Shown here one piece after another: positions 1 to 64,000 of a stretch of 64,000 nucleotides of DNA. Source of the DNA: a virus; IMG/VR virus record IMGVR_UViG_3300034107_000314, positions 64,001 to 128,000 of that record; one strand, written 5' to 3'. A program made the translations under genes and the position numbers. How positions within the stretch are numbered: the first letter of the stretch is position 1; every line of letters begins with the position of its first letter. The notes under the pieces were generated by a model, which was not told the DNA's origin, made no database searches, and saw only the letters and a list, made by a program, of their open reading frames with translations.

Positions 1-1
1 C

Positions 2-1684
2 ATTGATTGTATTACTTACGTTGTGAGTTAGCCAAGGCTTAGTGCAAAGCTCAATATTAGTGCCGGGCAATACCCAGTTCTGTTGTGTTGACTTTACAAT
101 CTTAAGTAACTCAATAGCTGTAATCTTATTCTTTGTTTTGCTACCGTCTGGGACTTCAATACAGAAAGCAATTACATCATCGGTTCTATTGGCCGACCAA
201 ACAGATTCTTCGCACGCTCTTGGGTTGACTTTGTTGAAGTGCTGGTACAGTGCCTCCACCTTATTCGCCTGTACGCGACGAATATAGCGTTTAGCGTGAT
301 GAGGGTGAATACCACTGGCAGTGCCAAGGATACAGCTAGCAGTGCCTTCAGGCTTGACACAGGTGACTCTCGCCGCTTGATTAATTCCAATCTTCTGGGC
401 GATAGATTTGTTGGTTTCTTTTGCAAGCTCTGCTGCCTTTCGTTGAATATCTGGATTCAAGCAGATCTCAGGCTTTTCTAACCAACCTGTTCCAGATACA
501 CCTAGTAATGCTTCTCTAGCAAAAATCTTTTCACTAGTCTCTCCTAAATATGGAAAACTATTAAATCCAGCTTGAAGAGTTCCAATAATAGTTACTGCTT
601 TAACTGCATCATAAAACTCTTGTTCAGTAGTAACTTTAGCACAGTTAACTGTAGAAAGATTACAACCTTGCCATCCACTCTTGCCAGTTTCTACATCTAC
701 TGGATACATGCCAATTTCAACACATGGATTAACAATAAAATCTTCATCGTCGGCCCATACGAAACCCGGTTCACCAAATTGCTTAACTGACTGCATTAAT
801 TCTGCAAATTGTTCAGGAGTTGTCTTATCTCTTAAAAGAAGTGCTGAATTATTTGATCGACCCCTATGAGGATTATCGGTAAACCAATTGCCAGTTTTAG
901 CTGTAGCCATCTCTTTATCATCTGGCGAGAAGAGGCAAATGGTAGCACTACGCCTAACTCCACCACTAATAACAGCATCGGCAGCGTGCATAACAATGTC
1001 ATATGCTTCGATTGGTTTAATTCTGAAATCACCTCTGTTAATGGCATTGTCTAACACTTTCTTAATGTTGTTAAGAGCTTTCTTTAGCGGTTCTGAACCC
1101 GGAGCTTTTCCACCTCCAGAAATTCTTGTACCTTTCGCTCTAATCTTGTCAAAATTAAACTGAATTTCTTTTCCTTGATATTCTGGAAAATCAGTTTCAC
1201 CTTCAAAATAAGAACTTAGCAATACACCGATTGCATCACTCCAACCTTCAATTTCATCTGGTACAGTATACTTGACTTTTCCAGATCTTTCTTTTGATAG
1301 GTTAGGTAGTTTATCAATGTGTTTTTTCTGCACTGAAAATCCTACGCCACAACCACAAAGAAGCATATACATGCACTCTTGAAAGAATCGCATTCTATCA
1401 ATGAAAGATACTGTACAATTAAACATACGGGCGTTATGCTTAAAGATAGGATCTCCACCAAATTGCAAAGCTCTCTGCGAGCCTAAACCTTTCTTCTTGA
1501 GCATCATATCATATGCCCAGTCAATATCTGCGTGCAAATCTTCGCTCTTATCTGCATATTGTTTATGCATCATATTCCTAACGCGATCCACACTCTCCTT
1601 GTATGTTTCTCGCCTCTTCTTATCTGGTAAATATCTTGCATATTTTGCGGAAAATGTGTAATCCTGTAAAGCTTTAATCGACAT
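2..1684 (-). CDS. nrdJ: Ribonucleotide reductase, NrdJ-type (monomeric ribonucleoside-triphosphate reductase-like); runs off the window's left end
   Basis: Hand translation from ATG at 1684: MSIKALQDYTFSAKYARY...RRETY...FNCT...GCGVGFS...SGGVRRSA...NPCVEI...CNL...TCVKPEGTAS. Absent from the ORF track because it has no stop within the window. RNR is secure; the class assignment is less so. Confidence 0.88.
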   Translation of the reverse strand, partial: MSIKALQDYTFSAKYARYLPDKKRRETYKESVDRVRNMMHKQYADKSEDLHADIDWAYDMMLKKKGLGSQRALQFGGDPIFKHNARMFNCTVSFIDRMRFFQECMYMLLCGCGVGFSVQKKHIDKLPNLSKERSGKVKYTVPDEIEGWSDAIGVLLSSYFEGETDFPEYQGKEIQFNFDKIRAKGTRISGGGKAPGSEPLKKALNNIKKVLDNAINRGDFRIKPIEAYDIVMHAADAVISGGVRRSATICLFSPDDKEMATAKTGNWFTDNPHRGRSNNSALLLRDKTTPEQFAELMQSVKQFGEPGFVWADDEDFIVNPCVEIGMYPVDVETGKSGWQGCNLSTVNCAKVTTEQEFYDAVKAVTIIGTLQAGFNSFPYLGETSEKIFAREALLGVSGTGWLEKPEICLNPDIQRKAAELAKETNKSIAQKIGINQAARVTCVKPEGTASCILGTASGIHPHHAKRYIRRVQANKVEALYQHFNKVNPRACEESVWSANRTDDVIAFCIEVPDGSKTKNKITAIELLKIVKSTQQNWVLPGTNIELCTKPWLTHNVSNTIN

Positions 1685-2169
1685 TATTCTTTTGCCCTTT
1701 TATTTTGTAGTTTTATACTTAGATTACTGAATACTGTATATTCAAAATCTAATTCTTTTATTTTTAGTCCATTTTCAATCAAGAAGTTAATTATCTTAAT
1801 ATCATCTTCGCTCATGGAATAAATCACTCCATGTTTATCTACTATGATTTTTCTGATACCATTCTGCCATAGCATTTTTGAACATACCGAGCATGGATAT
1901 CCAGTTACATAAGCTCGTAAGTTTTTTTCTTTCACAATCATATTAGCTAAAGCATTTTGTTCAGCGTGGATCATATATGGATATTTGTAAGGACGAATCA
2001 TTGGTAGATTTTCATCCTGTGTATTAGCTGGAAAGCCATTGTATCCTACGCTAACGACATGATTGTCTTCGTTAACAATAACACAGCCCACTTGCGTTTG
2101 TGCGTCATGTGAACGCACAGCGGCTAAATGGGCCATTGCCATAAAGTATTGATCCCAGTCGGTTCTCAT
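1684..2169 (-). CDS. dCMP deaminase
   Basis: HAEQNA and PCSVC zinc motifs; DWDQYFMAMAHLAAVRS N-terminus; likely start 2169 overlapping the upstream stop (ATGA). Confidence 0.93.
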   Translation of the reverse strand: MRTDWDQYFMAMAHLAAVRSHDAQTQVGCVIVNEDNHVVSVGYNGFPANTQDENLPMIRPYKYPYMIHAEQNALANMIVKEKNLRAYVTGYPCSVCSKMLWQNGIRKIIVDKHGVIYSMSEDDIKIINFLIENGLKIKELDFEYTVFSNLSIKLQNKRAKE

Positions 2170-2925
2170 TTTTTTAGGTACTCTTTGTGAACCCAAGTGA
2201 GTTGTAAAGTACCCTCGTCAACATTCGCTCCAATTATAAAAGGCCCGTAGGCTACTAGTTTATTATAGCCTTGCTTTGCCTCAAAGTATCCACAATATCC
2301 AGAAATTCGCTTTTTTGTTTCTGTTCCGGGAATTAGCTGACGGTCCAATTGGTACAACTTGTCAAAATCCACTGACTTTAAATTAACCATTGTTTTGTCC
2401 TATTATTCTGAGATTTTAAAAAATGAAAGAACGTCCTTCTTAAGCATTTGTCCTACGTATTCAATTTGTTCGCTAGCGGGATCTTCATCTGCAAATGATA
2501 GAAAATAAAATTCTGTGACTTCATCAGCAATAAGCTCGTTTAACATTTTTGCATTGTAGTCACTTTCTTTGAAAAGCTTATCCAGCTTAGAAGGTAAAGA
2601 GAAAGCTATATAACCTTCTCGTTCACCCAATACTTGAAAGCTAATACAGTAATAAGATATTTTATTTTGTTTAAACTTAAAGAAGCTCAAAATATCATTA
2701 TTCCAATCAAATTCTTCTTTAATGTCAATATTGCCAATTTTAATACTCATTCTTATCACTTTCTAGAACCACAGTTATTTTGTTTAGTCTGATATCAATG
2801 AAAGTCTTGTCGTCAACTTTCCTTACATTGATATTATCCAACACCGCTTTCACTTTGTCAAGGTCTGACTGGGAGAAATTTAGCTGATTCAGCAAAATCT
2901 CAACTAATTTATCTTTTAATTCCAT
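2166..2925 (-). other. Three small hypothetical ORFs (2166-2390, 2403-2759, 2740-2925)
   Basis: Tightly packed co-directional ORFs; no recognisable motifs. Confidence 0.6.
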
Positions 2926-3313
2926 TTGTAGCTCCAGCGGCAGCAGTCGCCATCCCGTTAGACATCGAAATTACTTTTTTTTTATCTTCCAAGATATCGT
3001 TTTTTGCAATACCGTCTTGCATAAGCTTATCTAATTTATAAGTATGCTCATTTAATATCTCTGCATGTACGGTAAAATTTTGTACTAAAATTTCATTTTG
3101 TTTCTCTAGAATGCTTACGGTTCTACCCGATGCATCTTTTAACTGAGTAACTAATTCAAAGTGGGCGTCCACTATTGGTTCAACTTTAATAAAAATCTTT
3201 TTACCTAGTTTATAAACTACAAAGCCAGTAATAAGCCATAATCCAACAGGGAATCCAGTTTTATTGATAAACTCTCCCAAATTTGGTAATACTTCATGCC
3301 ATGACATGTTCAT
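2909..3313 (-). CDS. Membrane protein with N-terminal TM segment and helical tail (holin-like candidate)
   Basis: GFPVGLWLITGFVVYKLG hydrophobic segment followed by an amphipathic tail; AGGAG RBS. Confidence 0.45.
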   Translation of the reverse strand: MNMSWHEVLPNLGEFINKTGFPVGLWLITGFVVYKLGKKIFIKVEPIVDAHFELVTQLKDASGRTVSILEKQNEILVQNFTVHAEILNEHTYKLDKLMQDGIAKNDILEDKKKVISMSNGMATAAAGATNGIKR

Positions 3314-3325
3314 AATTCATCTCCT

Positions 3326-3360
3326 AAAATAAAAGGGGACTGGGAATCCCAATCCCCCGA
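3326..3360 (-). terminator. Rho-independent terminator
   Basis: Minus strand GGGGATTGGG-ATT-CCCAGTCCCC followed by TTTTATTTT, directly after the stop at 3367. Confidence 0.8.
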
Positions 3361-3366
3361 ATTTAA

Positions 3367-3999
3367 TTACTTGCCAGTGATAGGTGAGTAGTTATATTTA
3401 TTAGATGATGTAGCAGGATTGTAATCAACAAAATTGGTCAAGATATACAATTCACCCGGAACCGCTCTGCTTGGAATAGATCCAGAAGTACCGAAATCTG
3501 CACCAGCTGTGCCAGTTGGGTTTGTGATCCAAGTAGTTCTCTTCTTGATCTTGTCGCCGTTAGAATCATATCCTGTTCTACTAAATTGGCTCTTGCGAAC
3601 TAGTGTTGTAGAATTATCATAGTTATCTTTGATATAATATGGATATTTTGGGCCAGAAACAGTATTAGCCATGAAGAGCAAGAAAGTCTTGGATACGCCA
3701 GCAAGAGTTGTTGCAACTCTAGAGATCAACCAAGTATTTCCTGATCTGCTATTGGAGTTATAAGCAAATGTTCCACCGCTAAGAATTTTTGCAGTGTTAT
3801 ATGTTTTAGCTCCACTTAATTCTTTTGGTCCGGTTGTAATTGATGTATTGTTTGTGTTTACATCTTTAACTTGGATTGCTTTTGTGATTAGTGTCGTAGC
3901 AGTAGACAATCCGATGATTGTTCCACCCTGTCGCTGTGTGGTATAAGCTCCACCAGCAGTATTTTTTAAATATGGATTGGACGATTGATTTGGAACCAT
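3367..3999 (-). CDS. Putative virion structural protein (Thr/Ser/Gly-rich)
   Basis: Composition typical of virion proteins; own terminator; preceded by a GTGTATAGTA motif. Confidence 0.45.
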   Translation of the reverse strand: MVPNQSSNPYLKNTAGGAYTTQRQGGTIIGLSTATTLITKAIQVKDVNTNNTSITTGPKELSGAKTYNTAKILSGGTFAYNSNSRSGNTWLISRVATTLAGVSKTFLLFMANTVSGPKYPYYIKDNYDNSTTLVRKSQFSRTGYDSNGDKIKKRTTWITNPTGTAGADFGTSGSIPSRAVPGELYILTNFVDYNPATSSNKYNYSPITGK

Positions 4000-4066
4000 T
4001 GCAGTTCTCCTGTTTATGTATTAAAACTTATTATTTTCCTATTATCCTTGTTTTAGGTTCCTCTTC

Positions 4067-4573
4067 CTACTCTACTATACACAATTCTCTGCACAAATTT
4101 ATCGCTTTTTTTAATTTTTTTCTTGCAGCTTCTTTTCCATATCCATTTTGTTCACCTATTTCCTTATTTGTCATGTTGTAATAAAATTTTTGAACCAGTA
4201 CATTATATAGTTCTTCGTTTTTATCTTTAACAGACATCAAAATATCTCTAGCTTCTTCTTTACTTTTAAAATCGCACGACAGTGCATTGTGATAATTATC
4301 AATATATTCAGTATTCTGAAAATCTCTAGCCTTGCTTTTGTACAGTCTTCTAGAATTGTTTTGTATGCTTCTATACAAGTAAGATGAGAATTTAGCTTTT
4401 TTTGTAGAATTGAAATTTTGCAAACATCCCCATAGCGTATTCATTATAACCGATTTAATTTCATCTTTTGTGCATACACCTTTTAAATTTTCATTGCAAA
4501 CTTTGTGCATAATTTTTTTATAATATTCATTATTAATAGCTTCTTCAAATTTCTTATCGTTTACAGATTGCAT
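4067..4573 (-). CDS. Phage RNA polymerase sigma factor (sigma70 family, regions 2 and 4 only)
   Basis: Region-2-like FNSTKKAKFSSYLYRSIQN; region-4 HTH MTNKEIGEQNGYGKEAARKKLKKA. Confidence 0.8.
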   Translation of the reverse strand: MQSVNDKKFEEAINNEYYKKIMHKVCNENLKGVCTKDEIKSVIMNTLWGCLQNFNSTKKAKFSSYLYRSIQNNSRRLYKSKARDFQNTEYIDNYHNALSCDFKSKEEARDILMSVKDKNEELYNVLVQKFYYNMTNKEIGEQNGYGKEAARKKLKKAINLCRELCIVE

Positions 4574-5642
4574 TTTCTATTTCCTTTTTTACGTTTGTGA
4601 AATTAAACATTTTTCCTACACCAATACAAAATGTGTATCTACTCATAATTTTCAATGCTTCTACGCCATTGATTATTTTTATCTTGTCAGATACTTTATA
4701 CGTAATATCAAAATTGGTGTATCCTAGCCAGCAGTACCATCTGTCTGAAGGTTTTAATGCGGATTCACTGGGAACAGTTCCAAATGGAGTGTGTATTAAT
4801 GGAGACCCCATGTCTAATAATGGTCCTAAACTATTAGTTATTCCCATGTTACTTAGCAACTGTTCATTATCCTCAGATTCTTCATCCATCATAAAATCTA
4901 TAGGCTGAGATTCTAGAAGTTCTATCTCTTTTTCATTCCAGCTTTCCCACATTATTTTTTTCATTAACTTAGCTCCACATTGGTAGGATCTATGACTAGA
5001 CTTGTAGGCGACGATAGTTCATTAAAAGCTTTAGAAAATGTATTGAATTTTTTTAATCCATTTTCCATAGTTTTTGATTGAACTTTTAACTGTTCTAATA
5101 TTAATTCATTAAATTCTCCGCTAGTAGATTTATTTAATAGTAATGCAAACTTTTTAATTTCTTCTGTGGTATTACCCCACGCAACTTCAAATGCTACATT
5201 TCCATCAGTATCTAAACAAAAAATAATAAATGACTGAGGTGTAAAATCTTCAGTCAAATCGTCTTGGGTCTCCGTTGATGCATTCGACATAAAAGTTATC
5301 CGGTATGAGTTTATAAAAATTCGTTGTATTGACTATTTTTCCATTCTTTATACAATCTTTAAAATATAGCATTTTACTTGTATATATAATTTCAATAGTG
5401 TCTTCTTTTTTTCTACATGATACTAATTCTTTTGTAGGCCATTCATAATGTACTTTAATATATTCTGTGAACAATTCTAATAAACATTGTTTAGGACCGC
5501 TATGAAATAGAGTCATTCTTTTTTTTAAGATATTATATTCATCATCTAATAATATTTTTTTATAATCTATATCTAATTGTGATACAGAATTGTCTTCAAA
5601 TATAGGAATAAATGATATATCTATATTGTATTGCTTATCCAT
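4554..5642 (-). other. Three hypothetical ORFs (4554-4964, 4964-5290, 5250-5642)
   Basis: Overlapping co-directional ORFs downstream of a sigma70-like promoter at ~5674-5702. Confidence 0.65.
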
Positions 5643-5703
5643 TATTTCCTCCTATAAAAATGGGCTTAGTAATATTATACCAAGCCCCAAAGAATTGTCA
5701 ATG

Positions 5704-7383
5704 TTAATTTAATAAAATCCAAGCAATTGCCCTCATTTTTTCAGATAAAGCAATTTGCTCTTCTTTTGTAATGATAGCTTCATTTTCTCCAAGCGTAGAT
5801 AGTATGATTTTATACATTCTATCTCCAAGAGCTTTATACTTATTGCTAATTCTATTATTAAATGTTAGCTTAGCGGATTCCACATAAAAGTTTTCGAAAG
5901 ATATTGAATTTACATTTTCATAAGATGGTAGTCTTTTACCCACCTCATTATTAAAAATGGCAATCAGCTCTCTATCAAAAACTTCGTCTGGGCCGGAAAC
6001 GATGTCTTTAATATCTTTTAACTCTTCGTATAGTTTATCGGTAGGCTTTTTCAAGTCTAGCATTTTACTGTAGTTTGTAGATGGAATTACTGGTTTATCA
6101 ATATTAATTCCTGAGATACTATCCCAAAAAAAACCAATTAATACAAAAGCAATTCCTAAATATACTCTAGGCTTCATATTATTTGTCCACTTTAATTAAC
6201 ATTGGGAAAATTTCATCTAGTGTTATAACAGCTTCAGATAGATTGTTCTCTTCGCAAGCATCCTTGAATGATTGCCACTTCTGAACAATCTCTACCAAAT
6301 TATCTTTAGTATCGACTGCAACAACAGGAGCTGGAGCTGGAGTCGGGGTGATATTTGGAATATCAATATTGTTGGCTTTTTGCTGAATCTTCTTTAGCAA
6401 AGAAGAAAAATCAAATGAGGATAGGATTATAACGATTCCAAGTCCTAAAAAAATTATTTGGCCTGTACTCATTGGACCACCTCAGTCTTTCTTAATGAGT
6501 CGCCAACAATCCAGCTCGCACAAACCAGCACGATATTCTGAACTTGATCTGCGCTTAAAGTAGTAATCCCTAAACTTTCTGTTGTTACAGCTAATACGCC
6601 AGCTACCGCGACCCAAAATCTACGAGATTGAAGCAGGGCTTGAATTTTAGTTTGCATTTTTTGCCTCCTGAATGATTGATTGAAAACTTTCTGATGATAT
6701 TTTTTTTGATTCTGCCAATAAAAGATCTTGAACTTGAGGTCTCAAGTGAGCATATTCTTTTGGAAGTTTATCTTTGACAGCTTTACGCAATAGAATTTTA
6801 TCTAATGCACCCGGATTTTTAACTCGATCTTCCAAGCTTCTTCCAAACACATTACACTTCATTAGCAGTTGAAGAACTCCAATAATGATTGATCCAATGA
6901 TAACTATTAGACCAAAATCAAAAGAGTAATTTTTTTCGCCATCCTCTATATTTGAAGCTATTTCTTTTGCTAGTTCATCTACGCTCATGGGTTCACCTGA
7001 ATATATTGTATTTGGGGTTGCGGTTGTGGCTGAACAGCCTGAACTTGTGGCTCTTCCTTTGGTTTACACTTACACACGCCGCCATCTTTTGAACACTGAC
7101 ACTTTAGTTTATTGCCATCTGGTTGAATTAATTCACCTGTTCCATTGCACTTGCACCCAAGATCAGGTGCTGGAGGTGCTGGCTTAGGAACATTCTCCTT
7201 TTTAATATTTTTCTTCTCTGTAGTATCTAAAATACTATTTACTCTTTCAACTTCTTTTTTAAGATCTGATTCGATATCTCTAGATCCGTATACTTGTAGT
7301 TGTTTATCTGCTACGTTATATTGGCTATAAGTATAGCCAACGATTAACCCTAAAGCAAGAACTATAACGCTTTTAAAATTCAC
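5704..7383 (-). other. Five small membrane/exported proteins (5704-6177, 6179-6472, 6469-6657 two-TM holin-like, 6647-6988, 6985-7383 signal peptide plus CKCNGTG...CQC...CKC)
   Basis: Each has an N-terminal or internal hydrophobic segment; start/stop overlaps. Confidence 0.65.
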
Positions 7384-8315
7384 GCAAAAATCTCCTTTAC
7401 TCTTGTCCAGTCCATCTTTCGTTTAAACCCGTTGAAGTTGCTGTAAGCGAATGTCGCTCCAGCACCAATCATACCTTCGGCAACTTTTTGCCTAGTCCAA
7501 AAACTACCATCTGGTTGTTCATAGACTTTAGGACCAGAATTCCATAGTCCCCAGCTATTTCCAACTAGGAACAACATTTCATTAAATCTTTCATAGGTAT
7601 CATCACATGCAAGTATTGTCATTGCGTGCGCCCAGCTACCTTGAGGTTCTGCAATTCCATTTTTATCCCTTTGCGAAGAGAATCCATAGTTAGAACATAC
7701 AGATAAAGCATATCCATTAGCTAGCAGATCTCTGGCTTGCTCAACGCTGTTCACTGCTGTTACTGTGGTTATCTTGTGCTTAGAGCATTCCTTCACTACA
7801 GCTTCAGGGATTCCTCGTCCACCCCAGTTCATTCCTATTTTAGCATTGTATGTTGATAAGTCAATACCTAAATCGTCATATTTTTGCCTAAGTAAGAAAC
7901 CTCCTGTTGTACTTACGAATCTTGCCGCTTGTGAACAATGCATTCCTTGGCCGCTAGAACCCCTAGAACCATAGATTGGTTCAGTAGCTCCTCTAGCAAT
8001 GAAAGACTCTTTCTCTTTGCCATACAGGATTTCGTAAGCCCTAGTGATGTCTACAGCATTGCGTGTAGCATGACTTACGCAATCGCCAGTAGTTTGACTT
8101 TCATCTCCTCCAAAAGAAGGAAAGAAATATTGAATTGCTTTATAAGGCAAGGAAAGAACTCCTTTACCTGTTCCATATAATTCATCACCAATATCTCCAA
8201 ATAATGGATGTGGTAATTCTTGCATGAGTTTTGCCATGTCAACTGGATCACACACTGCGCCTTGTAATCCATTATTATACTGATCTAAAAGTTCTTCTGG
8301 ACTATTAAATTCCAT
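7380..8315 (-). CDS. Papain-like (C1 family) cysteine peptidase
   Basis: QTTGDCVSHA (oxyanion Gln, catalytic Cys), WAHAMTI (His), VGNSWG (Asn). Confidence 0.85.
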   Translation of the reverse strand: MEFNSPEELLDQYNNGLQGAVCDPVDMAKLMQELPHPLFGDIGDELYGTGKGVLSLPYKAIQYFFPSFGGDESQTTGDCVSHATRNAVDITRAYEILYGKEKESFIARGATEPIYGSRGSSGQGMHCSQAARFVSTTGGFLLRQKYDDLGIDLSTYNAKIGMNWGGRGIPEAVVKECSKHKITTVTAVNSVEQARDLLANGYALSVCSNYGFSSQRDKNGIAEPQGSWAHAMTILACDDTYERFNEMLFLVGNSWGLWNSGPKVYEQPDGSFWTRQKVAEGMIGAGATFAYSNFNGFKRKMDWTRVKEIFA

Positions 8316-9357
8316 TTAAGATCTCCCTTGCTGTATTTTCCCAAGAGAATTTTATAGCGGTTTCAATACCTGCTAAATTTAATTCTAGTTCACTATCTTG
8401 TTTTAATCTATGAGTTTCTCTCATATGATTTATAATTTGATCTTCTTGTTTTTTGCCAAGCTCAGCCCATTCGCCCTGACCGTGAAACCATATTCCATCT
8501 TGAGCTTGAACCAATGTGTCTGTCTCTACGATATAAGAATTATTCCTATTTGTGAATTCTGTATGACCAGAATAATCAGTTGTAATTACATGTTTGCCAC
8601 ATGAAAGAAGTTCTAATAGTTCTAGATTCCAACCTTCAGCACGAACTGGAAATACTCCTACATCAACTTGTCTCATAATATTATACACATCCCGGTGATA
8701 TTTTTGCCTTCCAATAAATCTAATTTTATTAGCAATAGAAGAACCCTTATAATAATTGATCCAATCGTTATTCTTTTCACCTAAGAAGGGGTTTTCGCAC
8801 ATCATCCATAGCTCTACGTTGTCATCTTGATTAAAGGCTGTTTCAAAGCATTTCTTGATAACATCGTGACCTTTGCGGAATTCCCACTTTCCACAATTAA
8901 AGAAAATCGTAGGCTTTCTTCTTACATTATTATTTTCATTAAAGATTGATCTATCAATACCCAAAGGTATGACTTTTGGAATTATGCCAACTTGATCTTC
9001 GACAATATCTTTTGCCCATTTAGAACATACGATAAGCTGATGGCAACCTTTCATGCTCATCTTTTCTTCTTTTGTGAATTGATTAAGTTCAAAGATTGGA
9101 AATCCAACCTTCTCGCCCCTCCCTACAGATTCGTGTAATCCATTTTGATGCCAAATCTTAAGACATGGTTGAGACCATTTTAGATTCTCATCTTTATTTC
9201 TCCAGTCAAATTGAGCTAATTCCTCGTATAGTTCTGGTTCTGGCTGGCCAATTGGGAAAATTGTCAAATTGTCGCCAAGCTGTTTAGCTAATTGTTTAGA
9301 TATATTATAACCAACTTGACCATATCCAAGACTATTTATAGGACATTGTAAAAACAT
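8305..9357 (-). CDS. Glycosyltransferase, GT4/GT-B fold
   Basis: FFNCGKWEFRKGHD and FPVRAEGWNLELLELLSCGKHVITTDYSG (E-x7-E motif). Confidence 0.88.
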   Translation of the reverse strand: MFLQCPINSLGYGQVGYNISKQLAKQLGDNLTIFPIGQPEPELYEELAQFDWRNKDENLKWSQPCLKIWHQNGLHESVGRGEKVGFPIFELNQFTKEEKMSMKGCHQLIVCSKWAKDIVEDQVGIIPKVIPLGIDRSIFNENNNVRRKPTIFFNCGKWEFRKGHDVIKKCFETAFNQDDNVELWMMCENPFLGEKNNDWINYYKGSSIANKIRFIGRQKYHRDVYNIMRQVDVGVFPVRAEGWNLELLELLSCGKHVITTDYSGHTEFTNRNNSYIVETDTLVQAQDGIWFHGQGEWAELGKKQEDQIINHMRETHRLKQDSELELNLAGIETAIKFSWENTAREILNGI

Positions 9358-9719
9358 TAATCACTCTCCCAAAGTTTAATTATATTATCTGGAAAATATA
9401 GTTCTTTAATAGCATTGTCTAGATCTTCAATTGTTTGTCCAGCGAGTCCAGTTCCAATTGGAGTTAATAAGAATACTAGATCATCGTGGACCTGAGCATA
9501 CTTCATAAGGACTTCAAGTTGAACCCTAATGAAATCCCATCCTATGAATCCAGTTCGTAAATCTTTAGTTATTATAGCGTAAGTTTGACCTTGACGCCCA
9601 CTATTCTTTCCATATTCTGCGCCCCAAGTCATCGCCGTTTTAGCTGCTCCCGCCCCATGCCTACCTTCAGTATTACTACCAAATACAAATATTTCATTCT
9701 GCAATAAGAATTCTACCAT
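9357..9719 (-). CDS. A1S_2505-family phage protein (macrodomain-like)
   Basis: EIFVFGSNTEGRHGAGAA...GQTYAI...TPIGTGLAG. Confidence 0.75.
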   Translation of the reverse strand: MVEFLLQNEIFVFGSNTEGRHGAGAAKTAMTWGAEYGKNSGRQGQTYAIITKDLRTGFIGWDFIRVQLEVLMKYAQVHDDLVFLLTPIGTGLAGQTIEDLDNAIKELYFPDNIIKLWESD

Positions 9720-9781
9720 TATTTTCTCCAAAAAAAAGAGTCGCCCAAAAGGACGACTCATATTTATTAACTGTTGTTATA

Positions 9782-10906
9782 TCAATAAGAATCGGCTGAG
9801 ACAACTTCGCCGCCAGCACGGGTAATCAAAGCTCTGACGACTGCTGCATTTGTTGTATCTTTAACAAATCTTACAGAGCCATCTGTCATTGCCATGTTAG
9901 CTCCACCGGGATGCCATGAGAAGATTTCATTATTTGGACCGCAATCATGAATTCCCCAATCATTTGCACCACAACTTGGCTTGCCAAATCCACCAGTCTT
10001 GTTATTGTTGATAACATTTGAAACGCCAGCAGCATTATCAGGATCGCCCCATCTCCATGACCGTCGAGCGCCTTGAACATAAGGAGCAGGAGCATTCAAA
10101 TCAGGAGCGTAGTCTGTTGTTGGAGAGGCATAGTTACCAACACCTTGCATCTTTGGGCTACGACCAGTGTCTTCATAAAACATAGCAGTGTTAGATGTGC
10201 CATCTGTTGTTGCACCAATCGTTGCTCCACCCTTATTAATATCAACTGTTCCATCCAAAACTTTTGCTGGATCAATTTGATAAATCTTACTAGATGAACA
10301 CACTGTACATCCATACGCTTTATAGGCAGATGTGCCGTAAGCATTACCAGTCAATGATCCGGGAGCGGGTGTTGGTCCAACATAGCCAGCTTGCCACTTT
10401 GTAGTTCCATCGGGCATGATCTCAGTATAAGGTGCGGTTGCATAGTCGATACAACCAAATCCAATACTGTCACGTCCGTTCTGTCGGTCACTCTCAAGTG
10501 CATTTGTTGGACACAAGAATGCATTAATCACTGTTGCACTTGCAGTTACATTACCAGAGAAATTATATGGTAGTTGCAAGTTGAGTTGATTATAAACATT
10601 GCCTTGTTCGATACTCCCAAGAATCATTGTGAATGCACTGTGATAGTCTTGCGTCTTATAGGTCGTACTGCCAACTGTTACATTATGCTCTCCAGAGCGT
10701 GGAAATGTCCCTTGGGCGCTTTCAAAGTTGTGAGCGGACAAAGCTAGCTGTTTAAGGTTGTTTGTACACTGGGCGCGCCTAGCTGCTTCTCTAGCGGACT
10801 GTACTGCTGGAAGCAGGAGTGAGATAAGCACTGCGATAATGGAAATTACCACAAGCAACTCAATAAGGGTGAATCCACGACGATTAACATTTTGTGTTTT
10901 GATCAT
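9782..10906 (-). CDS. DUF1559 prepilin-type N-terminal cleavage/methylation protein with H-X9-DG C-terminal motif (Planctomycete family)
   Basis: RRG|[50 protein letters not shown]; C-terminal [18 protein letters not shown]...[12 protein letters not shown]. Confidence 0.95.
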
Positions 10907-10970
10907 TTTTATTTTTCTCTCAAGTGTTTAAAGAAGAAGGACACCAACGCGATGTCCTTCGTACTCAATT

Positions 10971-10999
10971 ATTATAACCGACCCAGACCCCATTGTCAA
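10971..10999 (-). promoter_or_regulatory. Consensus sigma70 promoter for the DUF1559 gene
   Basis: TTGACA-17 bp-TATAAT on the minus strand. Confidence 0.85.
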
Positions 11000-11008
11000 G
11001 TTAAGATT

Positions 11009-11212
11009 TCATGAAGATTGAGCTTTTTTTAACGCTTCTGGGTCTGGTCTATCAGGATCGCCCGGCTTGGCTGGCTTATAGTTCTTACCCTCTCGCTCTT
11101 TTTTCTTTCGGATATTTTCCCATAGGCCGGGCTTTTCTGCTTCTGACTTATCGACTTCGGGCTTGTCAGCTTCTGTATATTCGTTCATAGCATCTGTATA
11201 ATCTTTTTTCAT
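11009..11212 (-). CDS. Small charged phage protein
   Basis: KPGLWENIRKKKEREG...PGDPDRP; AAGGA RBS. Confidence 0.6.
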   Translation of the reverse strand: MKKDYTDAMNEYTEADKPEVDKSEAEKPGLWENIRKKKEREGKNYKPAKPGDPDRPDPEALKKAQSS

Positions 11213-11222
11213 GTTAATATCC

Positions 11223-11861
11223 TTATTTAAAGTTCACTTTATAAAAACTATGATCTATATAATTAGATTCGTTTATTATATCATATGATATAGTATTTAA
11301 TCCATTGCTATAGAAATCTTTTTCTGTTTTGCTTGCGCATATATTTATATTTTTCGCATTTGTATCTATTACTAGGTTGTTACCTTCTGATATATCTTCG
11401 GAATTATCAAAATTTACAAATCTTTTTTCCATTTCTAAATTAAAATATTGACATTTTTTTTTGGGTTCATGGTCTTCTCCTCCCCATCCCCAGTAATCAT
11501 TAGAGTATCCATTCATTTTAATATAGGAAGACGGTTTATAGCAAAATCCTTTAGGCCAATACTCTCCTTTTTGAGTTAATGCAATAATATCTTTATTGTA
11601 AATATTATAGTCCACATCTATAGGGTAGCAGTCTACTGGATGAAATATATATGTCCAATTATTGTCTTTTTCTTCTTGATTGAAGATATTAAATCCAATA
11701 TTAATTAGATATGCAATATTAAACGGTAAGTTATTATTTTGTTCCACAACCTGTATTTTAAAATCAGCGCCTTTAAATTTCTCATTTAATATTGGTATGA
11801 TTTTATTTAAATTACCTTCTCTATTTCTATACGGTATAGATATTCTATACTTTTCATTCAT
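11223..11861 (-). CDS. GT7-like (beta-1,4-galactosyltransferase family) glycosyltransferase
   Basis: IPYRNRE, VVEQ...FNIAYLINIGF, NGYSNDYWGWGGED. Confidence 0.85.
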   Translation of the reverse strand: MNEKYRISIPYRNREGNLNKIIPILNEKFKGADFKIQVVEQNNNLPFNIAYLINIGFNIFNQEEKDNNWTYIFHPVDCYPIDVDYNIYNKDIIALTQKGEYWPKGFCYKPSSYIKMNGYSNDYWGWGGEDHEPKKKCQYFNLEMEKRFVNFDNSEDISEGNNLVIDTNAKNINICASKTEKDFYSNGLNTISYDIINESNYIDHSFYKVNFK

Positions 11862-13039
11862 ATATATTCTACCTTAACTTCTGGAAAATATTTTAAATAT
11901 AAATTTTTAGATTTAGTTTTAGAATTAACTTTGCTTTTGATTTCGTTATAAAAGTTCCAAGCTAATGGTATATATATAGCTGGAATTTTAATATTATGCT
12001 CCAGTATATTTGGGTCTACTATTGGAATATTTGACCCCGGAGTTAGTAATCCACATTTTAATGGATTATCATCTACAATATAGTCTAATGAGGCATAAGC
12101 AAAATTAAGAAATGTATTTCCTTTTGCCGCTGCGCCATATCCTATAAGCATATGGCTTTTTGATAGATCTCTTATAGTTATATTGAACTCGTCTCTTATT
12201 TCATAACATCTTTGTGCGTATTTATCATATACCTCTTCATTATATAAAAAATCTTCAAATAAAGTATTTATTCCAGATAAACCCATCTTGTCTATTTTAA
12301 ATATATAACTAGTGCCATGTATATCTTCATGCCAACTACCAGTTAAATATAGTCCAGCTCTATCGCAAAGCTTTTTCATTGAATTAAGATTAAAGAATGA
12401 AATATGTTCATGATAAATCGTGTCAAACTCATTATTTTTAATCATATTAGCTTGTGATGTTTGAATATAGATAGTTCCATTGTCATTAAGTATCTCTTTG
12501 GCAGCTTCTAAGAATTCTAATGGATTTGCGTTATGTGCGAATACATTCTGAGCTAAAATTACATCAAATGTTTTATCTATTTTTTTTACAGTATCTTTAT
12601 TAAAGTAATCACAGTATATATGATGACCTTTTGCTGAGCTTATTGGGTAGATATTTTCTGCTGGATCAATTCCATAAGTATCAAAACCTAGTTTAGAAAA
12701 ATAATCTAATTGTGTGCCGTCATTACAAGCGATATCAAGAATTGATTTTGCCTGTGGATGAAGTTTTCTTATTTTCTGTGCAAATCTTTCAAAGTATTCA
12801 TTTAATGTCTTTGATGTTCCACTAACATATAGATAATTTTTAAACATTAAATTTGGATCAACCGCAACGCTTAATTGCAAATGATAACATTTACGACAAA
12901 GATTAAGCCTAAGAGGAAATCTATCTAGCTCCTCTTCGTTATGATGATAATTGTTCGCTAAAGGTTGATCTCCTAGATTTAAAATTTCTTTTAATTCATT
13001 GGAGTCGCAACATAGACATCGATCTAAATTTTTAAACAT
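11858..13039 (-). CDS. Sugar C-methyltransferase (Zn-binding N-terminus, class I SAM domain, C-terminal domain)
   Basis: CLCC...LGDQPLAN...CRKC..LQL; LDIACNDG; FDTIYHEH; GYGAAAKGNT; DDNPLK. Confidence 0.9.
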   Translation of the reverse strand: MFKNLDRCLCCDSNELKEILNLGDQPLANNYHHNEEELDRFPLRLNLCRKCYHLQLSVAVDPNLMFKNYLYVSGTSKTLNEYFERFAQKIRKLHPQAKSILDIACNDGTQLDYFSKLGFDTYGIDPAENIYPISSAKGHHIYCDYFNKDTVKKIDKTFDVILAQNVFAHNANPLEFLEAAKEILNDNGTIYIQTSQANMIKNNEFDTIYHEHISFFNLNSMKKLCDRAGLYLTGSWHEDIHGTSYIFKIDKMGLSGINTLFEDFLYNEEVYDKYAQRCYEIRDEFNITIRDLSKSHMLIGYGAAAKGNTFLNFAYASLDYIVDDNPLKCGLLTPGSNIPIVDPNILEHNIKIPAIYIPLAWNFYNEIKSKVNSKTKSKNLYLKYFPEVKVEYI

Positions 13040-13908
13040 TTATCTCTCCTGATGAAATTAGCTATTTCAAAATTATCAAGTAGACTATCAGATATATTTT
13101 CAATAGAATCTTTAAAAGTAAAATTGTAACGATTGCAAAATTTTTCGGTATTTAATTTAAAATCATACATTTTACTGCTATCATCTTCTTTTGTTTCAAC
13201 ATTACATAAAAATCTATTAGAAACGTAGTCCGCTATTTCTTTAACAGAACAGTTAAATGAGGCTATGTTATATATTCCTCTATTATCATTAGAAGTGTTT
13301 ATAATAATTTCTATAGCATTGCATAAATCGTTTAATCCTAATATACCTCTGCTGACACTAGGATTAATTGATTTAATTTTTTTATTAATTATAGCATTTT
13401 TTACCATGCTATTAATAATTACATCATCTCTAATAATATTACTATATTGGGTTTTCCCATTTACGGTTCCAAATCTTAGACCGTAATATTCAATATTAGA
13501 AAGCGATGCATACATATCATTTATTTTTTTTGTTAAGTCATAATACGAGACTGATTCTAGCGTATTGCAGTTCTCAGAAGCTAATTGTCCACCTATATCG
13601 CCATATATACTGCCTGAGCTTGCGTATATAAATTTTTGATAATTTTTTATTTTAGATAGTAATTGTATAAAATTAGATACATTATTTTTGAAACTATATT
13701 TTATATCTCCCTCGCATGGTTTAACTCCTGCGCTTGCAGCGAGCAATACTATATTTTTATATTTACTAATTTCCTTTTTTGTCAATTGTCCATAATTTAT
13801 ACATATTTCACCTCCATTTATATCAACTCCTATAGATCTATCTTGTAGTTTTCCGTATAAAGCTGAACCTATATATCCTTGAGATCCTATTATCAATGTA
13901 TCTTTCAT
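13024..13908 (-). CDS. NAD-dependent epimerase/dehydratase
   Basis: IIGSQGYIGS; YASSGSIYG; YDLTK (YxxxK); LRFGTVNG. Confidence 0.88.
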   Translation of the reverse strand: MKDTLIIGSQGYIGSALYGKLQDRSIGVDINGGEICINYGQLTKKEISKYKNIVLLAASAGVKPCEGDIKYSFKNNVSNFIQLLSKIKNYQKFIYASSGSIYGDIGGQLASENCNTLESVSYYDLTKKINDMYASLSNIEYYGLRFGTVNGKTQYSNIIRDDVIINSMVKNAIINKKIKSINPSVSRGILGLNDLCNAIEIIINTSNDNRGIYNIASFNCSVKEIADYVSNRFLCNVETKEDDSSKMYDFKLNTEKFCNRYNFTFKDSIENISDSLLDNFEIANFIRRDKCLKI

Positions 13909-13937
13909 ATTTCATATTTTCTATTATTATATTAAGT

Positions 13938-14516
13938 TTATTTAAAAATAACTAATCCAGTTCCAGACCAATGGCCTTTTTCAGTTAAGTCGTATTTTTC
14001 TAATTTTATACTTTTCCATATTTTAGTTAATTCTGGAAATTCATATATATCATCTAATAATAATAATCCATTCCAATTATTTTTAATTAAAAATTCTATA
14101 AATATATTTTCATATATACCATCATGTGCTGTGTCAAGAATTATAAATGGAGAATTAAGTAATATATCTCTATCTAATATAACATCTTTTATTTTAAAAT
14201 GAATGTTAGTAGATAGATTTGTATATTTAGTTAAGTATTCTATTTCCGGCTCATTTAATATGTCGTATGAATATACTTTATTATTTTTATTTTTTGACAG
14301 GGCAAGTGCTGAAAATCCTTTATATGTTCCAATATCAAATAAATTAGCGTCCTGATACAGTGATGTTATGTATGCTAATAATCTATAATGTTCTTTACCA
14401 GATTTTTCAAAAAACCATTCTTTGTATTTTAATACTTTATCAGCGTAATCTTGATAATTGGATAAGTCTATATTATCTAACTCTTCATTTGTTACGCTTA
14501 ATATTTTATTTAGCAT
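13938..14516 (-). CDS. Class I SAM-dependent methyltransferase
   Basis: LFDIGTYKGFSA; ILDTAHDG; LLLDDI. Confidence 0.75.
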   Translation of the reverse strand: MLNKILSVTNEELDNIDLSNYQDYADKVLKYKEWFFEKSGKEHYRLLAYITSLYQDANLFDIGTYKGFSALALSKNKNNKVYSYDILNEPEIEYLTKYTNLSTNIHFKIKDVILDRDILLNSPFIILDTAHDGIYENIFIEFLIKNNWNGLLLLDDIYEFPELTKIWKSIKLEKYDLTEKGHWSGTGLVIFK

Positions 14517-15274
14517 TATTTAAATTCCTCTGTATATCTTTTAATTGACTCAATCCAGTATTTATTGTAGTGATTATTTAGATGCCATATCTCATCATCT
14601 ACATGTACTCCTTGCTTAGCTCCTATATTTTGTATTCTAGATATTTCTGGATAAATTTCATATCTATCACCTCTTAATCTTTTTGCCATGTTAACGTCCC
14701 ATCCTCCATGAGCATATCCAAAATCCCAATCCTTTTTAATAGTCTGCCATCTATCAATCCAAGTTCCCCATCCCCAAGGTGTAAAATGCCGTCTTCTTGA
14801 CGTTGCCATTATATCATCTGTACGCAAATTGCAACAGTTTTCCATAGGATTATCCGAATTAACATATCCAGAAATATTAAAAATAGAATCATCGTCTTTA
14901 TATTTCTCACTTGCCCACTCAAAATACTTTAAGCAATCTTTTCCCGGAATTGTATCATCTTCTAGATGAATATGGAAAGTTGGATTTAAATTAAACCCCA
15001 TAGACACGCATTGAAAAATATTAGTTTGGCATCCATATTTGCTGTCATTAATATATAAATATGTATCATTTGGTCTAAATAATTTGGATAATTCTATTAC
15101 TTCATTATTTTCTGGCTCTACACAAATTATTATTTTATAATCTTCTATTCCAAAACAATTATTTAAATGATCAAATAATATTTTAGTGTAATCTGGTCTA
15201 TTATATAGTGATATCGATATACTTTTCAAGATATGCCTCTTGCGTAAAATTAGTGAATTTATCATGGAATCCAA
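14516..15274 (-). CDS. GT-A fold glycosyltransferase (true start probably ~15229)
   Basis: LYNRPDY; IHLEDD; PWGWGTWIDRW; SRIQNIG. Confidence 0.8.
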   Translation of the reverse strand: MDSMINSLILRKRHILKSISISLYNRPDYTKILFDHLNNCFGIEDYKIIICVEPENNEVIELSKLFRPNDTYLYINDSKYGCQTNIFQCVSMGFNLNPTFHIHLEDDTIPGKDCLKYFEWASEKYKDDDSIFNISGYVNSDNPMENCCNLRTDDIMATSRRRHFTPWGWGTWIDRWQTIKKDWDFGYAHGGWDVNMAKRLRGDRYEIYPEISRIQNIGAKQGVHVDDEIWHLNNHYNKYWIESIKRYTEEFK

Positions 15275-15896
15275 ATGATTCTGGTAAGGTTTCTTTTACT
15301 AAATGCTCTGTAGAAAATCTGGCAGCTAATTCTACTGGAGCATATTTGATACCAAGTTTTAACATTTCTTCATAAAATAAAACCGAAGCAATGTAATCAT
15401 CATTTATAAGAATATATCCCTTTTCTCTAGGTTTACTAATTTCTAGGTCTAAATTACTGAATAATTTATTGCAAGCATCTAAGAATTTTTTTGACTTTAA
15501 ATTAAAGCCACCATTTCCAATTCTATTAATATAGCCCCAGCTTTCCGGCCAAGGCGCTCCAATATAATCATATTTTAAAAATTCATCAGTCCATAAATTC
15601 GGTCTTACGATAAAACCATCATGTTGTACATTTAGGCAATATTCAGTATCAATGTACTTATATAATTCTTTTAAAGAGAATTCTGAATACTGAGCAATAT
15701 TATTAACTTCTCCAATGTCAATTAATTCAATCCTACTGTCGTTCTTTTTATATTTATTATTAACACCTTTCTTATCTGTGAATAATTTATAAGAATTAAA
15801 ATTAAACGACTGCATTGATTTTATCATAGATAGTATAGCTTCCTGTGGCTGAACTGTATCTATGCATATTAAAGTTACCTGATCAAGGTTTCGCAT
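15201..15896 (-). CDS. DUF5672-like putative glycosyltransferase
   Basis: VQHDGFI; YDYIGAPW; IGNGGFNLKSKK; FGFH. Confidence 0.8.
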   Translation of the reverse strand: MRNLDQVTLICIDTVQPQEAILSMIKSMQSFNFNSYKLFTDKKGVNNKYKKNDSRIELIDIGEVNNIAQYSEFSLKELYKYIDTEYCLNVQHDGFIVRPNLWTDEFLKYDYIGAPWPESWGYINRIGNGGFNLKSKKFLDACNKLFSNLDLEISKPREKGYILINDDYIASVLFYEEMLKLGIKYAPVELAARFSTEHLVKETLPESFGFHDKFTNFTQEAYLEKYIDITI

Positions 15897-16612
15897 ATTT
15901 CGTATTTATACCCGTGAATAAAATCTGTTCCATTAAAATCGCGTGAAAATTCTTCTTCGATTAATTTGCTCCAATCCTTATCATCTTTGTGACTCCAAGA
16001 GCTTACCTTTTTCAACATTCCCTCTTTGTCCATTGCCCAGCTGTAATGATGGCACATAGGCTTGTCATCTAATCCTAACACTCCAAATTCTTTAGATAAG
16101 TTTGGAATATATTTATATGAAGCTCTTTCTAATTCGGTAAAAATATTTTCTTCAGATACGACTTTTTTATTTACTAGCATTGGACTATCTTCATATGTTA
16201 ATGATCTATAATTAGTAGATCTAAAATACCAGTAATTTGCAAATGTTGTTACGTCTGCAATATTATCTTTTAGATTCATCCATTCTTTGATTTTATTTTT
16301 TTCAAATACTTCATCTGAATCTAAGAATAAGATGTGGTCTGATTTCGATATCTGGTATCCTACCCACCTTGTATAATTTGAATGCCACCTAGAGCTATTT
16401 GAAATGTCAAAGTTTAATTTTATAAACTTACAGTCTTTATTTTTATCTTTTACATCTTCTATTATATCTAGATCTTCGGGTTTATTATCAAATGTATAAT
16501 CAAAATATGTAATTATTATATTATTACTTATTTCTCTAATTCCTTCAATAGTATGATTTATATATTTATAATCATAACTACAAAATGGTATTATAGTATC
16601 TATATTCAACAT
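15875..16612 (-). CDS. GT2-like glycosyltransferase
   Basis: ILFLDSDE (DxD); HHYSW...KKVSSWSH. Confidence 0.7.
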   Translation of the reverse strand: MLNIDTIIPFCSYDYKYINHTIEGIREISNNIIITYFDYTFDNKPEDLDIIEDVKDKNKDCKFIKLNFDISNSSRWHSNYTRWVGYQISKSDHILFLDSDEVFEKNKIKEWMNLKDNIADVTTFANYWYFRSTNYRSLTYEDSPMLVNKKVVSEENIFTELERASYKYIPNLSKEFGVLGLDDKPMCHHYSWAMDKEGMLKKVSSWSHKDDKDWSKLIEEEFSRDFNGTDFIHGYKYEICETLIR

Positions 16613-16638
16613 TATATTTATTTTCTATTTGAATTTTA

Positions 16639-17184
16639 TTATGTTAAGTCTGACACATTATTACTTGACCACATCTTACAGCTCCAGTAATTAGCCTTCC
16701 ACTTTGGCCCCGGATTATCACAGTTGTGCCTTGCTCTGTAAGACTTTCGTCTTTCTGGATCATCGCGTTTGATTTCCATATTTGGATCGCCAAAGTTTAC
16801 TTTTACGACATTGCCACTCTCATTTTTAACATAGACTGAAAATTTCTTTGGGCCACCGGGAGTTCTGAATGGTTTATTGAGTGTAACTTTCTTATCTTTT
16901 CCAGTGTCTTTAGCATTTAAAGTTTTATCTTGGTCGCCCTCATAGAAAACTCCACCCGCAATAGACGTTTCATATGTAAACTCATCCCATTCATCATTCC
17001 ATTCAGCTTCTGCAAGTTGATATGCCAGATCAGCTCCTTCCATTGCAGTTGCTCTAGATTCTTGTAGACAGATCGCAACTCTTTGCTGAGAATCTTTATA
17101 GTCTTTTTTCATTACGGGGTTGCTCATGCATCTTGCAACATATTCTTTAGAGTCTTCGTCTTTTCGCTTACTTGGGATTGGCAT
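16639..17184 (-). CDS. Conserved phage protein (DUF6321-like C-terminal domain)
   Basis: KVTLNKPFRTPGGPKKFSVYVK...KVNFGDPNM...RARHNC...YWSC. Confidence 0.65.
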   Translation of the reverse strand: MPIPSKRKDEDSKEYVARCMSNPVMKKDYKDSQQRVAICLQESRATAMEGADLAYQLAEAEWNDEWDEFTYETSIAGGVFYEGDQDKTLNAKDTGKDKKVTLNKPFRTPGGPKKFSVYVKNESGNVVKVNFGDPNMEIKRDDPERRKSYRARHNCDNPGPKWKANYWSCKMWSSNNVSDLT

Positions 17185-17630
17185 TAGTCAGATTCCTCCA
17201 TTGTATCTTCTTCAGGACTTTCTTCGTAATACATTACATAATCATGCACAGCTTTTAAATAGTCTTCAATAATTGTAATCTTGGATTGAACCCAACCTTC
17301 TGATAGGCAGGATTGGTTTGATTCATTCAATCCCATCATTAGAGCATTTGCGTGTTTAACTATAGATTTAATAGAAGCTTTTGTCATTTCTATATTTTCC
17401 ATGACAATCTCTTCTGGATTATCGGAAGCTTTATTCTTTTTCCAAGCGGCTTCAATCTCACTAATTACATTTTTATTTGTTCCTAGTCCAGTATCGCTAA
17501 CAGGTGGAGTTTTCATTTGCTTTCCTTTATTTTTTTTAGAATACGATAGTTCATCTGGTTCTTCTGGAGTGTCTGCTGGTTCTCTTTCATCGAACTGTTT
17601 TACATCTTTAGCTGTAATATTCTTTTTCAT
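17184..17630 (-). CDS. Hypothetical phage protein
   Basis: WVQSKITIIEDYLKAVHDY segment; AGGAG RBS. Confidence 0.6.
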   Translation of the reverse strand: MKKNITAKDVKQFDEREPADTPEEPDELSYSKKNKGKQMKTPPVSDTGLGTNKNVISEIEAAWKKNKASDNPEEIVMENIEMTKASIKSIVKHANALMMGLNESNQSCLSEGWVQSKITIIEDYLKAVHDYVMYYEESPEEDTMEESD

Positions 17631-17695
17631 TGTTTCTCCTAAAAATAAATAGCGATATATCCATTTAGGATACTCGCTATATCGTATAATATTAA

Positions 17696-18049
17696 TTAAT
17701 TAAGGGTTAAGAAATATTGTGCGCTGTGTACAAGAGCTAACATTTCATCACGAATATTCAATAGATCTGTATCATTTGGATCTAGTTCATTACTTAATCC
17801 GACAAGAAACTCCTCAAAAGATGAGATGGTTTCATTTACATTCGATGTGTTATATGCGATCATTGATCCTGAGTTAGCTGGCATATTCCTACCATACTTA
17901 CCCATATAAGTTTCCATGAAAGTATCTGTAAGGTCGTGGATTCCATCATAGAGATCGCCAAGTGTCTTGTGTTGTGAGTATGATGTTGTCAGCCAATGAA
18001 ATACGTGGATTTGCATTACAAATCCCAAAAGTGTGCTTGCAAATTGCAT
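17696..18049 (-). CDS. Ferritin/Dps-like protein (DUF5856-like)
   Basis: HVFHW..TSYSQHKTLGDLYD...DTFMETYMGKYGR...DLLNIRDEM. Confidence 0.75.
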   Translation of the reverse strand: MQFASTLLGFVMQIHVFHWLTTSYSQHKTLGDLYDGIHDLTDTFMETYMGKYGRNMPANSGSMIAYNTSNVNETISSFEEFLVGLSNELDPNDTDLLNIRDEMLALVHSAQYFLTLN

Positions 18050-18095
18050 TCAATTCTCCGTTAATTTTATTAAAAGTTGACTGTTTGATAACTTA

Positions 18096-18443
18096 TTATA
18101 ACCTGTATGCGTCAATAAGAAAACTCTCAATATCGATATATTTTTTATTTTCCCACATAGTTTTTACTTTTTCTTTTGCTAAAGATTTCTTCATCCCTAA
18201 AGATACTAAACACTCTATAGCTTCGGGCTTAAGATCTATCTCTTCTTTTTGCTTTACTAGTTCGTGCTGTTTTATTTTTTTAGATTCTGGTCTTACTTTT
18301 TTGCGTTTGGGTTTTATATAAATTGGTTTAGTTTCTACATATCTTATTTCTGGTTCTCGTTCTGGACTGCCTATAAAAATAGGGATTAACATTGGCAAAA
18401 ACAGACATAGCCCCATAAAAATTAGACTACCGTTTTCGTTCAT
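18096..18443 (-). CDS. Hypothetical protein with N-terminal TM segment and RuvA-C-terminal-like helix bundle
   Basis: EAIECLVSLGMKKSLAKEKV. Confidence 0.45.
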   Translation of the reverse strand: MNENGSLIFMGLCLFLPMLIPIFIGSPEREPEIRYVETKPIYIKPKRKKVRPESKKIKQHELVKQKEEIDLKPEAIECLVSLGMKKSLAKEKVKTMWENKKYIDIESFLIDAYRL

Positions 18444-18519
18444 GTTAATCCCCTTTTATTACTCATGCATACAAGATATAGTTCGTTAAGGAGTAATGCT
18501 TACTTTATTTCTATATCTA

Positions 18520-19428
18520 TTATTTGCAGAATCTGCCGTTTGAATCACGCTTGTTATGATAAGGACACTCGTCATCAGAGCAATTGCCTAGCTCTTCATC
18601 AAGTCTTTCACATTCATCAGGGTCGTCACAATCGCAGTTTGGAAATCCGCAATCATCATCGTCCTCGTCCTCGTCGTCCTCATCATTATTATACTGCGAA
18701 GAGTAGTCGTTGGCAAGTGGTTTTTCAAATTCTCCCACAACTTTATACTTCGCCGTCCTGAGCTTTTGATTCTGGCAGTCATGAGGAACGCTCACAACGT
18801 CCGATGGGTCAACCTCAACGACCACTAGGCGATTAGCCCCCTGATTGAACTCTGTGGCGTAGGCCAGCGTGCCAACGTGAAAGCCATAGCTACAACCAAG
18901 ATCGGGGTCATCACATACATCATTGCGGGCCATTGTATGCTCACTACCAATCGTATTCAAGAACTTATTACTGTACCAGTCCTTGTAGTCTTCACGAACT
19001 GATTTATAAGCCAAGAAATTACCAGTTGGAGTCAGTGGCATTTGCCCATGCTCAAGAAACTTATAAAGTTCCTGCACTGCTCTGCGAGAAGGATTTTGTA
19101 ATACCTTGCTCAAGAAGTTTAGCAGTGGCTTAACAGGAAGTTTAGCCTTCATAAATTCCAAGATCTTAACGGTCAAGTAATTATCAATGTAATTACCATT
19201 GTACTTAACTCCAATATCATCAACTTCAATTCCCGAAGATGATGTATATACTTCAACAGCTTTCTTAACACTGAGAAGTTCTTCAAGACCTTCATAGTCT
19301 TCAGCGTCCAGCTTATCCAAAACCGTTTGCCAGTTTGGATGGGACGAATCAATATTATAGACCTTAGCAGAGTCGAGAAAGCTAACGGTCAGTGAATTTT
19401 CTGTTCCAATAAAAGCGACATTACTCAT
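18520..19428 (-). CDS. rIIB: rIIB-like protein
   Basis: NPSRRAVQELYKFL, GNFLAYK, CSYGFHVG, VDPSDVVSVP; adjacent to rIIA. Confidence 0.88.
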   Translation of the reverse strand: MSNVAFIGTENSLTVSFLDSAKVYNIDSSHPNWQTVLDKLDAEDYEGLEELLSVKKAVEVYTSSSGIEVDDIGVKYNGNYIDNYLTVKILEFMKAKLPVKPLLNFLSKVLQNPSRRAVQELYKFLEHGQMPLTPTGNFLAYKSVREDYKDWYSNKFLNTIGSEHTMARNDVCDDPDLGCSYGFHVGTLAYATEFNQGANRLVVVEVDPSDVVSVPHDCQNQKLRTAKYKVVGEFEKPLANDYSSQYNNDEDDEDEDDDDCGFPNCDCDDPDECERLDEELGNCSDDECPYHNKRDSNGRFCK

Positions 19429-21494
19429 ACTTCACCATCCTTTTGAATTGTTGTAGAAACCAGATCAACGTATTGGGCCACTTGTTTAATTATACCATCG
19501 AAATCTCTGTTGTCAATCAAAACTTTCAGCAGAGGGTACTTTTCCTTGATTTTGTTCTGAGCTTCGTAGTGCTTTGCATCTCGCTTAGCGACCTCGTCGG
19601 AAATCTCCTTGTATAGCGATGAATCGTGACGACGAATAATATTCGTGATTGCTTCGTAATATCCTACTTTAGTGTAGTCAAGGGAGAAACCACTATATTC
19701 TTTCATGTAATCATCAATAAGAGTCTCGGATTCAGTCTCATCATGGATTTTCGCAAGTGCTTGCCATTGAGTGTCAGATTTAACATTGTCCTCTGACAAC
19801 ATGCGAATGATTTCATCTTTATTTGTCTTTACCTCATTGACAAGATAATCTAAGAAATTAACAAAGTTACGTTCGTTAATCTTTAAACTATTGAATTGAT
19901 TATCAGTAAAAATATACACTGTCTTATCTCCAATTACTTTTGGGTTATTTATGCTATGAGTCTCTAGTCTATAGTATTGGCTATCTGTTAGATAGAATCC
20001 TTCTTTAGTATCCTTGCTGAGCTTAGCACCTTTTCTATCTGCACCATTGATAGTATAGTTCATAGCGGTGCAGTTATTACCTGTACTACTGCGAACTACA
20101 GCAGAATCCTTATTAAAGGTCAGCTTTGAAGCGAAAAGAAAATCTGATTCCTCAAAGCCATATACATTAATGAGAATATCTTTATCTGCAACATCAATTA
20201 CAAAGATTGTCGATATTGTCATATCATCTGAAATGCTTGCTTTTTGTAGCTCCTTCATCTTAAGGTTAAAATTAGTATTTTTATCCTTAATTACGATAAC
20301 TGTACCTTCGGTAACTCTATGGTTTCCATGAGAACCAATTTTAATCATTTCAATTTTATCACGCCATCGATCATATCTGCAATACATTGCATCTTTTGAT
20401 AGTATCTCTTGATGAACAAGTGCAAAATATGAAATATCGTCATAGCTTGAAGGATATAAACCTCCCACTAGATCTTTTACAAATCTACGGGTTAGTCCGC
20501 TATCATTCACAACTTTAAAGATTGATTTGAATTTCTCAAACTTAGATTGTGATACGTTACTTTCAGCATTCTTGACTGACAAAGCGACCTCTTCAATAAG
20601 TTCGTCTTTAACCTTTTGGATAAATCCGTTAGTCTTAGATCTATACTCAAGAGATTCGCGAGAAGGAGTGATATCAACATCGCCAATGTTAGCATTGATG
20701 ACTACAGTTTTATTGCCAATGAATGTATGCTTAAAGATCTCGCTTTCACATGGGTAAAGCACTTGGCCCATACGAACAAAAACAGTACAAGAATAGTCAG
20801 ATGTATGCTCGTACTTGTCAAATCCATCAGCTTTACCAAACAGTACAATCCTTTGATCTTTCTTGCCTTCCATCAAGTTTTTAATATTAAAGCTGTTGTT
20901 AATCTTTGGAGTGATATCAAACCAGCTCAGTACTCTAGTTACAGCTTTATTAAAGCTAGTACGATCTTCATGCTTAACTGCAAAGCTAACCTTTACACCT
21001 TTATCTTCAGTTGGACTATTTGCAAGTAAAGAAACAGAGGGTTCGCCGTTTTCATTTTCAAAACACAAGTATACGTACTTATGTCCGTTGTAGTTATTCT
21101 CTACGGTAAATTGCTTTGTGTACGCAAATGGGCTTTTTGAACCAAGACCAAAGCAACCGACCTGAGTGTCCGAAGTTGTCTTGGTTGAATAGAAATATGT
21201 GGTGTAAATCTTTTCAAATTCTTCGGGGTCGATACCCTTGCCATGATCGCGTACAGAGAACGAATGGTCAATAAAGTCTGGGAAGTGGACTTCGATTGGA
21301 ACATCGCCAATACCGGCATTTACGTGAGCATCTGAGGCATTTGTGCAAAGCTCCCGCACGATAGCCTGATATTGATCGCTATACAACTTAGATGAGAGAA
21401 TATTGAAAGCCTTAGAGCTGGTTTCAATCTTGAACGTGGATTCTTGAAACCCATTTGAGCGAACGACTTTTCTTTTTTCATCTGCAATAATCAT
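19425..21494 (-). CDS. rIIA: rIIA-like protein (GHKL/Hsp90-type ATPase N-terminus)
   Basis: LYSD..AIVRELCTNASDAH, VRDHGKG, GCFGLGSKSPFAY. Confidence 0.9.
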   Translation of the reverse strand: MIIADEKRKVVRSNGFQESTFKIETSSKAFNILSSKLYSDQYQAIVRELCTNASDAHVNAGIGDVPIEVHFPDFIDHSFSVRDHGKGIDPEEFEKIYTTYFYSTKTTSDTQVGCFGLGSKSPFAYTKQFTVENNYNGHKYVYLCFENENGEPSVSLLANSPTEDKGVKVSFAVKHEDRTSFNKAVTRVLSWFDITPKINNSFNIKNLMEGKKDQRIVLFGKADGFDKYEHTSDYSCTVFVRMGQVLYPCESEIFKHTFIGNKTVVINANIGDVDITPSRESLEYRSKTNGFIQKVKDELIEEVALSVKNAESNVSQSKFEKFKSIFKVVNDSGLTRRFVKDLVGGLYPSSYDDISYFALVHQEILSKDAMYCRYDRWRDKIEMIKIGSHGNHRVTEGTVIVIKDKNTNFNLKMKELQKASISDDMTISTIFVIDVADKDILINVYGFEESDFLFASKLTFNKDSAVVRSSTGNNCTAMNYTINGADRKGAKLSKDTKEGFYLTDSQYYRLETHSINNPKVIGDKTVYIFTDNQFNSLKINERNFVNFLDYLVNEVKTNKDEIIRMLSEDNVKSDTQWQALAKIHDETESETLIDDYMKEYSGFSLDYTKVGYYEAITNIIRRHDSSLYKEISDEVAKRDAKHYEAQNKIKEKYPLLKVLIDNRDFDGIIKQVAQYVDLVSTTIQKDGEV

Positions 21495-21842
21495 CTCTGT
21501 CTCCTTGTTAGGTCCAATCTGACGTTTCTTGTACCACTATTCTAACATGAGAATCGGCCCTGTCAAGGGTCTCTTCGCTTTTTTCTCATTTTGTCAATTC
21601 TTTTCATCACCGGATCGTCGTTGAAGTAGATATCGTCGTCGCTATCAGAGAACCCGGTCTCGTTCACAATCCAAACTGCACCCTTAGCATCAATCCTTAA
21701 TCTCAGCCAAACTTTAAGACATGCATCAAGTTCATTCTTTGCATCTACAATCTCTTGATAATCTTTAATAAGGCTGAGTGCATTAGTTGTTCCTTTTGGA
21801 ATTGGTAGCTTTTCAGTTACTCTGACATAATATTTGGCCATA

Positions 21843-22493
21843 TTAAACCTCAAAAATAGCGTTAGAGATAATTGGGAATTCATTAATAAAGATTTTTTTG
21901 ATTTCTTCAGCAATCAAGCGATGTTCTTTTTGCGTATCTTCTTTTGTTCTAAGTTGAAGATAATGAATCCAGCTACGAATATTACCTTTCATATATAGAG
22001 TTGTTTGAACATTCAAAGGAAGTACCATTCTCGCACATTCTCTAGCAGTGCCAGCATTAATTAATCTATCGTACAATGATTTGCTATATTCAATATGTTC
22101 TTGAATTAAATCATTTGCTAATCCATCTTCAAGTTCTGGATTAATAATTTCATCGCCGACTTGACGATTAGTTTTACCTTGCGCTCTAAGTTCTATATTT
22201 TCAAAATCTTGTATTTCTGCATACCTTTGCGAGAATTCTTGAAATGAAAAAGTTTTATGACGAAGAATTTGAGCGGCAATAGCCCGACTTGTCTTGATTT
22301 CTACCGTCATGTCAGCTTGTTCAAAAATGCTCCAATGTCCATGTTTAATACAATACTTAAGAAGTTTATCTCCTGTGTCAACATTGAGTTGGTTATTTGG
22401 ATTACTAACTCTTGCACAATATACAATAATATCTTCTGCTTTATTTAAGCCTTCAATATTTGGCTTGGTTGTTGATACTAATTTGACTTTCAT
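21843..22493 (-). CDS. thyX: Flavin-dependent thymidylate synthase
   Basis: GHWSIFEQ; QILRHKTFSFQEFSQRY; ECARMVLP; TQKEHR. Confidence 0.96.
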   Translation of the reverse strand: MKVKLVSTTKPNIEGLNKAEDIIVYCARVSNPNNQLNVDTGDKLLKYCIKHGHWSIFEQADMTVEIKTSRAIAAQILRHKTFSFQEFSQRYAEIQDFENIELRAQGKTNRQVGDEIINPELEDGLANDLIQEHIEYSKSLYDRLINAGTARECARMVLPLNVQTTLYMKGNIRSWIHYLQLRTKEDTQKEHRLIAEEIKKIFINEFPIISNAIFEV

Positions 22494-23146
22494 TTAATCA
22501 TTCCTTCGTTTATCTTGTATGTCATTGTTTCTTTGTCAAAAATTATTATTCCACGCTGCACTAGATCGTATGAAACTTTTTCTAAATTGCAATGTAGATC
22601 TCTATGCATTTTAGAACTATTACAAATTGCTAAATTATCAATGTTGTTATTTAATTTATCGCCATCTATATGATGGATAGATTCTCCACCGCCATTCCAT
22701 TGCGTTTTTAATTCTCTTCCGATAGTTTCTTCAACTATTAAAATATGCTCTTTTTTATATTTTTGACGACCAGATGCAGTGAATTCGCCTTCACATTTTA
22801 TCATTTTGTATCCATCAGAAGATATATATTCTCCACCATTCCATCTACTGCTATTTTCTCTTGAAAACTGAGGTTTTTTAACTCCCTTTTGAGCAATTTT
22901 TGAATGGCAGTTAAGACAATAGTTACTTTTTCGTCTTTTATATGAATGATAATCCACTTCTTTTGTTATTCCACATCCTTCGCACGTAGAATTAATTTTC
23001 TTTCTTATTTGTGGGATTGCACTTGCACATGCTTTACAATTAAATCTTTTTCCATCCTTTTGGTGTTTGTCGTTATGGAAGTCATCTATATTTTTTTGAA
23101 TTCCACATTTAGTACAAGTCTTCATGATTTTGCTTCTCCTGTGCAT
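22490..23146 (-). CDS. HNH endonuclease with N-terminal zinc ribbons
   Basis: CTKC...KDGKRFNCKAC; IHHIDGDKLNNNIDNL. Confidence 0.85.
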   Translation of the reverse strand: MHRRSKIMKTCTKCGIQKNIDDFHNDKHQKDGKRFNCKACASAIPQIRKKINSTCEGCGITKEVDYHSYKRRKSNYCLNCHSKIAQKGVKKPQFSRENSSRWNGGEYISSDGYKMIKCEGEFTASGRQKYKKEHILIVEETIGRELKTQWNGGGESIHHIDGDKLNNNIDNLAICNSSKMHRDLHCNLEKVSYDLVQRGIIIFDKETMTYKINEGMIK

Positions 23147-23426
23147 TAAAGGTTAAATGTATACCTATTATAATATACACAGGGATTTAAAAAAGCTATT
23201 AAAACTCTACTTTATTGCTCATCGAGATCCTCTTTCTAATTTTTCTATTCTATCTCTATCATCTAAAATGTCAAGTTTTAAAGATTGTGATTTTACCAAT
23301 GTCATAATCATAAGAAAACTTGTAGAATTTATTCCAAAATTACGTTCTATAACGATATAGACGATTGAATATAACATAATCTCTATAGATACACAGGCTA
23401 TAGATCCGATAAATCTTATATTACGA

Positions 23427-23747
23427 TCACTCATATATATGCCCCGTTACTTTAATTGTGTGTTTAATTATATGATCTAACATACAGAACTCATCTTTTC
23501 CAAATACGTATACCGCATTAACGTCGCAGTATTTAACTTCTTGTTTTTTATAGCTATCAATTTCACCTTTGTTAGATGATACGCATACGTCAAAATCAAC
23601 TAGATCGCCTTCATATATTTCTATGCCATCGCAGTCTTTCATTCCTGTCCATTGCTCAGTTGGCCACCCTTCGTACATATAAAGGTCTTCTACGTAATGA
23701 ACCTCTTCATAGTTATTAACCCAGACTCTAAATTTAAGTTGTCTCAA
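23427..23747 (-). CDS. YopX-family protein
   Basis: LKFRVW...QWTGMKDCDGIEIYEGDLV...VTGHIYE. Confidence 0.85.
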   Translation of the reverse strand: MRQLKFRVWVNNYEEVHYVEDLYMYEGWPTEQWTGMKDCDGIEIYEGDLVDFDVCVSSNKGEIDSYKKQEVKYCDVNAVYVFGKDEFCMLDHIIKHTIKVTGHIYE

Positions 23748-24137
23748 TGTAATCCTCGCAAGAAATATAATATGTATTTGTTCCGACAGTTATATTTAAT
23801 TTTGGAAAATAACTATCTCCGTATTCCTGTCTAATTCTTTCATTTTCCTTCATTGATGGATATTCGCCCTTCTCATCTCTCCACATGGGAAATGGTTGCA
23901 ATCCATAGCAATCCCTTTGCTTCCAGAAGCATTTGCTATTTTGACATTCGCTAGTCCATTTACATTGATAATAATCAAGATTAGCTTGACTCATCGGGAT
24001 CTATCCTCCAAATTTTTCCATGTTCATCTGTACAAATTATATCCAATGAAAAGCACATTCTACAAAAAGGAATCTGCTTACGTTCAAACAGCTCCTTTGA
24101 TATTTTATTCTCTCTGCCACATTTATTACATTTGTAA

Positions 24138-25049
24138 TTAAGTTGTCTGCTTTCCATTTTTTAATATCTCATAGATAGCCCAGTCTTTCATCTTTAATTC
24201 TGTATCCCAATAAACATCTTTACCATATGAATTAGGAAGCTCAGTTGCATAGTCTGCGTGCTTACGAGTGCCATCTATACCTTCTGAGTAATGAAATAAT
24301 GGAGTCGTATTCCAAGTGGAGTATGCTAGTTCGAACGCTTCTTGCTCTTGTAATCCTCCAGATAACATTCTATAGTGGAGAATGTCAAATGTAACAGGAA
24401 TACCATAACGCAAGTGAAAAATATCATAGAGTCTTTTGATTGACCAAACACCTTTAGCATTATCATTATTCTCCAATACAAGTCGATTACGAACGCCCTT
24501 GGATAAGCGAGCAAAGTTAGACATAAATCGTGATGATATAACTTCTGGGTCTCCATCTTGTCGGCAGTGGATGTTTAAAGGAGACCTGTAATCATTAGGA
24601 AGTTTTAGTAAGTCAAAAATCATAGAGTGTAACTCAAGATCAAGAATGCTGTTATTAACAACACGATCTTCTAAACTAGTTAGTGAGATATACTCAGATG
24701 GGTGAGCTGAGATTCTTATATTGCTATTGGCAATAGTATTGGCAGTCTTGTCAATCTCATCGAATACTTCATCTACGTTTGGTAGGTCTGTGATAGACAA
24801 CATCATATCGGGGTGATTTAGCAAAGGAGTAATAGATGAGGATAATCTATACCCTGCAATACCTGTAGCGATACAATGCTTGATGGTTTTATGAGTGACC
24901 TTGAAATTATTAAGTATGCGACTGGAAAGGATCTGCATAGCTTCAGCCTTGGGCAATGCTGAGAATCTAGCATAAGTCATTGTCTGGAATTTAATGCCAC
25001 GTTCGGCCAGTTCATTTGAGATACAACAGAGTGCGAGTTTCAAGATCAA
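24138..25049 (-). CDS. uvsE: UV damage endonuclease
   Basis: YRLSS, RISAHP, NIH, RLVLENND, FDILH, PLFHYSE, HADY, ELKMKD. Confidence 0.92.
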   Translation of the reverse strand: MILKLALCCISNELAERGIKFQTMTYARFSALPKAEAMQILSSRILNNFKVTHKTIKHCIATGIAGYRLSSSITPLLNHPDMMLSITDLPNVDEVFDEIDKTANTIANSNIRISAHPSEYISLTSLEDRVVNNSILDLELHSMIFDLLKLPNDYRSPLNIHCRQDGDPEVISSRFMSNFARLSKGVRNRLVLENNDNAKGVWSIKRLYDIFHLRYGIPVTFDILHYRMLSGGLQEQEAFELAYSTWNTTPLFHYSEGIDGTRKHADYATELPNSYGKDVYWDTELKMKDWAIYEILKNGKQTT

Positions 25050-25416
25050 TCTCCTTAGTAGTGGTTGGTTACACTATTATTATACCATCGTCGGGCCAAG
25101 TGTCAACACAAAAAATCCCGCTTTCGCGGGATTCTCTCAGTGATTATTTTCAATTTCTCGGTACTCTTCTTTCAGGTCGTTCATCAGATCGTTAATCTTA
25201 GAACTGACTGAGGCTGCGAGCGGAAGTTTATCGGTATAACCCTTGACTTCGCCCAAAAGATCAATCCTCTTTTTATATCGAAGAAGATATTTATCTTTCC
25301 AAAGTTCAAGTTCTTCTTGCAGCTTGTTATCTAACTCATCGCCATTCTCAACTAAAAAGATAACATGTAATACCATGTCTCTATATTTTTTACTAACTAA
25401 ACATTTGAATATGAAT

Positions 25417-25860
25417 TTAAGAATTTTTAATATTGCCATTTGCGTTCACCTTCTTATCTTTATAAATTTGTGCGTCGATTAGTACGTTTGGATTATACGC
25501 AGACCAATTGAATAAATGGCCAAATATAAAGTGACATTTATTGTGTTCACATAGAGTAATTAAATTAGAAGGTACTAATTCTTTAGTGGGATCTACGTGA
25601 AATGGAACTATATGATGAACACTAAGATCTTCTTTAGTTCCACATACCTGACAGGTCGATTGTTCTTTCAAGTGTTGGGTGCGAACTTTATTCCATTGAG
25701 GAGATCTCTGTCCAGCATTTGCACCAAAAAGTCCTAAGTGGTCGTCTATTGATTTAGAGAACTTCAATGCACTGTCGCATAGCTGCCTAAAACTCTCATC
25801 TGATAAATATCTCAGAATAAACTGGATAAGTTTTTTAATCGTTATCATTGATATCTCCAT
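25417..25860 (-). CDS. HNH endonuclease
   Basis: CQVCG...VHHIVP...NLITLCE..CHFIFGH. Confidence 0.85.
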   Translation of the reverse strand: MEISMITIKKLIQFILRYLSDESFRQLCDSALKFSKSIDDHLGLFGANAGQRSPQWNKVRTQHLKEQSTCQVCGTKEDLSVHHIVPFHVDPTKELVPSNLITLCEHNKCHFIFGHLFNWSAYNPNVLIDAQIYKDKKVNANGNIKNS

Positions 25861-26102
25861 CTAATAGGAATTTAATTAACAAACCTACTAGTAATATACA
25901 CACTATAGACCACCCAAGCATTTCAACTGCTAATCGAATGCAATCAAACATCACTTAATCCTTTTTAAGCAGTATACATAAGATATGGTTAATGCTATAG
26001 CACATCCAAAATATCCAGTCATTCTGTATTCTTGATCTAGTGCATTTACAATTAGGAGAGAATTGACCACTAGATATTCGAATGTTAAAATAGCTTTATT
26101 AC

Positions 26103-26480
26103 TCATACATTTACCTTTAATAGTTTGTGAGGTTGTCGATTAACTACGTCTACCTTTTTAGCTTCGCCCATATAAACAAAACGTCTGCCACCAAAGTCCA
26201 GCTTTCTTCCTCTGGGGCTATACTCATAAGCGTAGAACCCATCTTTATTCATTTCATCCACCTTGTAATATCCGTAACTACCTTGGAAGATCTTCCCATT
26301 GGGAGAATCAAAGTATGGGCCATGCCCTTGGATAGACCTGACAACATCACCCTTTTGTAATTCTTGCCAATCCTCAACTTCAAGATGGTGTTTTTTAGGA
26401 TCTGCAACTTTAGGCTTGCGACCTTTGTTCGCTTCAACTTTTCTAACCGCTTCCAAGATACTGGAAATGTTATAATCCAT
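26103..26480 (-). CDS. Hypothetical protein
   Basis: ORF with upstream AGGAG RBS. Confidence 0.55.
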   Translation of the reverse strand: MDYNISSILEAVRKVEANKGRKPKVADPKKHHLEVEDWQELQKGDVVRSIQGHGPYFDSPNGKIFQGSYGYYKVDEMNKDGFYAYEYSPRGRKLDFGGRRFVYMGEAKKVDVVNRQPHKLLKVNV

Positions 26481-26709
26481 ACTTCGCTCCTGTAGAGTTC
26501 AAGATTCCAAATTGAAAAAGCTATGACTGATGCCATAGCTCCATTATACAACGTGTAATTCATTTTGTCAAGTTCTTTGTAAAATTGTGTATTATATTGT
26601 ATAGGAATGTTGCTGGTCCCACCGTTCCATGTTATCATTATAGCAGATAGCTCATTTTTTGTCAAGGACCAGTTGGCAAATTTTGAGCTATTTTTTTTGG
26701 AATATACTA

Positions 26710-27249
26710 ATGAAAAAATGTCACATGTGCCAATTGATAAAATCTTTTGATGAATTCCATAAAGATAAAAGTAGATATGATGGTTTAAATCATAGATGTA
26801 AAGACTGTAATAAGATACATCGTGCCAATTGCTATATCAAAAATAAAGATAAAGAATCTAAAAAGGTAAAAGAGTATAATCAAAAACCTGAAACAAAATT
26901 ACGGAAAAATCAAATACAAAGATATAGAACAAAATTTGACATGCATTATAAAATGAGAAAAAATATATCAAGAAGGATTATACATGCAATTAAAGATAAT
27001 GCAAAATCAATATCTACTATGGAATATATTGGATGCTCTATAGAACATCTTAAAGATTATTTACAATCTAAATTTGAAAACGGAATGACGTGGGAAAATT
27101 ATGGCAAGTGGCATATCGACCATATACGTCCATGTGCATCATTTGATTTAACTGATATTGAACAACAGAAGATTTGCTTTAATTATAAAAATCTTCAGCC
27201 TCTATGGGCTGAAGATAATTTTAAAAAATCAGATAAATGGATTAATTAA
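26710..27249 (+). CDS. HNH/EndoVII-like homing endonuclease, opposite strand to neighbours
   Basis: CHMC...DGLNHRCKDC; GMTWENYGKWHIDHIRPCASF...NLQPLWAEDN. Confidence 0.85.
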   Translation: MKKCHMCQLIKSFDEFHKDKSRYDGLNHRCKDCNKIHRANCYIKNKDKESKKVKEYNQKPETKLRKNQIQRYRTKFDMHYKMRKNISRRIIHAIKDNAKSISTMEYIGCSIEHLKDYLQSKFENGMTWENYGKWHIDHIRPCASFDLTDIEQQKICFNYKNLQPLWAEDNFKKSDKWIN

Positions 27250-27713
27250 TATCCATTTGCTGTGCATCCTGTCGCACATCTTGCTACACCAATCGCAGTA
27301 TTAATTCCTAATAGCATAGCATTATGCGCTGGCGAGGCTACCCAAAGATTGAAAGCCGATACAAAATCTCCTACGCCAGCCCAATTTTGACGACCAAAGA
27401 TTGAATGCGGTGCGTGTACAGCATTGTTTGTAGCTGCCATATTTGCTGCGTCCTGTGACCATCCTACAGGAGCAAGCCCGTGATTTGCTCTGTGTTGATT
27501 AACGAGAGCTAAGAATTGCCCTTCTGCACTCTCAACTGTTTGATTCGGTGTTAAAATTCTATATTGTCCAGCAAGCTCACCATTTAAAATTTTCTTACCC
27601 TGTACATTACCATACTCTACAGTATAAATATTTTCAAGTTCCCCAAGTGTTTCACCCGGAGCAGCAACTTGAGCAATAATCATACCAACTGTAAACATAA
27701 TTCCATTCACCAT
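27246..27713 (-). CDS. CAP/SCP-domain protein
   Basis: LALVNQHRANHGLAPV; WVASPAHNAMLL; IGVA. Confidence 0.8.
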   Translation of the reverse strand: MVNGIMFTVGMIIAQVAAPGETLGELENIYTVEYGNVQGKKILNGELAGQYRILTPNQTVESAEGQFLALVNQHRANHGLAPVGWSQDAANMAATNNAVHAPHSIFGRQNWAGVGDFVSAFNLWVASPAHNAMLLGINTAIGVARCATGCTANGY

Positions 27714-28168
27714 TTTATTTTCTCCATTAAAAGGGGTCTGTTATATAGGTCAATCCCATAGAATATCTATTATATTTTAAAGAACGATATTTTTCAATAT
27801 CAAGTTCTCTAAAAGGGATTTCTCTCATATCTTCATTTACTCCATTAGGAGTGCCAGTTAAGCATCTACACTTGAGATACCAATTTATTACATCTTTGAG
27901 AAATAAGAATTTACCCTTACGCAATGCGGCTTTTCCTAGTCTTTTAAGTGCTTTCTTATTCAAATTAGTCTGTATTATAAAGTTAAGTTGACTAAATGAT
28001 CCAATTATTCCATATGGAGTCAACTGCTCATCTAAGCATTTTCTAACTATATAAATAGCTTCTCCCTCCTTATAGCCATTTAAATTTTTAGATTCGTAAT
28101 AAAGAAACTTATCTCTAGAGCGTTGACAATTCTTTTTCACAAATTTTAGGAATGTAGAGAACCGCATT

Positions 28169-28837
28169 TTACACCTCTAGTTCTACATAGCTTAATTCAT
28201 CAATACATCTGAATTGAGTTCCATTAATTTCACTAGCCCAGTTATTATGATAGTGACCAAAGTACCAACGCTTAGGTTGATGGGATTGGAACATCATTTC
28301 TAATAACTCGCTTGTCTTAGTAGTGAACCTCTGAGGGTTATACCCAAACATTTCAAGGATTTTATTATCCCCGACATATTGCGAAATACTTCTGGGACAT
28401 TCGTGAGTAATCACAACGTCTGGTTTCATTTTCTGATATTGCCATAAAGCCATTTCCATTTCTTCCATTGAGAGTTCTTCATTATCCCAATAAGATTTAG
28501 CTCCACCCATTAGAAAACTCTTTTGTCGTTGCTTCCAGTCAATCGAGAATCCACCCCGAAGGAAAAAGAAGTCGAGTCCACCATGAGTTGCAGTCCCATA
28601 ATCTTTACTCATGCCCGTTGTAATTGTAGATTCTACAACATAAGGAGATCCGTAATATCTATCATAGTTGTCATGGTTTCCACCAATAAACTTATGATTG
28701 TCTTGATTGATAGCTCTTAGCTCAGAGTAGTCAAATCCCATATCTCCAACTTGGATAGAATAATCGCACTCTTTAGTGAGTGCGATATAATCTTGAAATT
28801 TAGCATGAACATCGCCAATAATTCTTAGTGTAGACAT
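28169..28837 (-). CDS. Calcineurin-like metallophosphoesterase
   Basis: GDVH, GDMG, GNHD, THECP, FGHYH. Confidence 0.92.
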   Translation of the reverse strand: MSTLRIIGDVHAKFQDYIALTKECDYSIQVGDMGFDYSELRAINQDNHKFIGGNHDNYDRYYGSPYVVESTITTGMSKDYGTATHGGLDFFFLRGGFSIDWKQRQKSFLMGGAKSYWDNEELSMEEMEMALWQYQKMKPDVVITHECPRSISQYVGDNKILEMFGYNPQRFTTKTSELLEMMFQSHQPKRWYFGHYHNNWASEINGTQFRCIDELSYVELEV

Positions 28838-29149
28838 AGTTTACCTTGCGTATTCTGTTTTAAAGTACCTATCTGCTCGATCAACCATACGTTGAATAGA
28901 TCGCTCCACTAAGCCCTCTTTTTTCACTGGAATTTCTGGAAAAATCCCAAGTTCTGCTCGCCCAATAGCAATGTTCTTTGCAATCTTCTTGTCAAATTCA
29001 TCTTTTGGATTTAGAAGGCTAATTCCAATTGAATCCTTGTTAATAGCAACAATACAACCAATAGGTTCACGCTTAGCATTACGGATATATTCACACAAAT
29101 AATTCATTTTTTTCTCCTGCTGTGTATAGTATTACGGAGGTAATTCAAT

Positions 29150-29755
29150 ATGAAACAATGTAAGAAGTGTTTAGACACAAAAGATTTATCGGATTTTACA
29201 AAAAATAAGAATTCAAAAGACGGTTTATGCTGTTATTGTAGAATATGTAAATCTCAAGTAGATCGTGATTACTATAAAAATAATAGCAAAGAGATCAACA
29301 AGAGAAGGTTGTCGTATCATAAAACCAGTCCGATTCCTAAAGAATGTCGTAAACGATATGCAAAAAGTGAGAAGGGCAAAATGGCCCAACGTAAATATGT
29401 TAAAAAACGCTATCAGTCAAATCTTGAATTTAAGATTCGGACAACGCTTAGAAGTCGATTAAAACATGCAATAGACGGAAATATTAAAAAATTATCCGCT
29501 ATTAAATTACTTGGATGCACTGTAGAATATTTTATATCGTACATTGAATCCAAGCTATTGCCTGATATGACTTGGGAAAATTATGGAAATCCCAATGGAA
29601 ATCATAGTGATTGTTGGCATATTGATCACATAATACCATGTGCTAGATTTAATCTAGTAGATCTAGAACAACAAAAATTATGTTTTCATTATACTAATTT
29701 ACAACCACTATGGGCAAAAGATAATTTATCTAAAGCTGATAAAATTATCAGTTAG
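29150..29755 (+). CDS. HNH/EndoVII-like homing endonuclease, paralog of 26710-27249
   Basis: CKKC...KDGLCCYCRIC; MTWENYG...WHIDHIIPCARF...NLQPLWAKDN. Confidence 0.85.
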   Translation: MKQCKKCLDTKDLSDFTKNKNSKDGLCCYCRICKSQVDRDYYKNNSKEINKRRLSYHKTSPIPKECRKRYAKSEKGKMAQRKYVKKRYQSNLEFKIRTTLRSRLKHAIDGNIKKLSAIKLLGCTVEYFISYIESKLLPDMTWENYGNPNGNHSDCWHIDHIIPCARFNLVDLEQQKLCFHYTNLQPLWAKDNLSKADKIIS

Positions 29756-30411
29756 AAAATAGTTTGTTCAATTCTTCAATTTCTAGATCAATTTTGACGA
29801 TAGCTTGCAAAAGTGCTTCTCGTCTATTTTTCAATCTTTCAAGATTAACACTTGCTTCATATAGTTTTTTGTATTTGGCAGTCAAATCAGATTGAGCTGA
29901 CTGTTCAGTTTCAGGTTTTTCTTCCATCCTACTTTTGAAGATCTCATCAATAGTATTTTGAAGATCTTTAAAATCGACTGTCCAAGTTGGCATCTTTATT
30001 CTCCATTTGAAACACGGTTAAGTTGTCCACGTCTTTATTATACTTGACAGAACCCTGATTGTCAAGCAAGTCCGTAGAAAAATTTCCAATTTCCACTCCA
30101 GCGTTCGTCACGGTCACTGTTCCCGTAAGAAAACGACCATCTTCTTTTCCACCAACAACTGTTTGTGATACGAATGATTCTGTAAGTTTAGCTGTTTGAT
30201 TCATTTTTAATCTCCTCAAGTCTTTTAATGATAGCATTCCACTGGGTAGGCATCAGGCAACCGGATAGCTGATGCAACAAAAATTTAATCTGTTCTTCCT
30301 GAACTTTCAACTTCAATTCTAAATCTCGCATGTTGCTTTCCATAAATGTGAAATTTGGGTCAATTGATTCTAGATCTTCAGACACTTTACTGTCCTTTCG
30401 TTAGTGGTTAG

Positions 30412-30486
30412 TGGAGCGTGAGGGAATCGCACCCTCGCCCTTCCGTTTTCTCCAGAAGCTGTTAAGCTAAACTACAGTAACGCCCC
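30412..30486 (-). ncRNA. Non-canonical tRNA-like RNA: Ala-type acceptor stem, atypical anticodon loop (GAA at positions 34-36)
   Basis: GGGGCGT TA CTGT-AGTTTAGCTTA-ACAG C TTCTG-GAGAAAA-CGGAA GGGC GAGGG-TGCGATT-CCCTC ACGCTCC A; G3:U70 and A73. Confidence 0.7.
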
Positions 30487-30585
30487 GTTTAAAAAGTTGG
30501 ATGGGGAGATCTTGGCTCCATAGGAATTGCAGTCCTCTGATATACAATCTATCATACATACCACCCATTATTGTACATCCAACTA

Positions 30586-30670
30586 CGAGAAGTGAAGGAT
30601 TTGAACCTCCGGGACTTTTACATCCTTCCGTTTTCAAAACGGACGCATTAGGCCACTCTGCCAACTTCTC
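30586..30670 (-). tRNA. tRNA-Ser(TGA)
   Basis: Cloverleaf; TCCGT-TTTGAAA-ACGGA; long variable arm; G73. Confidence 0.92.
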
Positions 30671-30673
30671 AAG

Positions 30674-30746
30674 GGTACTCGACGGGATTCGAACCCGCAA
30701 TCACAAATTCCACAAATTTGGGCTTTACCAATTCAGCTACGAGTAC
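30674..30746 (-). tRNA. tRNA-His(GTG)
   Basis: CAAAT-TTGTGGA-ATTTG; C73; encoded -1 base is T, not G. Confidence 0.88.
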
Positions 30747-30748
30747 AG

Positions 30749-30826
30749 TGGAAGTGAGAGGAATTGAACCTCTGCAAATGTCCCGGCGTTTCAAACCGGC
30801 GCTCTACCAAACTGAGCTACACTTCC
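30749..30826 (-). tRNA. tRNA-Phe(GAA)
   Basis: CCGGT-TTGAAAC-GCCGG; enlarged variable loop. Confidence 0.85.
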
Positions 30827-30846
30827 AATATCATTGAGACTGCAAA

Positions 30847-30920
30847 TCTAGATGAGAGGATTTGAACCTCTGGCCTCCTGTTCCCAAAACAGGCGCTCTA
30901 CCAAACTGAGCTACACCTAG
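30847..30920 (-). tRNA. tRNA-Pro(TGG)
   Basis: CCTGT-TTTGGGA-ACAGG; C1:G72, A73. Confidence 0.93.
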
Positions 30921-30925
30921 CTCTA

Positions 30926-31015
30926 CGGAATCGACAGGATTTGAACCTGTGGGAACTCAAATGCAGCTCCAACGGTTTAGCAAACCGCCGCCTTAAACCA
31001 CTCAGCCACGATTCC
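30926..31015 (-). tRNA. tRNA-Ser(GCT)
   Basis: GCGGT-TTGCTAA-ACCGT; long variable arm. Confidence 0.92.
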
Positions 31016-31063
31016 TTACTACTGTATTATACCCTATGCCAATCAAAAAGTCAACTGTTTTTT

Positions 31064-31853
31064 TTACAGTGTTGTTCTTCTCGGTCTTGGCGGCGGCGTT
31101 GGAATGCCAGTTGGCCTCAGCGGTGGAGTCACTGGAGTAACTACAGGAGCGTCCCTGTACGCAGATGCGACAAGAGACTCAGCTTCTAGTTTAACACCGT
31201 CCAGCGTCAAAGCAAGTTCTTTTCTTTCATACGTCAAAAAGATATCACCGAGCTTATAAATTGCACGCAATGTGTAGGTACTGTTGTTGTTTTGAACGAT
31301 AGAAATATCTAAATCTCTATACTTGGTATTGAACGAGTTACTTGTTACAAGTGTCCAGCTGTCGGAACGTATCATATTATTATCCTCAAATAGTTTTTGG
31401 TGGTAGTGGTGAACTATTAATTACTTTACCAGATGGATCTTTAGGAACCCATACATAGCTTTCATTATCAATGAAGTCTTGTAATTTTGGCGGCAAACAG
31501 TTAATTCTAGACATAAGAAGCATAACGTGCGTCTTGCTAGCTTCAGTATATTTCTTTATAGCTGCGGCTCGTCTGTTCCTAGCTTCTTGTTCTTCTTGAG
31601 TTATTTTTGGTAAAACAATAGGAAGTACTGCCACTCCAAAAGCCTGCAATACTACCTTATCCGCTTCATCTTTTGCTGCGTCTATCGTTGGCAAGTCCAA
31701 AGACTGATTTAAAAAATTTGCATTTCCAACTTTTATTGCGGCAGTGAAGTCATATAATCCATTCTCATCTTGCACAATAGAGAATTTAAGATTGTTGTAA
31801 CTTGCCACTTGACTTTTAGAATTTACTGAAACCCAATTATTTACTGTTCTCAT
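31064..31853 (-). other. Tandem paralogous hypothetical proteins (31064-31375, 31386-31853)
   Basis: Shared N-terminal pattern W-x10-Y..L..SIVQ..N..Y...A..K.G; both have Pro-rich tails. Confidence 0.65.
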
Positions 31854-32194
31854 TTATATGTCTCCACTGTTATTATTTTTCTTAATTCGTTTACATATTT
31901 AGATTCTGGATTTACTCCGATAATCTTAGCAAATACACTTCCTTTGTTGAATATATATACTGATGGCATTGCAGAAACGCCATACACAGTTGCTAAATTA
32001 GCACATAGATCTGTATTGATTTTAGCTACTACAAGTTCTTTTCCGAAGTCTTTTGCGATTTTATCCATTAACGGGGATATCATCTTGCAAGGTCCGCACC
32101 AAGGTGCGTAAAAATCTACCAAGACTGGCTTATCGCTATTTAATACTATTGACTCCCAATCACTCTCATTGATTTCTATTGGATTTTCTGGCAT
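31850..32194 (-). CDS. trxA: Thioredoxin
   Basis: VLVDFYAPWCGPCKM. Confidence 0.95.
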   Translation of the reverse strand: MPENPIEINESDWESIVLNSDKPVLVDFYAPWCGPCKMISPLMDKIAKDFGKELVVAKINTDLCANLATVYGVSAMPSVYIFNKGSVFAKIIGVNPESKYVNELRKIITVETYK

Positions 32195-32245
32195 TCTATT
32201 CTCCGCTTGGCCTTTGTTGATTTGATAATTTTATTATAACATGGT

Positions 32246-33709
32246 TTAAACGGTAGTCAACTCTTTTTTTATTTTTTTTGCCGCAATCTTTTCTTCTCTA
32301 ATTCTAATAGATTGTTCAATTTTTTCTACTTTAGATATTAACTTTTCTACATTCTTGGCTGTTACCCTTGAATAAGTTAAACCGTATTCATATAATTCTT
32401 CGCCAACTTTTCTAATATTATTGGCAGCGTTAACATGTGAATCTTCTGAGTGCTTACATCGCAAGCAATGAAATTTATCAGCGTTTCTATTCTTTTTATC
32501 TATGTATTGGCATTTTGAACAAGTCATAGAGGTGTATGGAGAAGGAGAGACATAAAAAGGAATTCTCATATCTTCGCAGAGGAGTTGTACGTATTCGGAT
32601 ATGTATTGGCCGAACTCTCCTCCTGTTGCTCCAGTGTTAATTTTATCAATTGCTATTCCCATCTTTTCTGACTGGGCTTTATTGATAATCTGTAGTGCGA
32701 AAGGTCTAGTTGATTTTTGTATAGCTATGAGTACTTTATCTTTTTCTAATCTCTTTTTCTTTCTTTGTTTTGTATTGATGTCTTTGATGTCGTCTTCCTG
32801 TTTGGACTTAGACTTTGCTTTTGCTTTTGCTTTCTCTATATCCTTTTTTCTTTTTTTCTTTTTATTAACTTCTTTTGTAAGGATGTTGTTTTTTCTGATC
32901 AAGGCGCTCATTTCATCTGGTCTTGCAATTTTTTCGCCATCATCAAAAGTAATCCAGTCCATTGGCGTTTGATTAATATCAAATCCAATAAAACCAATAG
33001 GCTCATATTTTGTATCTACTAATATTGGTACAGCTGCTTTCATTACGGTAGTTCTAACTGTTTTATCTTTATTATAATTAAAGACGAAGTTACCTCCGAA
33101 ATTCTCTCCAACCATTCCTTTTCCAATATATTTATAGATATCAACTTCTATCTTTCCTATAGACGTAGGGAAAGTTAGTTTTTTTGTATCGTCATCATAA
33201 TTTAAACCTTCTGATATATGTAATTTCTTGCCTTTAAAATTAATAATTGGAAGTCTAGGGTCTGGATCTTTATCATCATTATTTCTATTGATTGAAGATT
33301 CAATTCTATCTAGCGCGTGCTTCACTATGCTTCTTTTATAATTAGAAATTCCATCTTCAACAAAATCGTACTTCTTAAAAATATCTGCGAATACTGTTTT
33401 TACTAATTTTGAAGTTGTAATAGTTGGCAATACGGCAAGTACATCGCCATTCCTGTCTCTTTTTTCTTTTAGTACAATATCATCTTTTAATGAGTTGTAT
33501 AGCTCTTTACCATCAATTAAAATAAAATCGCAAAAAGACCCAAAGAATCTTTTATTTATTTGTCCGGCTTTCATCAATTGTAATGTTCTGTTGCAAATTT
33601 CTTGGCAACATTTCTTAGCTTTAATTCTTTCTGATTCAAGCATTTCTAAGACATTTTTATCTTTATTTTTTAAAATAATAGTTACGCCACGCCTTTTGTA
33701 GATTTGCAT
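32246..33709 (-). CDS. TnpB/Cas12f-like RuvC plus zinc-ribbon protein with an atypical catalytic triad
   Basis: IGFDIN (RuvC-I), IAIDKIN (RuvC-II position), PYTSMTCSKC...FHCLRC..SEDSHVNAANNI (Zn ribbon and RuvC-III). Confidence 0.8.
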   Translation of the reverse strand: MQIYKRRGVTIILKNKDKNVLEMLESERIKAKKCCQEICNRTLQLMKAGQINKRFFGSFCDFILIDGKELYNSLKDDIVLKEKRDRNGDVLAVLPTITTSKLVKTVFADIFKKYDFVEDGISNYKRSIVKHALDRIESSINRNNDDKDPDPRLPIINFKGKKLHISEGLNYDDDTKKLTFPTSIGKIEVDIYKYIGKGMVGENFGGNFVFNYNKDKTVRTTVMKAAVPILVDTKYEPIGFIGFDINQTPMDWITFDDGEKIARPDEMSALIRKNNILTKEVNKKKKRKKDIEKAKAKAKSKSKQEDDIKDINTKQRKKKRLEKDKVLIAIQKSTRPFALQIINKAQSEKMGIAIDKINTGATGGEFGQYISEYVQLLCEDMRIPFYVSPSPYTSMTCSKCQYIDKKNRNADKFHCLRCKHSEDSHVNAANNIRKVGEELYEYGLTYSRVTAKNVEKLISKVEKIEQSIRIREEKIAAKKIKKELTTV

Positions 33710-34681
33710 ATATTTCCCTTTGTATAAATTTAAAAATAAAAGGCTTCTGTTACAAAGCCTTTTATTAGATGATTGACGTAAAATAATATATCCTTAAGAT
33801 CATCACTTAGTTTTGTTATATTATTATTTTGGTGGTTCAATAGGTCCAGCGTATTGATAACTTGTTGAATTACCAAGGCTTATTATTGAATTAATTTCAT
33901 TGGATGAGTATTCCTTGATACTTAAATGTCCATTAGACTTTAGCCAATAATATCCCGGAATGGTTGGATAATCTTTCCATGTTAAATCGCTATATTTATT
34001 TATAAGTGATTTAGCAATATCTATAGGTATTTGAACTAATGCCAATCCTAAGTTTGGATTTTCAGATATTACTTTTATTATAGATGATGGATCAAATGTA
34101 TAGTTATCTGAATAGATTTTCGACATCTACATTCTCCAGTAATAGTTCGAATTCGAAATCGCTAATTTTGTATTTTTTCTGCATGAGCATTAATACATTT
34201 ACAAGTTGCATATTTTCTAGTGATTTTTGTCTTGCTATGCCCCAAGCCATAATGAAAGATTTATTATTTAACAGGTCTTTGTCCTGTGTATCGAATTCTA
34301 TAATCGCTTGAGATGTTTCAAAAATATTATCAAGATCCATTGTTTATCCCCCTACGACTTGCCATAAAAATTTATTTCTTGATTGATTATTTCTTCATTT
34401 GTTGACCATCCAGCTTTTTTAATATATGTATCTAACGCTTTTCTGGTTGCTGCATTTTCTTTCTTTAAATCTTCTATTTGTTGATTAAGTGATGCTATGT
34501 ACTTAAGACCGAATTTGCATTTATTTGGAGGGCAACAGTCTAGTTCACCACATGAACCGCATGTTGAACAATATATGTCGTGCATTTCTTTTAATAGCTC
34601 CACTGGAAAGATATATCCATTATAGACATATTCACTTATTTCAGATAGTACGATTTTTAATCTGTCTTGTTTCATTTTCAC

Positions 34682-35587
34682 CTAGAAAAGATCTACCCAT
34701 TGATGTATCACTTTGCTCCAGTCATAATTATACCTTGCATACTCCTGAATGTCAAGACATTTCTGTTTGTATTTTTCAGTATTTGCTTTATAATATTCAA
34801 GAGTTTCTACAACATCCGCTAAAAATCCGTTTTCATCTGATCTTACTTTGATTCCACCGCCCTCCTCACTGTTATGTTTGAAATATCCAACAGGAGTTCC
34901 GATACATAATCTTCCAGCGGCAGCAGCCTCAAGCATAGGCATTCCCGCAGCTTCTTCTATTGAAGCCATAATTATAGAGTCAATCGTTTTATAGTATCCC
35001 GGCATAGCAAGGTAATGATATGTACCATTTGGAACAAAATTTAACGATGCCATTTCTACTGCTTGTTGTACTAAATGTCCACGTTTAATATCTACTCCAA
35101 AAAAATTACACCCAACCATCTTTCCACCAAATCCAACTTTTTGTAATCCATCAGATGGCTTTGCGTAAAATGCATGGAAATTTATTCCATTGGTTACTCT
35201 TTTAGCTTTTACTTTGGAATGTGGATTGCAATCATTAAACATATCTACTAGTTTATCAGAAATGCATCCATAAGAATGTATATCATAGTAGTTTGTAATG
35301 TTATGAACCATATCTCTGGCAGCTACATATATGTCCCATTCTGCATGTGCCACTGCTACAATTTTATTAAGTGGGACTTGATAACTCATCAATTGTGGAA
35401 TTGATTCTGGATTTGTTACGAAGTAATCATAAGTATCTATGAAAAAATTAAATTCTTCTTGGCTATATCCTATAGTATAATCTAATAGATTTGCATATAT
35501 ACCATGCTCATATAACTCTTTAACTAAACCCTGATGTAATGATCCAAAGGCCCACCTATTCTGAGTGAAAAACATTACTTTTTTCAT
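34682..35587 (-). CDS. Glycosyltransferase, GT-B fold
   Basis: DIKRGHL; MASIEEAAGMPMLEAAAAGRLCIGTPVG. Confidence 0.8.
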   Translation of the reverse strand: MKKVMFFTQNRWAFGSLHQGLVKELYEHGIYANLLDYTIGYSQEEFNFFIDTYDYFVTNPESIPQLMSYQVPLNKIVAVAHAEWDIYVAARDMVHNITNYYDIHSYGCISDKLVDMFNDCNPHSKVKAKRVTNGINFHAFYAKPSDGLQKVGFGGKMVGCNFFGVDIKRGHLVQQAVEMASLNFVPNGTYHYLAMPGYYKTIDSIIMASIEEAAGMPMLEAAAAGRLCIGTPVGYFKHNSEEGGGIKVRSDENGFLADVVETLEYYKANTEKYKQKCLDIQEYARYNYDWSKVIHQWVDLF

Positions 35588-36147
35588 AGTGACGATTGCC
35601 TCGTTTCAAGCATTCCTTTGATAATACAATAGTGCATTTCAACTGGCTTATAAGCCTCGGAATTATGTGTATTGATTGTCAAGAACCTCTTCCAGTATAA
35701 CTGAACATCGAATCTTGTCAAGTCGGAAATCGTAAAGTTTGATTTATGAATCTCAAACTTCTGACCTTCCCAATCATCTTGAAGAGCATTGGTCGGCCAA
35801 GCAACTGCCATCCACTTACATCTATAAGAGAAAAAGTCGAGATAATTAATCACTTCTGATAGATAGCAATGCTCAAGAACATCGCCAAAATAAATAAAGT
35901 CATGTCTATTCCTTGGATATAGATTAATATACTTATCAATATCCATCATATAAACATCACGATACTTTTTCTCAAGTTCAAATTGTCTAATATATTGCTC
36001 TGTTGGCTCAATACAATCAATAGCAGGGTGAGTAATCAAGCTAGGTAGCTTGCCAGACCCAGCTCCAACATCTAAGATTGACTCAGGATTTAATCCTTGG
36101 ATGTGACTTTTAAGCAGCCAGTCAAAAGTGTCATTTGAATAAGGCAT
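35584..36147 (-). CDS. Class I SAM-dependent methyltransferase
   Basis: [10 protein letters not shown]; FGDVLEH. Confidence 0.85.
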
Positions 36148-37264
36148 TTATTGGTAACTCTTTCTTCAGCCAGTCTAAGTTTTTTCTATTTGGATTTTTT
36201 TCGTACCATCCACCACTTTCGTAGATATTTAGCACAGCCTGAAAGTATTCTTCATACATTTTTGCAACTTTATCAAGAGAGAAGTTCATGGCCCAGTCTC
36301 TACAATTCTGTGGATTAATATTCTCAATATTTTTTGCAGCCCAACAGAACTGCTCAAAGGTTCGACATCTATATCCGGTATAACCGTGAAGATTATTTTC
36401 AGCGAAAGATCCCCAATCAGTTGTAATTGTTGGAGTGCCAGACATTAAATTCTCGATTTGTACACCACCGAAAGGTTCTATATACATTGAAGCTAAGAAG
36501 CTAGCTTTCGCCTTTGACATTAATTTACGACGAAGATTTGTATCCGCATAACCTAGATAGTCAACATTTTTTGGTAGTTTATAGTCGTTGTCTTTTTGAC
36601 CCGCTATTACTAGTTTTGCTCCAATTTCTTGTGTTGCTTGGATTGCAATATTAACTCCTTTGCCATCATAGACTCTACCTAGATATAAGAAGTAGTCTTC
36701 TTTATTTGAATTGAAATCAAAATCGTTTTCATCAAAGTAATTTGGTATAACAACATCATACCAATCTTGCTTGCATGTTCCAACAGCTTCCAATCCATAA
36801 TATGCATGGTAAATGGCATAGGATTCAAAGATCTTGAATCTTGCCCAGTGTCCACCAGCATATCCGATGCCCGGCTCAACTACAATCATATCTGGGTGAG
36901 CGTCACAAACTGGTCTAACTCCTGATCCCCAGAATGGCAGAATGAAATCGTTGCGTTGTTTCCTAAGACCAACTTCTCTAATTGCATTCTTATAGAATGT
37001 CTGATAAGCATGGTCATTGACATCGAACTTAAAGAAGTTCTTACGCCAATCATAACTACCGTAAGCAATTTCAAGATCTTTATTTGTTGTTACTGTGACA
37101 TGCTCATCACATATTACGTCACTATCTTCGTGTCCATAATGGATAACTTCATGCCCTAGAGCTTTCATCATCTTGCAAAACTTAACAACTTTTTGCGTGT
37201 ATGCGCAAGCAACATATTGTGAATTGCTAACTGTATGGGGAAGCCCTAATACATGAAATCTCAT
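36131..37264 (-). CDS. Glycosyltransferase, GT4 family
   Basis: [13 protein letters not shown]; [25 protein letters not shown]. Confidence 0.9.
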
Positions 37265-37791
37265 TTAATATTCTCCTTGAACCAATTATATATTTTTTCT
37301 ACTTCTTCAAGAGATGCATTGCTTTTTAACGTATTTGCTCTGTGAGATATCACTTGTATGTTTCCTTTTATATAACCTTTTGATGAATCTATTCTATCTA
37401 TAGTTGGGGAATTATAGCTTAATTTTTTATCTGATCTTATTATTGGAATCCCAAGAATTGGACAGTTTATTGGTACTGTTATATCTTCAATAGATATGTC
37501 GAAATCTATTTTTTTATTTTTAGCTCTTTTTTTAGCGCCAATTAATAAAGTTTTTTCTATATTATTTTTGTTCCAATCTACAGATCTTTGATTAATTCTT
37601 TTTCTGACTTCTGGAATATTCTGATGTTCTTTTCTTTTTTGTTCTATTTTGTCGTGATTGTTATCTTTGTACAATTTCTGTACTATTAAATGGCATTCTT
37701 TACAATCAGCTCTGTATCCACTTTTTAAGTGGTTATCTTTAAAGAATTCACTATAATTCTTTTCTAGTCCGCATTTACTACATTTTTTCAT
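37261..37791 (-). CDS. HNH-like homing endonuclease
   Basis: CSKC...[11 protein letters not shown]; CPILG...[26 protein letters not shown]. Confidence 0.85.
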
Positions 37792-37847
37792 TGTGTATAT
37801 ACCTCCATTAATATATACACAATAAAATGTGATTATACGCAATTTTA

Positions 37848-38318
37848 TTAAAATGGCACTCCAGTATCACTATCATCGCCAAATGGATGTCTAACCTGTT
37901 CTTCTTCGTATTCAACTGAATCATCTGAGATATCTTTTAGGTACTGCTTAATAATATTAGATACTCTACCAGCCTTTGATGTATATTGCTCAACTTCCAC
38001 ATAAACTTGCTTACCATTAAGCGGCTTTTCATTGAAGTTCTCGCCTTTCTTTACTGGCTTTAAGCCTACAGCTTCACGCAATGCATTGAGTTTAGTTGGA
38101 CTAGTTACGCTAATCTTGTCAAAGATACGCTTGTTCTCGCCGTCATAATTGATATCAACCCAAACGCTAAGACATGCGCCTTTAGCATTGTAATCTGTAA
38201 TCATATATTCGCTAGTAGTCCATTCAGCTTTACTGATTTTAGCAGTATATTCGCCCGAATCAAGCAGGATATCCTTATAGTTTGATCGCTTCTCTTTTTC
38301 ATCCCATACTGGCTTCAT
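37848..38318 (-). CDS. Single-stranded DNA-binding protein (DUF669-like)
   Basis: GEYTAKISKAE beta-rich core; acidic tail ending DSDTGVPF. Confidence 0.7.
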   Translation of the reverse strand: MKPVWDEKEKRSNYKDILLDSGEYTAKISKAEWTTSEYMITDYNAKGACLSVWVDINYDGENKRIFDKISVTSPTKLNALREAVGLKPVKKGENFNEKPLNGKQVYVEVEQYTSKAGRVSNIIKQYLKDISDDSVEYEEEQVRHPFGDDSDTGVPF

Positions 38319-38923
38319 TATCTGATCCTTTCAATTACGGTTCCTGATAGTTGACTTTGACTCTTCTTTACTGTTTCGCCTGTATTCTGATCTAAGAACG
38401 TGACGGTATCTGCAAAGTGTTTAAATCTATTGGAGTAATAGATACCGTCATTCGTTCTTATTTTATATAGTGGCTCCGCCACGTAAGACATATATCCATA
38501 AAATTTATAACTAACCAACAAACCAAAAACTAAAATATTTGCAGTGATAAAGAGTTTAAGTAGTTCTTTCATCATTCAGAATGACTCCCGGATATTGACT
38601 CATGTATCTACTGAATTCTTTACGGTGATGTTCTAGTATTTCATTGGACTTTTGCTTTACTTCTTCTTCATTCTCTGCCTCAATTACTACAGAGTAGGTG
38701 TAGACATCTTGAAGATCAACTTTGTACAAGTTCTTCATCTATTTTACCATCACTTTCAAGTTTGTCAAGTAATTCTTCAATTATTTTTATACTACGCTTA
38801 ATTAAGCGAGCATCAAAGTTATCTGGGGCATCCCTATAACAGAAATGCCACCTGCGAAGTTCTGAAATGATTTCCATCGCATTCATTTTTTCGACATTAT
38901 CGAACATCTTATTTCCTTTTAAG

Positions 38924-38995
38924 TACAGGTACTGAGAATTGAACTCAGATCTTCAGTTTGGAAGACTGACATAATAGCCATTATACGACACCTGC
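38924..38995 (-). tRNA. tRNA-Gly(TCC)
   Basis: TCAGT-CTTCCAA-ACTGA; complete cloverleaf. Confidence 0.9.
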
Positions 38996-38999
38996 GTTT

Positions 39000-39096
39000 T
39001 ACAGACATGAATCAGGTCGCTCAGCTAACGATTGTCCCGAATCCGGGACCACCGCTCACGTTTTAGTGACGGACTGCCCTCATTGCCATGTCTGTA
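39000..39096 (-). ncRNA. Unassigned ~97-nt structured RNA upstream of tRNA-Gly
   Basis: 10-bp terminal stem TACAGACATG/CATGTCTGTA; internal hairpin GTCCCG-GATT-CGGGAC; begins ~6 nt after TTGACA-17-TATAAT (39102-39130). Confidence 0.6.
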
Positions 39097-40307
39097 TTAT
39101 TATTATACCCGATCACGTTGGTTTTGTCAACTTCAATTCTTCTAAGAACTGGATTAATTTTTCTTCATCTTCAAAAAAGAGATCTTTGAAGTAATCCTCT
39201 ATGGGCATATTAACATCTGGACAATCTTCTCCATAAACGTAGCCGCCATCCTTGGGGGTGATATAGGCGTAGCATTCAGAATTCAAATTTTTAATCCAGT
39301 CATTAAAGTGGATATCATGCCATTTATTCCAGCTGTTATCTTTGAGATAGTTAGTTAGTTTGGAACTCAATATTACTATCCTTTATATCTAGGAATTCTA
39401 ATACTTCTTGAATAGATTTAAAATTCAATGTATTGTAATCATCTGTTGGCATACTAATATTAGAATAGTCATAGAAGTCATAGATCCATATTGGTCTATT
39501 ATCTATTGCTCTTGGAATTAGTATATGATATTGTTGACTTGACTCTTTCTTTTCAAATGATGGCCAATATTCTGAATATGGATATCCACTATATTGAGTC
39601 CAACCGTTATCTATAAGAGCTTTATAAGCCGGATTCATTCTTCACCCTTTGTTTAGCATGGTCTATCATTGCTTGTTTAAAATCTTCTCGCCACTCTTTA
39701 TTATTACTGTAGTCGAATTGCTTGATACATTCTTCAAGAGCGTATTCCATAGTCTTGGCTTGTTTAGTCATAAGATCTAAGAGATGTCTGTCATGATTAT
39801 TTGCCATTATCAATATCCATTTTTGCATCGTGAATCATATAGTCAATATCCATTTCGTAATAAGGTATATTTCTAAGAGAAAGATTGACATGACCTTCGT
39901 AATTATAAAAATCAACAGCTCTTTGTAATGCTAGCTTATAGATCTCAGCCCGTCGAAATTGTGCTTTCAAGGGGGAAAAACCATTAGTGTTATCAATAAT
40001 TTCAAATCCTGCAACACCTTCACCTTGTTTCATCCATTTCCAGCCATGAACAGCTTCTTTTTTATTATCAATATATCCGTACATATTAACCCTTTCTTCT
40101 AGTGAGTGTTTCAATTATTATACCAGCAATATCGTAAGAGTCAAGAGAATTCATGTGATTTTTAATAACCCATTCAGCATTCTCTTGAGTGCATTTATAA
40201 CCGCTCTGTTTCATGCACTTAAGAACGACCTCCATGTCGTATTTAATTGGCAGATCATCATATGACTGCGGCTTAAGAGTTTCATACTTGGCGAAAAAAT
40301 TTGGCAT

Positions 40308-41363
40308 TTAATCGCCCTTCTTCTCTAAGAACTTGTTAGAGATAGCTTTGAAGCTCACGCTACGATCAAAATACCTGATGACAATACCTTCACGCTCGGT
40401 ATTACTATTAAGTTTAGATTTATTTTCTGATAATTCTAGACAAGCCTTACTGTTTTCAGGCAAGTTAATGTCCTTATATAATAGAGGAACGTGTTTAAGA
40501 TTATACTCTTCTGTGAATTCAATTAACTCTTCTATGGGGGCGTATTGATCACAATCGCTGTAATATAGATTATATATATAGAAGTCGTGACCTTTGATAT
40601 TATATATATTACCTTGAACCCCTTCTCCCACTAGCTCGCCCTGAACGCAAACGGTCTGTTGACCCGTCTTTGCAGCGTGTTTTCGTAAAATCTCCTCAAT
40701 GTTTTGCTTTCTTGCAACTTTCCAAAAGGTATTACCTTCTGTTTCCTTTAAGTCCATATTCCTAGAGCAAACACCAAACTCATTCCCTCTTAAATATATA
40801 CTACAAGAAGAGCCATCTAGCTTTTCTGTAATATAGTATTGGCTACCTTTATCTCTATAATCTTGATATTGGCGAGATTTAATATTCTGGACTCTCTCTT
40901 CATCTGTCTTGTGAAGGAATCCCGGAAAGTTTCCCTTCACTTGTCCAGCTAGACATGCAGGAACTGGAGGTTCATATTTGATGATCCCCATAATTTCTGT
41001 CACATCTTCCCCCATATCCGGGAGATCAACATGACCATTTTCATCTGGGGGCAATTTACTAATCAAAGTTTGATAGTTTATCAGCAACCCCTGAGATAAT
41101 TGTCCACGCAATCTGATAGTCCTCAGACGAAAGCCCTCTGTGCCATCTGACATCTTCTTATACGAAGACTTGCGAAGGAACTCATATTCGGGCTGGATCG
41201 GCAAGAACGAGTCAACTTCGCAGAATACGACCATCTCATCAGTCTTGAAATCGCCCTTCTTCACTACAACATCCCAACCATTAATCCTCGCCACCTCAAT
41301 AGCGTCAGCCCCTTCTATGGGGCGTAATTCAGAAATCTGTTGAACAGTCGCTAGCCTTCGCAT
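40308..41363 (-). CDS. ATP-dependent RNA ligase (Rnl2/DRB0094 type)
   Basis: RRLATVQQI...PIEGADAIE; TEKLDGSS (motif I); QGELVG; EGIV; FKAIS. Confidence 0.92.
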   Translation of the reverse strand: MRRLATVQQISELRPIEGADAIEVARINGWDVVVKKGDFKTDEMVVFCEVDSFLPIQPEYEFLRKSSYKKMSDGTEGFRLRTIRLRGQLSQGLLINYQTLISKLPPDENGHVDLPDMGEDVTEIMGIIKYEPPVPACLAGQVKGNFPGFLHKTDEERVQNIKSRQYQDYRDKGSQYYITEKLDGSSCSIYLRGNEFGVCSRNMDLKETEGNTFWKVARKQNIEEILRKHAAKTGQQTVCVQGELVGEGVQGNIYNIKGHDFYIYNLYYSDCDQYAPIEELIEFTEEYNLKHVPLLYKDINLPENSKACLELSENKSKLNSNTEREGIVIRYFDRSVSFKAISNKFLEKKGD

Positions 41364-41408
41364 TGAATCCTCTCCTAGATAGTCTTGTTTGGTTACTCTT
41401 ATATTATA

Positions 41409-42735
41409 TCACCTGATCCCAGCATCGTCAAGTATCTTTTTGCATTTTTTGCAATCTATTTTCTTTAGTTCAGCAAATGTATTGTCGTTTGGATTAGATT
41501 CGGGATCATACATGATCCAATGCATTTTTCTCTCCTGACCACATAAAGACATAGGATAACTGTTCCAGTCACCGTAATGGGCTACTTTACTTCTTGCGGT
41601 AAATATTCTGAAAAATTCACGTATTTGCATTATATGCATTTCTTAGTATTTCTAAATCATTATCTTTAAAAAATTTATTTATTAGATTGGTTGAATTACT
41701 TTCTGCTTTTTCTTTTGTGGCAAAGCGTCCTAAAATATAAGATTTATTTTTAATTCGTAATCTTACACTGTATGGATTTATTTTACATCTAGCGTCAAAA
41801 TGTATATTTTTTGCATTATTATTTAAGCAATTATTGCTTCTATTTGTAAGTCTTAAGTTTTCTATTTTGTTATTTGTTTTATCTTTATCAATATGATCAA
41901 TTTCCATTAAATTTGGAATATTTCCATTGTGATATATCCATATCAACCTATGGGTGTAATATCTTTTACGATAAAAATTAATCTGCGAATAGTCGCCTAG
42001 TCTTTTTTTGCCTCCTGCAAGATCTCCGATTTTAGACCTGCAATGTGAGCCATTTCTTTTTTTCCAATACAAATTTCCATCTTTATAGTCAAACCATTCT
42101 AAAATGATTTCTTGCGGAGGATATTTAATTATATGTTTCATATTTAAAATTATCTCCTATTTTTTCACAAGATTGGCACTTAGGATGGATACTATTAGCA
42201 CTTGAGAATTCCCAGTTGCCTTTAGCGACACTCAGGTTGCACAGCGTCCTTTTACTGTTAGCTTGTACGAAGTGTGTAATCTTATTCTTTGATACTGCGT
42301 TAATATACTTCTGCATTATATTTCTCCTTTATTTTTGAACATTTCTTGCATTTTTTAAGATTGGCATCGTCAATTTCTTTATTTGCCCCGATAACAGCTT
42401 CCCATTGGCGATATTCAATTACTAAACCGCATAAAGTTTTATCATCGTTTATTCCACTAGTCAAGTGTTCTTTTAAATTTTTATGGGCATACTGTGGCCA
42501 ATAGCTGTGATGCATAACTACTCTAAGAAGTTTATCCATATCTTTCCATAGCCCCGTTATAAATATTTAAGCATTTCTTACACATATCAGTGTGGTTTAT
42601 GCTAGTAGATTTTCTATTGTCTGGAAAAACTTTTAAGGAACATAAGGTCTTATCTTTATCCCCACTCCAGACTATGTGGTTGATCTTACGACCTTTTCTC
42701 CAGTATGAATACATCATTCTTCTAGTATCGCCCAT
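41409..42735 (-). other. Four small paralogous His/Cys zinc-ribbon proteins (41409-41639, 42125-42316, 42300-42539, 42532-42735)
   Basis: Each has H-x(9-10)-LC followed by CxxC near the C-terminus. Confidence 0.7.
41617..42141 (-). CDS. HNH homing endonuclease with AP2-like C-terminus
   Basis: HRLIWIYHNG...IDHIDKDKTNNKIENLR...LGRFATKEKA. Confidence 0.9.
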   Translation of the reverse strand: MKHIIKYPPQEIILEWFDYKDGNLYWKKRNGSHCRSKIGDLAGGKKRLGDYSQINFYRKRYYTHRLIWIYHNGNIPNLMEIDHIDKDKTNNKIENLRLTNRSNNCLNNNAKNIHFDARCKINPYSVRLRIKNKSYILGRFATKEKAESNSTNLINKFFKDNDLEILRNAYNANT

Positions 42736-45429
42736 ATATCACCTATAGTACATTTAACTGTATGCCTATCTCCTGAGTTCATTGTGATAGCAGTGTATCT
42801 CTCATGCAAGAATTGATTATCCAATTTAACTGTTTCATGCTCTTCTATAGAACATATATTACTAACTAATATATATACAGTTCCATTGTTGTAAGTTTCT
42901 AACTTTGCGAATTTATCAAGCATCATTTCTCCTTTTTATCTCTTGATCCATATCCTTGATTACTTCCAATAGAGCTAATACTAATTGTAAGGGCGAATCG
43001 CAATAGAATTCACGATTACCACTGGTATTTTCACGTTTAAGAACTTCTTCACCGTTGAAATAGATCTTATCGAATGTTGTAATATAGGCCATTATAAGTC
43101 TTCCTCATTTAACTTATGCAAAGGTAATGTGTCAAGGTACTTTTCCACCTTAATGAATTCTTCAAGTTCGCGATTTGGATCTATACCATCATATCCTTGC
43201 ATCCACGGTTCTAGGTATATTCTTGGAAGTTCACCAAATGATTGGTATTCTTCACCAAGATTGCAAACGCGAGGCAAACCACTTTCCTTGGCTATCTGAC
43301 CCAATCTTCGAACTTCAGCACAGATTTTAGGATATACCTCAGACTCAAATTTAAGATAATTTGCATACCAATTTTCTTCCGTCGATTCAATTGACATATT
43401 ATTACTCCACTTCTAATGCTTCAATAGCTTCTGATAATTTTCTGCATTGGTATTTTTTTTCATAATGCTTACCCTCGTATGTATCTGGGTCGCTTTCTCT
43501 TTCTTTTACATACTCCTTGTATAATTCATGATGAATCATCTCAAGACCTTTAACTAGATAATATATAGCGTCAGAATCGCTTGATTCATTTTTAACATGC
43601 ATAAACATCTTTAATAGTAATGCGGAAAATCTAGCCCCTTCATCAACGCTTGCTAATTCTTTTGACATATTATAAGCTCTCTTCTTTATTGTATAATCAA
43701 GAGTATTTACCGCCATCATTGCGACTTCTTCTAAAATCAGCTATGACAGCTTCTTCATCTAAAGAAATTTCAGTAATTTTTGTTATTTGTGCCGATAGAA
43801 TTATTGTGCTACACATTGTAACAGCAGACCATTCTGTATAAGCAGATATTAACATTGTGCAGATTCCATGTATATTTTCACATTCTACCTTAAACAGTTT
43901 CATTTTCATCTCCTGCAAATGGTTCTTTTTTATTTCTAGACTTGCCAGATCTGCGACCACATGTTGTGCATTTACCTCCACCGGGAGTTATGCTATCTAA
44001 GTCACATCTACAATAGAACATGACCTTCTTCGGTTTGCGTTTGTTTATCCTGTTAGGCTTTTCCATATTCAAGCTGCCCCATAACTTGTCTTGGTGCGTC
44101 TCGCATCTCGTTGACCAGTTCATCATACTGTTCGGGGTAAGAAGCTCTCAGACAAGCCCCCAGCTCGTCTAACAGAGGGTGAGAGTAATCTCTATTATCG
44201 CCCACCACTTCTTCGATTATAAACGACATTTGGGTGAAGTCAAGGCTATCCAGAGAATTTTCTTTAGCTTGCTCAATAAAATCCGTTATATCAGATGCTT
44301 GCTTATTTGTCATTAGTTTCCTTTTTAGCAGCCTTGTCTTGATAATATTTGACTAATTGTCTCTTCAAATCTTCAGTCTCTTTTTTTAAAGTTCCAACAG
44401 ATTCCTCATTTAATCTTCCTTCGTATATTCCATCGGCAGTCCACATTTGTACATAGTATGGCACTTTCATATGGTTGTATCTATCTATTTTAGGTTGAAG
44501 TAGGTCTACTTCAGTTGTAGCAAATACTACGCATTCCACAGATGGACTAGCAAAGCTAACCCACTCATCTTTTGCTATTAGTATATATATCATTCATGAA
44601 TTCTTTCATTTTAGTACACTTTGGACATAAAGTTTCCCACTCTTCATATGACCAATCTGAGTCTGGCGAGATCATCACATGCCTAGCCTCACCATTTCTT
44701 ATTGCTATATTAGATATGAATTGACCACAGTTATCACATTTAAACATTTAATCTTCCTTATTGTCGAGTTGCTTTCTTAGTTCTTCAATCTCTTTCTTTA
44801 ATCTCTCAATCATATCTTCTAAATCTTGAACATATCCACTTTTAAAGTATACCATCTCTATTAGAGTCCTTTGTCGTCTAGTCATTTATTTGTCCCCGGA
44901 ATTACAAAAGGCACAGAACTCTCGCCCCATGCCTTTATTATACCCTACTTACACGGCTTTGTCAAGAAGAAAACATCGTTTACCACCAAATAAGTATATA
45001 AACCGTTTCATCCTCAGCTATTCCCTGATCTTTTAAAAATTTGATCAGAAATGGATTACCATATTCGTATTCATCCTCGCTTGCTCCATCCTCTACATCA
45101 TTTGCATAATTTTCTTTTAGACTGCTTATTGAAACCTCGACATACGATTCATTAGAACGCCTTCCATATTGAAACGTCTCAAATATTTCATCTTTTAATT
45201 CTTCTGGACATGATCGGTCTTGGGGATCAAGCACCCATTGTTTTGACATGCAATTTTTTTTCAATTAATTATCTCCTAAAACGCTATCAAGTAAAATGTA
45301 GAATTGCACCATCAATAGAATAGTAATCTTGTCAATCATAGTACCACCTTTTCGTAGATATTTTGTTCCTTCGGACTTCCAGCTTTACGCCCACGCAAAT
45401 TGTTAAGAATGACACTGATAATAACAATA

Positions 45430-46011
45430 TTAACATAAGGATTTAACTCCTATAAGCACTCCAATACAAATGATTGACATTATAATTGTTGATGGTTCTG
45501 GCACTTGAGTTATTGGTGTTACGATAGCTGGGCTAAACCTTGGAGTGGCCAAGCTAAATACATTTTCACCTTGAATTGCCCCACTCATAAATAGCTTTAT
45601 ACTATAAGAGCCAGCAGTTAGATTGCCTGAGCTATGTGCTGTTATAGATGTATAGTTGCTCATCTGTGGTTCATTGAATGTTCCATACGTGATTATATTG
45701 TTAGTGCTTGTATTTTTAATCTCATAACTTATAACAGTTGGATTAGATGGATTAGTTGTTGCTGTAGCTGCTAGTATATTTACATATATTTCGCTTGAGC
45801 CAGTATTATCCGTTACGTTGAAGTTTGTGATGTACGAGCCGTACATGATATAAGAACTTGTTGCTCCATACGAAGCGCCGATTCCCCATGTAGGAGCTGT
45901 TGCTGGCGCACTTGGATTGCTTGAGTGGGGGACGGTTATCAAAAAGTCCATCGCATGGCCGACAGAACACCATCCAGCGAGAACAATAGCTAGACTTCGG
46001 AGTATTCTCAT
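45430..46011 (-). CDS. PEP-CTERM sorting-domain surface protein
   Basis: Signal peptide, Ser/Thr-rich body, C-terminal VPEPST followed by a hydrophobic helix and Lys; own TTGACA/TACAAT promoter at 46090-46117. Confidence 0.85.
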   Translation of the reverse strand: MRILRSLAIVLAGWCSVGHAMDFLITVPHSSNPSAPATAPTWGIGASYGATSSYIMYGSYITNFNVTDNTGSSEIYVNILAATATTNPSNPTVISYEIKNTSTNNIITYGTFNEPQMSNYTSITAHSSGNLTAGSYSIKLFMSGAIQGENVFSLATPRFSPAIVTPITQVPEPSTIIMSIICIGVLIGVKSLC

Positions 46012-47591
46012 TTGTTGCTTTCGTCAATATTGGGCTACACTTTACGCACTCCGTTCTAGTCAATACGAGAGATCCTATCTCACGAATCCATTGTATCACA
46101 GGCGATCTGAATGTCAAGGGGAAAAAGAAAAAGGCACAGAATTTTCATTCCATGCCTATTATATATTTTTTCTCTAGTTTTTTCTAATTAATCTTCTTTT
46201 TTCTCATTAGATTGTTCACTTTTGTTACGTTTTGCCAGCCTTTGATTGGATACATTACACTTCTTACATAAAGGATAATGTCTAAAATCGGTCTGTTGAA
46301 CTCTTTTACATTGAGTGCATGTGAATACTAGTACGCTTTGGCCATTTTTATTTTTAATACCCATATTTCTCACAAATCACCTATAAAGGGGTTAAAAACG
46401 CCTTAATTGAGGCTATAAAGGCCATAAATAAGACATAAACTATATATAAACACTAAAACAGACATAATAAAACTAATAGGACTAATAGAGAATAATACAT
46501 TAGATAGATTAACTATAATAGATCTAATAGATAGGTTGGTTTGATTATCTTTTTTATTTGTATTACCCTCTATAATCTGATTACGCACGGTCCCCTCCAT
46601 ATACACAAAATAACGTAATATTAATATGATATCACTTTAATATCACTTAAATATCAATGATTTTACACTCATTTTTTTCATCAAACAGCTTAATTTGTAG
46701 GTTATTGTAAGAAAAGTAGTATGAAACGATATCATAGTTATTAGAATCATTTAGTTTAACCCAAAAGTTGACACGACCCGCCTCATGTTTGTAAAATATA
46801 GTGTCAGTTTTGATAGTATCTGCTGGTTTGGTGATATTCCTTGTAAGAGCTACTCTAATCTTGGCTTCTTCTCTATTCATTTTTGGACTCTCACTCTCTA
46901 CAGTACGCTTTTGGACTGGACGAGTTGCGGTTTTGATCATTTCATTGCCCTCTCTATATAGAATATACACTTTTTTGCCGTTTCTACCATAATTATACCA
47001 GTTTTTTTTAAGAAGTCAACAAAAAACACTTAAAAATTGTGTATATATTAATAGGAAAGAATATATTGCAAGCTTAACATGACAGATCCATTCGCACTCT
47101 TAACATGACAGCTCTCCTGAATATAGAAAATTCCTAAAATGTTAGTTGCCTCTGTTCTATATAGCCTATCTTGACACTTGCTGTATCTGGGACTTCATCC
47201 CCCACACACGCAGGTTTATTCCCATTTATAGAAATAATTTTAAAATACCATTCTTTTGATCGGCGATTGTGGTTGCCGTTTTCACTGTTCACTGGTATCA
47301 TCATAGTGTAATGAAATGAAGTCTTGGTGAACTCCCATGAGGAGACGAATGGGTTGTGAACTAAGACGCAATGGAATGGAAGTATGGGGATTCAGAATCT
47401 CTATAGAAACAGGTTTTAATTTAAGGGTTTGAGATTTATACTTAGAGCCTTTAAAGAATATTAGCAAGTAAAGAAATATAAGTATGGTTAAGAGAATAAT
47501 ACAATGGTTACTTCTTATCTTGCTAATATACTTCAGTAAGTATTGTAAGAATAGAAGAACACTAACATACAGTTTAATCAAGGAGAGTACA

Positions 47592-47939
47592 ATGGGTTTA
47601 ATTTACGAAGTTGGTTTGGCTAGTTCAGTATCACCAGATGTTGTTAAGAGAGTACTGAGTGTAACAGTAGATGGTGCGGAAGTTGTAACAGAAGTGGACA
47701 CTACTGCTACAAAATATGTGTTAGCTCCTGTTAAAGAGGGCGCTAATGTGACGGTGGCCCTGAAGGATGTGGATGACGCTGGCAATTCAAGCGAGTGGGC
47801 CACTGTAAGCTTTGTGGCAAAGGATACGCTCCCTCCAGAGACTCCGGGCGCTCCTACAGTCACTCTAGTAGAAGAAGTGGCCGATCCTGCCCCTGTGGTC
47901 ATTGAAGGTGACGCTGTGGTTATTCCAACTGAAGGTTGA
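47592..47939 (+). CDS. Ig-like/FnIII-like beta-sandwich protein
   Basis: AGGAG RBS; VTVALKDVDDAGNSSEW...DTLPPETP; followed by a terminator. Confidence 0.65.
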   Translation: MGLIYEVGLASSVSPDVVKRVLSVTVDGAEVVTEVDTTATKYVLAPVKEGANVTVALKDVDDAGNSSEWATVSFVAKDTLPPETPGAPTVTLVEEVADPAPVVIEGDAVVIPTEG

Positions 47940-47961
47940 TTTAGCTATATATAAACAAAAT

Positions 47962-47993
47962 AAGCCCAGAGGAATTAACCTCCGGGCTTTTTT
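47962..47993 (+). terminator. Rho-independent terminator, probably bidirectional
   Basis: AAGCCCAGAGG-AATTAA-CCTCCGGGCTT followed by a T run. Confidence 0.8.
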
Positions 47994-48061
47994 ATTATAC
48001 TTTTGGCATGAAAGTTACACTAGATTATTTAAAGTATAAAAGTAATATCTTAGCGTGCAAC

Positions 48062-48726
48062 TAAAAGTTAGCTGACTATGGCTATCCTGACGAATCTTAA
48101 TATATAAGATGTTACAAGTCTAGACCATAGTCATCTGCATCATCTGATTTTGCTAGGCACAATTCCCTCCATAGGGATTCTGCAAAGCTGACCAAATACT
48201 TAACACGGTCAGGGCTAGTGACTTCCCTAACACTATTTTTATATACTTCTACTGCTAATTCTGAACAGAAGAAATCTGCTAAGAAGCTCGCCTTGTCAAG
48301 TTCATCGTCCATATTGTATTCCTTAAAAGTTAGCTGACTGTGGCTCATCCTGCGAATCATAATAGATAAGGTGATACATTTAGTTTATGATATCCGAATA
48401 TAAATAGTTAGGTGAACTAAGCCTGTATCAAGGCGATTATTTCTAATCAAATCCTACTTGTCTTTATATCCATATTAATATTATACCAGAGGGTCTATGA
48501 ATTGTCAACTATAAAATTTAAATTACAATGGTCTTGGCATACACCCTGTGGTAGTTCCACCCGGACGTGGAGTATAAACAATTCCAATAGGTCTAGAAAC
48601 TGAAGTCTTAATAAGTTTAACTAATACATCAGGCTTTGGCGGTGGCGGTGGAACGTACATTTTGATTCTCCTAAAAGTTAGCTGACTGTCACTATTCCCA
48701 CGAATCTTATTATATAAGATGATACA
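48062..48726. repeat. Three copies of a ~55-bp repeat (48062-48116, 48324-48378, 48672-48726) interleaved with small ORFs
   Basis: TAAAAGTTAGCTGACTRT-N11-CGAATCwTAwTAkATAAGrTGwTACA. Confidence 0.9.
48523..48660 (-). CDS. 45-aa Pro-rich peptide (not in the ORF track)
   Basis: MYVPPPPPKPDVLVKLIKTSVSRPIGIVYTPRPGGTTTGCMPRPL; AGGAG RBS at the edge of the repeat. Confidence 0.55.
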   Translation of the reverse strand: MYVPPPPPKPDVLVKLIKTSVSRPIGIVYTPRPGGTTTGCMPRPL

Positions 48727-48786
48727 AAAAAATCCAAAAAAAAGGCCGGAGGGACAAAGCCCCCCAACCCCTCCAAACCCCCCAAG

Positions 48787-49962
48787 TCACCCAGCCGCTG
48801 CGAACACCTCATCTATCTGTTCTGACGTAATCGTCTTAGAGTACGCATTCAGCCTATCCCAATCATTCTCCGTATAGCTCGTAAGTTGTCCGCCCAACTC
48901 ATCGAACTTGACCCAAGTCTCATTGGAGAGATTTTGCCCAGCCCTTGTGATAGAATTGACAATTCCAAACAAGTTCCGATCATCTTTCTCAAATGTGGCA
49001 AACTGAGTTAAGACTTCTCTGCTCTCAGTTTTATCTAGTTTACTCCTAAGACATACAGCACCTAAGATTTGTTTCATCGAACCTTCAACCTTTAAAGTTT
49101 GCAGGCCGAGGAACTTTCTAACACCAATTGGAATTAGTGGTAGTTGCTTCTCAATATTATCGACGATACGCTTCTTAAGGTCAACTAGGTCAATCTTACC
49201 GATGTGACGACGATCAATCATCTCGCCCTCAGTTTTGCCCCAGATACAGCCGTTCATACAGATAGACCTGAACAGGCTAGGCTTTTGACTAATCCTACGC
49301 TTGCCGATCTCACAATTCCCAACCGAGAGCATTCCACCATAGTCTGAGTCATCGCTTTGACCATAGTCAATAATACTGTCAGGTAATAGGAGATTACCAT
49401 AGATAGTATCATCGTCGCCCCGCCAGTGAGAATACATGGAACCCGGCAGATGCTCGTTCATCGTTTCGAGATACCATCTATTATCAATCGGTGCATATCT
49501 ATCGCTGACAAATGCACGAAGTGTACCATCGCTATAAGCACGAAGTCGATATTTCTTATCCTTGTCCGCTCTTCGCATAGCATTTTTAGCAATACGAACA
49601 GCAACGTCCGAATCTTCCCAATCCGAATCATCTTGATTCAATAGCTCCCGAATGACTGTTGACGATGGCAGCTTGAGCCGCCCAGCGAATTGGCCCAATG
49701 CCCATTCTGTTGGTTTATATTGTTTACCTGCAACTTCGAAGGCAAACTTGCCGCCCTCACCTACCACTGGTTCGATATCTGACAATGGAACCAGCATGTC
49801 CTCACGTTCCTCAGCAGACCGTTGAACAGTTTCCATCACCTGATCGAACGATTGGCACTTTTTAGCCCAGATCTTTGACACATGGAATCCATCGGCAAAG
49901 CCTTGTTGAGCCTTGACGAATGCACCAGCAGACTTGTCACTCTTGATCTCTAGCGTACTCAT
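48787..49962 (-). CDS. DUF932-like phage/plasmid protein
   Basis: LRAFVSDRYAPIDN; GNCEIG...FRSICMNG; NLFGIVNSITRAG. Confidence 0.7.
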   Translation of the reverse strand: MSTLEIKSDKSAGAFVKAQQGFADGFHVSKIWAKKCQSFDQVMETVQRSAEEREDMLVPLSDIEPVVGEGGKFAFEVAGKQYKPTEWALGQFAGRLKLPSSTVIRELLNQDDSDWEDSDVAVRIAKNAMRRADKDKKYRLRAYSDGTLRAFVSDRYAPIDNRWYLETMNEHLPGSMYSHWRGDDDTIYGNLLLPDSIIDYGQSDDSDYGGMLSVGNCEIGKRRISQKPSLFRSICMNGCIWGKTEGEMIDRRHIGKIDLVDLKKRIVDNIEKQLPLIPIGVRKFLGLQTLKVEGSMKQILGAVCLRSKLDKTESREVLTQFATFEKDDRNLFGIVNSITRAGQNLSNETWVKFDELGGQLTSYTENDWDRLNAYSKTITSEQIDEVFAAAG

Positions 49963-52432
49963 ATCTTTTGTCCTGCAATACTTGGTTAGTTGTTGTCTTC
50001 CTTACTCTTATATTATACCACAGGATTTCACCTTGTCAAGAGTTAAGAATACATTTCTTTCAATTCATTTACTTCCATCTGAGTGTTTACTATGTTCAAG
50101 GCCACTAGCATAGCAAAGTAGATTTGCTGCGATAGTTCCTTGTCACCCTGACTTACTTGATTAGCAAGTGTATAAACCAAGGTAGATAAGACTCTATTCT
50201 CTTTATTGAGTTCAAGAGCCTTATCCTTAGCATACTTGAGCAGATCTCTCATAGCCTCTCTATGGACACTCTCTCCCACTTCTACGTCAATCTTTGGTAG
50301 CATCATTTATCACTCTCACTTCTACAACAGGATATCCGACCCAAGCATTATATGCCACAGGAACTTCACGCATGATCCTTTCTCTGAGTTCAGGAGTCAT
50401 GTAATATTCGACGACTTTTAGGATCTGCTCTTTTTGGTGATGCGTCATGCTCATTATTTGATCTCGTACTTATAGGTTTTTTCTTCGTAGACTAAAGGCT
50501 TTGCCGTACTTACACCCTCTACGATTGCAAGACGATAGCCAAGACGTTCGAGAGCCTCATAGTGAGCAGCATCGCTTGACTGTACGTCACAATAGCCACC
50601 TTCTTCAGCGTCACGAATGTTTGCATCGGCCTTGAACTCCGCTTCTAAATCTTGTGACTCGCCAGTTTTTTCGTTGGTTAGGACAAATTTCCAGCTACGC
50701 ATTGTTGATTCTCCAATGTCACTTTCATGTTATGTACTAGTAGTTTGCTACCACTCATTGTCACTGTAGATATTGTACCATCTGGAGTCTTGCATGTCAA
50801 GATCCAAAGTTGATTATGTCGAACGATTTCGTAGGTGTTCATGATTGTCCCCAATTCTCAATTTCGTATTGTGTTTCGCCAGCGTTTCGAGCGTAGATAG
50901 TTTTATCACTTGCGTAGGGATGGTCAAAGTTGAAAGGCTTATAGATCTCATACTTATATAGAGACCCATTCGTCTTTTTTACTACCAGCCCTTTGGACTT
51001 AGCTAGTTGTTCAAGAGCTTTGAGTGTTAATCTCATTTGTCAATATCCTCTGGTAAGGGAAATCCACCAATGACAGGACAGTTATCTCCATCCAATTCGC
51101 CTTGAGTTCGGATACCCATATTCTCTAGCTCAGCCTCAAACGCCTCTTGACTATCTAATAGACGATCAAGCAGTGTTATTTGATAGTATTCAATTAGACT
51201 TTCTATATCCATACTGTCAACCGACAACTGAGCCAGATTCTTACAATTACTGTATGTGTTCTCGATCATATCTTTCCCTTTCTTGTACTGCAATTATATC
51301 ATATGAGGGGCTGAATGTCAACCCCCCAAGCTATATATTTTTAGTCAATCTGGGCGAGCAGTTCGCCAGCACGCTTGGCCGCGATGATTTCGGCCAGCTT
51401 GGAGAGATCCTTCTTAGGCTTGCGAACTTCGTCGCTTCGTCGCATGGTCGGCAGTTCTACGCCAACTTCCTTAAGCTCTTTGCGGAGCTTGAGAGCCTTC
51501 TGGTAAGACGTTTCAAGGTCAAGGCCAAAATGGTCGGCAACGTCTTGGATCGTGCCACTGGTGACGTTTGTAGCGGCATCAAAGCCACGTTGGAAAACAT
51601 CCATATAAACAGACACAAAATCTTCAGCATTGATGAACTTGCGTGTTGTTTTAGCCATCGGTATAGATCTCTTTCTTTAGATAGAAGATAGTGGATTTGG
51701 CTTCAAACCAGTCGTGAGTGAGATCCACTTAACTCATCATACGTTTGACTGGCTATACTACTATTATACAGGATAGAACGCAGTTGTCAAGACTTACTTG
51801 GTGAAAATTACAGGATTCACCATTTTTACACATGAGAGGGAAGCAATGCGATTGAACCCCTTGTCAGTGTATTGCAGGACGACATATTGACCATTAGAGC
51901 TTACACCCTGACGAATGATCTTACCATCACGAACCTTGAGGATATTACGATTGCCGCCTACAGGGTAGGAAACAACCAACTTACGACCGTTGCGAACATT
52001 GATTGACTTGAGCATATCTTAGATCTCCTTAGAACTGACACTTGGTTACTGACCACACATATATTCTAACACAGGTGAGTTTACTTGTCAAGCATACGGC
52101 CAATAATCTGATTTTATTTCATGTTTCAGATCCTTGACCTCAGCTTCAAGTAGAACTACGTATTCCTCTAGCTTTTTATGTATTTCTTGATAGTAGCGGT
52201 CAGCTTGTGACCCTTCCCAATCATAACCATAATCCTTAACCTGATTAAGAATGCACTCGTCATATTTCTGTCTAGTAGAGGCAAGCTCATTTTTCACCTG
52301 TTCAATCTTACTCATCTTTTCACTCCACTTCGTTTCGTTCGTTTCTCACTTCCTTACTCCTATATTATACATCATAGAAAGCTGTTGTCAAGCCCTGTGG
52401 GGTGTTATTTTGGAGATTATTTTATATTGTTG

Positions 52433-52509
52433 TAAGTGCTTGTGGTGTAAGGACTTGCGGCGAGGCGCGCTAGCGGGGTCGCTGTAAATCCTTACGTAGT
52501 AAGTACTTA
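52433..52509. repeat. Bipartite palindromic element, copy A
   Basis: TAAGTGCTT-GTGGTGT-AAGGACTTG, 27-bp GC-rich spacer, TAAATCCTT-ACGTAGT-AAGTACTTA. Confidence 0.85.
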
Positions 52510-52553
52510 CGAAAAAACCCACCGCAACGAGCGATGGGCCACTTTAAAAGGAA

Positions 52554-52627
52554 TACCCCGATCAGGATTTGAACCTGAAACCTACAGCTTAGAAGGCTGT
52601 TGCTCTATCCAATTGAGCTATCGGGGC
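52554..52627 (-). tRNA. tRNA-Arg(TCT)
   Basis: ACAGC-CTTCTAA-GCTGT. Confidence 0.93.
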
Positions 52628-52698
52628 TTATATTGAGTATTTTGGTCATAAGATAATCTCAGGTAAGAATACTCAAACTTACTTTAGTGATTATCTAA

Positions 52699-52783
52699 TA
52701 CGGATGATGGGAATCGAACCCATATGAGGTTTAATCCTCGACAGATTTTAAGTCTGTTGCGTATACCATTTCGCCACATCCGC
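52699..52783 (-). tRNA. tRNA-Leu(TAA)
   Basis: ACAGA-CTTAAAA-TCTGT; long variable arm. Confidence 0.93.
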
Positions 52784-52788
52784 ATGAA

Positions 52789-52861
52789 TACCCCTACGGA
52801 GAATTGAACTCCGGTTTCAAGATTGAAAATCTTGCGTCCTAGGCCACTAGACGATAAGGGC
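52789..52861 (-). tRNA. tRNA-Glu(TTC)
   Basis: CAAGA-TTTTCAA-TCTTG. Confidence 0.92.
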
Positions 52862-52870
52862 ATTTACCAC

Positions 52871-52943
52871 TTGGCCTATCGGGGTACGATCCCGAAACCT
52901 GTCACTTATAAGGTGACTGCTCTACCAATTGAGCTATAGGCCA
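52871..52943 (-). tRNA. tRNA-Ile(TAT)
   Basis: GTCAC-CTTATAA-GTGAC; T-loop ATCGTAC; A73. Confidence 0.88.
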
Positions 52944-54956
52944 GTAGATGCCATTTTTGGACTGAAGTCAATCTCGTTTGGGAAATGGCAAACCCAACTT
53001 CATTGATCGACTATCTTATTATATCACTTCACTTTCAGTTTGTCAACTAGACGCCTGAGAAAACTCTTGTTAATCTTCTGGACATTTACGAGACGACCAT
53101 CGTAGAATGACTTGATTTTATTATCACTCAACTGAATGGTCAGCAAATACTGTGATCTCTCAAGATCCATGTTACGCAAGATTGTCTCGTATCGCAGTCT
53201 ATGTTCAAACATATCACGAACTTGGATTACAGTACCTTCATATTCCTTGATCTCATATAGGGTATGAGCAGGAAGATGAGTACGATCTAATTTCCGTTCG
53301 ATGTACTGGAACTTGACTTTGTTACCAGCGGTCAATTGTGCGATCATCTCTATCTTCTCCTGAAAGGTTTGAATCATCTTCATCTCACTACTCTATTATA
53401 CCATCTCGTATTCACTTGTCAAGCAACTTTTTCGAGAACTTTCCTCGAATCTGTATTCGCCAGCAAAGATTTCGTTCAACGTCTCTAGGCTAGCAATGAA
53501 GTCACGATAAGATGAGAACTCATCAATATCGGTTTTTTGGTTATCGTATACTTTGCCAGTTGACAGGTTTGTCATCTTGTAGAAATAGATCATTCGTCTT
53601 CTCCTATTTCAAAAACTTCCCAGTCGTCTACATCCTTAGTAGAAAAATACTCTACAGTATAAGGATACTGTTCTATCTTCTCATTTGCTATTTCTTTAGC
53701 ATGATCTCTATTCTCAGCTTCAACGTCGATATCAACGCCGTGAATTTCGTACACTCTGACGACATACTTCTTCATACATTACCCCGGATAGATAGAGATA
53801 TTGAAACCACTCAAGAACGCATCGGACAACAGCTCAAATCGACCACCACCGTGGCTTGGCATGAAGATATGAATATCTCCATTATCTGCGATGTTACCAG
53901 AGAACATCTTATCAAGAGTTGGCACATACAGCAAGCAGTTCGTTTCCATCACTCACTCCCTTTCTTACTACTCTATTGTATCACACGATCCTGTCTTGTC
54001 AAGCTCAAAATGCCTTAATCGTAAGATTTTGAATTGGCAAGAGAGAGATGTTTATCACTTTGGGCTGCTTTGGTTCTTCGACCCTTACCTCTACGCTTCC
54101 CACTTTGGGAGCTACCAGAGCAGGAAATGGGGCTTCCCGCTTCTGGAAGTGTTTGCATCCACTGCATGACAGGATCAAAACCGCAATAATCGTCAATCGC
54201 ATAGGTCACTCCTTTGTTAGTTTCCCTATATATATTATCGACATTTTGCGGCTCCCTATCCAGCTTATTCTCCCAAAATTCAGCAGAAAATTCAAGAACA
54301 TCTCTCATCGGCTACACTCCCTATAAAAAATTAAACTTCTTCAGGCCAGTTAAACCACAGTTGAGGTTGATTCTTATCTATAAGATAGTCTTCATCATCA
54401 TTATCTAGCATGAGTGCATCATGATCTAGTATATATGTTGAATCGTTTTCTACATCGTACAATTGAATGTCAGTGTCCAAGAAACGCTCATCAATCTGAG
54501 CTTCTTTAAGTTCACGCCATGTCATGGTCGATATCCCTTTTATCAGTGGTTCGTTCCCACCGTTGTTTATGTTCTACTACATCATGCAAATATTTCTTGC
54601 CATCGCTGTTGAATGTCCATACATCCATCACTTCTTCCTGTTCAGGGATGATAAGATCGTCATCACCACTTGGGTCGTACCCCTTAAGAGCTTCGCGAGT
54701 TGCCCCCCGAAGTTTCTTGTTACATTGTTTCTTGCTACTCTTATCAGAGTCACCAGCGATTTTGAAGATTGGCGTTTTGCGATATGACTTACCCACTTTA
54801 TTCTCCACTTTCAGGACATGAGATGCTTAGCATAATTCCACACATGAATAGCGTAAATACCATCATAGATTATACCTTCATTAAAACCTCCAACAGAGCC
54901 GACAGATTGTTGTGTATCATGATACTATTATACCATACGGATACAGGAATGTCAAG

Positions 54957-55028
54957 AGCCGAGGGAGGGATTTGAACCCCCAACCTTTGCTTTACAAAAG
55001 CACTGCTCTACCGTTGAGCTACCCCGGC
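54957..55028 (-). tRNA. tRNA-Thr(TGT)
   Basis: TGCT-TTTGTAA-AGCA; acceptor GCCGGGG/CCTCGGC. Confidence 0.92.
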
Positions 55029-55031
55029 GAA

Positions 55032-55103
55032 TGGAACTACTGGGGGACGATCCCAGACTAACACATTAAAAGTGTGCGGTGCTGCCAGTTACACCATAGT
55101 TCC
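55032..55103 (-). tRNA. tRNA-Lys(TTT)
   Basis: GCACA-CTTTTAA-TGTGT; T-loop ATCGTCC. Confidence 0.88.
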
Positions 55104-55158
55104 AAGCTAGGACCACATAATGGTCCCGTTTCATATCGCACACATGGTACGACAGAAG

Positions 55159-55230
55159 CTGGTCAGGTAGGACTTGAACCTACAACCGTTCCGTTAACAG
55201 CGGAATGCTCTACCATTGAGCTACTGACCA
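55159..55230 (-). tRNA. tRNA-Asn(GTT)
   Basis: TTCCG-CTGTTAA-CGGAA; G73. Confidence 0.93.
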
Positions 55231-55235
55231 AAGTA

Positions 55236-55362
55236 CGTTTGAATGGGAGGAATCGAACCTCATCTCACCTCTTATTCCACCTAGATTATCTGACCACAGA
55301 ATGCAAAGATGGGAATTGAACCCATTCGATCTAGTCGGGACGCTTCCTGCGTTCATTCAAAC
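55236..55362 (-). ncRNA. tRNA-like RNA with two T-arms and no anticodon loop
   Basis: 9-bp terminal stem GTTTGAATG/CATTCAAAC; T-arms ATGGG-TTCAATT-CCCAT and GAGG-TTCGATT-CCTC; CTAGAT/ATCTAG stem; lies between tRNA-Tyr and tRNA-Asn. Confidence 0.72.
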
Positions 55363-55364
55363 AT

Positions 55365-55445
55365 TGCGTGCTAGTGGAATCGAACCACTTAAGGCGTAGC
55401 CACCTGATTTACAGTCAGGTCCGTTATCCAACTCGGTCAACACGC
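55365..55445 (-). tRNA. tRNA-Tyr(GTA)
   Basis: CCTGA-CTGTAAA-TCAGG; variable arm. Confidence 0.9.
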
Positions 55446-56215
55446 TTCGTATTACTATTATACACCAGATTCCAATTTTGTCAACCGATCTTTCAATTCT
55501 TTTATGATTTTCTCAAGTCCGGCGACTTGCCATTCGGCGATGTTCAGCCGTGACTCAATTGATGGTGGCTCTGGCTTATCAGCATAGTCGCAGAAGTTGA
55601 AAGTCTCAATTCGGCTATGCTCATAGTGAACAGGTTCGCCATGTACAGTCTGGATTCCATCGGGCGAGTAGAACTTCACTAAGATATGATTGTCTCCATC
55701 GTCCCAACCGTCAGCAGCTTCCAAGCATTCGATATAGTACCAATTCCTATAGTCGGGAAGCTGGGCTTTCATTCTAGCCAATTCAGTGGTACTGGGCCGG
55801 AATGTTGTGTGTTTCCAAGATACGCTCATTCTGATATCCTTTTCAATAGGTCAATAGCGGTTTGAAACTCTGGACGATCTTTGTTGTTGCTTCCTAAATT
55901 CCTTAGTAGCCACAACACGTTGTCTTCTCTCAGTTCTATTCTACCACGGGGAACATCCATTGTCAAGAGTAATTCCATAAGAGCTACCCTAGTTTTTAAA
56001 AAGAAGATCTCATCGTTGAGTGTGTCTATGAAATACGACATCAGAATTGCCCCTTGAAAACCATCTTGATTAGTTGACCAACACAGTAACCAGCAACCAG
56101 AGCTATGACTTCTAACATCTGCAACTCTCCTTTGAGAAGGGTGACTCGTTTCTTATATTACTATTATACATTATCGACATCCTGTTGTCAAGTGTTTAGA
56201 CCAAATTATTTTAAT

Positions 56216-56321
56216 AAGTTAGCTGACTGTAGCTTAACGTGGCGAGCCTTAATATATAGGATAATCCAAAGTTAGCTGACTGTAGCTTAACTTTGCGTAT
56301 CTGATTATATAGGATAATCCA
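56216..56321. repeat. Two tandem 53-bp copies of the AAGTTAGCTGACT repeat
   Basis: AAGTTAGCTGACTGTAGCTTAAC...TATATAGGATAATCCA twice, period 53 bp. Confidence 0.9.
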
Positions 56322-56411
56322 CCCCCACCCCCCAGACCACCCAGATTACCCAAACTACCCAAACCTCCTAATCGCTATAAACCCTATAACCCACCCATCT
56401 TAACATCGACG

Positions 56412-56488
56412 TAAGTATATATAGTATAAGGACTTATGGCGTTTCCCCCTGCCGCCCTCGCCGTAAACCCTTACTGGCAAAGGACTTA
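56412..56488. repeat. Bipartite palindromic element, copy B
   Basis: Boxes start at 56412 and 56464. Confidence 0.85.
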
Positions 56489-58145
56489 TATCAATTGTAT
56501 TTCAGTCAATAAAAAATGCAACCGCCGAAGCGATTGCATTTAATATTAATCACGTTGGCATAATGATATTGCAATGCCCATAAAGAACATCAATATTATT
56601 ATCATCAGGCCACCAAGATACCCGCCTTCCGTTGTGTCATGATTTCAATTTGCTTAAGTCTATCACGAATCCCCATACGCTTTACACCATATACAGGCGA
56701 ATAGATATTAGGATTGGTTTTAGTTGACTTACGAACTCTAGCGGCTTGCAAGGTGTAGGGAGTAAGAAAGGGATGAGTCTTTTTCAAGACTGGGCTATTC
56801 TTATTTTCCAACATTGCGTAAATGCTATCGGCGAATTGTTTTAATGTCGAATCGGCACAGTGAGTGCGGAATTCGTTGCCATTTTTTTGAACCGATACCA
56901 CTTTGTTTCCAAGCAAGAGCAGATCAGATCGGCCAGCGGTGATGCCAGCGGTTGCGTTTGAAGTCTTGGCAATTTTACGATCTGAGTTCTGAATGCGAAT
57001 CGACATGAATATTTCACCTTAGATAGTGAACAATCGGACACCGCGAAGTTGCGGAACGCAATAGGTGGAATCGAACCACAATTTCAGGTTCAACTTTTTT
57101 CTTGATTGAGTCGTTTTTTTAGAACGCCTGTCAAGAGTTGAACATGAAAGAACCATCATCGCGGAAGTCAAGTGTCGGAATCGAACCGACATTAAACCAT
57201 TCTTGACGTAGGGATTATTCATCCCCGAAGAAATCTTCGCACCATTTTTCATAGCTAGAACGGGCGTTGAATTCTTGAACGATTGCTTCCAATTGGGCCA
57301 CGACTTCCATCGGGTCAAGAGCAAACGCCACTTCCATATCCAGCAAATCTTGCTCGGTTGGAATATAGTCGCCTTGAACATCTTCGCATTGCAATTGGGC
57401 GTCGAAATCGTCGAATTGATTTTGCATCTGTCGTTTCCTTTGTTTGAGTCTCGTTTGCCTTACACCACTATTGTATCACACCGCAAGCGATTGTCAAGAG
57501 ATTTTTCCATCGGAATCTAGGGAATAAACCACCACGACTTCCAAGCCATTTTTAGCAATCCAATAGCCCGCACCAAGTTCTCGGCATTGACGGGCGTACA
57601 CTATTGCATCATCTGAATTCAGCATGATCGCACGTTGAACGATTATTTCGCTCGTTTCTACTATGGTTTCGACATCGGTTGGAATTGCGTATTCAGCCAT
57701 CTTGAAAGCCCTTGTCTGAGTGTTGTTTGCTTGCCTTACACTACTATTATACCTGATTAACTCGCGTTGTCAAGTATATTTTTTTGAATTTCTTCAAATA
57801 GTTTTTCAGCAGATTGAAGGGAATCAAAGAAGACCGTTTCCGTTTCTCCGTTGATGGCACGCTCAACAGAGAATCCAAAGCTAGAATTCTTTAGCTTGAA
57901 CATCATCACGGCGTTTTTACCACTGCGAAATTTCCGTAACCCTGTTTTTACAGTCATCAGATTCATCGTACCGCTCTCCGCTGAGTGTTAGATTCTTTTC
58001 TTCTACTGCCATCATACCATATATATCGACCATTACAAGCCCCTACCACCACTATTTTTCAAAATATTTTTAGACGCTGCCCAGCCGGGGTCACTCTGAG
58101 TCAGTATATTATTGTAATGCAATTGCATTAATAATACAATTGATA

Positions 58146-58222
58146 TAACTACTTGCTACATAAGGACTTATGGCGCGCCCCCTAGCCCGGCTCGCCGTAA
58201 ATCCTTACACCGCAACGACTTA
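58146..58222. repeat. Bipartite palindromic element, copy C
   Basis: Boxes start at 58146 and 58198. Confidence 0.85.
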
Positions 58223-58389
58223 GGTCGATTGCATTATAATATAATTAAATTAACATATGTAAATTAGTTGATGTGATAATTAAAAAGAGATGCAACCGGA
58301 TATTACCCCGATTGCATTTAATTGTTTAATCAGATGATAATATTGCAATTGCAACGCCCACGAAAAAGCAGATTACAATTGTCATTTAA

Positions 58390-59187
58390 TTACCCCACCA
58401 AAGAAACGGATCTGGCCGTGACCCTTTCCTTTTTTTTGGCCTTTTTAACCTTGGGCTTGGCGGGTTGCGTACCGTGAATAATCAAGGCGAATGACTTATT
58501 ACGGTTGTCAGGGATAGCGGCGTGGGAATCGTCGTTATCGACTTCCAGATTAAAATCTTCGGCCTCATTTTCATTTTGCAATACAATTGCTTCCCGCAAT
58601 TTAAATTCATCAATCTTGGAATCGAGTCTACCACCACGACTTGCGGTCAAGACAAGGTTCGATATAGGATTGACAATTTTCATATCATCAATCCAATAAT
58701 TTAATGCTTTGGTATAAGCATAAAAGAGGATTGATGGATTATTCATAATCACTTGCAACCAAGCTCTGAAATATATGCGGTTGAAGAAATCACCCGCAAC
58801 GTGAATACGAACGATACCGGCGTTTTTTGGCAAGTTCGCTTGAATTAATCTTGCGATTGCATTTATTTTCTCAACTTCGCTCAAACGATTGTCGGATACA
58901 ATCGCACGAATCGCATCGAAATTGGCCTTGCGGAGATTGTAAACATTGGTGTAAACAACTTCCTGCGAAGCTGAAAAACAGCGAAATTCGGTATTTGGGC
59001 CATCCTGAATCCTACGCTTGCCATCGACCAAAATAGCCCGACTCATACACTTGTCAGCTTGTGGACATGCCCAGCCTGATAAGAGGTCGAAACTGTAAAT
59101 CTTACGGCCACCGTCAAGCCACTTGGCAAGAGCGGCGACTTTGTACAGTTTTTTGAGCTTTGTATTTGCGGCTGAAAACTTGACCAT
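58390..59187 (-). CDS. GP88-like phage protein
   Basis: NTKL...SFDLLSGWACPQADKC...CFSA...VRIHVAGDFF...FYAYTK. Confidence 0.7.
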   Translation of the reverse strand: MVKFSAANTKLKKLYKVAALAKWLDGGRKIYSFDLLSGWACPQADKCMSRAILVDGKRRIQDGPNTEFRCFSASQEVVYTNVYNLRKANFDAIRAIVSDNRLSEVEKINAIARLIQANLPKNAGIVRIHVAGDFFNRIYFRAWLQVIMNNPSILFYAYTKALNYWIDDMKIVNPISNLVLTASRGGRLDSKIDEFKLREAIVLQNENEAEDFNLEVDNDDSHAAIPDNRNKSFALIIHGTQPAKPKVKKAKKKERVTARSVSLVG

Positions 59188-60063
59188 GATTCTATCCTGT
59201 CCTGTGATTGTGATACTGGCGTTACTTGACTAGTGAATTATACCACACCGAATCGGGAATGTCAAGAGGGTCGAACCACTTGGTTATTGAATACAAACCG
59301 CAAGGCTTGCATCAAATCTGAGATGTATGTAGGTTCTGACGAACCGTCAAGATAGTCCACACAATAGCTAGAACTCTTAGTATCTTTGGTTAGCGACAAT
59401 CGGCCATTGAGTGAGAACATGGCATAGTCTGTAATGTTCAGGGCCGGCGACTCGACACCCTTAACACGAATGAACCACTGACTAGCGATTGATTTTTCAT
59501 TTTTGTTGAACTTGCGAACCATGCCGGAATCCCCTTGGAAAGTGTTACTTGCTTGACTTATTAGATTATACCACGGATCGGCCACCGTGTCAAGAAATCT
59601 TTTTAAGATAGTTCAAAAGACTTTGGAAAGTTTTGAAATACCTTACTTTAGGCTCTAGGCCCAAGCCCCGTTGATATTCCCAAGCGTCAAGTTTGAAGTT
59701 TCTAGCGTTTGTAATCGAGACCGATCCAAAGTTGGACTTGACAACGAAATTCCTACGAACTTCGAAGTTAGTGTTAAAGCCCATATTTTCTAGGCTGAAT
59801 AGTTGAAGCTGTGAAAAGCTCCACCCCGTTGACGTTGAAGCACTTCGGATAACTCGCTCAATGTCCAGATGATCCATGTTTCTTTCCCTGCTAGTGTGAT
59901 CTTGCCTTACATATATATTATCGGCTATCGCGGCCCAAAGATCAAGCCCATTTGGCCTAGATAAGAAATTTCTTATTTTCAAGATTTGCTATTGTGTTGG
60001 GCCGATCTTGTCGATATACTATATAGATCAAGTCAGTCACCACTATTCAGAAAGGTCAGAACT

Positions 60064-60588
60064 ATGCCGAAATACTATCGTCGATCATCTGGAATCGTTA
60101 CCCGTTATTGGGTAGTAGAAACATACTCTTTTCAAACGGCCAGTGATCGTGAAACCTTTTTTGCTTGGATCAAAGGTCAAGATGAGGGCAAAGTTGACGA
60201 TGTAGAAATGGATGGATGTTCTATTACAGTTCGCTGGAATCGCTGATTTTCACCACCACCATAAAGGATAGATATGTCCAATTTTACCAGAACCGATCTT
60301 GAAATTCTCGCGGCCTTTGATATTCCTACCAAATGGCTTCCCGCCAAATATCAAAACGGCCAGTCACACGTTAATGCAATTGCATTATTAAATCAGCACA
60401 AAAAAGCTGAGAAAGTTGCAATGAAAAAAGCTGCCAAAGCTCAGGCCAAAGCGGATCGGGCCATCCGATTATCCCATTACATATGTCAAGTGCAACGTGG
60501 GGAAGAAATACAATTCGACGTTAATGAAATGCAATTGTATAGCAATCAATTAAAATTCGTACAGGGCTTGTATACAAGGCTCAAATGA
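60064..60588 (+). other. Two plus-strand hypothetical ORFs (60064-60246, 60274-60588)
   Basis: AAAGG and AAGGA RBSs; divergent from 59590-59982. Confidence 0.6.
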
Positions 60589-60607
60589 GCCTATAATGCA
60601 AACGATA

Positions 60608-60720
60608 TAAAGCCTTGCACCGTAAGGACTTACGGCAAGGCCCGTAGCGGCGAACGCTCTAAATCCTTACAGGGTAACGACTTATATCACAGTCGTAAAT
60701 CGTTACCCCGTATAGACTTA
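60608..60720. repeat. Bipartite palindromic element, copy D, with a third box
   Basis: Boxes start at 60608, 60660 and 60696; sits between convergent genes. Confidence 0.85.
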
Positions 60721-62856
60721 CGCCTTAATGCAATTTCTCTGAGAGTTTATATCGCATTTTATCTACCATTTTATATAAGGCATCATCGTACCCTACATGA
60801 TGTTGAATTTCATCGACTGTATCATCAATGAAATCTTTTAATATTTCAATATTCAATTTGAGAGTTTCAATCTCATCTCGTTTATTGGGGAATATTGTAT
60901 GAATTGCATTATCGTTCATGTAATCAGATCCAATCATTTTGGCACTCCTAATACAAGGCCATTCTGGAAATTGAATTTGTCGCCGTTATTGTATCTCACA
61001 AGCCATTCATAGTTTTTTTGAAAGATGCAATCGGCGACCATCTCATAATTCTCATATTTCATCAATTGCAATAGAGCATTTAAACGCTCTTTAGTTGTGG
61101 CACTACGAACGCCACCATCGTAAATATAGATGGAACCGGCGATACTTTTATCAGCGATTGTATTTCCATACAAACGCAAAACCTTTCCATCTGTGGTTGT
61201 ATTTCCATTGCGTTTAGGCTTTCCAGCAAGAAAGGCTGAAATGACTTCGCGTGATATTTTTCTCATACTAGTGTCCCGTTCCTGAAATTGCGGATCAATG
61301 TTTTGTTGAGTTCGTGAAGATTTTTGACTTTCAACTCATACCATTGCTTCTCATATAAAGCCTTGGCGAGTTCCATTTCAAGATACTCGATCCGAGCATC
61401 TTTATCTGAGTCGATATTGATCTTATTTCTCGACATCGAAAAAACCACCGTAATCTCTAGGATTGTGAATTGATGCCACCATCAATAGGCCAGTGAAACC
61501 AAGAACAGCGATGATGAAAAAATCACTCATTTGATTCTCTTTTCTAGTTGTGCGATACGGGTACAGATTGCCATCGTGTCATTTTCCGATTCAATATCCG
61601 AATCACCATTGATTAGGACATTCCGCAGGAATTGAAGTTCTTCCATATCACCGTCAACTTGATCCATGATACCATTCAGGGTGTTTAGGATCTTGATTAG
61701 CTTTGCCATCTGTCGTTTCCTCGTTTGACTTCCGCGTTTCTTATACTTCTATTATACACTGCTAATACGGATTGTCAAGAGTTTATTTTACGATTTGCAA
61801 TGCTTTCTTGTAACATTTTTGAAGCGGCCTGAATAAGTTCTTCGGCCTGTGCTGGCGTGTATTTGCTTGGTTCTGTTTTTTGAATATAGGCGTCCACTTT
61901 TTTGGACTCGCTATTTGTTAAACAGTCTACACAGACATCACCAACGGTGCGACTGATTTTCATCGAAATCAGATTAATGATGGGTGAGGATGAATCGGGC
62001 GTTTGATCGTCGATGTAGTAAACACTCTCACAGCGACCGCATGTGAACCGTTCCATTCTTTCACCATTCATTCCGTATACCGTTGACATTTTCGTTTCCT
62101 TCGCTTGATTACTGTCATCTATCACTATGTATATTATACGCTATGCTGATTAGAAGTCAAGCATAATTCCAGAAGAATCTTTCGATATTCTTTCCGGCCC
62201 ATTGTTGCTTGACCATATCGGCCACAATCTGTGAGACATTATCATAACATCCATCGGACGTTACGATGATAAACTTGCGGTAGGTTTTACCACTCATTAC
62301 CACGTTCACAGAGACCTTTTCTTGAATCAGCATTTTCGTTTCCTTGACTAGTGGCTTGTTTCTTCTACTACTATTATACGACATCCAGCCCGAATGTCAA
62401 GAGATTGTTTCGACCAATCTATTAAAATCAAAGAAATATTGTGGTATTTTTTTGCCTGCTTCCTGATAACGATAGTTTGTTCCATAGTTCTTGGCAAGTT
62501 TGTACTTTCTACCATATCCGTTAAGATCCGCTACAATTGCGGTTATCGTTCCCTTGTTTTCATTGCATACCACATCGGCCCCGCCATCAAAGCCCAGAGC
62601 CTTAAGAGTTGTTAGTTGATCTTGTGTGAAACCGTTCATGATTCTGTCCCTTACTTGTGTTGATTGCTTACCCTTATGTATATATTATCGTCTATCTAGG
62701 CCCAAAGGTAAAGACAATTCCCAACTATTTTGAAAAGTATTTTTGTACACTAATCAGACCTGTATATCTAATTACTATTGGATCTATATATCCGATTTTA
62801 ATTTAGATAATTAGACCTAGATATCCAATTACACCTGTCGCGGCTATCTGATTACA

Positions 62857-62933
62857 TAAAGTGTTACACCGTAAGGACTTACGGCGTTCGCCGCTGCCGC
62901 GATTTTCGTAAATCCTTATACAGCAAGGCTTTA
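62857..62933. repeat. Bipartite palindromic element, copy E
   Basis: Boxes start at 62857 and 62909. Confidence 0.85.
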
Positions 62934-64000
62934 TGACTTGTCACCAGTCACAAGGCCCATGCTCCCATACATCCACATATGTAATTTCATTTATACGATA
63001 TGTGCATTCATATGCAATCACATCGCCGTTATCATCATAGGCAATTGCAATTGAATCATAATCAGTTGAGTAGTATAGCATTATTCAGCCATCTCCTTTT
63101 TCATCTTCCGAATTTTTTCTTCGTTGTATCTTATATACATTTCGAGACTAGGATTACAAGTCCAAACATCTGCGATTAGTATAGCACGGGCAGCTTTCAC
63201 TACTTCGATATCGTCTTGCAATTTCTTTATTTTCAATTCAATTTCCGACATAGCGGTTTTCATCAACAACCTTCTTCTTCCGTTTGAATGTGTACAACAC
63301 CTTTATTATCTGTCAGCACATTAACTATGTCTTCTTCACACTGTAAGTGATCGTAAGGGTAATCGACCAAAACTTTGGCGTTTGGGTCAAGTTTGGACAA
63401 TTCAGCAATCAATTCAGATACGGTCATTATTTAGCCCCTTTGATTAAAGCCTTCAATGCTTCCAATGTGTTAGCCTTTGCGTCAGGCCCATCCCACCCAT
63501 CGGCTATTTCAGCATCATACATTAGCAATGAATCAATTGCCATATGAAATTCGATATAGAGATCCAGTTGCTTTTTTGTGGCCGATTGTTTGTGAGTCTT
63601 AGCTTTGCTCATCGTCATCTCTCTACTTGGTTACTTGCTTCACTTCACTAGTATATTATCGACTATTCCAGCACTAAAGTCAAGATGGTTTTTTGAAATT
63701 CTTTACGAGTTCATCATCTGCCTTATCTGCCTCATGGTCAACCGTAAGGCAGAACAATACAGCAGTTCCAGAGGCGTTACTAGAAAGCCCACGAAGTTTT
63801 AGGTTATTATCCCGTGTACAGAAAGTCACAACGGCATCATCCGATAGATCAGCTAGCATTGCGAGTAGAGTAGCTTTAGTCGTCATAGTATCGTTCCTTT
63901 GTGCTGGTTACTGTCATCTCTATCACTACGTATAGGATACCATATATATCGACATCCTACAAGATAATTCTCAACTATTTTTACAGTTCGTCCATATCTT

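What the first reader, a model, noticed from the sequence alone, without database searches (positions are those of the whole stretch)
32246..33709. Solo TnpB-like protein with a rewritten RuvC triad (D/D/H instead of D/E/D) and no transposon context
Seen: RuvC-I Asp is kept (GFDIN). The RuvC-II Glu position reads Asp (IAIDKIN). The RuvC-III Asp of the usual xDxNAAxNI motif is His (SHVNAANNI). The zinc ribbon is intact, with a Lys-rich insertion and a ~55-aa C-terminal extension. No TnpA, resolvase or CRISPR array is adjacent. Only ~51 bp separate the stop from thioredoxin, while the ~114-bp upstream gap holds a hairpin (AAAGGCTT...AAGCCTTT). Established: nuclease-dead TnpB derivatives (TldR) act as RNA-guided repressors. 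Inference: a domesticated phage TnpB with lost or altered chemistry, guided by an RNA that is upstream, internal or supplied in trans; the orphan RNAs and repeats in this window are candidates.
Basis: partly seen in the sequence, partly recalled or inferred. Interest (0 to 1): 0.7.

Follow-up and report, generated by a model that had tools for sequence, protein, structure and literature searches.

The report
Phage TnpB-like nuclease, altered active site
A lake phage related to T4 carries a well-conserved relative of the RNA-guided nucleases TnpB/Cas12f whose active site reads Asp-Asp-His instead of Asp-Glu-Asp; it belongs to a large virus-only group that usually sits among phage tRNA genes beside a previously undescribed small pseudoknot RNA, so it may be a new kind of phage RNA-protein nuclease system rather than a dead transposon relic.

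Summary
Window 32246-33709 (-) is an intact 487-aa TnpB/Cas12f-like gene (Pfam PF07282; AlphaFold pLDDT 93; Foldseek top hits Cas12f/TnpB). Profile alignment to a solved Cas12f confirms the register: RuvC-I D244, RuvC-II D355 (not Glu), RuvC-III H425 (not Asp); the C4 zinc ribbon is intact. D/D/H is invariant in 14 homologs (44-99% identity) and dN/dS is 0.04-0.08, so this is not decay.

The family lies in a virus-only clade (about 146 clusters at 50% identity). There RuvC-I Asp and RuvC-II Asp are invariant, while RuvC-III is only Asp, His or Gln and has switched at least 9-21 times. This points to a maintained variant active site rather than a TldR-like dead one.

The gene is a single-copy insulated cassette: terminator upstream, and a TTGACT-16-TATAAT promoter overlapping its stop codon. 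It lies beside a tRNA cluster, the genome has no TnpA, and one syntenic relative lacks the gene.

No classical omega-RNA fits downstream. However, a new ~68-nt pseudoknot RNA motif with strong covariation directly flanks the gene in most relatives. In this genome it occurs only in trans (52945-53013, 52630-52697). Whether it is the RNA partner is untested.

The scan's earlier notes had flagged this same gene but not the RNA motif.

The parts
32246..33709 (-). TnpB/Cas12f-like ORF, 487 aa (P0001); RuvC-I D244, RuvC-II D355, RuvC-III H425
   Evidence: PF07282 E 1.5e-9; PHROG 506/12300; AlphaFold pLDDT 93.3; Foldseek Cas12f/TnpB E 5e-13; invariant residues
32456..32521 (-). C4 zinc ribbon (C397, C400, C415, C418) of the TNB domain
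   Evidence: invariant in A1; at least 147 of 150 clade representatives keep each Cys
32744..32863 (-). Lys-rich low-complexity insertion (about residues 283-322), length-polymorphic
   Evidence: pLDDT 64-68; variable in A1; 2-aa deletion in P0002; in-frame 6-nt deletion at 32814 in a lake-metagenome contig
32233..32260 (-). sigma70-type promoter TTGACT-16-TATAAT with TG extension, overlapping the last codons and the stop codon; drives thioredoxin here and pseudoknot RNA plus tRNAs in relatives
   Evidence: 11 of 12 matches; the same TTGACA-N16/17-TATAAT sits over the stop codon in L008, L010, L015 and L018; raised third-position identity in the last window
   Evidence: a hairpin is kept at the same place with different sequence in L004, L006, L008 and L010
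33818..33872 (-). possible decayed copy of the pseudoknot motif upstream of the gene (outer stem only; GATGAT/ATCATC here, GATTAT/ATAATC in L004); uncertain
   Evidence: weak model hits at the same relative place in the window and in L004/L003 (12.8-13.2 bits, E 7-8); not found by model R2
52945..53013 (-). intact copy of the 68-nt pseudoknot RNA motif, starting about 4 nt after a TATAAT box and ending 1 nt before tRNA-Ile(tat); candidate trans RNA partner (unproven)
   Evidence: 62.7 bits with R1 and 73.9 bits with R2; flanks shown
52630..52697 (-). second copy of the pseudoknot motif, between tRNA-Leu(taa) and tRNA-Arg(tct)
   Evidence: 31.7 bits with R1 and 58.4 bits with R2

Best explanation
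The gene encodes a member of a large, virus-only branch of the TnpB/Cas12f superfamily carried by uncultured T4-like aquatic phages.

Its RuvC centre is a selectively maintained variant. Asp is in motif I, Asp replaces Glu in motif II, and motif III holds His (Gln or Asp in relatives). The protein is therefore most likely still a metal-dependent nuclease rather than a dead binder. This step is inferred, by analogy with the Asp-Asp-His centre of Argonaute PIWI and the His in the Cas9/RuvC motif (own knowledge).

The gene is not part of a transposon. It is a single-gene, insulated accessory cassette. A terminator lies in front, and a promoter built into its last codons restarts transcription of the downstream genes. 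It sits in the variable region beside a phage tRNA cluster. It is present in some syntenic relatives and absent in another.

This is the lifestyle of free-standing homing-endonuclease genes such as T4 segB. I infer that it cuts DNA of co-infecting relatives or of the host to favour its own genome.

It probably works with a small RNA. In most relatives a conserved ~68-nt pseudoknot RNA lies directly at one or both ends of the gene. In this phage the same RNA is encoded only elsewhere, in a second tRNA cluster. Binding of that RNA, any guide function, and catalysis are all untested.
For: - Family and fold.
- Register of D/D/H. It is invariant in 15 homologs. Purifying selection gives dN/dS 0.04-0.08.
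- Clade-wide pattern: D244 and D355 are the only invariant columns in 144 sequences. RuvC-III is H 70 / D 55 / Q 23 of 150, with no other residue but 2 Gly. There are at least 21 state changes on the tree, at least 9 of them forced by well-supported branches. Each zinc-ribbon Cys is kept in at least 147 of 150.
- Literature: conserved RuvC-III Asp-to-His branches, some virus-specific, were described and judged likely active (PMC10691335).
- Virus-only: no relative in 185,579 prokaryote genomes. There are 22 IMG/VR loci. Neighbours are T4-type genes: rIIA/rIIB, RNR, RNA ligase, Thy1, dUTPase.
- Cassette features: terminator and promoter. No TnpA. Single copy.
- Presence/absence: syntenic L027 lacks the gene. 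There tRNA-His and tRNA-Ser are contiguous, where L010 has pseudoknot-ORF-pseudoknot between them.
- RNA motif: 96.5% of cells paired and 17 of 20 pairs with double compensatory changes, including 5 of 8 pairs in the pseudoknot helix that the model did not contain. Slid controls give 34-46%.
- RNA association: 33 hits in 152 kb around clade genes, many ending about 30 nt before the start codon or overlapping the stop codon, all on the gene's strand. There are 0 hits in 251 kb around 80 generic viral TnpB loci. In an 89-kb viral record the only two hits flank the gene.
Against: - No catalysis has been shown. In canonical TnpB, mutating any triad residue abolishes cleavage (stated in bioRxiv 10.1101/2023.11.30.569447). 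Gln at RuvC-III in 23 relatives is hard to reconcile with classical two-metal chemistry.
- No guide-like free variable segment is evident. The variable parts of the pseudoknot motif are all internally paired, and it abuts tRNAs by 1-5 nt.
- The motif also occurs away from the gene and in a contig without it (L027), and it tracks tRNA clusters. Its link to the protein could therefore be indirect.
- In this window the gene has no intact copy next to it.
- The gene keeps roughly the same neighbourhood down to 44% identity under strong constraint. That suits a useful phage gene as well as, or better than, a purely selfish homing gene.
- Only one clean 'empty-site' relative was found. The metagenome joint that skips the gene is weak.
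Confidence: 0.45

Rival explanations
1. RNA-processing enzyme. The RuvC centre cuts RNA, not DNA. The protein recognises the pseudoknot elements that punctuate phage tRNA operons, including the elements flanking its own mRNA, and processes or stabilises these transcripts. This would be an extension of the RuvC-dependent self-processing of guide RNA known for TnpB.
For: - Across the clade the gene sits inside tRNA operons between pseudoknot elements that abut tRNAs by 1-5 nt.
- In three loci the 3' element overlaps the ORF end.
- TnpB processes its own guide through RuvC (cited in bioRxiv 10.1101/2023.11.30.569447).
- No free guide segment is seen.
- The Asp-Asp-His centre resembles RNA-cleaving Argonaute (own knowledge).
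Against: - tRNA ends are normally made by host RNase P and RNase Z, so no phage enzyme is needed.
- The full TnpB architecture for binding an RNA-DNA duplex is retained (WED, REC, zinc ribbon).
- Clade members such as P0200 lie in loci with no motif hit and no tRNA-typical gaps between genes.
Confidence: 0.2
2. Nuclease-dead RNA-guided DNA binder (TldR/Cas12k-like). The altered triad abolishes cleavage and the protein represses or marks a DNA target using an RNA supplied in trans.
For: - By strict identity only one of the three DED residues is kept, which meets the automated TldR criterion.
- His or Gln at RuvC-III lacks a carboxylate.
- Phage-encoded TldRs exist (PMC13418256, listed).
Against: - Two acidic residues are invariant in 144 sequences and RuvC-III is limited to D/H/Q. 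A dead site would be expected to drift.
- There is no C-terminal truncation and the zinc ribbon is intact.
- No guide gene lies downstream and no conserved partner gene is present. Thioredoxin is adjacent only in the closest relatives.
Confidence: 0.17
3. The pseudoknot elements are the structured ends of a mobile cassette, analogous to the same-strand hairpins at the left and right ends of IS200/IS605 and their gene-less derivatives. The gene is the cargo or maintenance nuclease of a still-mobile element that targets phage tRNA clusters. The copy in this window has lost its ends and is stranded.
For: - Element-ORF-element arrangement in direct orientation in L008, L010, L041, L052, L037 and L016/L017.
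- Solo elements occur elsewhere.
- Precise insertion between two tRNAs relative to L027.
- Only a possible relic of the element lies upstream of the window's gene.
Against: - No transposase is present in the genome.
- The stems differ in sequence between the two ends of one cassette, and the loop-tail pseudoknot with G-U pairs on one strand is typical of RNA.
- There is one copy per genome.
- The window's copy is under strong purifying selection despite lacking the ends.
Confidence: 0.12
4. Decaying remnant of a transposon TnpB with no function.
For: Solo gene, no TnpA, non-canonical triad.
Against: - dN/dS is 0.04-0.08, the ORF is intact in all 15 homologs, and the active-site residues are invariant.
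- The fold is predicted with high confidence.
Confidence: 0.02

Closest known systems
TnpB / Cas12f (IS200/IS605 OMEGA nucleases; solved examples 8exa, 8h1j, 9nzq, 8dzj)
   Same: Same fold and domain order: WED, REC, RuvC with an inserted C4 zinc ribbon. Pfam PF07282. The RuvC-III 'xNAAxNI' context is that of the 'derived' TnpB clade.
   Different: The triad is D-D-H, not D-E-D. There is no TnpA, no transposon ends and no 3' omega-RNA with a flanking guide in this window. The clade is virus-only and the gene is single copy.
Catalytically rearranged TnpB branches of Altae-Tran et al. 2023 (RIIIr-4, RIIr-4; PMC10691335)
   Same: Conserved RuvC-III Asp-to-His, enrichment in viruses, and the inference that the site is still active.
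   Different: [quoted passage not shown] The described RuvC-II rearrangements replace Glu by Gly with a relocated Glu, whereas here Glu is replaced in place by Asp. No supplement was available to check whether this clade is one of their named branches.
TldR (TnpB-like nuclease-dead repressors)
   Same: A TnpB derivative outside a transposon. Some TldRs are phage-encoded. Fewer than two exact DED residues are kept.
   Different: TldRs show progressive loss of the site and often lose the zinc-finger/RuvC C-terminus. They have a guide RNA gene directly downstream and a fixed partner or target gene. None of this is seen here.
Free-standing homing endonuclease genes of T4-like phages (for example segB in the T4 tRNA cluster, PMC2330249)
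   Same: A single-gene insertion in or next to the phage tRNA cluster, with its own regulatory signals, present or absent among relatives. Another HNH/EndoVII-like gene lies nearby at 29150-29755.
   Different: The protein family is different (RuvC/TnpB, not GIY-YIG or HNH). Cleavage of an empty site is not shown. Conservation is deeper than is usual for homing genes.
Cas12p ('Cas12 hacker'), a phage miniature Cas12 activated by host thioredoxin (bioRxiv 10.1101/2025.01.20.633832; 9jfs)
   Same: A phage-encoded miniature RuvC nuclease. Structural hit at E 1.9e-10. A basic flexible loop is present. Here a thioredoxin gene lies directly downstream.
   Different: There is no CRISPR array. Thioredoxin is adjacent only in the window and its 75%-identical relatives, not in L006, L008 or L010. 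Binding was not established.

Membership tests
TnpB/Cas12f superfamily | TNB/zinc-ribbon domain (PF07282) above Pfam's cut-off | tested here: met
   38.3 bits against a cut-off of 26.3, residues 377-432
TnpB/Cas12f superfamily | Bilobed WED-REC-RuvC fold | tested here: met
   Model pLDDT 93.3. Foldseek probability 1.00 to Cas12f, TnpB and Fanzor2, best E 4.9e-13.
TnpB/Cas12f superfamily | RuvC Asp-Glu-Asp catalytic triad | tested here: not met
   D244 / D355 / H425 in the canonical register
OMEGA (transposon-borne TnpB) | TnpA (Y1 or serine recombinase) or transposon ends in the locus or genome | tested here: not met
   No PF01797 match in the 155-kb genome. Neighbours are phage genes.
OMEGA (transposon-borne TnpB) | Omega-RNA overlapping the 3' end of the ORF with a guide in the flank | tested here: inconclusive
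   The window's 51-bp 3' gap is a promoter plus RBS. No conserved structure was found in the last 150 nt of the ORF. Relatives have a 68-nt pseudoknot at or over the stop codon, but without an obvious guide.
TldR | Fewer than two conserved DED residues | tested here: met
   Only RuvC-I Asp is identical. RuvC-II is a conservative Glu-to-Asp change.
TldR | [quoted passage not shown] | tested here: not met
   D244 and D355 are invariant in 144 sequences. RuvC-III is only D/H/Q. The zinc ribbon is intact.
TldR | Guide RNA downstream and a conserved target or partner gene | tested here: not met
   The downstream gene varies: thioredoxin, tRNAs or other ORFs
RIIIr-4 branch (PMC10691335) | RuvC-III Asp replaced by His | tested here: met
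   H425 is invariant in the family
RIIIr-4 branch (PMC10691335) | Absence of the C4 zinc finger | tested here: not met
   The four Cys are invariant
Homing-endonuclease-type free-standing gene | Presence/absence polymorphism at a syntenic intergenic site | tested here: met
   L027 lacks it and has tRNA-His and tRNA-Ser contiguous there. L010 has the cassette at that junction. A weak metagenome joint skips 31856-33943.
Homing-endonuclease-type free-standing gene | Cleaves the allele that lacks it | not testable with these tools
   Needs a biochemical or co-infection assay
Cas12p-like thioredoxin-dependent nuclease | Binds thioredoxin | not testable with these tools
   See Tried and rejected

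The most novel reading that the evidence does not exclude
The 68-nt pseudoknot RNA is the cognate RNA of this virus-only TnpB-like clade. That would define a new phage RNA-protein nuclease system with three features. Its RuvC centre is Asp-Asp-His/Gln. Its RNA scaffold is far smaller than any known omega-RNA. Its RNAs are embedded in tRNA operons and released by tRNA processing. The adjoining tRNA sequence, or the structured RNA itself, would then specify targets such as tRNA gene clusters of rival phages or of the host.
Probability: 0.15. Interest if true: 0.9.

Novelty: new variant of a known kind. Interest (0 to 1): 0.64.

Why it matters
TnpB is the ancestor of Cas12, and its exaptations (Cas12, TldR, Cas12k, sigma-associated forms) are an active field.

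This branch lives only in lytic-type phage genomes. It keeps a non-canonical but tightly constrained active site in which His, Gln and Asp interchange. It also travels with a new structured RNA and with tRNA genes.

If the protein is active, it shows that the RuvC triad tolerates Asp-Asp-His/Gln. It could also supply very compact nucleases with a very small RNA.

If the protein is inactive or cuts RNA, it is a new exaptation of TnpB in phage biology.

In either case the pseudoknot motif is a new RNA family with strong covariation and no Rfam match, and it deserves its own study.

Tried and rejected
- **Thioredoxin partner.** A complex-prediction job of the protein (alignment A1) with the adjacent phage thioredoxin (alignment A5) gave 'no answer' (score 0.00, controls not run). 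This is no evidence either way. Thioredoxin adjacency is confined to the window and its 75%-identical relatives.
- **Classical omega-RNA.** RNAalifold on the last 150 nt of the ORF plus the 3' flank of nine homologs found no consensus pairs. Raised synonymous conservation in the last codons is explained by the embedded promoter.
- **Rfam.** Only tRNAs reach the gathering score in the window. Nothing matches the pseudoknot element at permissive E-values.
- **RNA expression.** No RNA holder is listed among public runs. All 20 holders are DNA metagenomes, mostly lake water.
- **Cultured relatives.** There is no near-DNA match, and only one 50-residue protein match in 50,697 phage records for the protein. 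There is none for clade member P0174.
- **Canonical-Asp sub-clade context.** An attempt to fetch it from IMG/VR failed. The only usable search pattern was the generic RuvC-III motif, which returned generic TnpBs. These were reused as a negative control for the RNA model.
- **AAGTTAGCTGACT repeat family (48044-56321).** Considered as guide candidates. The layout (conserved box, fixed about 18-nt variable spacer, TAATATAT-like box) fits promoters. Not pursued further.
- **97-nt RNA before tRNA-Gly (about 39000-39096).** Read. It is not similar to the pseudoknot motif and no link to the gene was found.
- **Active-site geometry.** Distances could not be measured because model coordinates are not exposed.
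- **Named branches of PMC10691335.** No supplementary files are held, so the clade could not be matched to them.
Full report
**The object**

Window 32246..33709 on the minus strand is an uninterrupted 487-codon ORF. It hits the Cas12f1-like TNB domain (PF07282, E 1.5e-9, above the curated cut-off). It also hits two PHROG 'transposase' families and, weakly, NCBIfam's IS200 and IS607 TnpB models.

An AlphaFold2 model built on 144 relatives is confident (mean pLDDT 93.3, pTM 0.88). Only the Lys-rich stretch at about 283-322 is low (64-68). Foldseek places the model with Cas12f, TnpB and Fanzor2 (best E 4.9e-13, probability 1.00).

The window is bases 64001-128000 of a 155,259-bp IMG/VR virus record rated complete, and the gene is single copy there. 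Neighbouring genes include rIIA, ribonucleotide reductase, a T4-type RNA ligase and 15 tRNAs. This is therefore a T4-like phage. Near-identical DNA is held by 20 metagenome runs from 18 studies, mostly lake water.

**The active site**

A profile of the relatives aligns over its whole length to solved Cas12f 9nzq. RuvC-I 'GfDiN' aligns with 'GVDMG'. RuvC-II 'cIDsv' aligns with 'QMEDL', so the Asp sits on the catalytic Glu. RuvC-III 'ahlnAAkNI' aligns with 'ADFNASQNI', so the His sits on the catalytic Asp. Secondary-structure positions agree.

Fourteen full-length homologs at 44-99% identity keep D244, D355, H425 and all four zinc-ribbon Cys. dN/dS between close pairs is 0.04-0.08. dS is 0.98 for L006/L011 and 1.9 for L012/L017. 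It is saturated for the window versus L004, which makes that ratio an upper bound. Decay is excluded.

**The wider clade**

An exhaustive search of 1.84 billion cluster representatives gave 828 hits at E up to 1e-3 and 142 at E up to 1e-10. I examined the 150 listed hits that are at least 340 aa long.
- RuvC-I is Asp in all of them.
- RuvC-II is Asp in 147. The three exceptions are fringe sequences with a canonical or misaligned motif.
- RuvC-III is His in 70, Asp in 55, Gln in 23 and Gly in 2.

In the 144-sequence alignment, D244 and D355 are the only invariant columns.

On a FastTree of 146 sequences the RuvC-III state changes at least 21 times, and at least 9 changes are forced by well-supported branches. 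The window's family lies in a supported 18-sequence clade with 17 His and 1 Asp. Next to it lies a 33-sequence clade that has only His or Gln.

A position that drifts freely would not be limited to three residues that are one nucleotide apart (GAY, CAY, CAR). Two acidic residues that never change argue for retained metal binding. This is why I rank 'variant but working centre' above 'dead centre'.

The literature agrees in kind. Altae-Tran et al. describe conserved RuvC-III Asp-to-His branches, some specific to viruses, and infer retained activity (PMC10691335). Their largest such branch lacks the zinc finger, which this clade keeps. Their RuvC-II rearrangements are Glu-to-Gly with a relocated Glu, not Glu-to-Asp in place. 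I could not map this clade onto their named branches.

By contrast, TldRs are defined by deteriorating triads and frequent C-terminal loss, with a guide gene downstream and a fixed partner gene (bioRxiv 10.1101/2023.11.30.569447). Those features are not met here.

**Genomic setting**

The clade appears to be confined to viruses. Pattern scans of one genome for each of 185,579 prokaryote species found no relative of the family or of the neighbouring His/Gln clade. IMG/VR gave 22 loci for that clade. Long contigs carrying clade members have T4-type neighbours. No cultured phage in the held collection has a close relative.

The genome has no Y1 transposase. The gene is bracketed by regulatory signals.
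- A terminator-like hairpin with a T-run lies at 33766-33735. It is kept at the same place in relatives with different stem sequences.
- A TTGACT-16-TATAAT promoter with a TG extension lies at 32260-32233 and overlaps the last five codons and the stop codon.
- The same arrangement recurs in L008, L010, L015 and L018, with TTGACA in the Leu-Thr-Lys-Glu codons and TATAAT across Val-stop. This explains both the conserved C-terminal residues and the raised synonymous conservation at the very end of the ORF.

The 51-bp 'gap' before thioredoxin is therefore a promoter plus RBS. It is not room for a guide.

Synteny is kept across the family: glycosyltransferases, small ORFs, the gene, then tRNAs, a metallophosphatase and an HNH gene. 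The immediate neighbours differ, however. Thioredoxin follows only in the window and its 75% relatives.

In L008 and L010 the gene lies inside a tRNA cluster. The syntenic relative L027 has no such gene, and its tRNA-His and tRNA-Ser(tga) are contiguous. L010 has the cassette at exactly that junction.

Contigs from two lake metagenomes join 31855 to 33944, skipping thioredoxin and this gene. That joint is weak (short flank, 85% likeness threshold).

An HNH/EndoVII-like gene on the opposite strand at 29150-29755 shows that this region collects free-standing nuclease genes.

**The RNA question**

No conserved structure was found in the last 150 nt of the ORF. Directly after the stop codon, however, three of the four sub-groups of the family have a hairpin whose loop pairs with a downstream tail.

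A covariance model built from six copies found further copies, and a second model was built from 19 copies. On those 19 copies:
- 96.5% of cells are paired.
- 17 of 20 pairs show compensatory double changes.
- Shifting the partners by 1-3 columns drops pairing to 34-46%.
- The pseudoknot helix was not part of the model, yet it covaries in 5 of 8 pairs.

The conserved unpaired stretches are AAUAAAG, UUU(G), UCGA and CAAAA. Rfam has nothing like this motif.

Distribution of the motif:
- There are 33 hits in 152 kb around clade genes, all on the gene's strand. Many end about 30 nt before the start codon (L041, L049, L050, L052, L056) or begin at or over the stop codon (L036, L037, L041, L052, L053, L056).
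- Both ends of the gene carry a copy in L008 and L010.
- There are 0 hits in 251 kb around 80 generic viral TnpB loci.
- In an 89-kb viral record the only two hits flank the gene. In a complete 174-kb record one of the two hits lies 240 nt upstream of it.
- The window's own genome has four copies, none next to the gene. They are at window 52945-53013 and 52630-52697 in a second tRNA cluster, a weak one at about 47991-48063, and one outside the window.
- Upstream of the window's gene only a possible relic of the outer stem remains.

The motif also tracks tRNA genes, typically Ile(tat), Arg(tct) and Leu(taa), which it abuts by 1-5 nt. It also occurs in L027, which lacks the gene. It flanks the gene in some loci without tRNAs as well, namely L036, L016/L017 and L012.

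The association with the gene is therefore far above chance, but it is not exclusive. Its meaning could be a cognate RNA, a processing signal or the ends of a cassette, and that is open. I see no free variable segment that could serve as a guide.

**Mechanism, with shown and inferred steps**

Shown:
- Family, fold and register of the active site.
- Conservation and purifying selection.
- Virus-only distribution.
- Cassette signals, and absence from one syntenic relative.
- Existence, covariation and co-location of the RNA motif.

Inferred:
- The D-D-H centre still binds metal and cuts.
- The protein acts with the pseudoknot RNA.
- The biological role is competition with co-infecting phages or with the host, in the manner of homing endonucleases.

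I put about 0.45 on this package. The rivals are an RNA-processing role (0.2), a dead RNA-guided binder (0.17), a still-mobile cassette with structured ends (0.12) and decay (0.02).

**Verdict**

Altered RuvC triads in TnpB, including Asp-to-His in viral branches, have been published. The protein is therefore a new variant of a known kind. Within what I could search, three things are new: the size and virus-only nature of this Asp-Asp-(His/Gln/Asp) clade, its habitual place in phage tRNA clusters, and the pseudoknot RNA that travels with it.

Noticed in passing
window 52945-53013 (-), 52630-52697 (-), about 47991-48063 (-); also G000:37924-37986 (-); L008, L010, L015, L018, L006, L011, L016, L017, L020, L027, L035-L056: A new ~68-nt H-type pseudoknot RNA motif. 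Its layout is outer stem, AAUAAAG, inner stem, a loop starting UUU(G), UCGA, a linker, CAAAA, then a tail that pairs with the loop. Covariation is strong in all three helices and there is no Rfam match. It often starts a few nt after a TATAAT box, abuts tRNAs by 1-5 nt, and forms tandem runs (four copies upstream of the TnpB-like gene in L020).
   Followed up: partly
window 32233-32260 (-); same place in L008, L010, L015, L018: A near-consensus sigma70 promoter is encoded within the last codons and stop codon of the TnpB-like gene. This constrains its C-terminal residues (Leu-Thr-Lys-Glu ... Val-stop).
   Followed up: yes
window 29150-29755 (+): An opposite-strand 201-aa HNH/endonuclease VII-like gene (PHROG 1035, E 1.8e-19) next to the tRNA cluster. 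It is probably a free-standing homing endonuclease gene.
   Followed up: no
window 48044-48726 and 56216-56321 (+): The AAGTTAGCTGACT repeat family has a conserved box, a fixed-length variable spacer and a TAATATAT-like box. That is the layout of a promoter family rather than a guide array.
   Followed up: partly
window about 39000-39130 (-): A TTGACA-17-TATAAT promoter is followed by a ~95-nt RNA closed by a 9-10-bp terminal stem (ACAGACATG...CATGTCTGT). It ends a few nt before tRNA-Gly(tcc). It is not related to the pseudoknot motif.
   Followed up: no
window 30487-30585 (-): About 100 nt lie between tRNA-Ser(tga) and a low-scoring tRNA-like gene (30411-30486, 35 bits). The stretch has a long closing stem (GTTGGATG...CATCCAAC) and may be another stable RNA of the tRNA operon.
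   Followed up: no
L006:7570-7650 (also L011): Directly after the 3' pseudoknot lies a degenerate tRNA-Ser-like remnant with a recognisable T-arm and acceptor end. It overlaps the called start of the next ORF, whose real start is probably the internal Met (MRTVNNW...).
   Followed up: no
window 32814 (Lys-rich region of the ORF): The Lys-rich insertion is length-polymorphic and stays in frame. One lake-metagenome contig has a 6-nt deletion, and the 99%-identical homolog P0002 has a 2-aa deletion.
   Followed up: partly
L020:7545-7898: ARAGORN calls a tmRNA (tag AEPSLALAA) in a T4-like phage contig. The call overlaps a pseudoknot-motif hit at 7771-7833 and may be a false call or a phage tmRNA-like gene.
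   Followed up: no

Follow-up and report, generated by a model that had tools for sequence, protein, structure and literature searches.

Paired palindromic boxes between the early transcription units of an uncultured lake phage point to a previously undescribed control of early genes

Introduction

What are the paired palindromes that recur between the early transcription units of an uncultured lake phage, and do they act as sites on DNA, as RNA structures or as mobile sequences? They were found in a 64,000-nucleotide stretch (the window) of a 155-kb genome, as 77-bp pairs of boxes. Temporal control of early genes is understood in only a handful of model phages. The element described here is a cis-element with sharp limits, open to sequence search and present in hundreds of contigs from uncultured phages. 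It marks the boundaries of early transcription units, and its five-turn box spacing and its 10.5-bp register with the −35 hexamer lead to direct, testable predictions. For annotators it offers a handle on the early regions and early promoters of an uncultured clade, and it can serve as bait for a new transcription regulator.

Anatomy and positions of the elements

Each element consists of two 25-bp dyads of the form TAAGTCCTT-N7-AAGGACTTA, with the flanked consensus cg-TAAGTCCTT-N7-AAGGACTTA-cg, separated by a GC-rich spacer of 27 nt (Table 1). An earlier note on this DNA had described five such elements, and all five are present with dyad starts exactly 52 bp apart, GC-rich 27-nt spacers, N7 cores that vary between copies, and D and E spacer arms that are inverted relative to each other. 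The count of five holds for the window, but the genome has seven elements, since F and G lie past the window end (genome positions 128650 and 129556), plus a single box beside D. This single box scores 17.2 bits against a shuffle maximum of 14.4.

The motif is strongly enriched. Against an expectation of 0.61, the window contains 10 copies of the skeleton TAA-N4-TT-N7-AA-N4-TTA, eight of them inside elements, and TAAGGACTTRYGGC with up to two mismatches is likewise present 10 times (0.85 expected). A position weight matrix scan of the whole phage, which the earlier note had proposed, returned 13 boxes in the 155-kb genome when the matrix was trained on relatives alone, all of them at 116.4–129.6 kb, in the early region. 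Box 1 of B and box 2 of G are degenerate. All boxes have the 9-7-9 geometry of two inverted arms around a core, and the half-site centres of one box are 16 bp (1.5 turns) apart. No two of this genome's 14 boxes have the same N7 core, apart from those of the related elements E, F and G, which belong to a ~270-bp repeat module that also contains a weaker promoter. The genome (CheckV: 100% complete) carries a 2997-aa open reading frame of tape-measure size.

Table 1. Elements and neighbouring features in the window (window coordinates)
Feature	Position	Strand	Dyad starts	Details
Perfect promoter TTGACA-16-TATAAT	52364..52391	(-)		41 bp downstream of A
Element A	52433..52509	(-)	52433/52485	Box 1 52433-52457, 27-nt GC-rich spacer, box 2 52485-52509
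Intrinsic-terminator-like hairpin and T-run	52516..52540	(-)		Ends tRNA-Arg unit, directly upstream of A
tRNA-Arg	52554-52627			
Element B	56412..56488	(-)	56412/56464	Box 1 degenerate (TAAGTATAT); box 2 56464-56488, 27 bits
Intrinsic-terminator-like hairpin	56514..56541	(-)		~25 nt upstream of B
Element C	58146..58222	(-)	58146/58198	Box pair at 52-bp period
Intrinsic-terminator-like hairpin	58290..58317	(-)		~60 nt upstream of C
Element D	60608..60684	(-)	60608/60660	Box pair at 52-bp period
Extra single dyad box, TAAATCGTT-N7-ATAGACTTA	60696..60720	(-)		36 bp from D box 2
Weaker promoter TTTACC-17-GATAAT	62712-62684			In the E/F/G module
Element E	62857..62933	(-)	62857/62909	First of three ~270-bp repeat-module copies (E, F, G)

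Spread and conservation of the family

The family is widely distributed in uncultured viral contigs, with more than 250 unique copies, and was not found in GenBank phages, Rfam or large bacterial contigs. The 52-bp period, which had been called invariant, is kept by the five window copies, but relatives mostly use 53 bp. In an unbiased set, 133 pairs have a period of 53 bp, 22 of 52 bp, 26 of 50 bp and 21 of 41–42 bp. The box-to-box period is quantised, and most of the pairs lie at whole helical turns; the 50-bp class does not.

Across the family the half-site columns are 90–100% conserved while N7 is variable. In comparison with the closest relatives (L088 and L100), the half-sites have changed at 3 of 180 positions (1.7%) and the N7 and spacer at 25 of 205 (12.2%; Fisher p = 4e-5), and all lengths are the same. 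The half-sites are under purifying selection. The spacer can take either orientation relative to the promoter (24 G-rich, 14 C-rich, 22 neutral), which indicates that its composition and length alone matter. Spacer arms also recur both ways round and as chimeras, and many single boxes have neither a partner nor a GC spacer.

Promoters and helical register

Elements A, B and C lie just past minus-strand terminator-like hairpins, as had been reported, and upstream of promoters, and are therefore probably, for the most part, outside transcription units. The link to promoters was absent from the earlier note, as were the two further copies and the breadth of the family. A near-consensus TTGACA/TATAAT promoter is found within 400 bp on exactly one side of 82 of 114 unique elements, and on both sides of one. 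The element in relatives is upstream of this promoter, 20, 30, 41 or 51 bp from the −35 hexamer, and the distances have peaks at 30–33, 40–42 and 49–53 bp. The strongest period in a Rayleigh test is 10.5–10.75 bp (R = 0.55, p ~ 4e-5, 33 dereplicated sites), and the phasing was replicated in an independent one-box-anchored set (R = 0.73, p ~ 1e-5, 22 dereplicated sites). The order in 60 oriented elements of relatives is the element, an A-tract at a fixed distance, and then TTGACA...TATAAT.

Within the window this order is clean in A only, and A is also the only element of this phage with the canonical promoter spacing (41 bp). For the other elements, the next recognisable promoter is 86–372 bp away or there is none within 400 bp. 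In one relative the promoter is still perfect where the element is missing, which shows that promoter identity does not depend on the element.

The dense promoters of this region, 14 perfect and six near-perfect sigma-70 sequences in 14 kb, also bear on a structural role that needs no protein. The palindrome and GC clamp could form a cruciform, a supercoil buffer or a curvature module that insulates adjacent, very strongly transcribed units, and the position of the elements at unit boundaries, the fixed A-tract and the free spacer orientation are consistent with this. Such a module leaves the near-invariant bases (TAA..CCTT), which have no co-varying partners, unexplained, and it sits poorly with the many single boxes. 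GC-rich centres moreover disfavour cruciform extrusion. A purely structural role is quite improbable.

Folding of the element

The element could also act in the RNA. A read-through transcript would fold into one long or two small hairpins, and the fold would be an RNase III-type processing site, protect the 3' end or terminate transcription in an unconventional way. The RNase III sites that separate the early genes of T7 provide a parallel. The folding proposed in the earlier note is feasible, with whole-element energies of −18 to −39 kcal/mol for the window copies. In relatives, about one third of the ORFs that precede an element have their end within it or at its edge, no terminator intervenes, and the element is thus probably transcribed there. 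A first, pattern-selected data set pointed in the same direction, with 88.6% paired on the sense strand vs 77.3% on the antisense strand and dyad departures that were G-U-compatible on the sense strand. This bias is gone in a set that was not selected for it, in which half-sites of box 1, for example TAAAGCCTT/AAGAACTTA, have central mismatches.

Compensatory covariation was absent. Neither the covariation scores nor the percentage paired exceeded column shuffles for the long-hairpin or the two-hairpin model on either strand (for example, 71.6% paired vs 72.5% in the shuffles, and 88.6% vs 88.7%). Mutual information showed neighbour correlations only, and spacers fold no better than shuffled spacers (z ~ −0.3). 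The stems are conserved and the N7 loops are free, usually the reverse of the pattern in protein-recognised RNA hairpins. No U-tract was found after the element hairpin, where A-tracts occur instead, and separate canonical terminators already lie upstream of A, B, C and G in this phage. The family has no Rfam match, and the helical phasing to the downstream promoter lacks an RNA rationale. An RNA-level function is, on these grounds, unlikely.

Gene blocks and mobility

The elements are located where multi-gene early blocks begin or end, and relatives differ in which of these blocks they have and in what order. A block with families 8, 17, 24 and 26 is relocated in L059/L074 vs L032, and individual elements are present in some relatives and absent in others. 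The earlier suggestion that the elements mark cassette boundaries holds as a description, and no further than that. One explanation would be an attC-like or PeSL-like recombination module that promotes excision, insertion and shuffling of early blocks, either site-specifically or by homologous recombination. If the elements do promote block exchange, this would help to explain the reshuffled sets of early host-takeover genes. The 9-7-9 geometry shared with tyrosine-recombinase core sites, the inverted and chimeric spacer arms, and the documented shuffling by PeSL cassettes of T4-type phages (PMC2839356, PMC4122927) agree with such a module.

The earlier hint at tyrosine-recombinase sites finds no support in the enzymes or in the cores. 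Tyrosine recombinases, serine recombinases and Y1 transposases (PF00589, PF00239, PF01797) have no match in the complete 155-kb genome, and no integrase was found in it, although a host enzyme could still act. Because the 7-bp cores are not the same from copy to copy, tyrosine-recombinase strand exchange between copies would be blocked. Elements B–E are in synteny with their counterparts in L100 and have remained stable, and a filled/empty site (L035 vs L032) revealed neither a target duplication nor a precise core junction. Homologous recombination alone would not account for half-sites that are conserved over hundreds of diverged copies, as this needs sequence-specific selection. A recombination module is decidedly unlikely.

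The same comparisons bear on a further reading, in which a miniature inverted-repeat element has spread selfishly between the genes of phages and does nothing for them. In its favour are the terminal inverted repeats (TTGACG-TAAG...CTTA-CGTCAA), the many copies per genome, the presence/absence polymorphism and the very wide distribution in viral contigs. Orthologous elements are stably inherited, however, and paralogues have diverged in spacer and N7. The genome encodes no transposase, target-site duplication is absent at the filled/empty site, and the strict confinement to the early region and the helical register with promoters are not expected of such an element, which makes a selfish origin very improbable.

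Proposed mechanism

The element points to a previously undescribed control of early phage genes. Our tentative preference is for a DNA-level platform for two protein dimers, held in helical register with early promoters. The earlier note had proposed a phased two-dimer platform, and the conserved half-sites, the lack of covariation, the quantised period and the promoter register agree with it. Because no binding protein was found, binding itself is something that we infer, as are the two-dimer mode and the sign of the effect on transcription. The earlier note had found no recognisable cognate protein, and none of the 30 early-region proteins searched contains a credible DNA-binding domain.

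In the proposed mechanism, each element would be a cis-acting site on duplex DNA, and each 25-bp box would probably bind a dimer of one sequence-specific protein. The stiff GC-rich spacer of fixed length would keep both boxes at a distance of five turns and on the same side of the helix. The module is placed after one early unit has ended and ahead of the next early promoter of sigma-70 type and, in the wider family, in a fixed helical register relative to the −35 hexamer of that promoter. The bound complex may contact RNA polymerase or shape the upstream DNA. Early promoters would in this way be either boosted when infection begins or turned off at the switch from early to middle genes. As a by-product, the dispersed repeats may mark where relatives have gained, lost or rearranged early blocks.

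Several observations count against such a platform. A distance of 16 bp between half-site centres is unusual for simple helix-turn-helix dimers, and the early proteins searched include no candidate with a recognisable DNA-binding domain. The canonical spacing in A only, the promoter without an element, the probable transcription of the element in many relatives and the 50-bp class that is off whole turns also weigh on this side.

It is possible, if doubtful, that the boxes are sites of a new and widespread DNA-binding protein. As a dimer of dimers on the DNA, it would form a complex that resembles an enhancer or a silencer and keeps strictly to a helical register with sigma-70 RNA polymerase. 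This protein could be encoded by the phage or be a factor of a Planctomycetota-type host. If so, the elements would represent a new regulatory system for the immediate-early programme of a large uncultured phage clade, and the half-site arrangement in Phycisphaerae would reflect the same protein. As separate observations, Planctomycetota-type hosts are suggested by other features of the genome, and a related half-site arrangement occurs beside HNH-AP2 mobile genes in Phycisphaerae chromosomes.

Comparison with known systems

The closest known kind of element is the PeSL (promoter-early stem-loop) cassette of T4-type phages (Arbiol et al. 2010, PMC2839356; Comeau et al. 2014, PMC4122927). In those cassettes a short intrinsic terminator makes up the stem-loop, and its sequence varies from one phage pair to another (PMC2839356, PMC4122927). 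Both are repeated intergenic cassettes amid small genes of unassigned function, and both have a dyad or stem-loop, an A/T-rich stretch and a near-perfect TTGACA-N17-TATAAT promoter in that order. PeSL cassettes are associated with insertions, deletions and shuffled blocks in closely related phages, and the reordered blocks and the presence or absence of elements seen here may reflect a similar association. On the other hand, the element here is a 77-bp pair of 25-bp boxes, and the 9-nt arms show conservation in hundreds of diverged copies. The element has a GC spacer of fixed length, no U-tract, separate upstream terminators in this phage and a 10.5-bp register with the promoter. The phage is also not T4-like, its terminase being 25–27% identical to those of Bacillus and Microcystis siphophages and its 2997-aa ORF being of tape-measure size.

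In phage phi29, the dimeric regulator p4 has inverted-repeat sites upstream of early and late promoters, where several dimers bind in helical phase and the early promoters are switched off. The elements differ from p4 sites in sequence, half-site spacing and site number, and are dispersed every 1–4 kb instead of being gathered in one control region; a p4-like protein was not found in this phage. The L5/Bxb1 stoperators, the phiC31 conserved inverted repeats and the P1 C1 operators are dispersed repressor sites of temperate phages and likewise place many copies of one motif across early-operon intergenic regions. Those sites are single, 13–17 bp long, often inside transcription units, orientation-dependent and served by a known repressor, whereas the element here is bipartite, lies upstream of promoters and belongs to a genome without an integrase.

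Tyrosine-recombinase core sites and attC share the 9-7-9 dyad geometry, and attC is likewise bipartite, with two simple sites of this kind whose inner and outer arms are complementary. The element differs from them in its lack of a recombinase, its differing cores, the absence of any sign of selection for single-strand folding, and its promoter link. Sites I and II of Tn3/gamma-delta res are two dimer-binding dyads about 53 bp (five turns) apart and are phase-sensitive. The res site, by contrast, is made up of three subsites and is found a single time in each element, next to the resolvase gene, and a serine recombinase is missing here. The traits of dimer operators that are present are conserved half-sites with a free centre and a promoter register, the latter in this phage in element A only.

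Genome and early region

The record is 155,259 bp long and rated complete, and the window covers bases 64001–128000. Within the window the genes and all 15 tRNAs are carried on the minus strand, at a GC content of 28–43%. A split DnaE-type polymerase is encoded by the phage. Terminases of cultured Bacillus and Microcystis siphophages share just 25–27% identity with that of the phage, which makes this an uncultured lineage. At the genome ends (1–212 and 155047–155259) the first 50 bases are repeated 162 bp inward and the last 50 are repeated 162 bp back. This points to a tandem repeat of ~162 bp at each end of the record; a terminal repeat array is one possible source, wrap-around in the assembly another.

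Genome 113–131 kb has the typical make-up of an early region, with small ORFs and many sigma-70-type promoters. TTGACA/TATAAT promoters are enriched there relative to the whole genome. Window 50000–64000 (14 kb) contains 14 perfect TTGACA-16/17-TATAAT promoters and 6 near-perfect ones (one mismatch); all lie on the minus strand, and nearly every small early gene thus has a consensus promoter to itself. At the Rfam gathering thresholds the window contains tRNAs and no other RNA family, and tRNA is the sole basis of the matches between GenBank phages and the early region. Window 59986–60588 has plus-strand ORFs of 104 and 86 aa and a minus-strand ORF of 56 aa, with third-position-biased substitutions relative to L100, a contig of a relative; between element D and 59982 either strand may be the coding one. 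Two HNH_3 endonuclease genes lie remote from the elements, and an AP2 domain was not detected by Pfam in either.

Coordinates of the elements and associated features (L-numbers are sequence loci; L107 is this phage's own genome past the window)
Feature	Position	Strand	Remarks
Structural genes	genome 1–38 kb	+	include a 2997-aa ORF
Minus-strand gene tract	genome 43 to 131 kb	-	
Plus-strand gene tract	genome 131 kb onward	+	
HNH_3 gene	window 41830–41961	-	open frame 179 aa
HNH_3 gene	window 22613–22690	-	open frame 220 aa
Elements A to E (starts)	window 52433, 56412, 58146, 60608, 62857		
Elements F and G	genome 128650 and 129556		
Extra single dyad box, TAAATCGTT-N7-ATAGACTTA	window 60696–60720		36 bp from element D box 2
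Repeat modules of E, F and G	window 62560–62960; L107:400–770; L107:1330–1700		
ECF-sized sigma factor, 169 aa	L107:3030–3539 = genome 131,030–131,539	+	Sigma70_r2, 28.4 bits
Conserved 263-aa protein, no known family	L107:3532–4323, up to genome 132,323	+	pairs with the sigma gene
Phycisphaerae element	L116:1968–2080; L141:4310–4420; L147:3200–3320; L157:2460–2570; L160:6100–6215		

Elements in the phage genome

The five elements of the earlier note are present exactly as it described them, each with two 25-bp dyads (boxes) whose starts are 52 bp apart around a 27-nt GC-rich spacer. The window has 10 occurrences of the dyad skeleton TAA-N4-TT-N7-AA-N4-TTA (0.61 expected), eight of them inside elements. 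The count of five holds for the window, but the whole genome has seven, since two more copies (F and G) lie in the same orientation just past the window end. In a whole-genome scan with a position weight matrix trained on relatives only, 13 boxes scored higher than any shuffle, all at genome 116.4–129.6 kb. They include the extra single box beside element D, which makes this element tripartite.

Minus-strand terminators immediately precede elements A, B and C, as had been noted, and are canonical; a weaker one with a T8 run precedes G. A repeat module of ~270 bp is common to E, F and G, and in it the element is accompanied by a conserved stretch (GATTAGTGTACAAAAATACTTTC...), a weaker promoter of the TGGACA-17-GATAAT type and a Shine-Dalgarno sequence. 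The module of E has an insertion of ~58 bp. Four elements are syntenic with the relative L100 (81–94% identity), in which four such modules stand in place of the two of this phage.

The element family in other sequences

Viral contigs were scanned with the inner half-sites separated by a free gap of 15–45 nt, which gave 49 matches at 29 nt, 16 at 28 nt and 17 at 27 nt; the remaining gaps were rare. Nearly all copies at 28 and 29 nt have a GC-rich spacer and the complete four-half-site architecture. The 27-nt peak was rejected as part of the family, being mostly an unrelated AT-rich repeat, TAAGGACTTATTGTATAAGTCTAAAAACTTATTTTTTAAATCCTTA, identical in 16 viral contigs (L002, L013, L026 and 13 others), whose ends happen to fit the search pattern.

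With a single box as the anchor, a second scan gave at least 120 loci. Among the matches listed, the box-to-box period is 53 bp in 133 pairs, 50 bp in 26, 52 bp in 22 and 41–42 bp in 21, and boxes also occur singly. The 52-bp period proposed as invariant thus holds for all five window copies but is a minority class in relatives, among the matches listed. From these period classes and the single boxes, the 25-bp dyad cg-TAAGTCCTT-N7-AA(G/C)GACTTA-cg emerges as the basic unit, and the 52-bp pair of this phage is one of its quantised arrangements.

GenBank phages gave no match to element plus promoter, and literature sought by the half-site strings gave unrelated papers only. In bacterial and archaeal genomes, true elements with a GC-rich spacer are found only on short contigs (0.7–21 kb, ~40–49% GC) that resemble phage DNA in composition and are spread over MAGs of unrelated taxa. 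These contigs are most simply explained as mis-binned phage fragments. Chromosomal copies of the true element were not found in these genomes, and so no host is identified by this route.

Duplex DNA or folded RNA

An RNA-processing element remains a rival, and the earlier note had suggested that the element could fold as one long or two small hairpins. For both models, 77 copies were aligned and assessed in either orientation. Column shuffles do as well as the real alignments in the share of standard pairs and in every covariation measure, so the pairing potential is a property of the palindromic consensus and not of co-evolving partners. Mutual information shows neighbour effects only, and the spacers fold no better than shuffled spacers. 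The sense strand of copies collected by the inner half-site pattern appeared better paired through G-U wobbles; this asymmetry was discarded as RNA evidence, having been enforced by the search pattern itself. In the unbiased set collected with the single-box anchor, central mismatches between the half-sites of box 1 are frequent among the matches listed.

Between orthologues in the closest relatives, the half-sites are changed at 3 of 180 positions and the N7 plus spacer at 25 of 205 (p = 4e-5), with lengths unchanged. Arms that are kept, a centre that varies freely and a spacer limited only in length and GC content are the signature of a protein-binding dyad in duplex DNA. The GC-rich spacer core is found in both orientations relative to the promoter, which accounts for the inverted D and E spacers that had been noted. 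A supposed gene, 'ORF family 0' (16 loci), was dismissed because it is no more than the element read in translation.

Helical register with early promoters

A near-consensus sigma-70 promoter lies within 400 bp on exactly one side of 82 of 114 unique elements, and on both sides of one. In promoter orientation, (ttgacg) is followed by half-site H1 (TAAGTCCTT or TAAACCCTT), N7, H2, the GC-rich spacer, the nearly invariant H3 (TAAGTCCTT), N7 (aYgCCAC), H4 (AAC(G/A)ACTTA), cgacaa, an A-tract and the -35 hexamer. Distances from element edge to -35 cluster at 20, 30, 41, 51 and 62 bp. A Rayleigh test places the peak period at 10.5–10.75 bp (R = 0.55, p ~4e-5; 33 dereplicated sites), and this is replicated in a second data set (R = 0.73, p ~1e-5; 22 sites, among the matches listed). 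Leftward promoters, used there as a control, show no comparable peaks among the matches listed, apart from those at the same distances with 53 bp added.

In relatives (e.g. L032:8396–8423, L090 and L035), element-linked promoters have CCCC just before TTGACA and (g)CCGATA 2–4 nt past it, inside the spacer. These motifs may mark promoters of a distinct subclass, or else an overlapping second -10 (GATAAT).

Element A of this phage fits the canonical spacing, lying 41 bp from its promoter at window 52364–52391. The next recognisable promoter is 86 bp from G, 96 from F, 144 from E, 220 from B and 372 from C, and D has none within 400 bp. As only A is canonically spaced, the promoter coupling is inferred mainly from relatives. 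A purely structural element remains a rival. Based on the half-site conservation, the lack of covariation and the 10.5-bp promoter register, the phased two-dimer platform proposed in the earlier note is the best-supported mechanism, and we tentatively favour a DNA-binding platform that keeps its helical register to early promoters, at a probability slightly below even.

Search for a cognate protein

Pfam or PHROGs searches of ~35 early or conserved proteins, with two Atlas look-ups, identified no element-binding protein, in agreement with the earlier reading of the window. The only domain matches among these proteins are a sigma factor, GP88/DUF7227, Kyano_Gp96 and a DUF932-like domain. Conserved early proteins include a 73-aa family at window 51794–52015, a Zn-ribbon family of ~85 aa and a basic family of ~64 aa. 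The genes of the ECF-sized sigma factor and the 263-aa protein are divergent from the early region, and the pair recurs in 29 element-bearing loci.

Recombination and block shuffling

The layout had also been compared with tyrosine-recombinase core sites, and a recombination element remains a rival. The elements are positioned at the borders of multi-gene early blocks, and relatives differ by relocated whole blocks and by single elements present or absent. Against a recombinase site, genes for a tyrosine recombinase, a serine recombinase or a Y1 transposase are absent from the 155,259-bp genome, and the N7 cores vary from copy to copy. A selfish element is a further rival. In one filled/empty pair, the element with a 30-bp A/T linker is present or absent directly 5' of an intact -35, and this pair shows no target duplication. 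In about one third of relatives the upstream ORF stops at the element's own TGA or TAA. In our view, the block shuffling results from the dispersal of the repeats and is not their primary function.

Comparison with known systems

A related element of ~130 bp is conserved in Phycisphaerae/Sedimentisphaerales MAG chromosomes, at 1–3 copies per genome. It reads AAGGACTTA-N29-TAAGTCCTT-N7-AAGGAATAA followed by an A-tract, with a flanking palindrome, CCTCTATATATAGGG. In half-site sequence and inner spacing (29 nt) it agrees with the phage element, which may point to one common binding protein; the spacer is AT-rich in Phycisphaerae and GC-rich in phages. In four of six loci it lies ~150–300 bp 5' of an HNH_3+AP2 endonuclease gene, and its neighbours are defence or mobile genes (SIR2-TPR, AAA_25, Nmad2). 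HNH-AP2 proteins were rejected as box partners in the phage loci, where 2 matches in 10,291 ORFs show no association.

Comparable block shuffling has been documented for the promoter-early stem-loop (PeSL) cassettes of T4-type phages (PMC2839356, PMC4122927). The elements described here, located at block borders, with relocations and presence or absence among relatives, bear some resemblance to this pattern. They belong to the promoter-associated regulatory cassettes that are dispersed in phage early regions.
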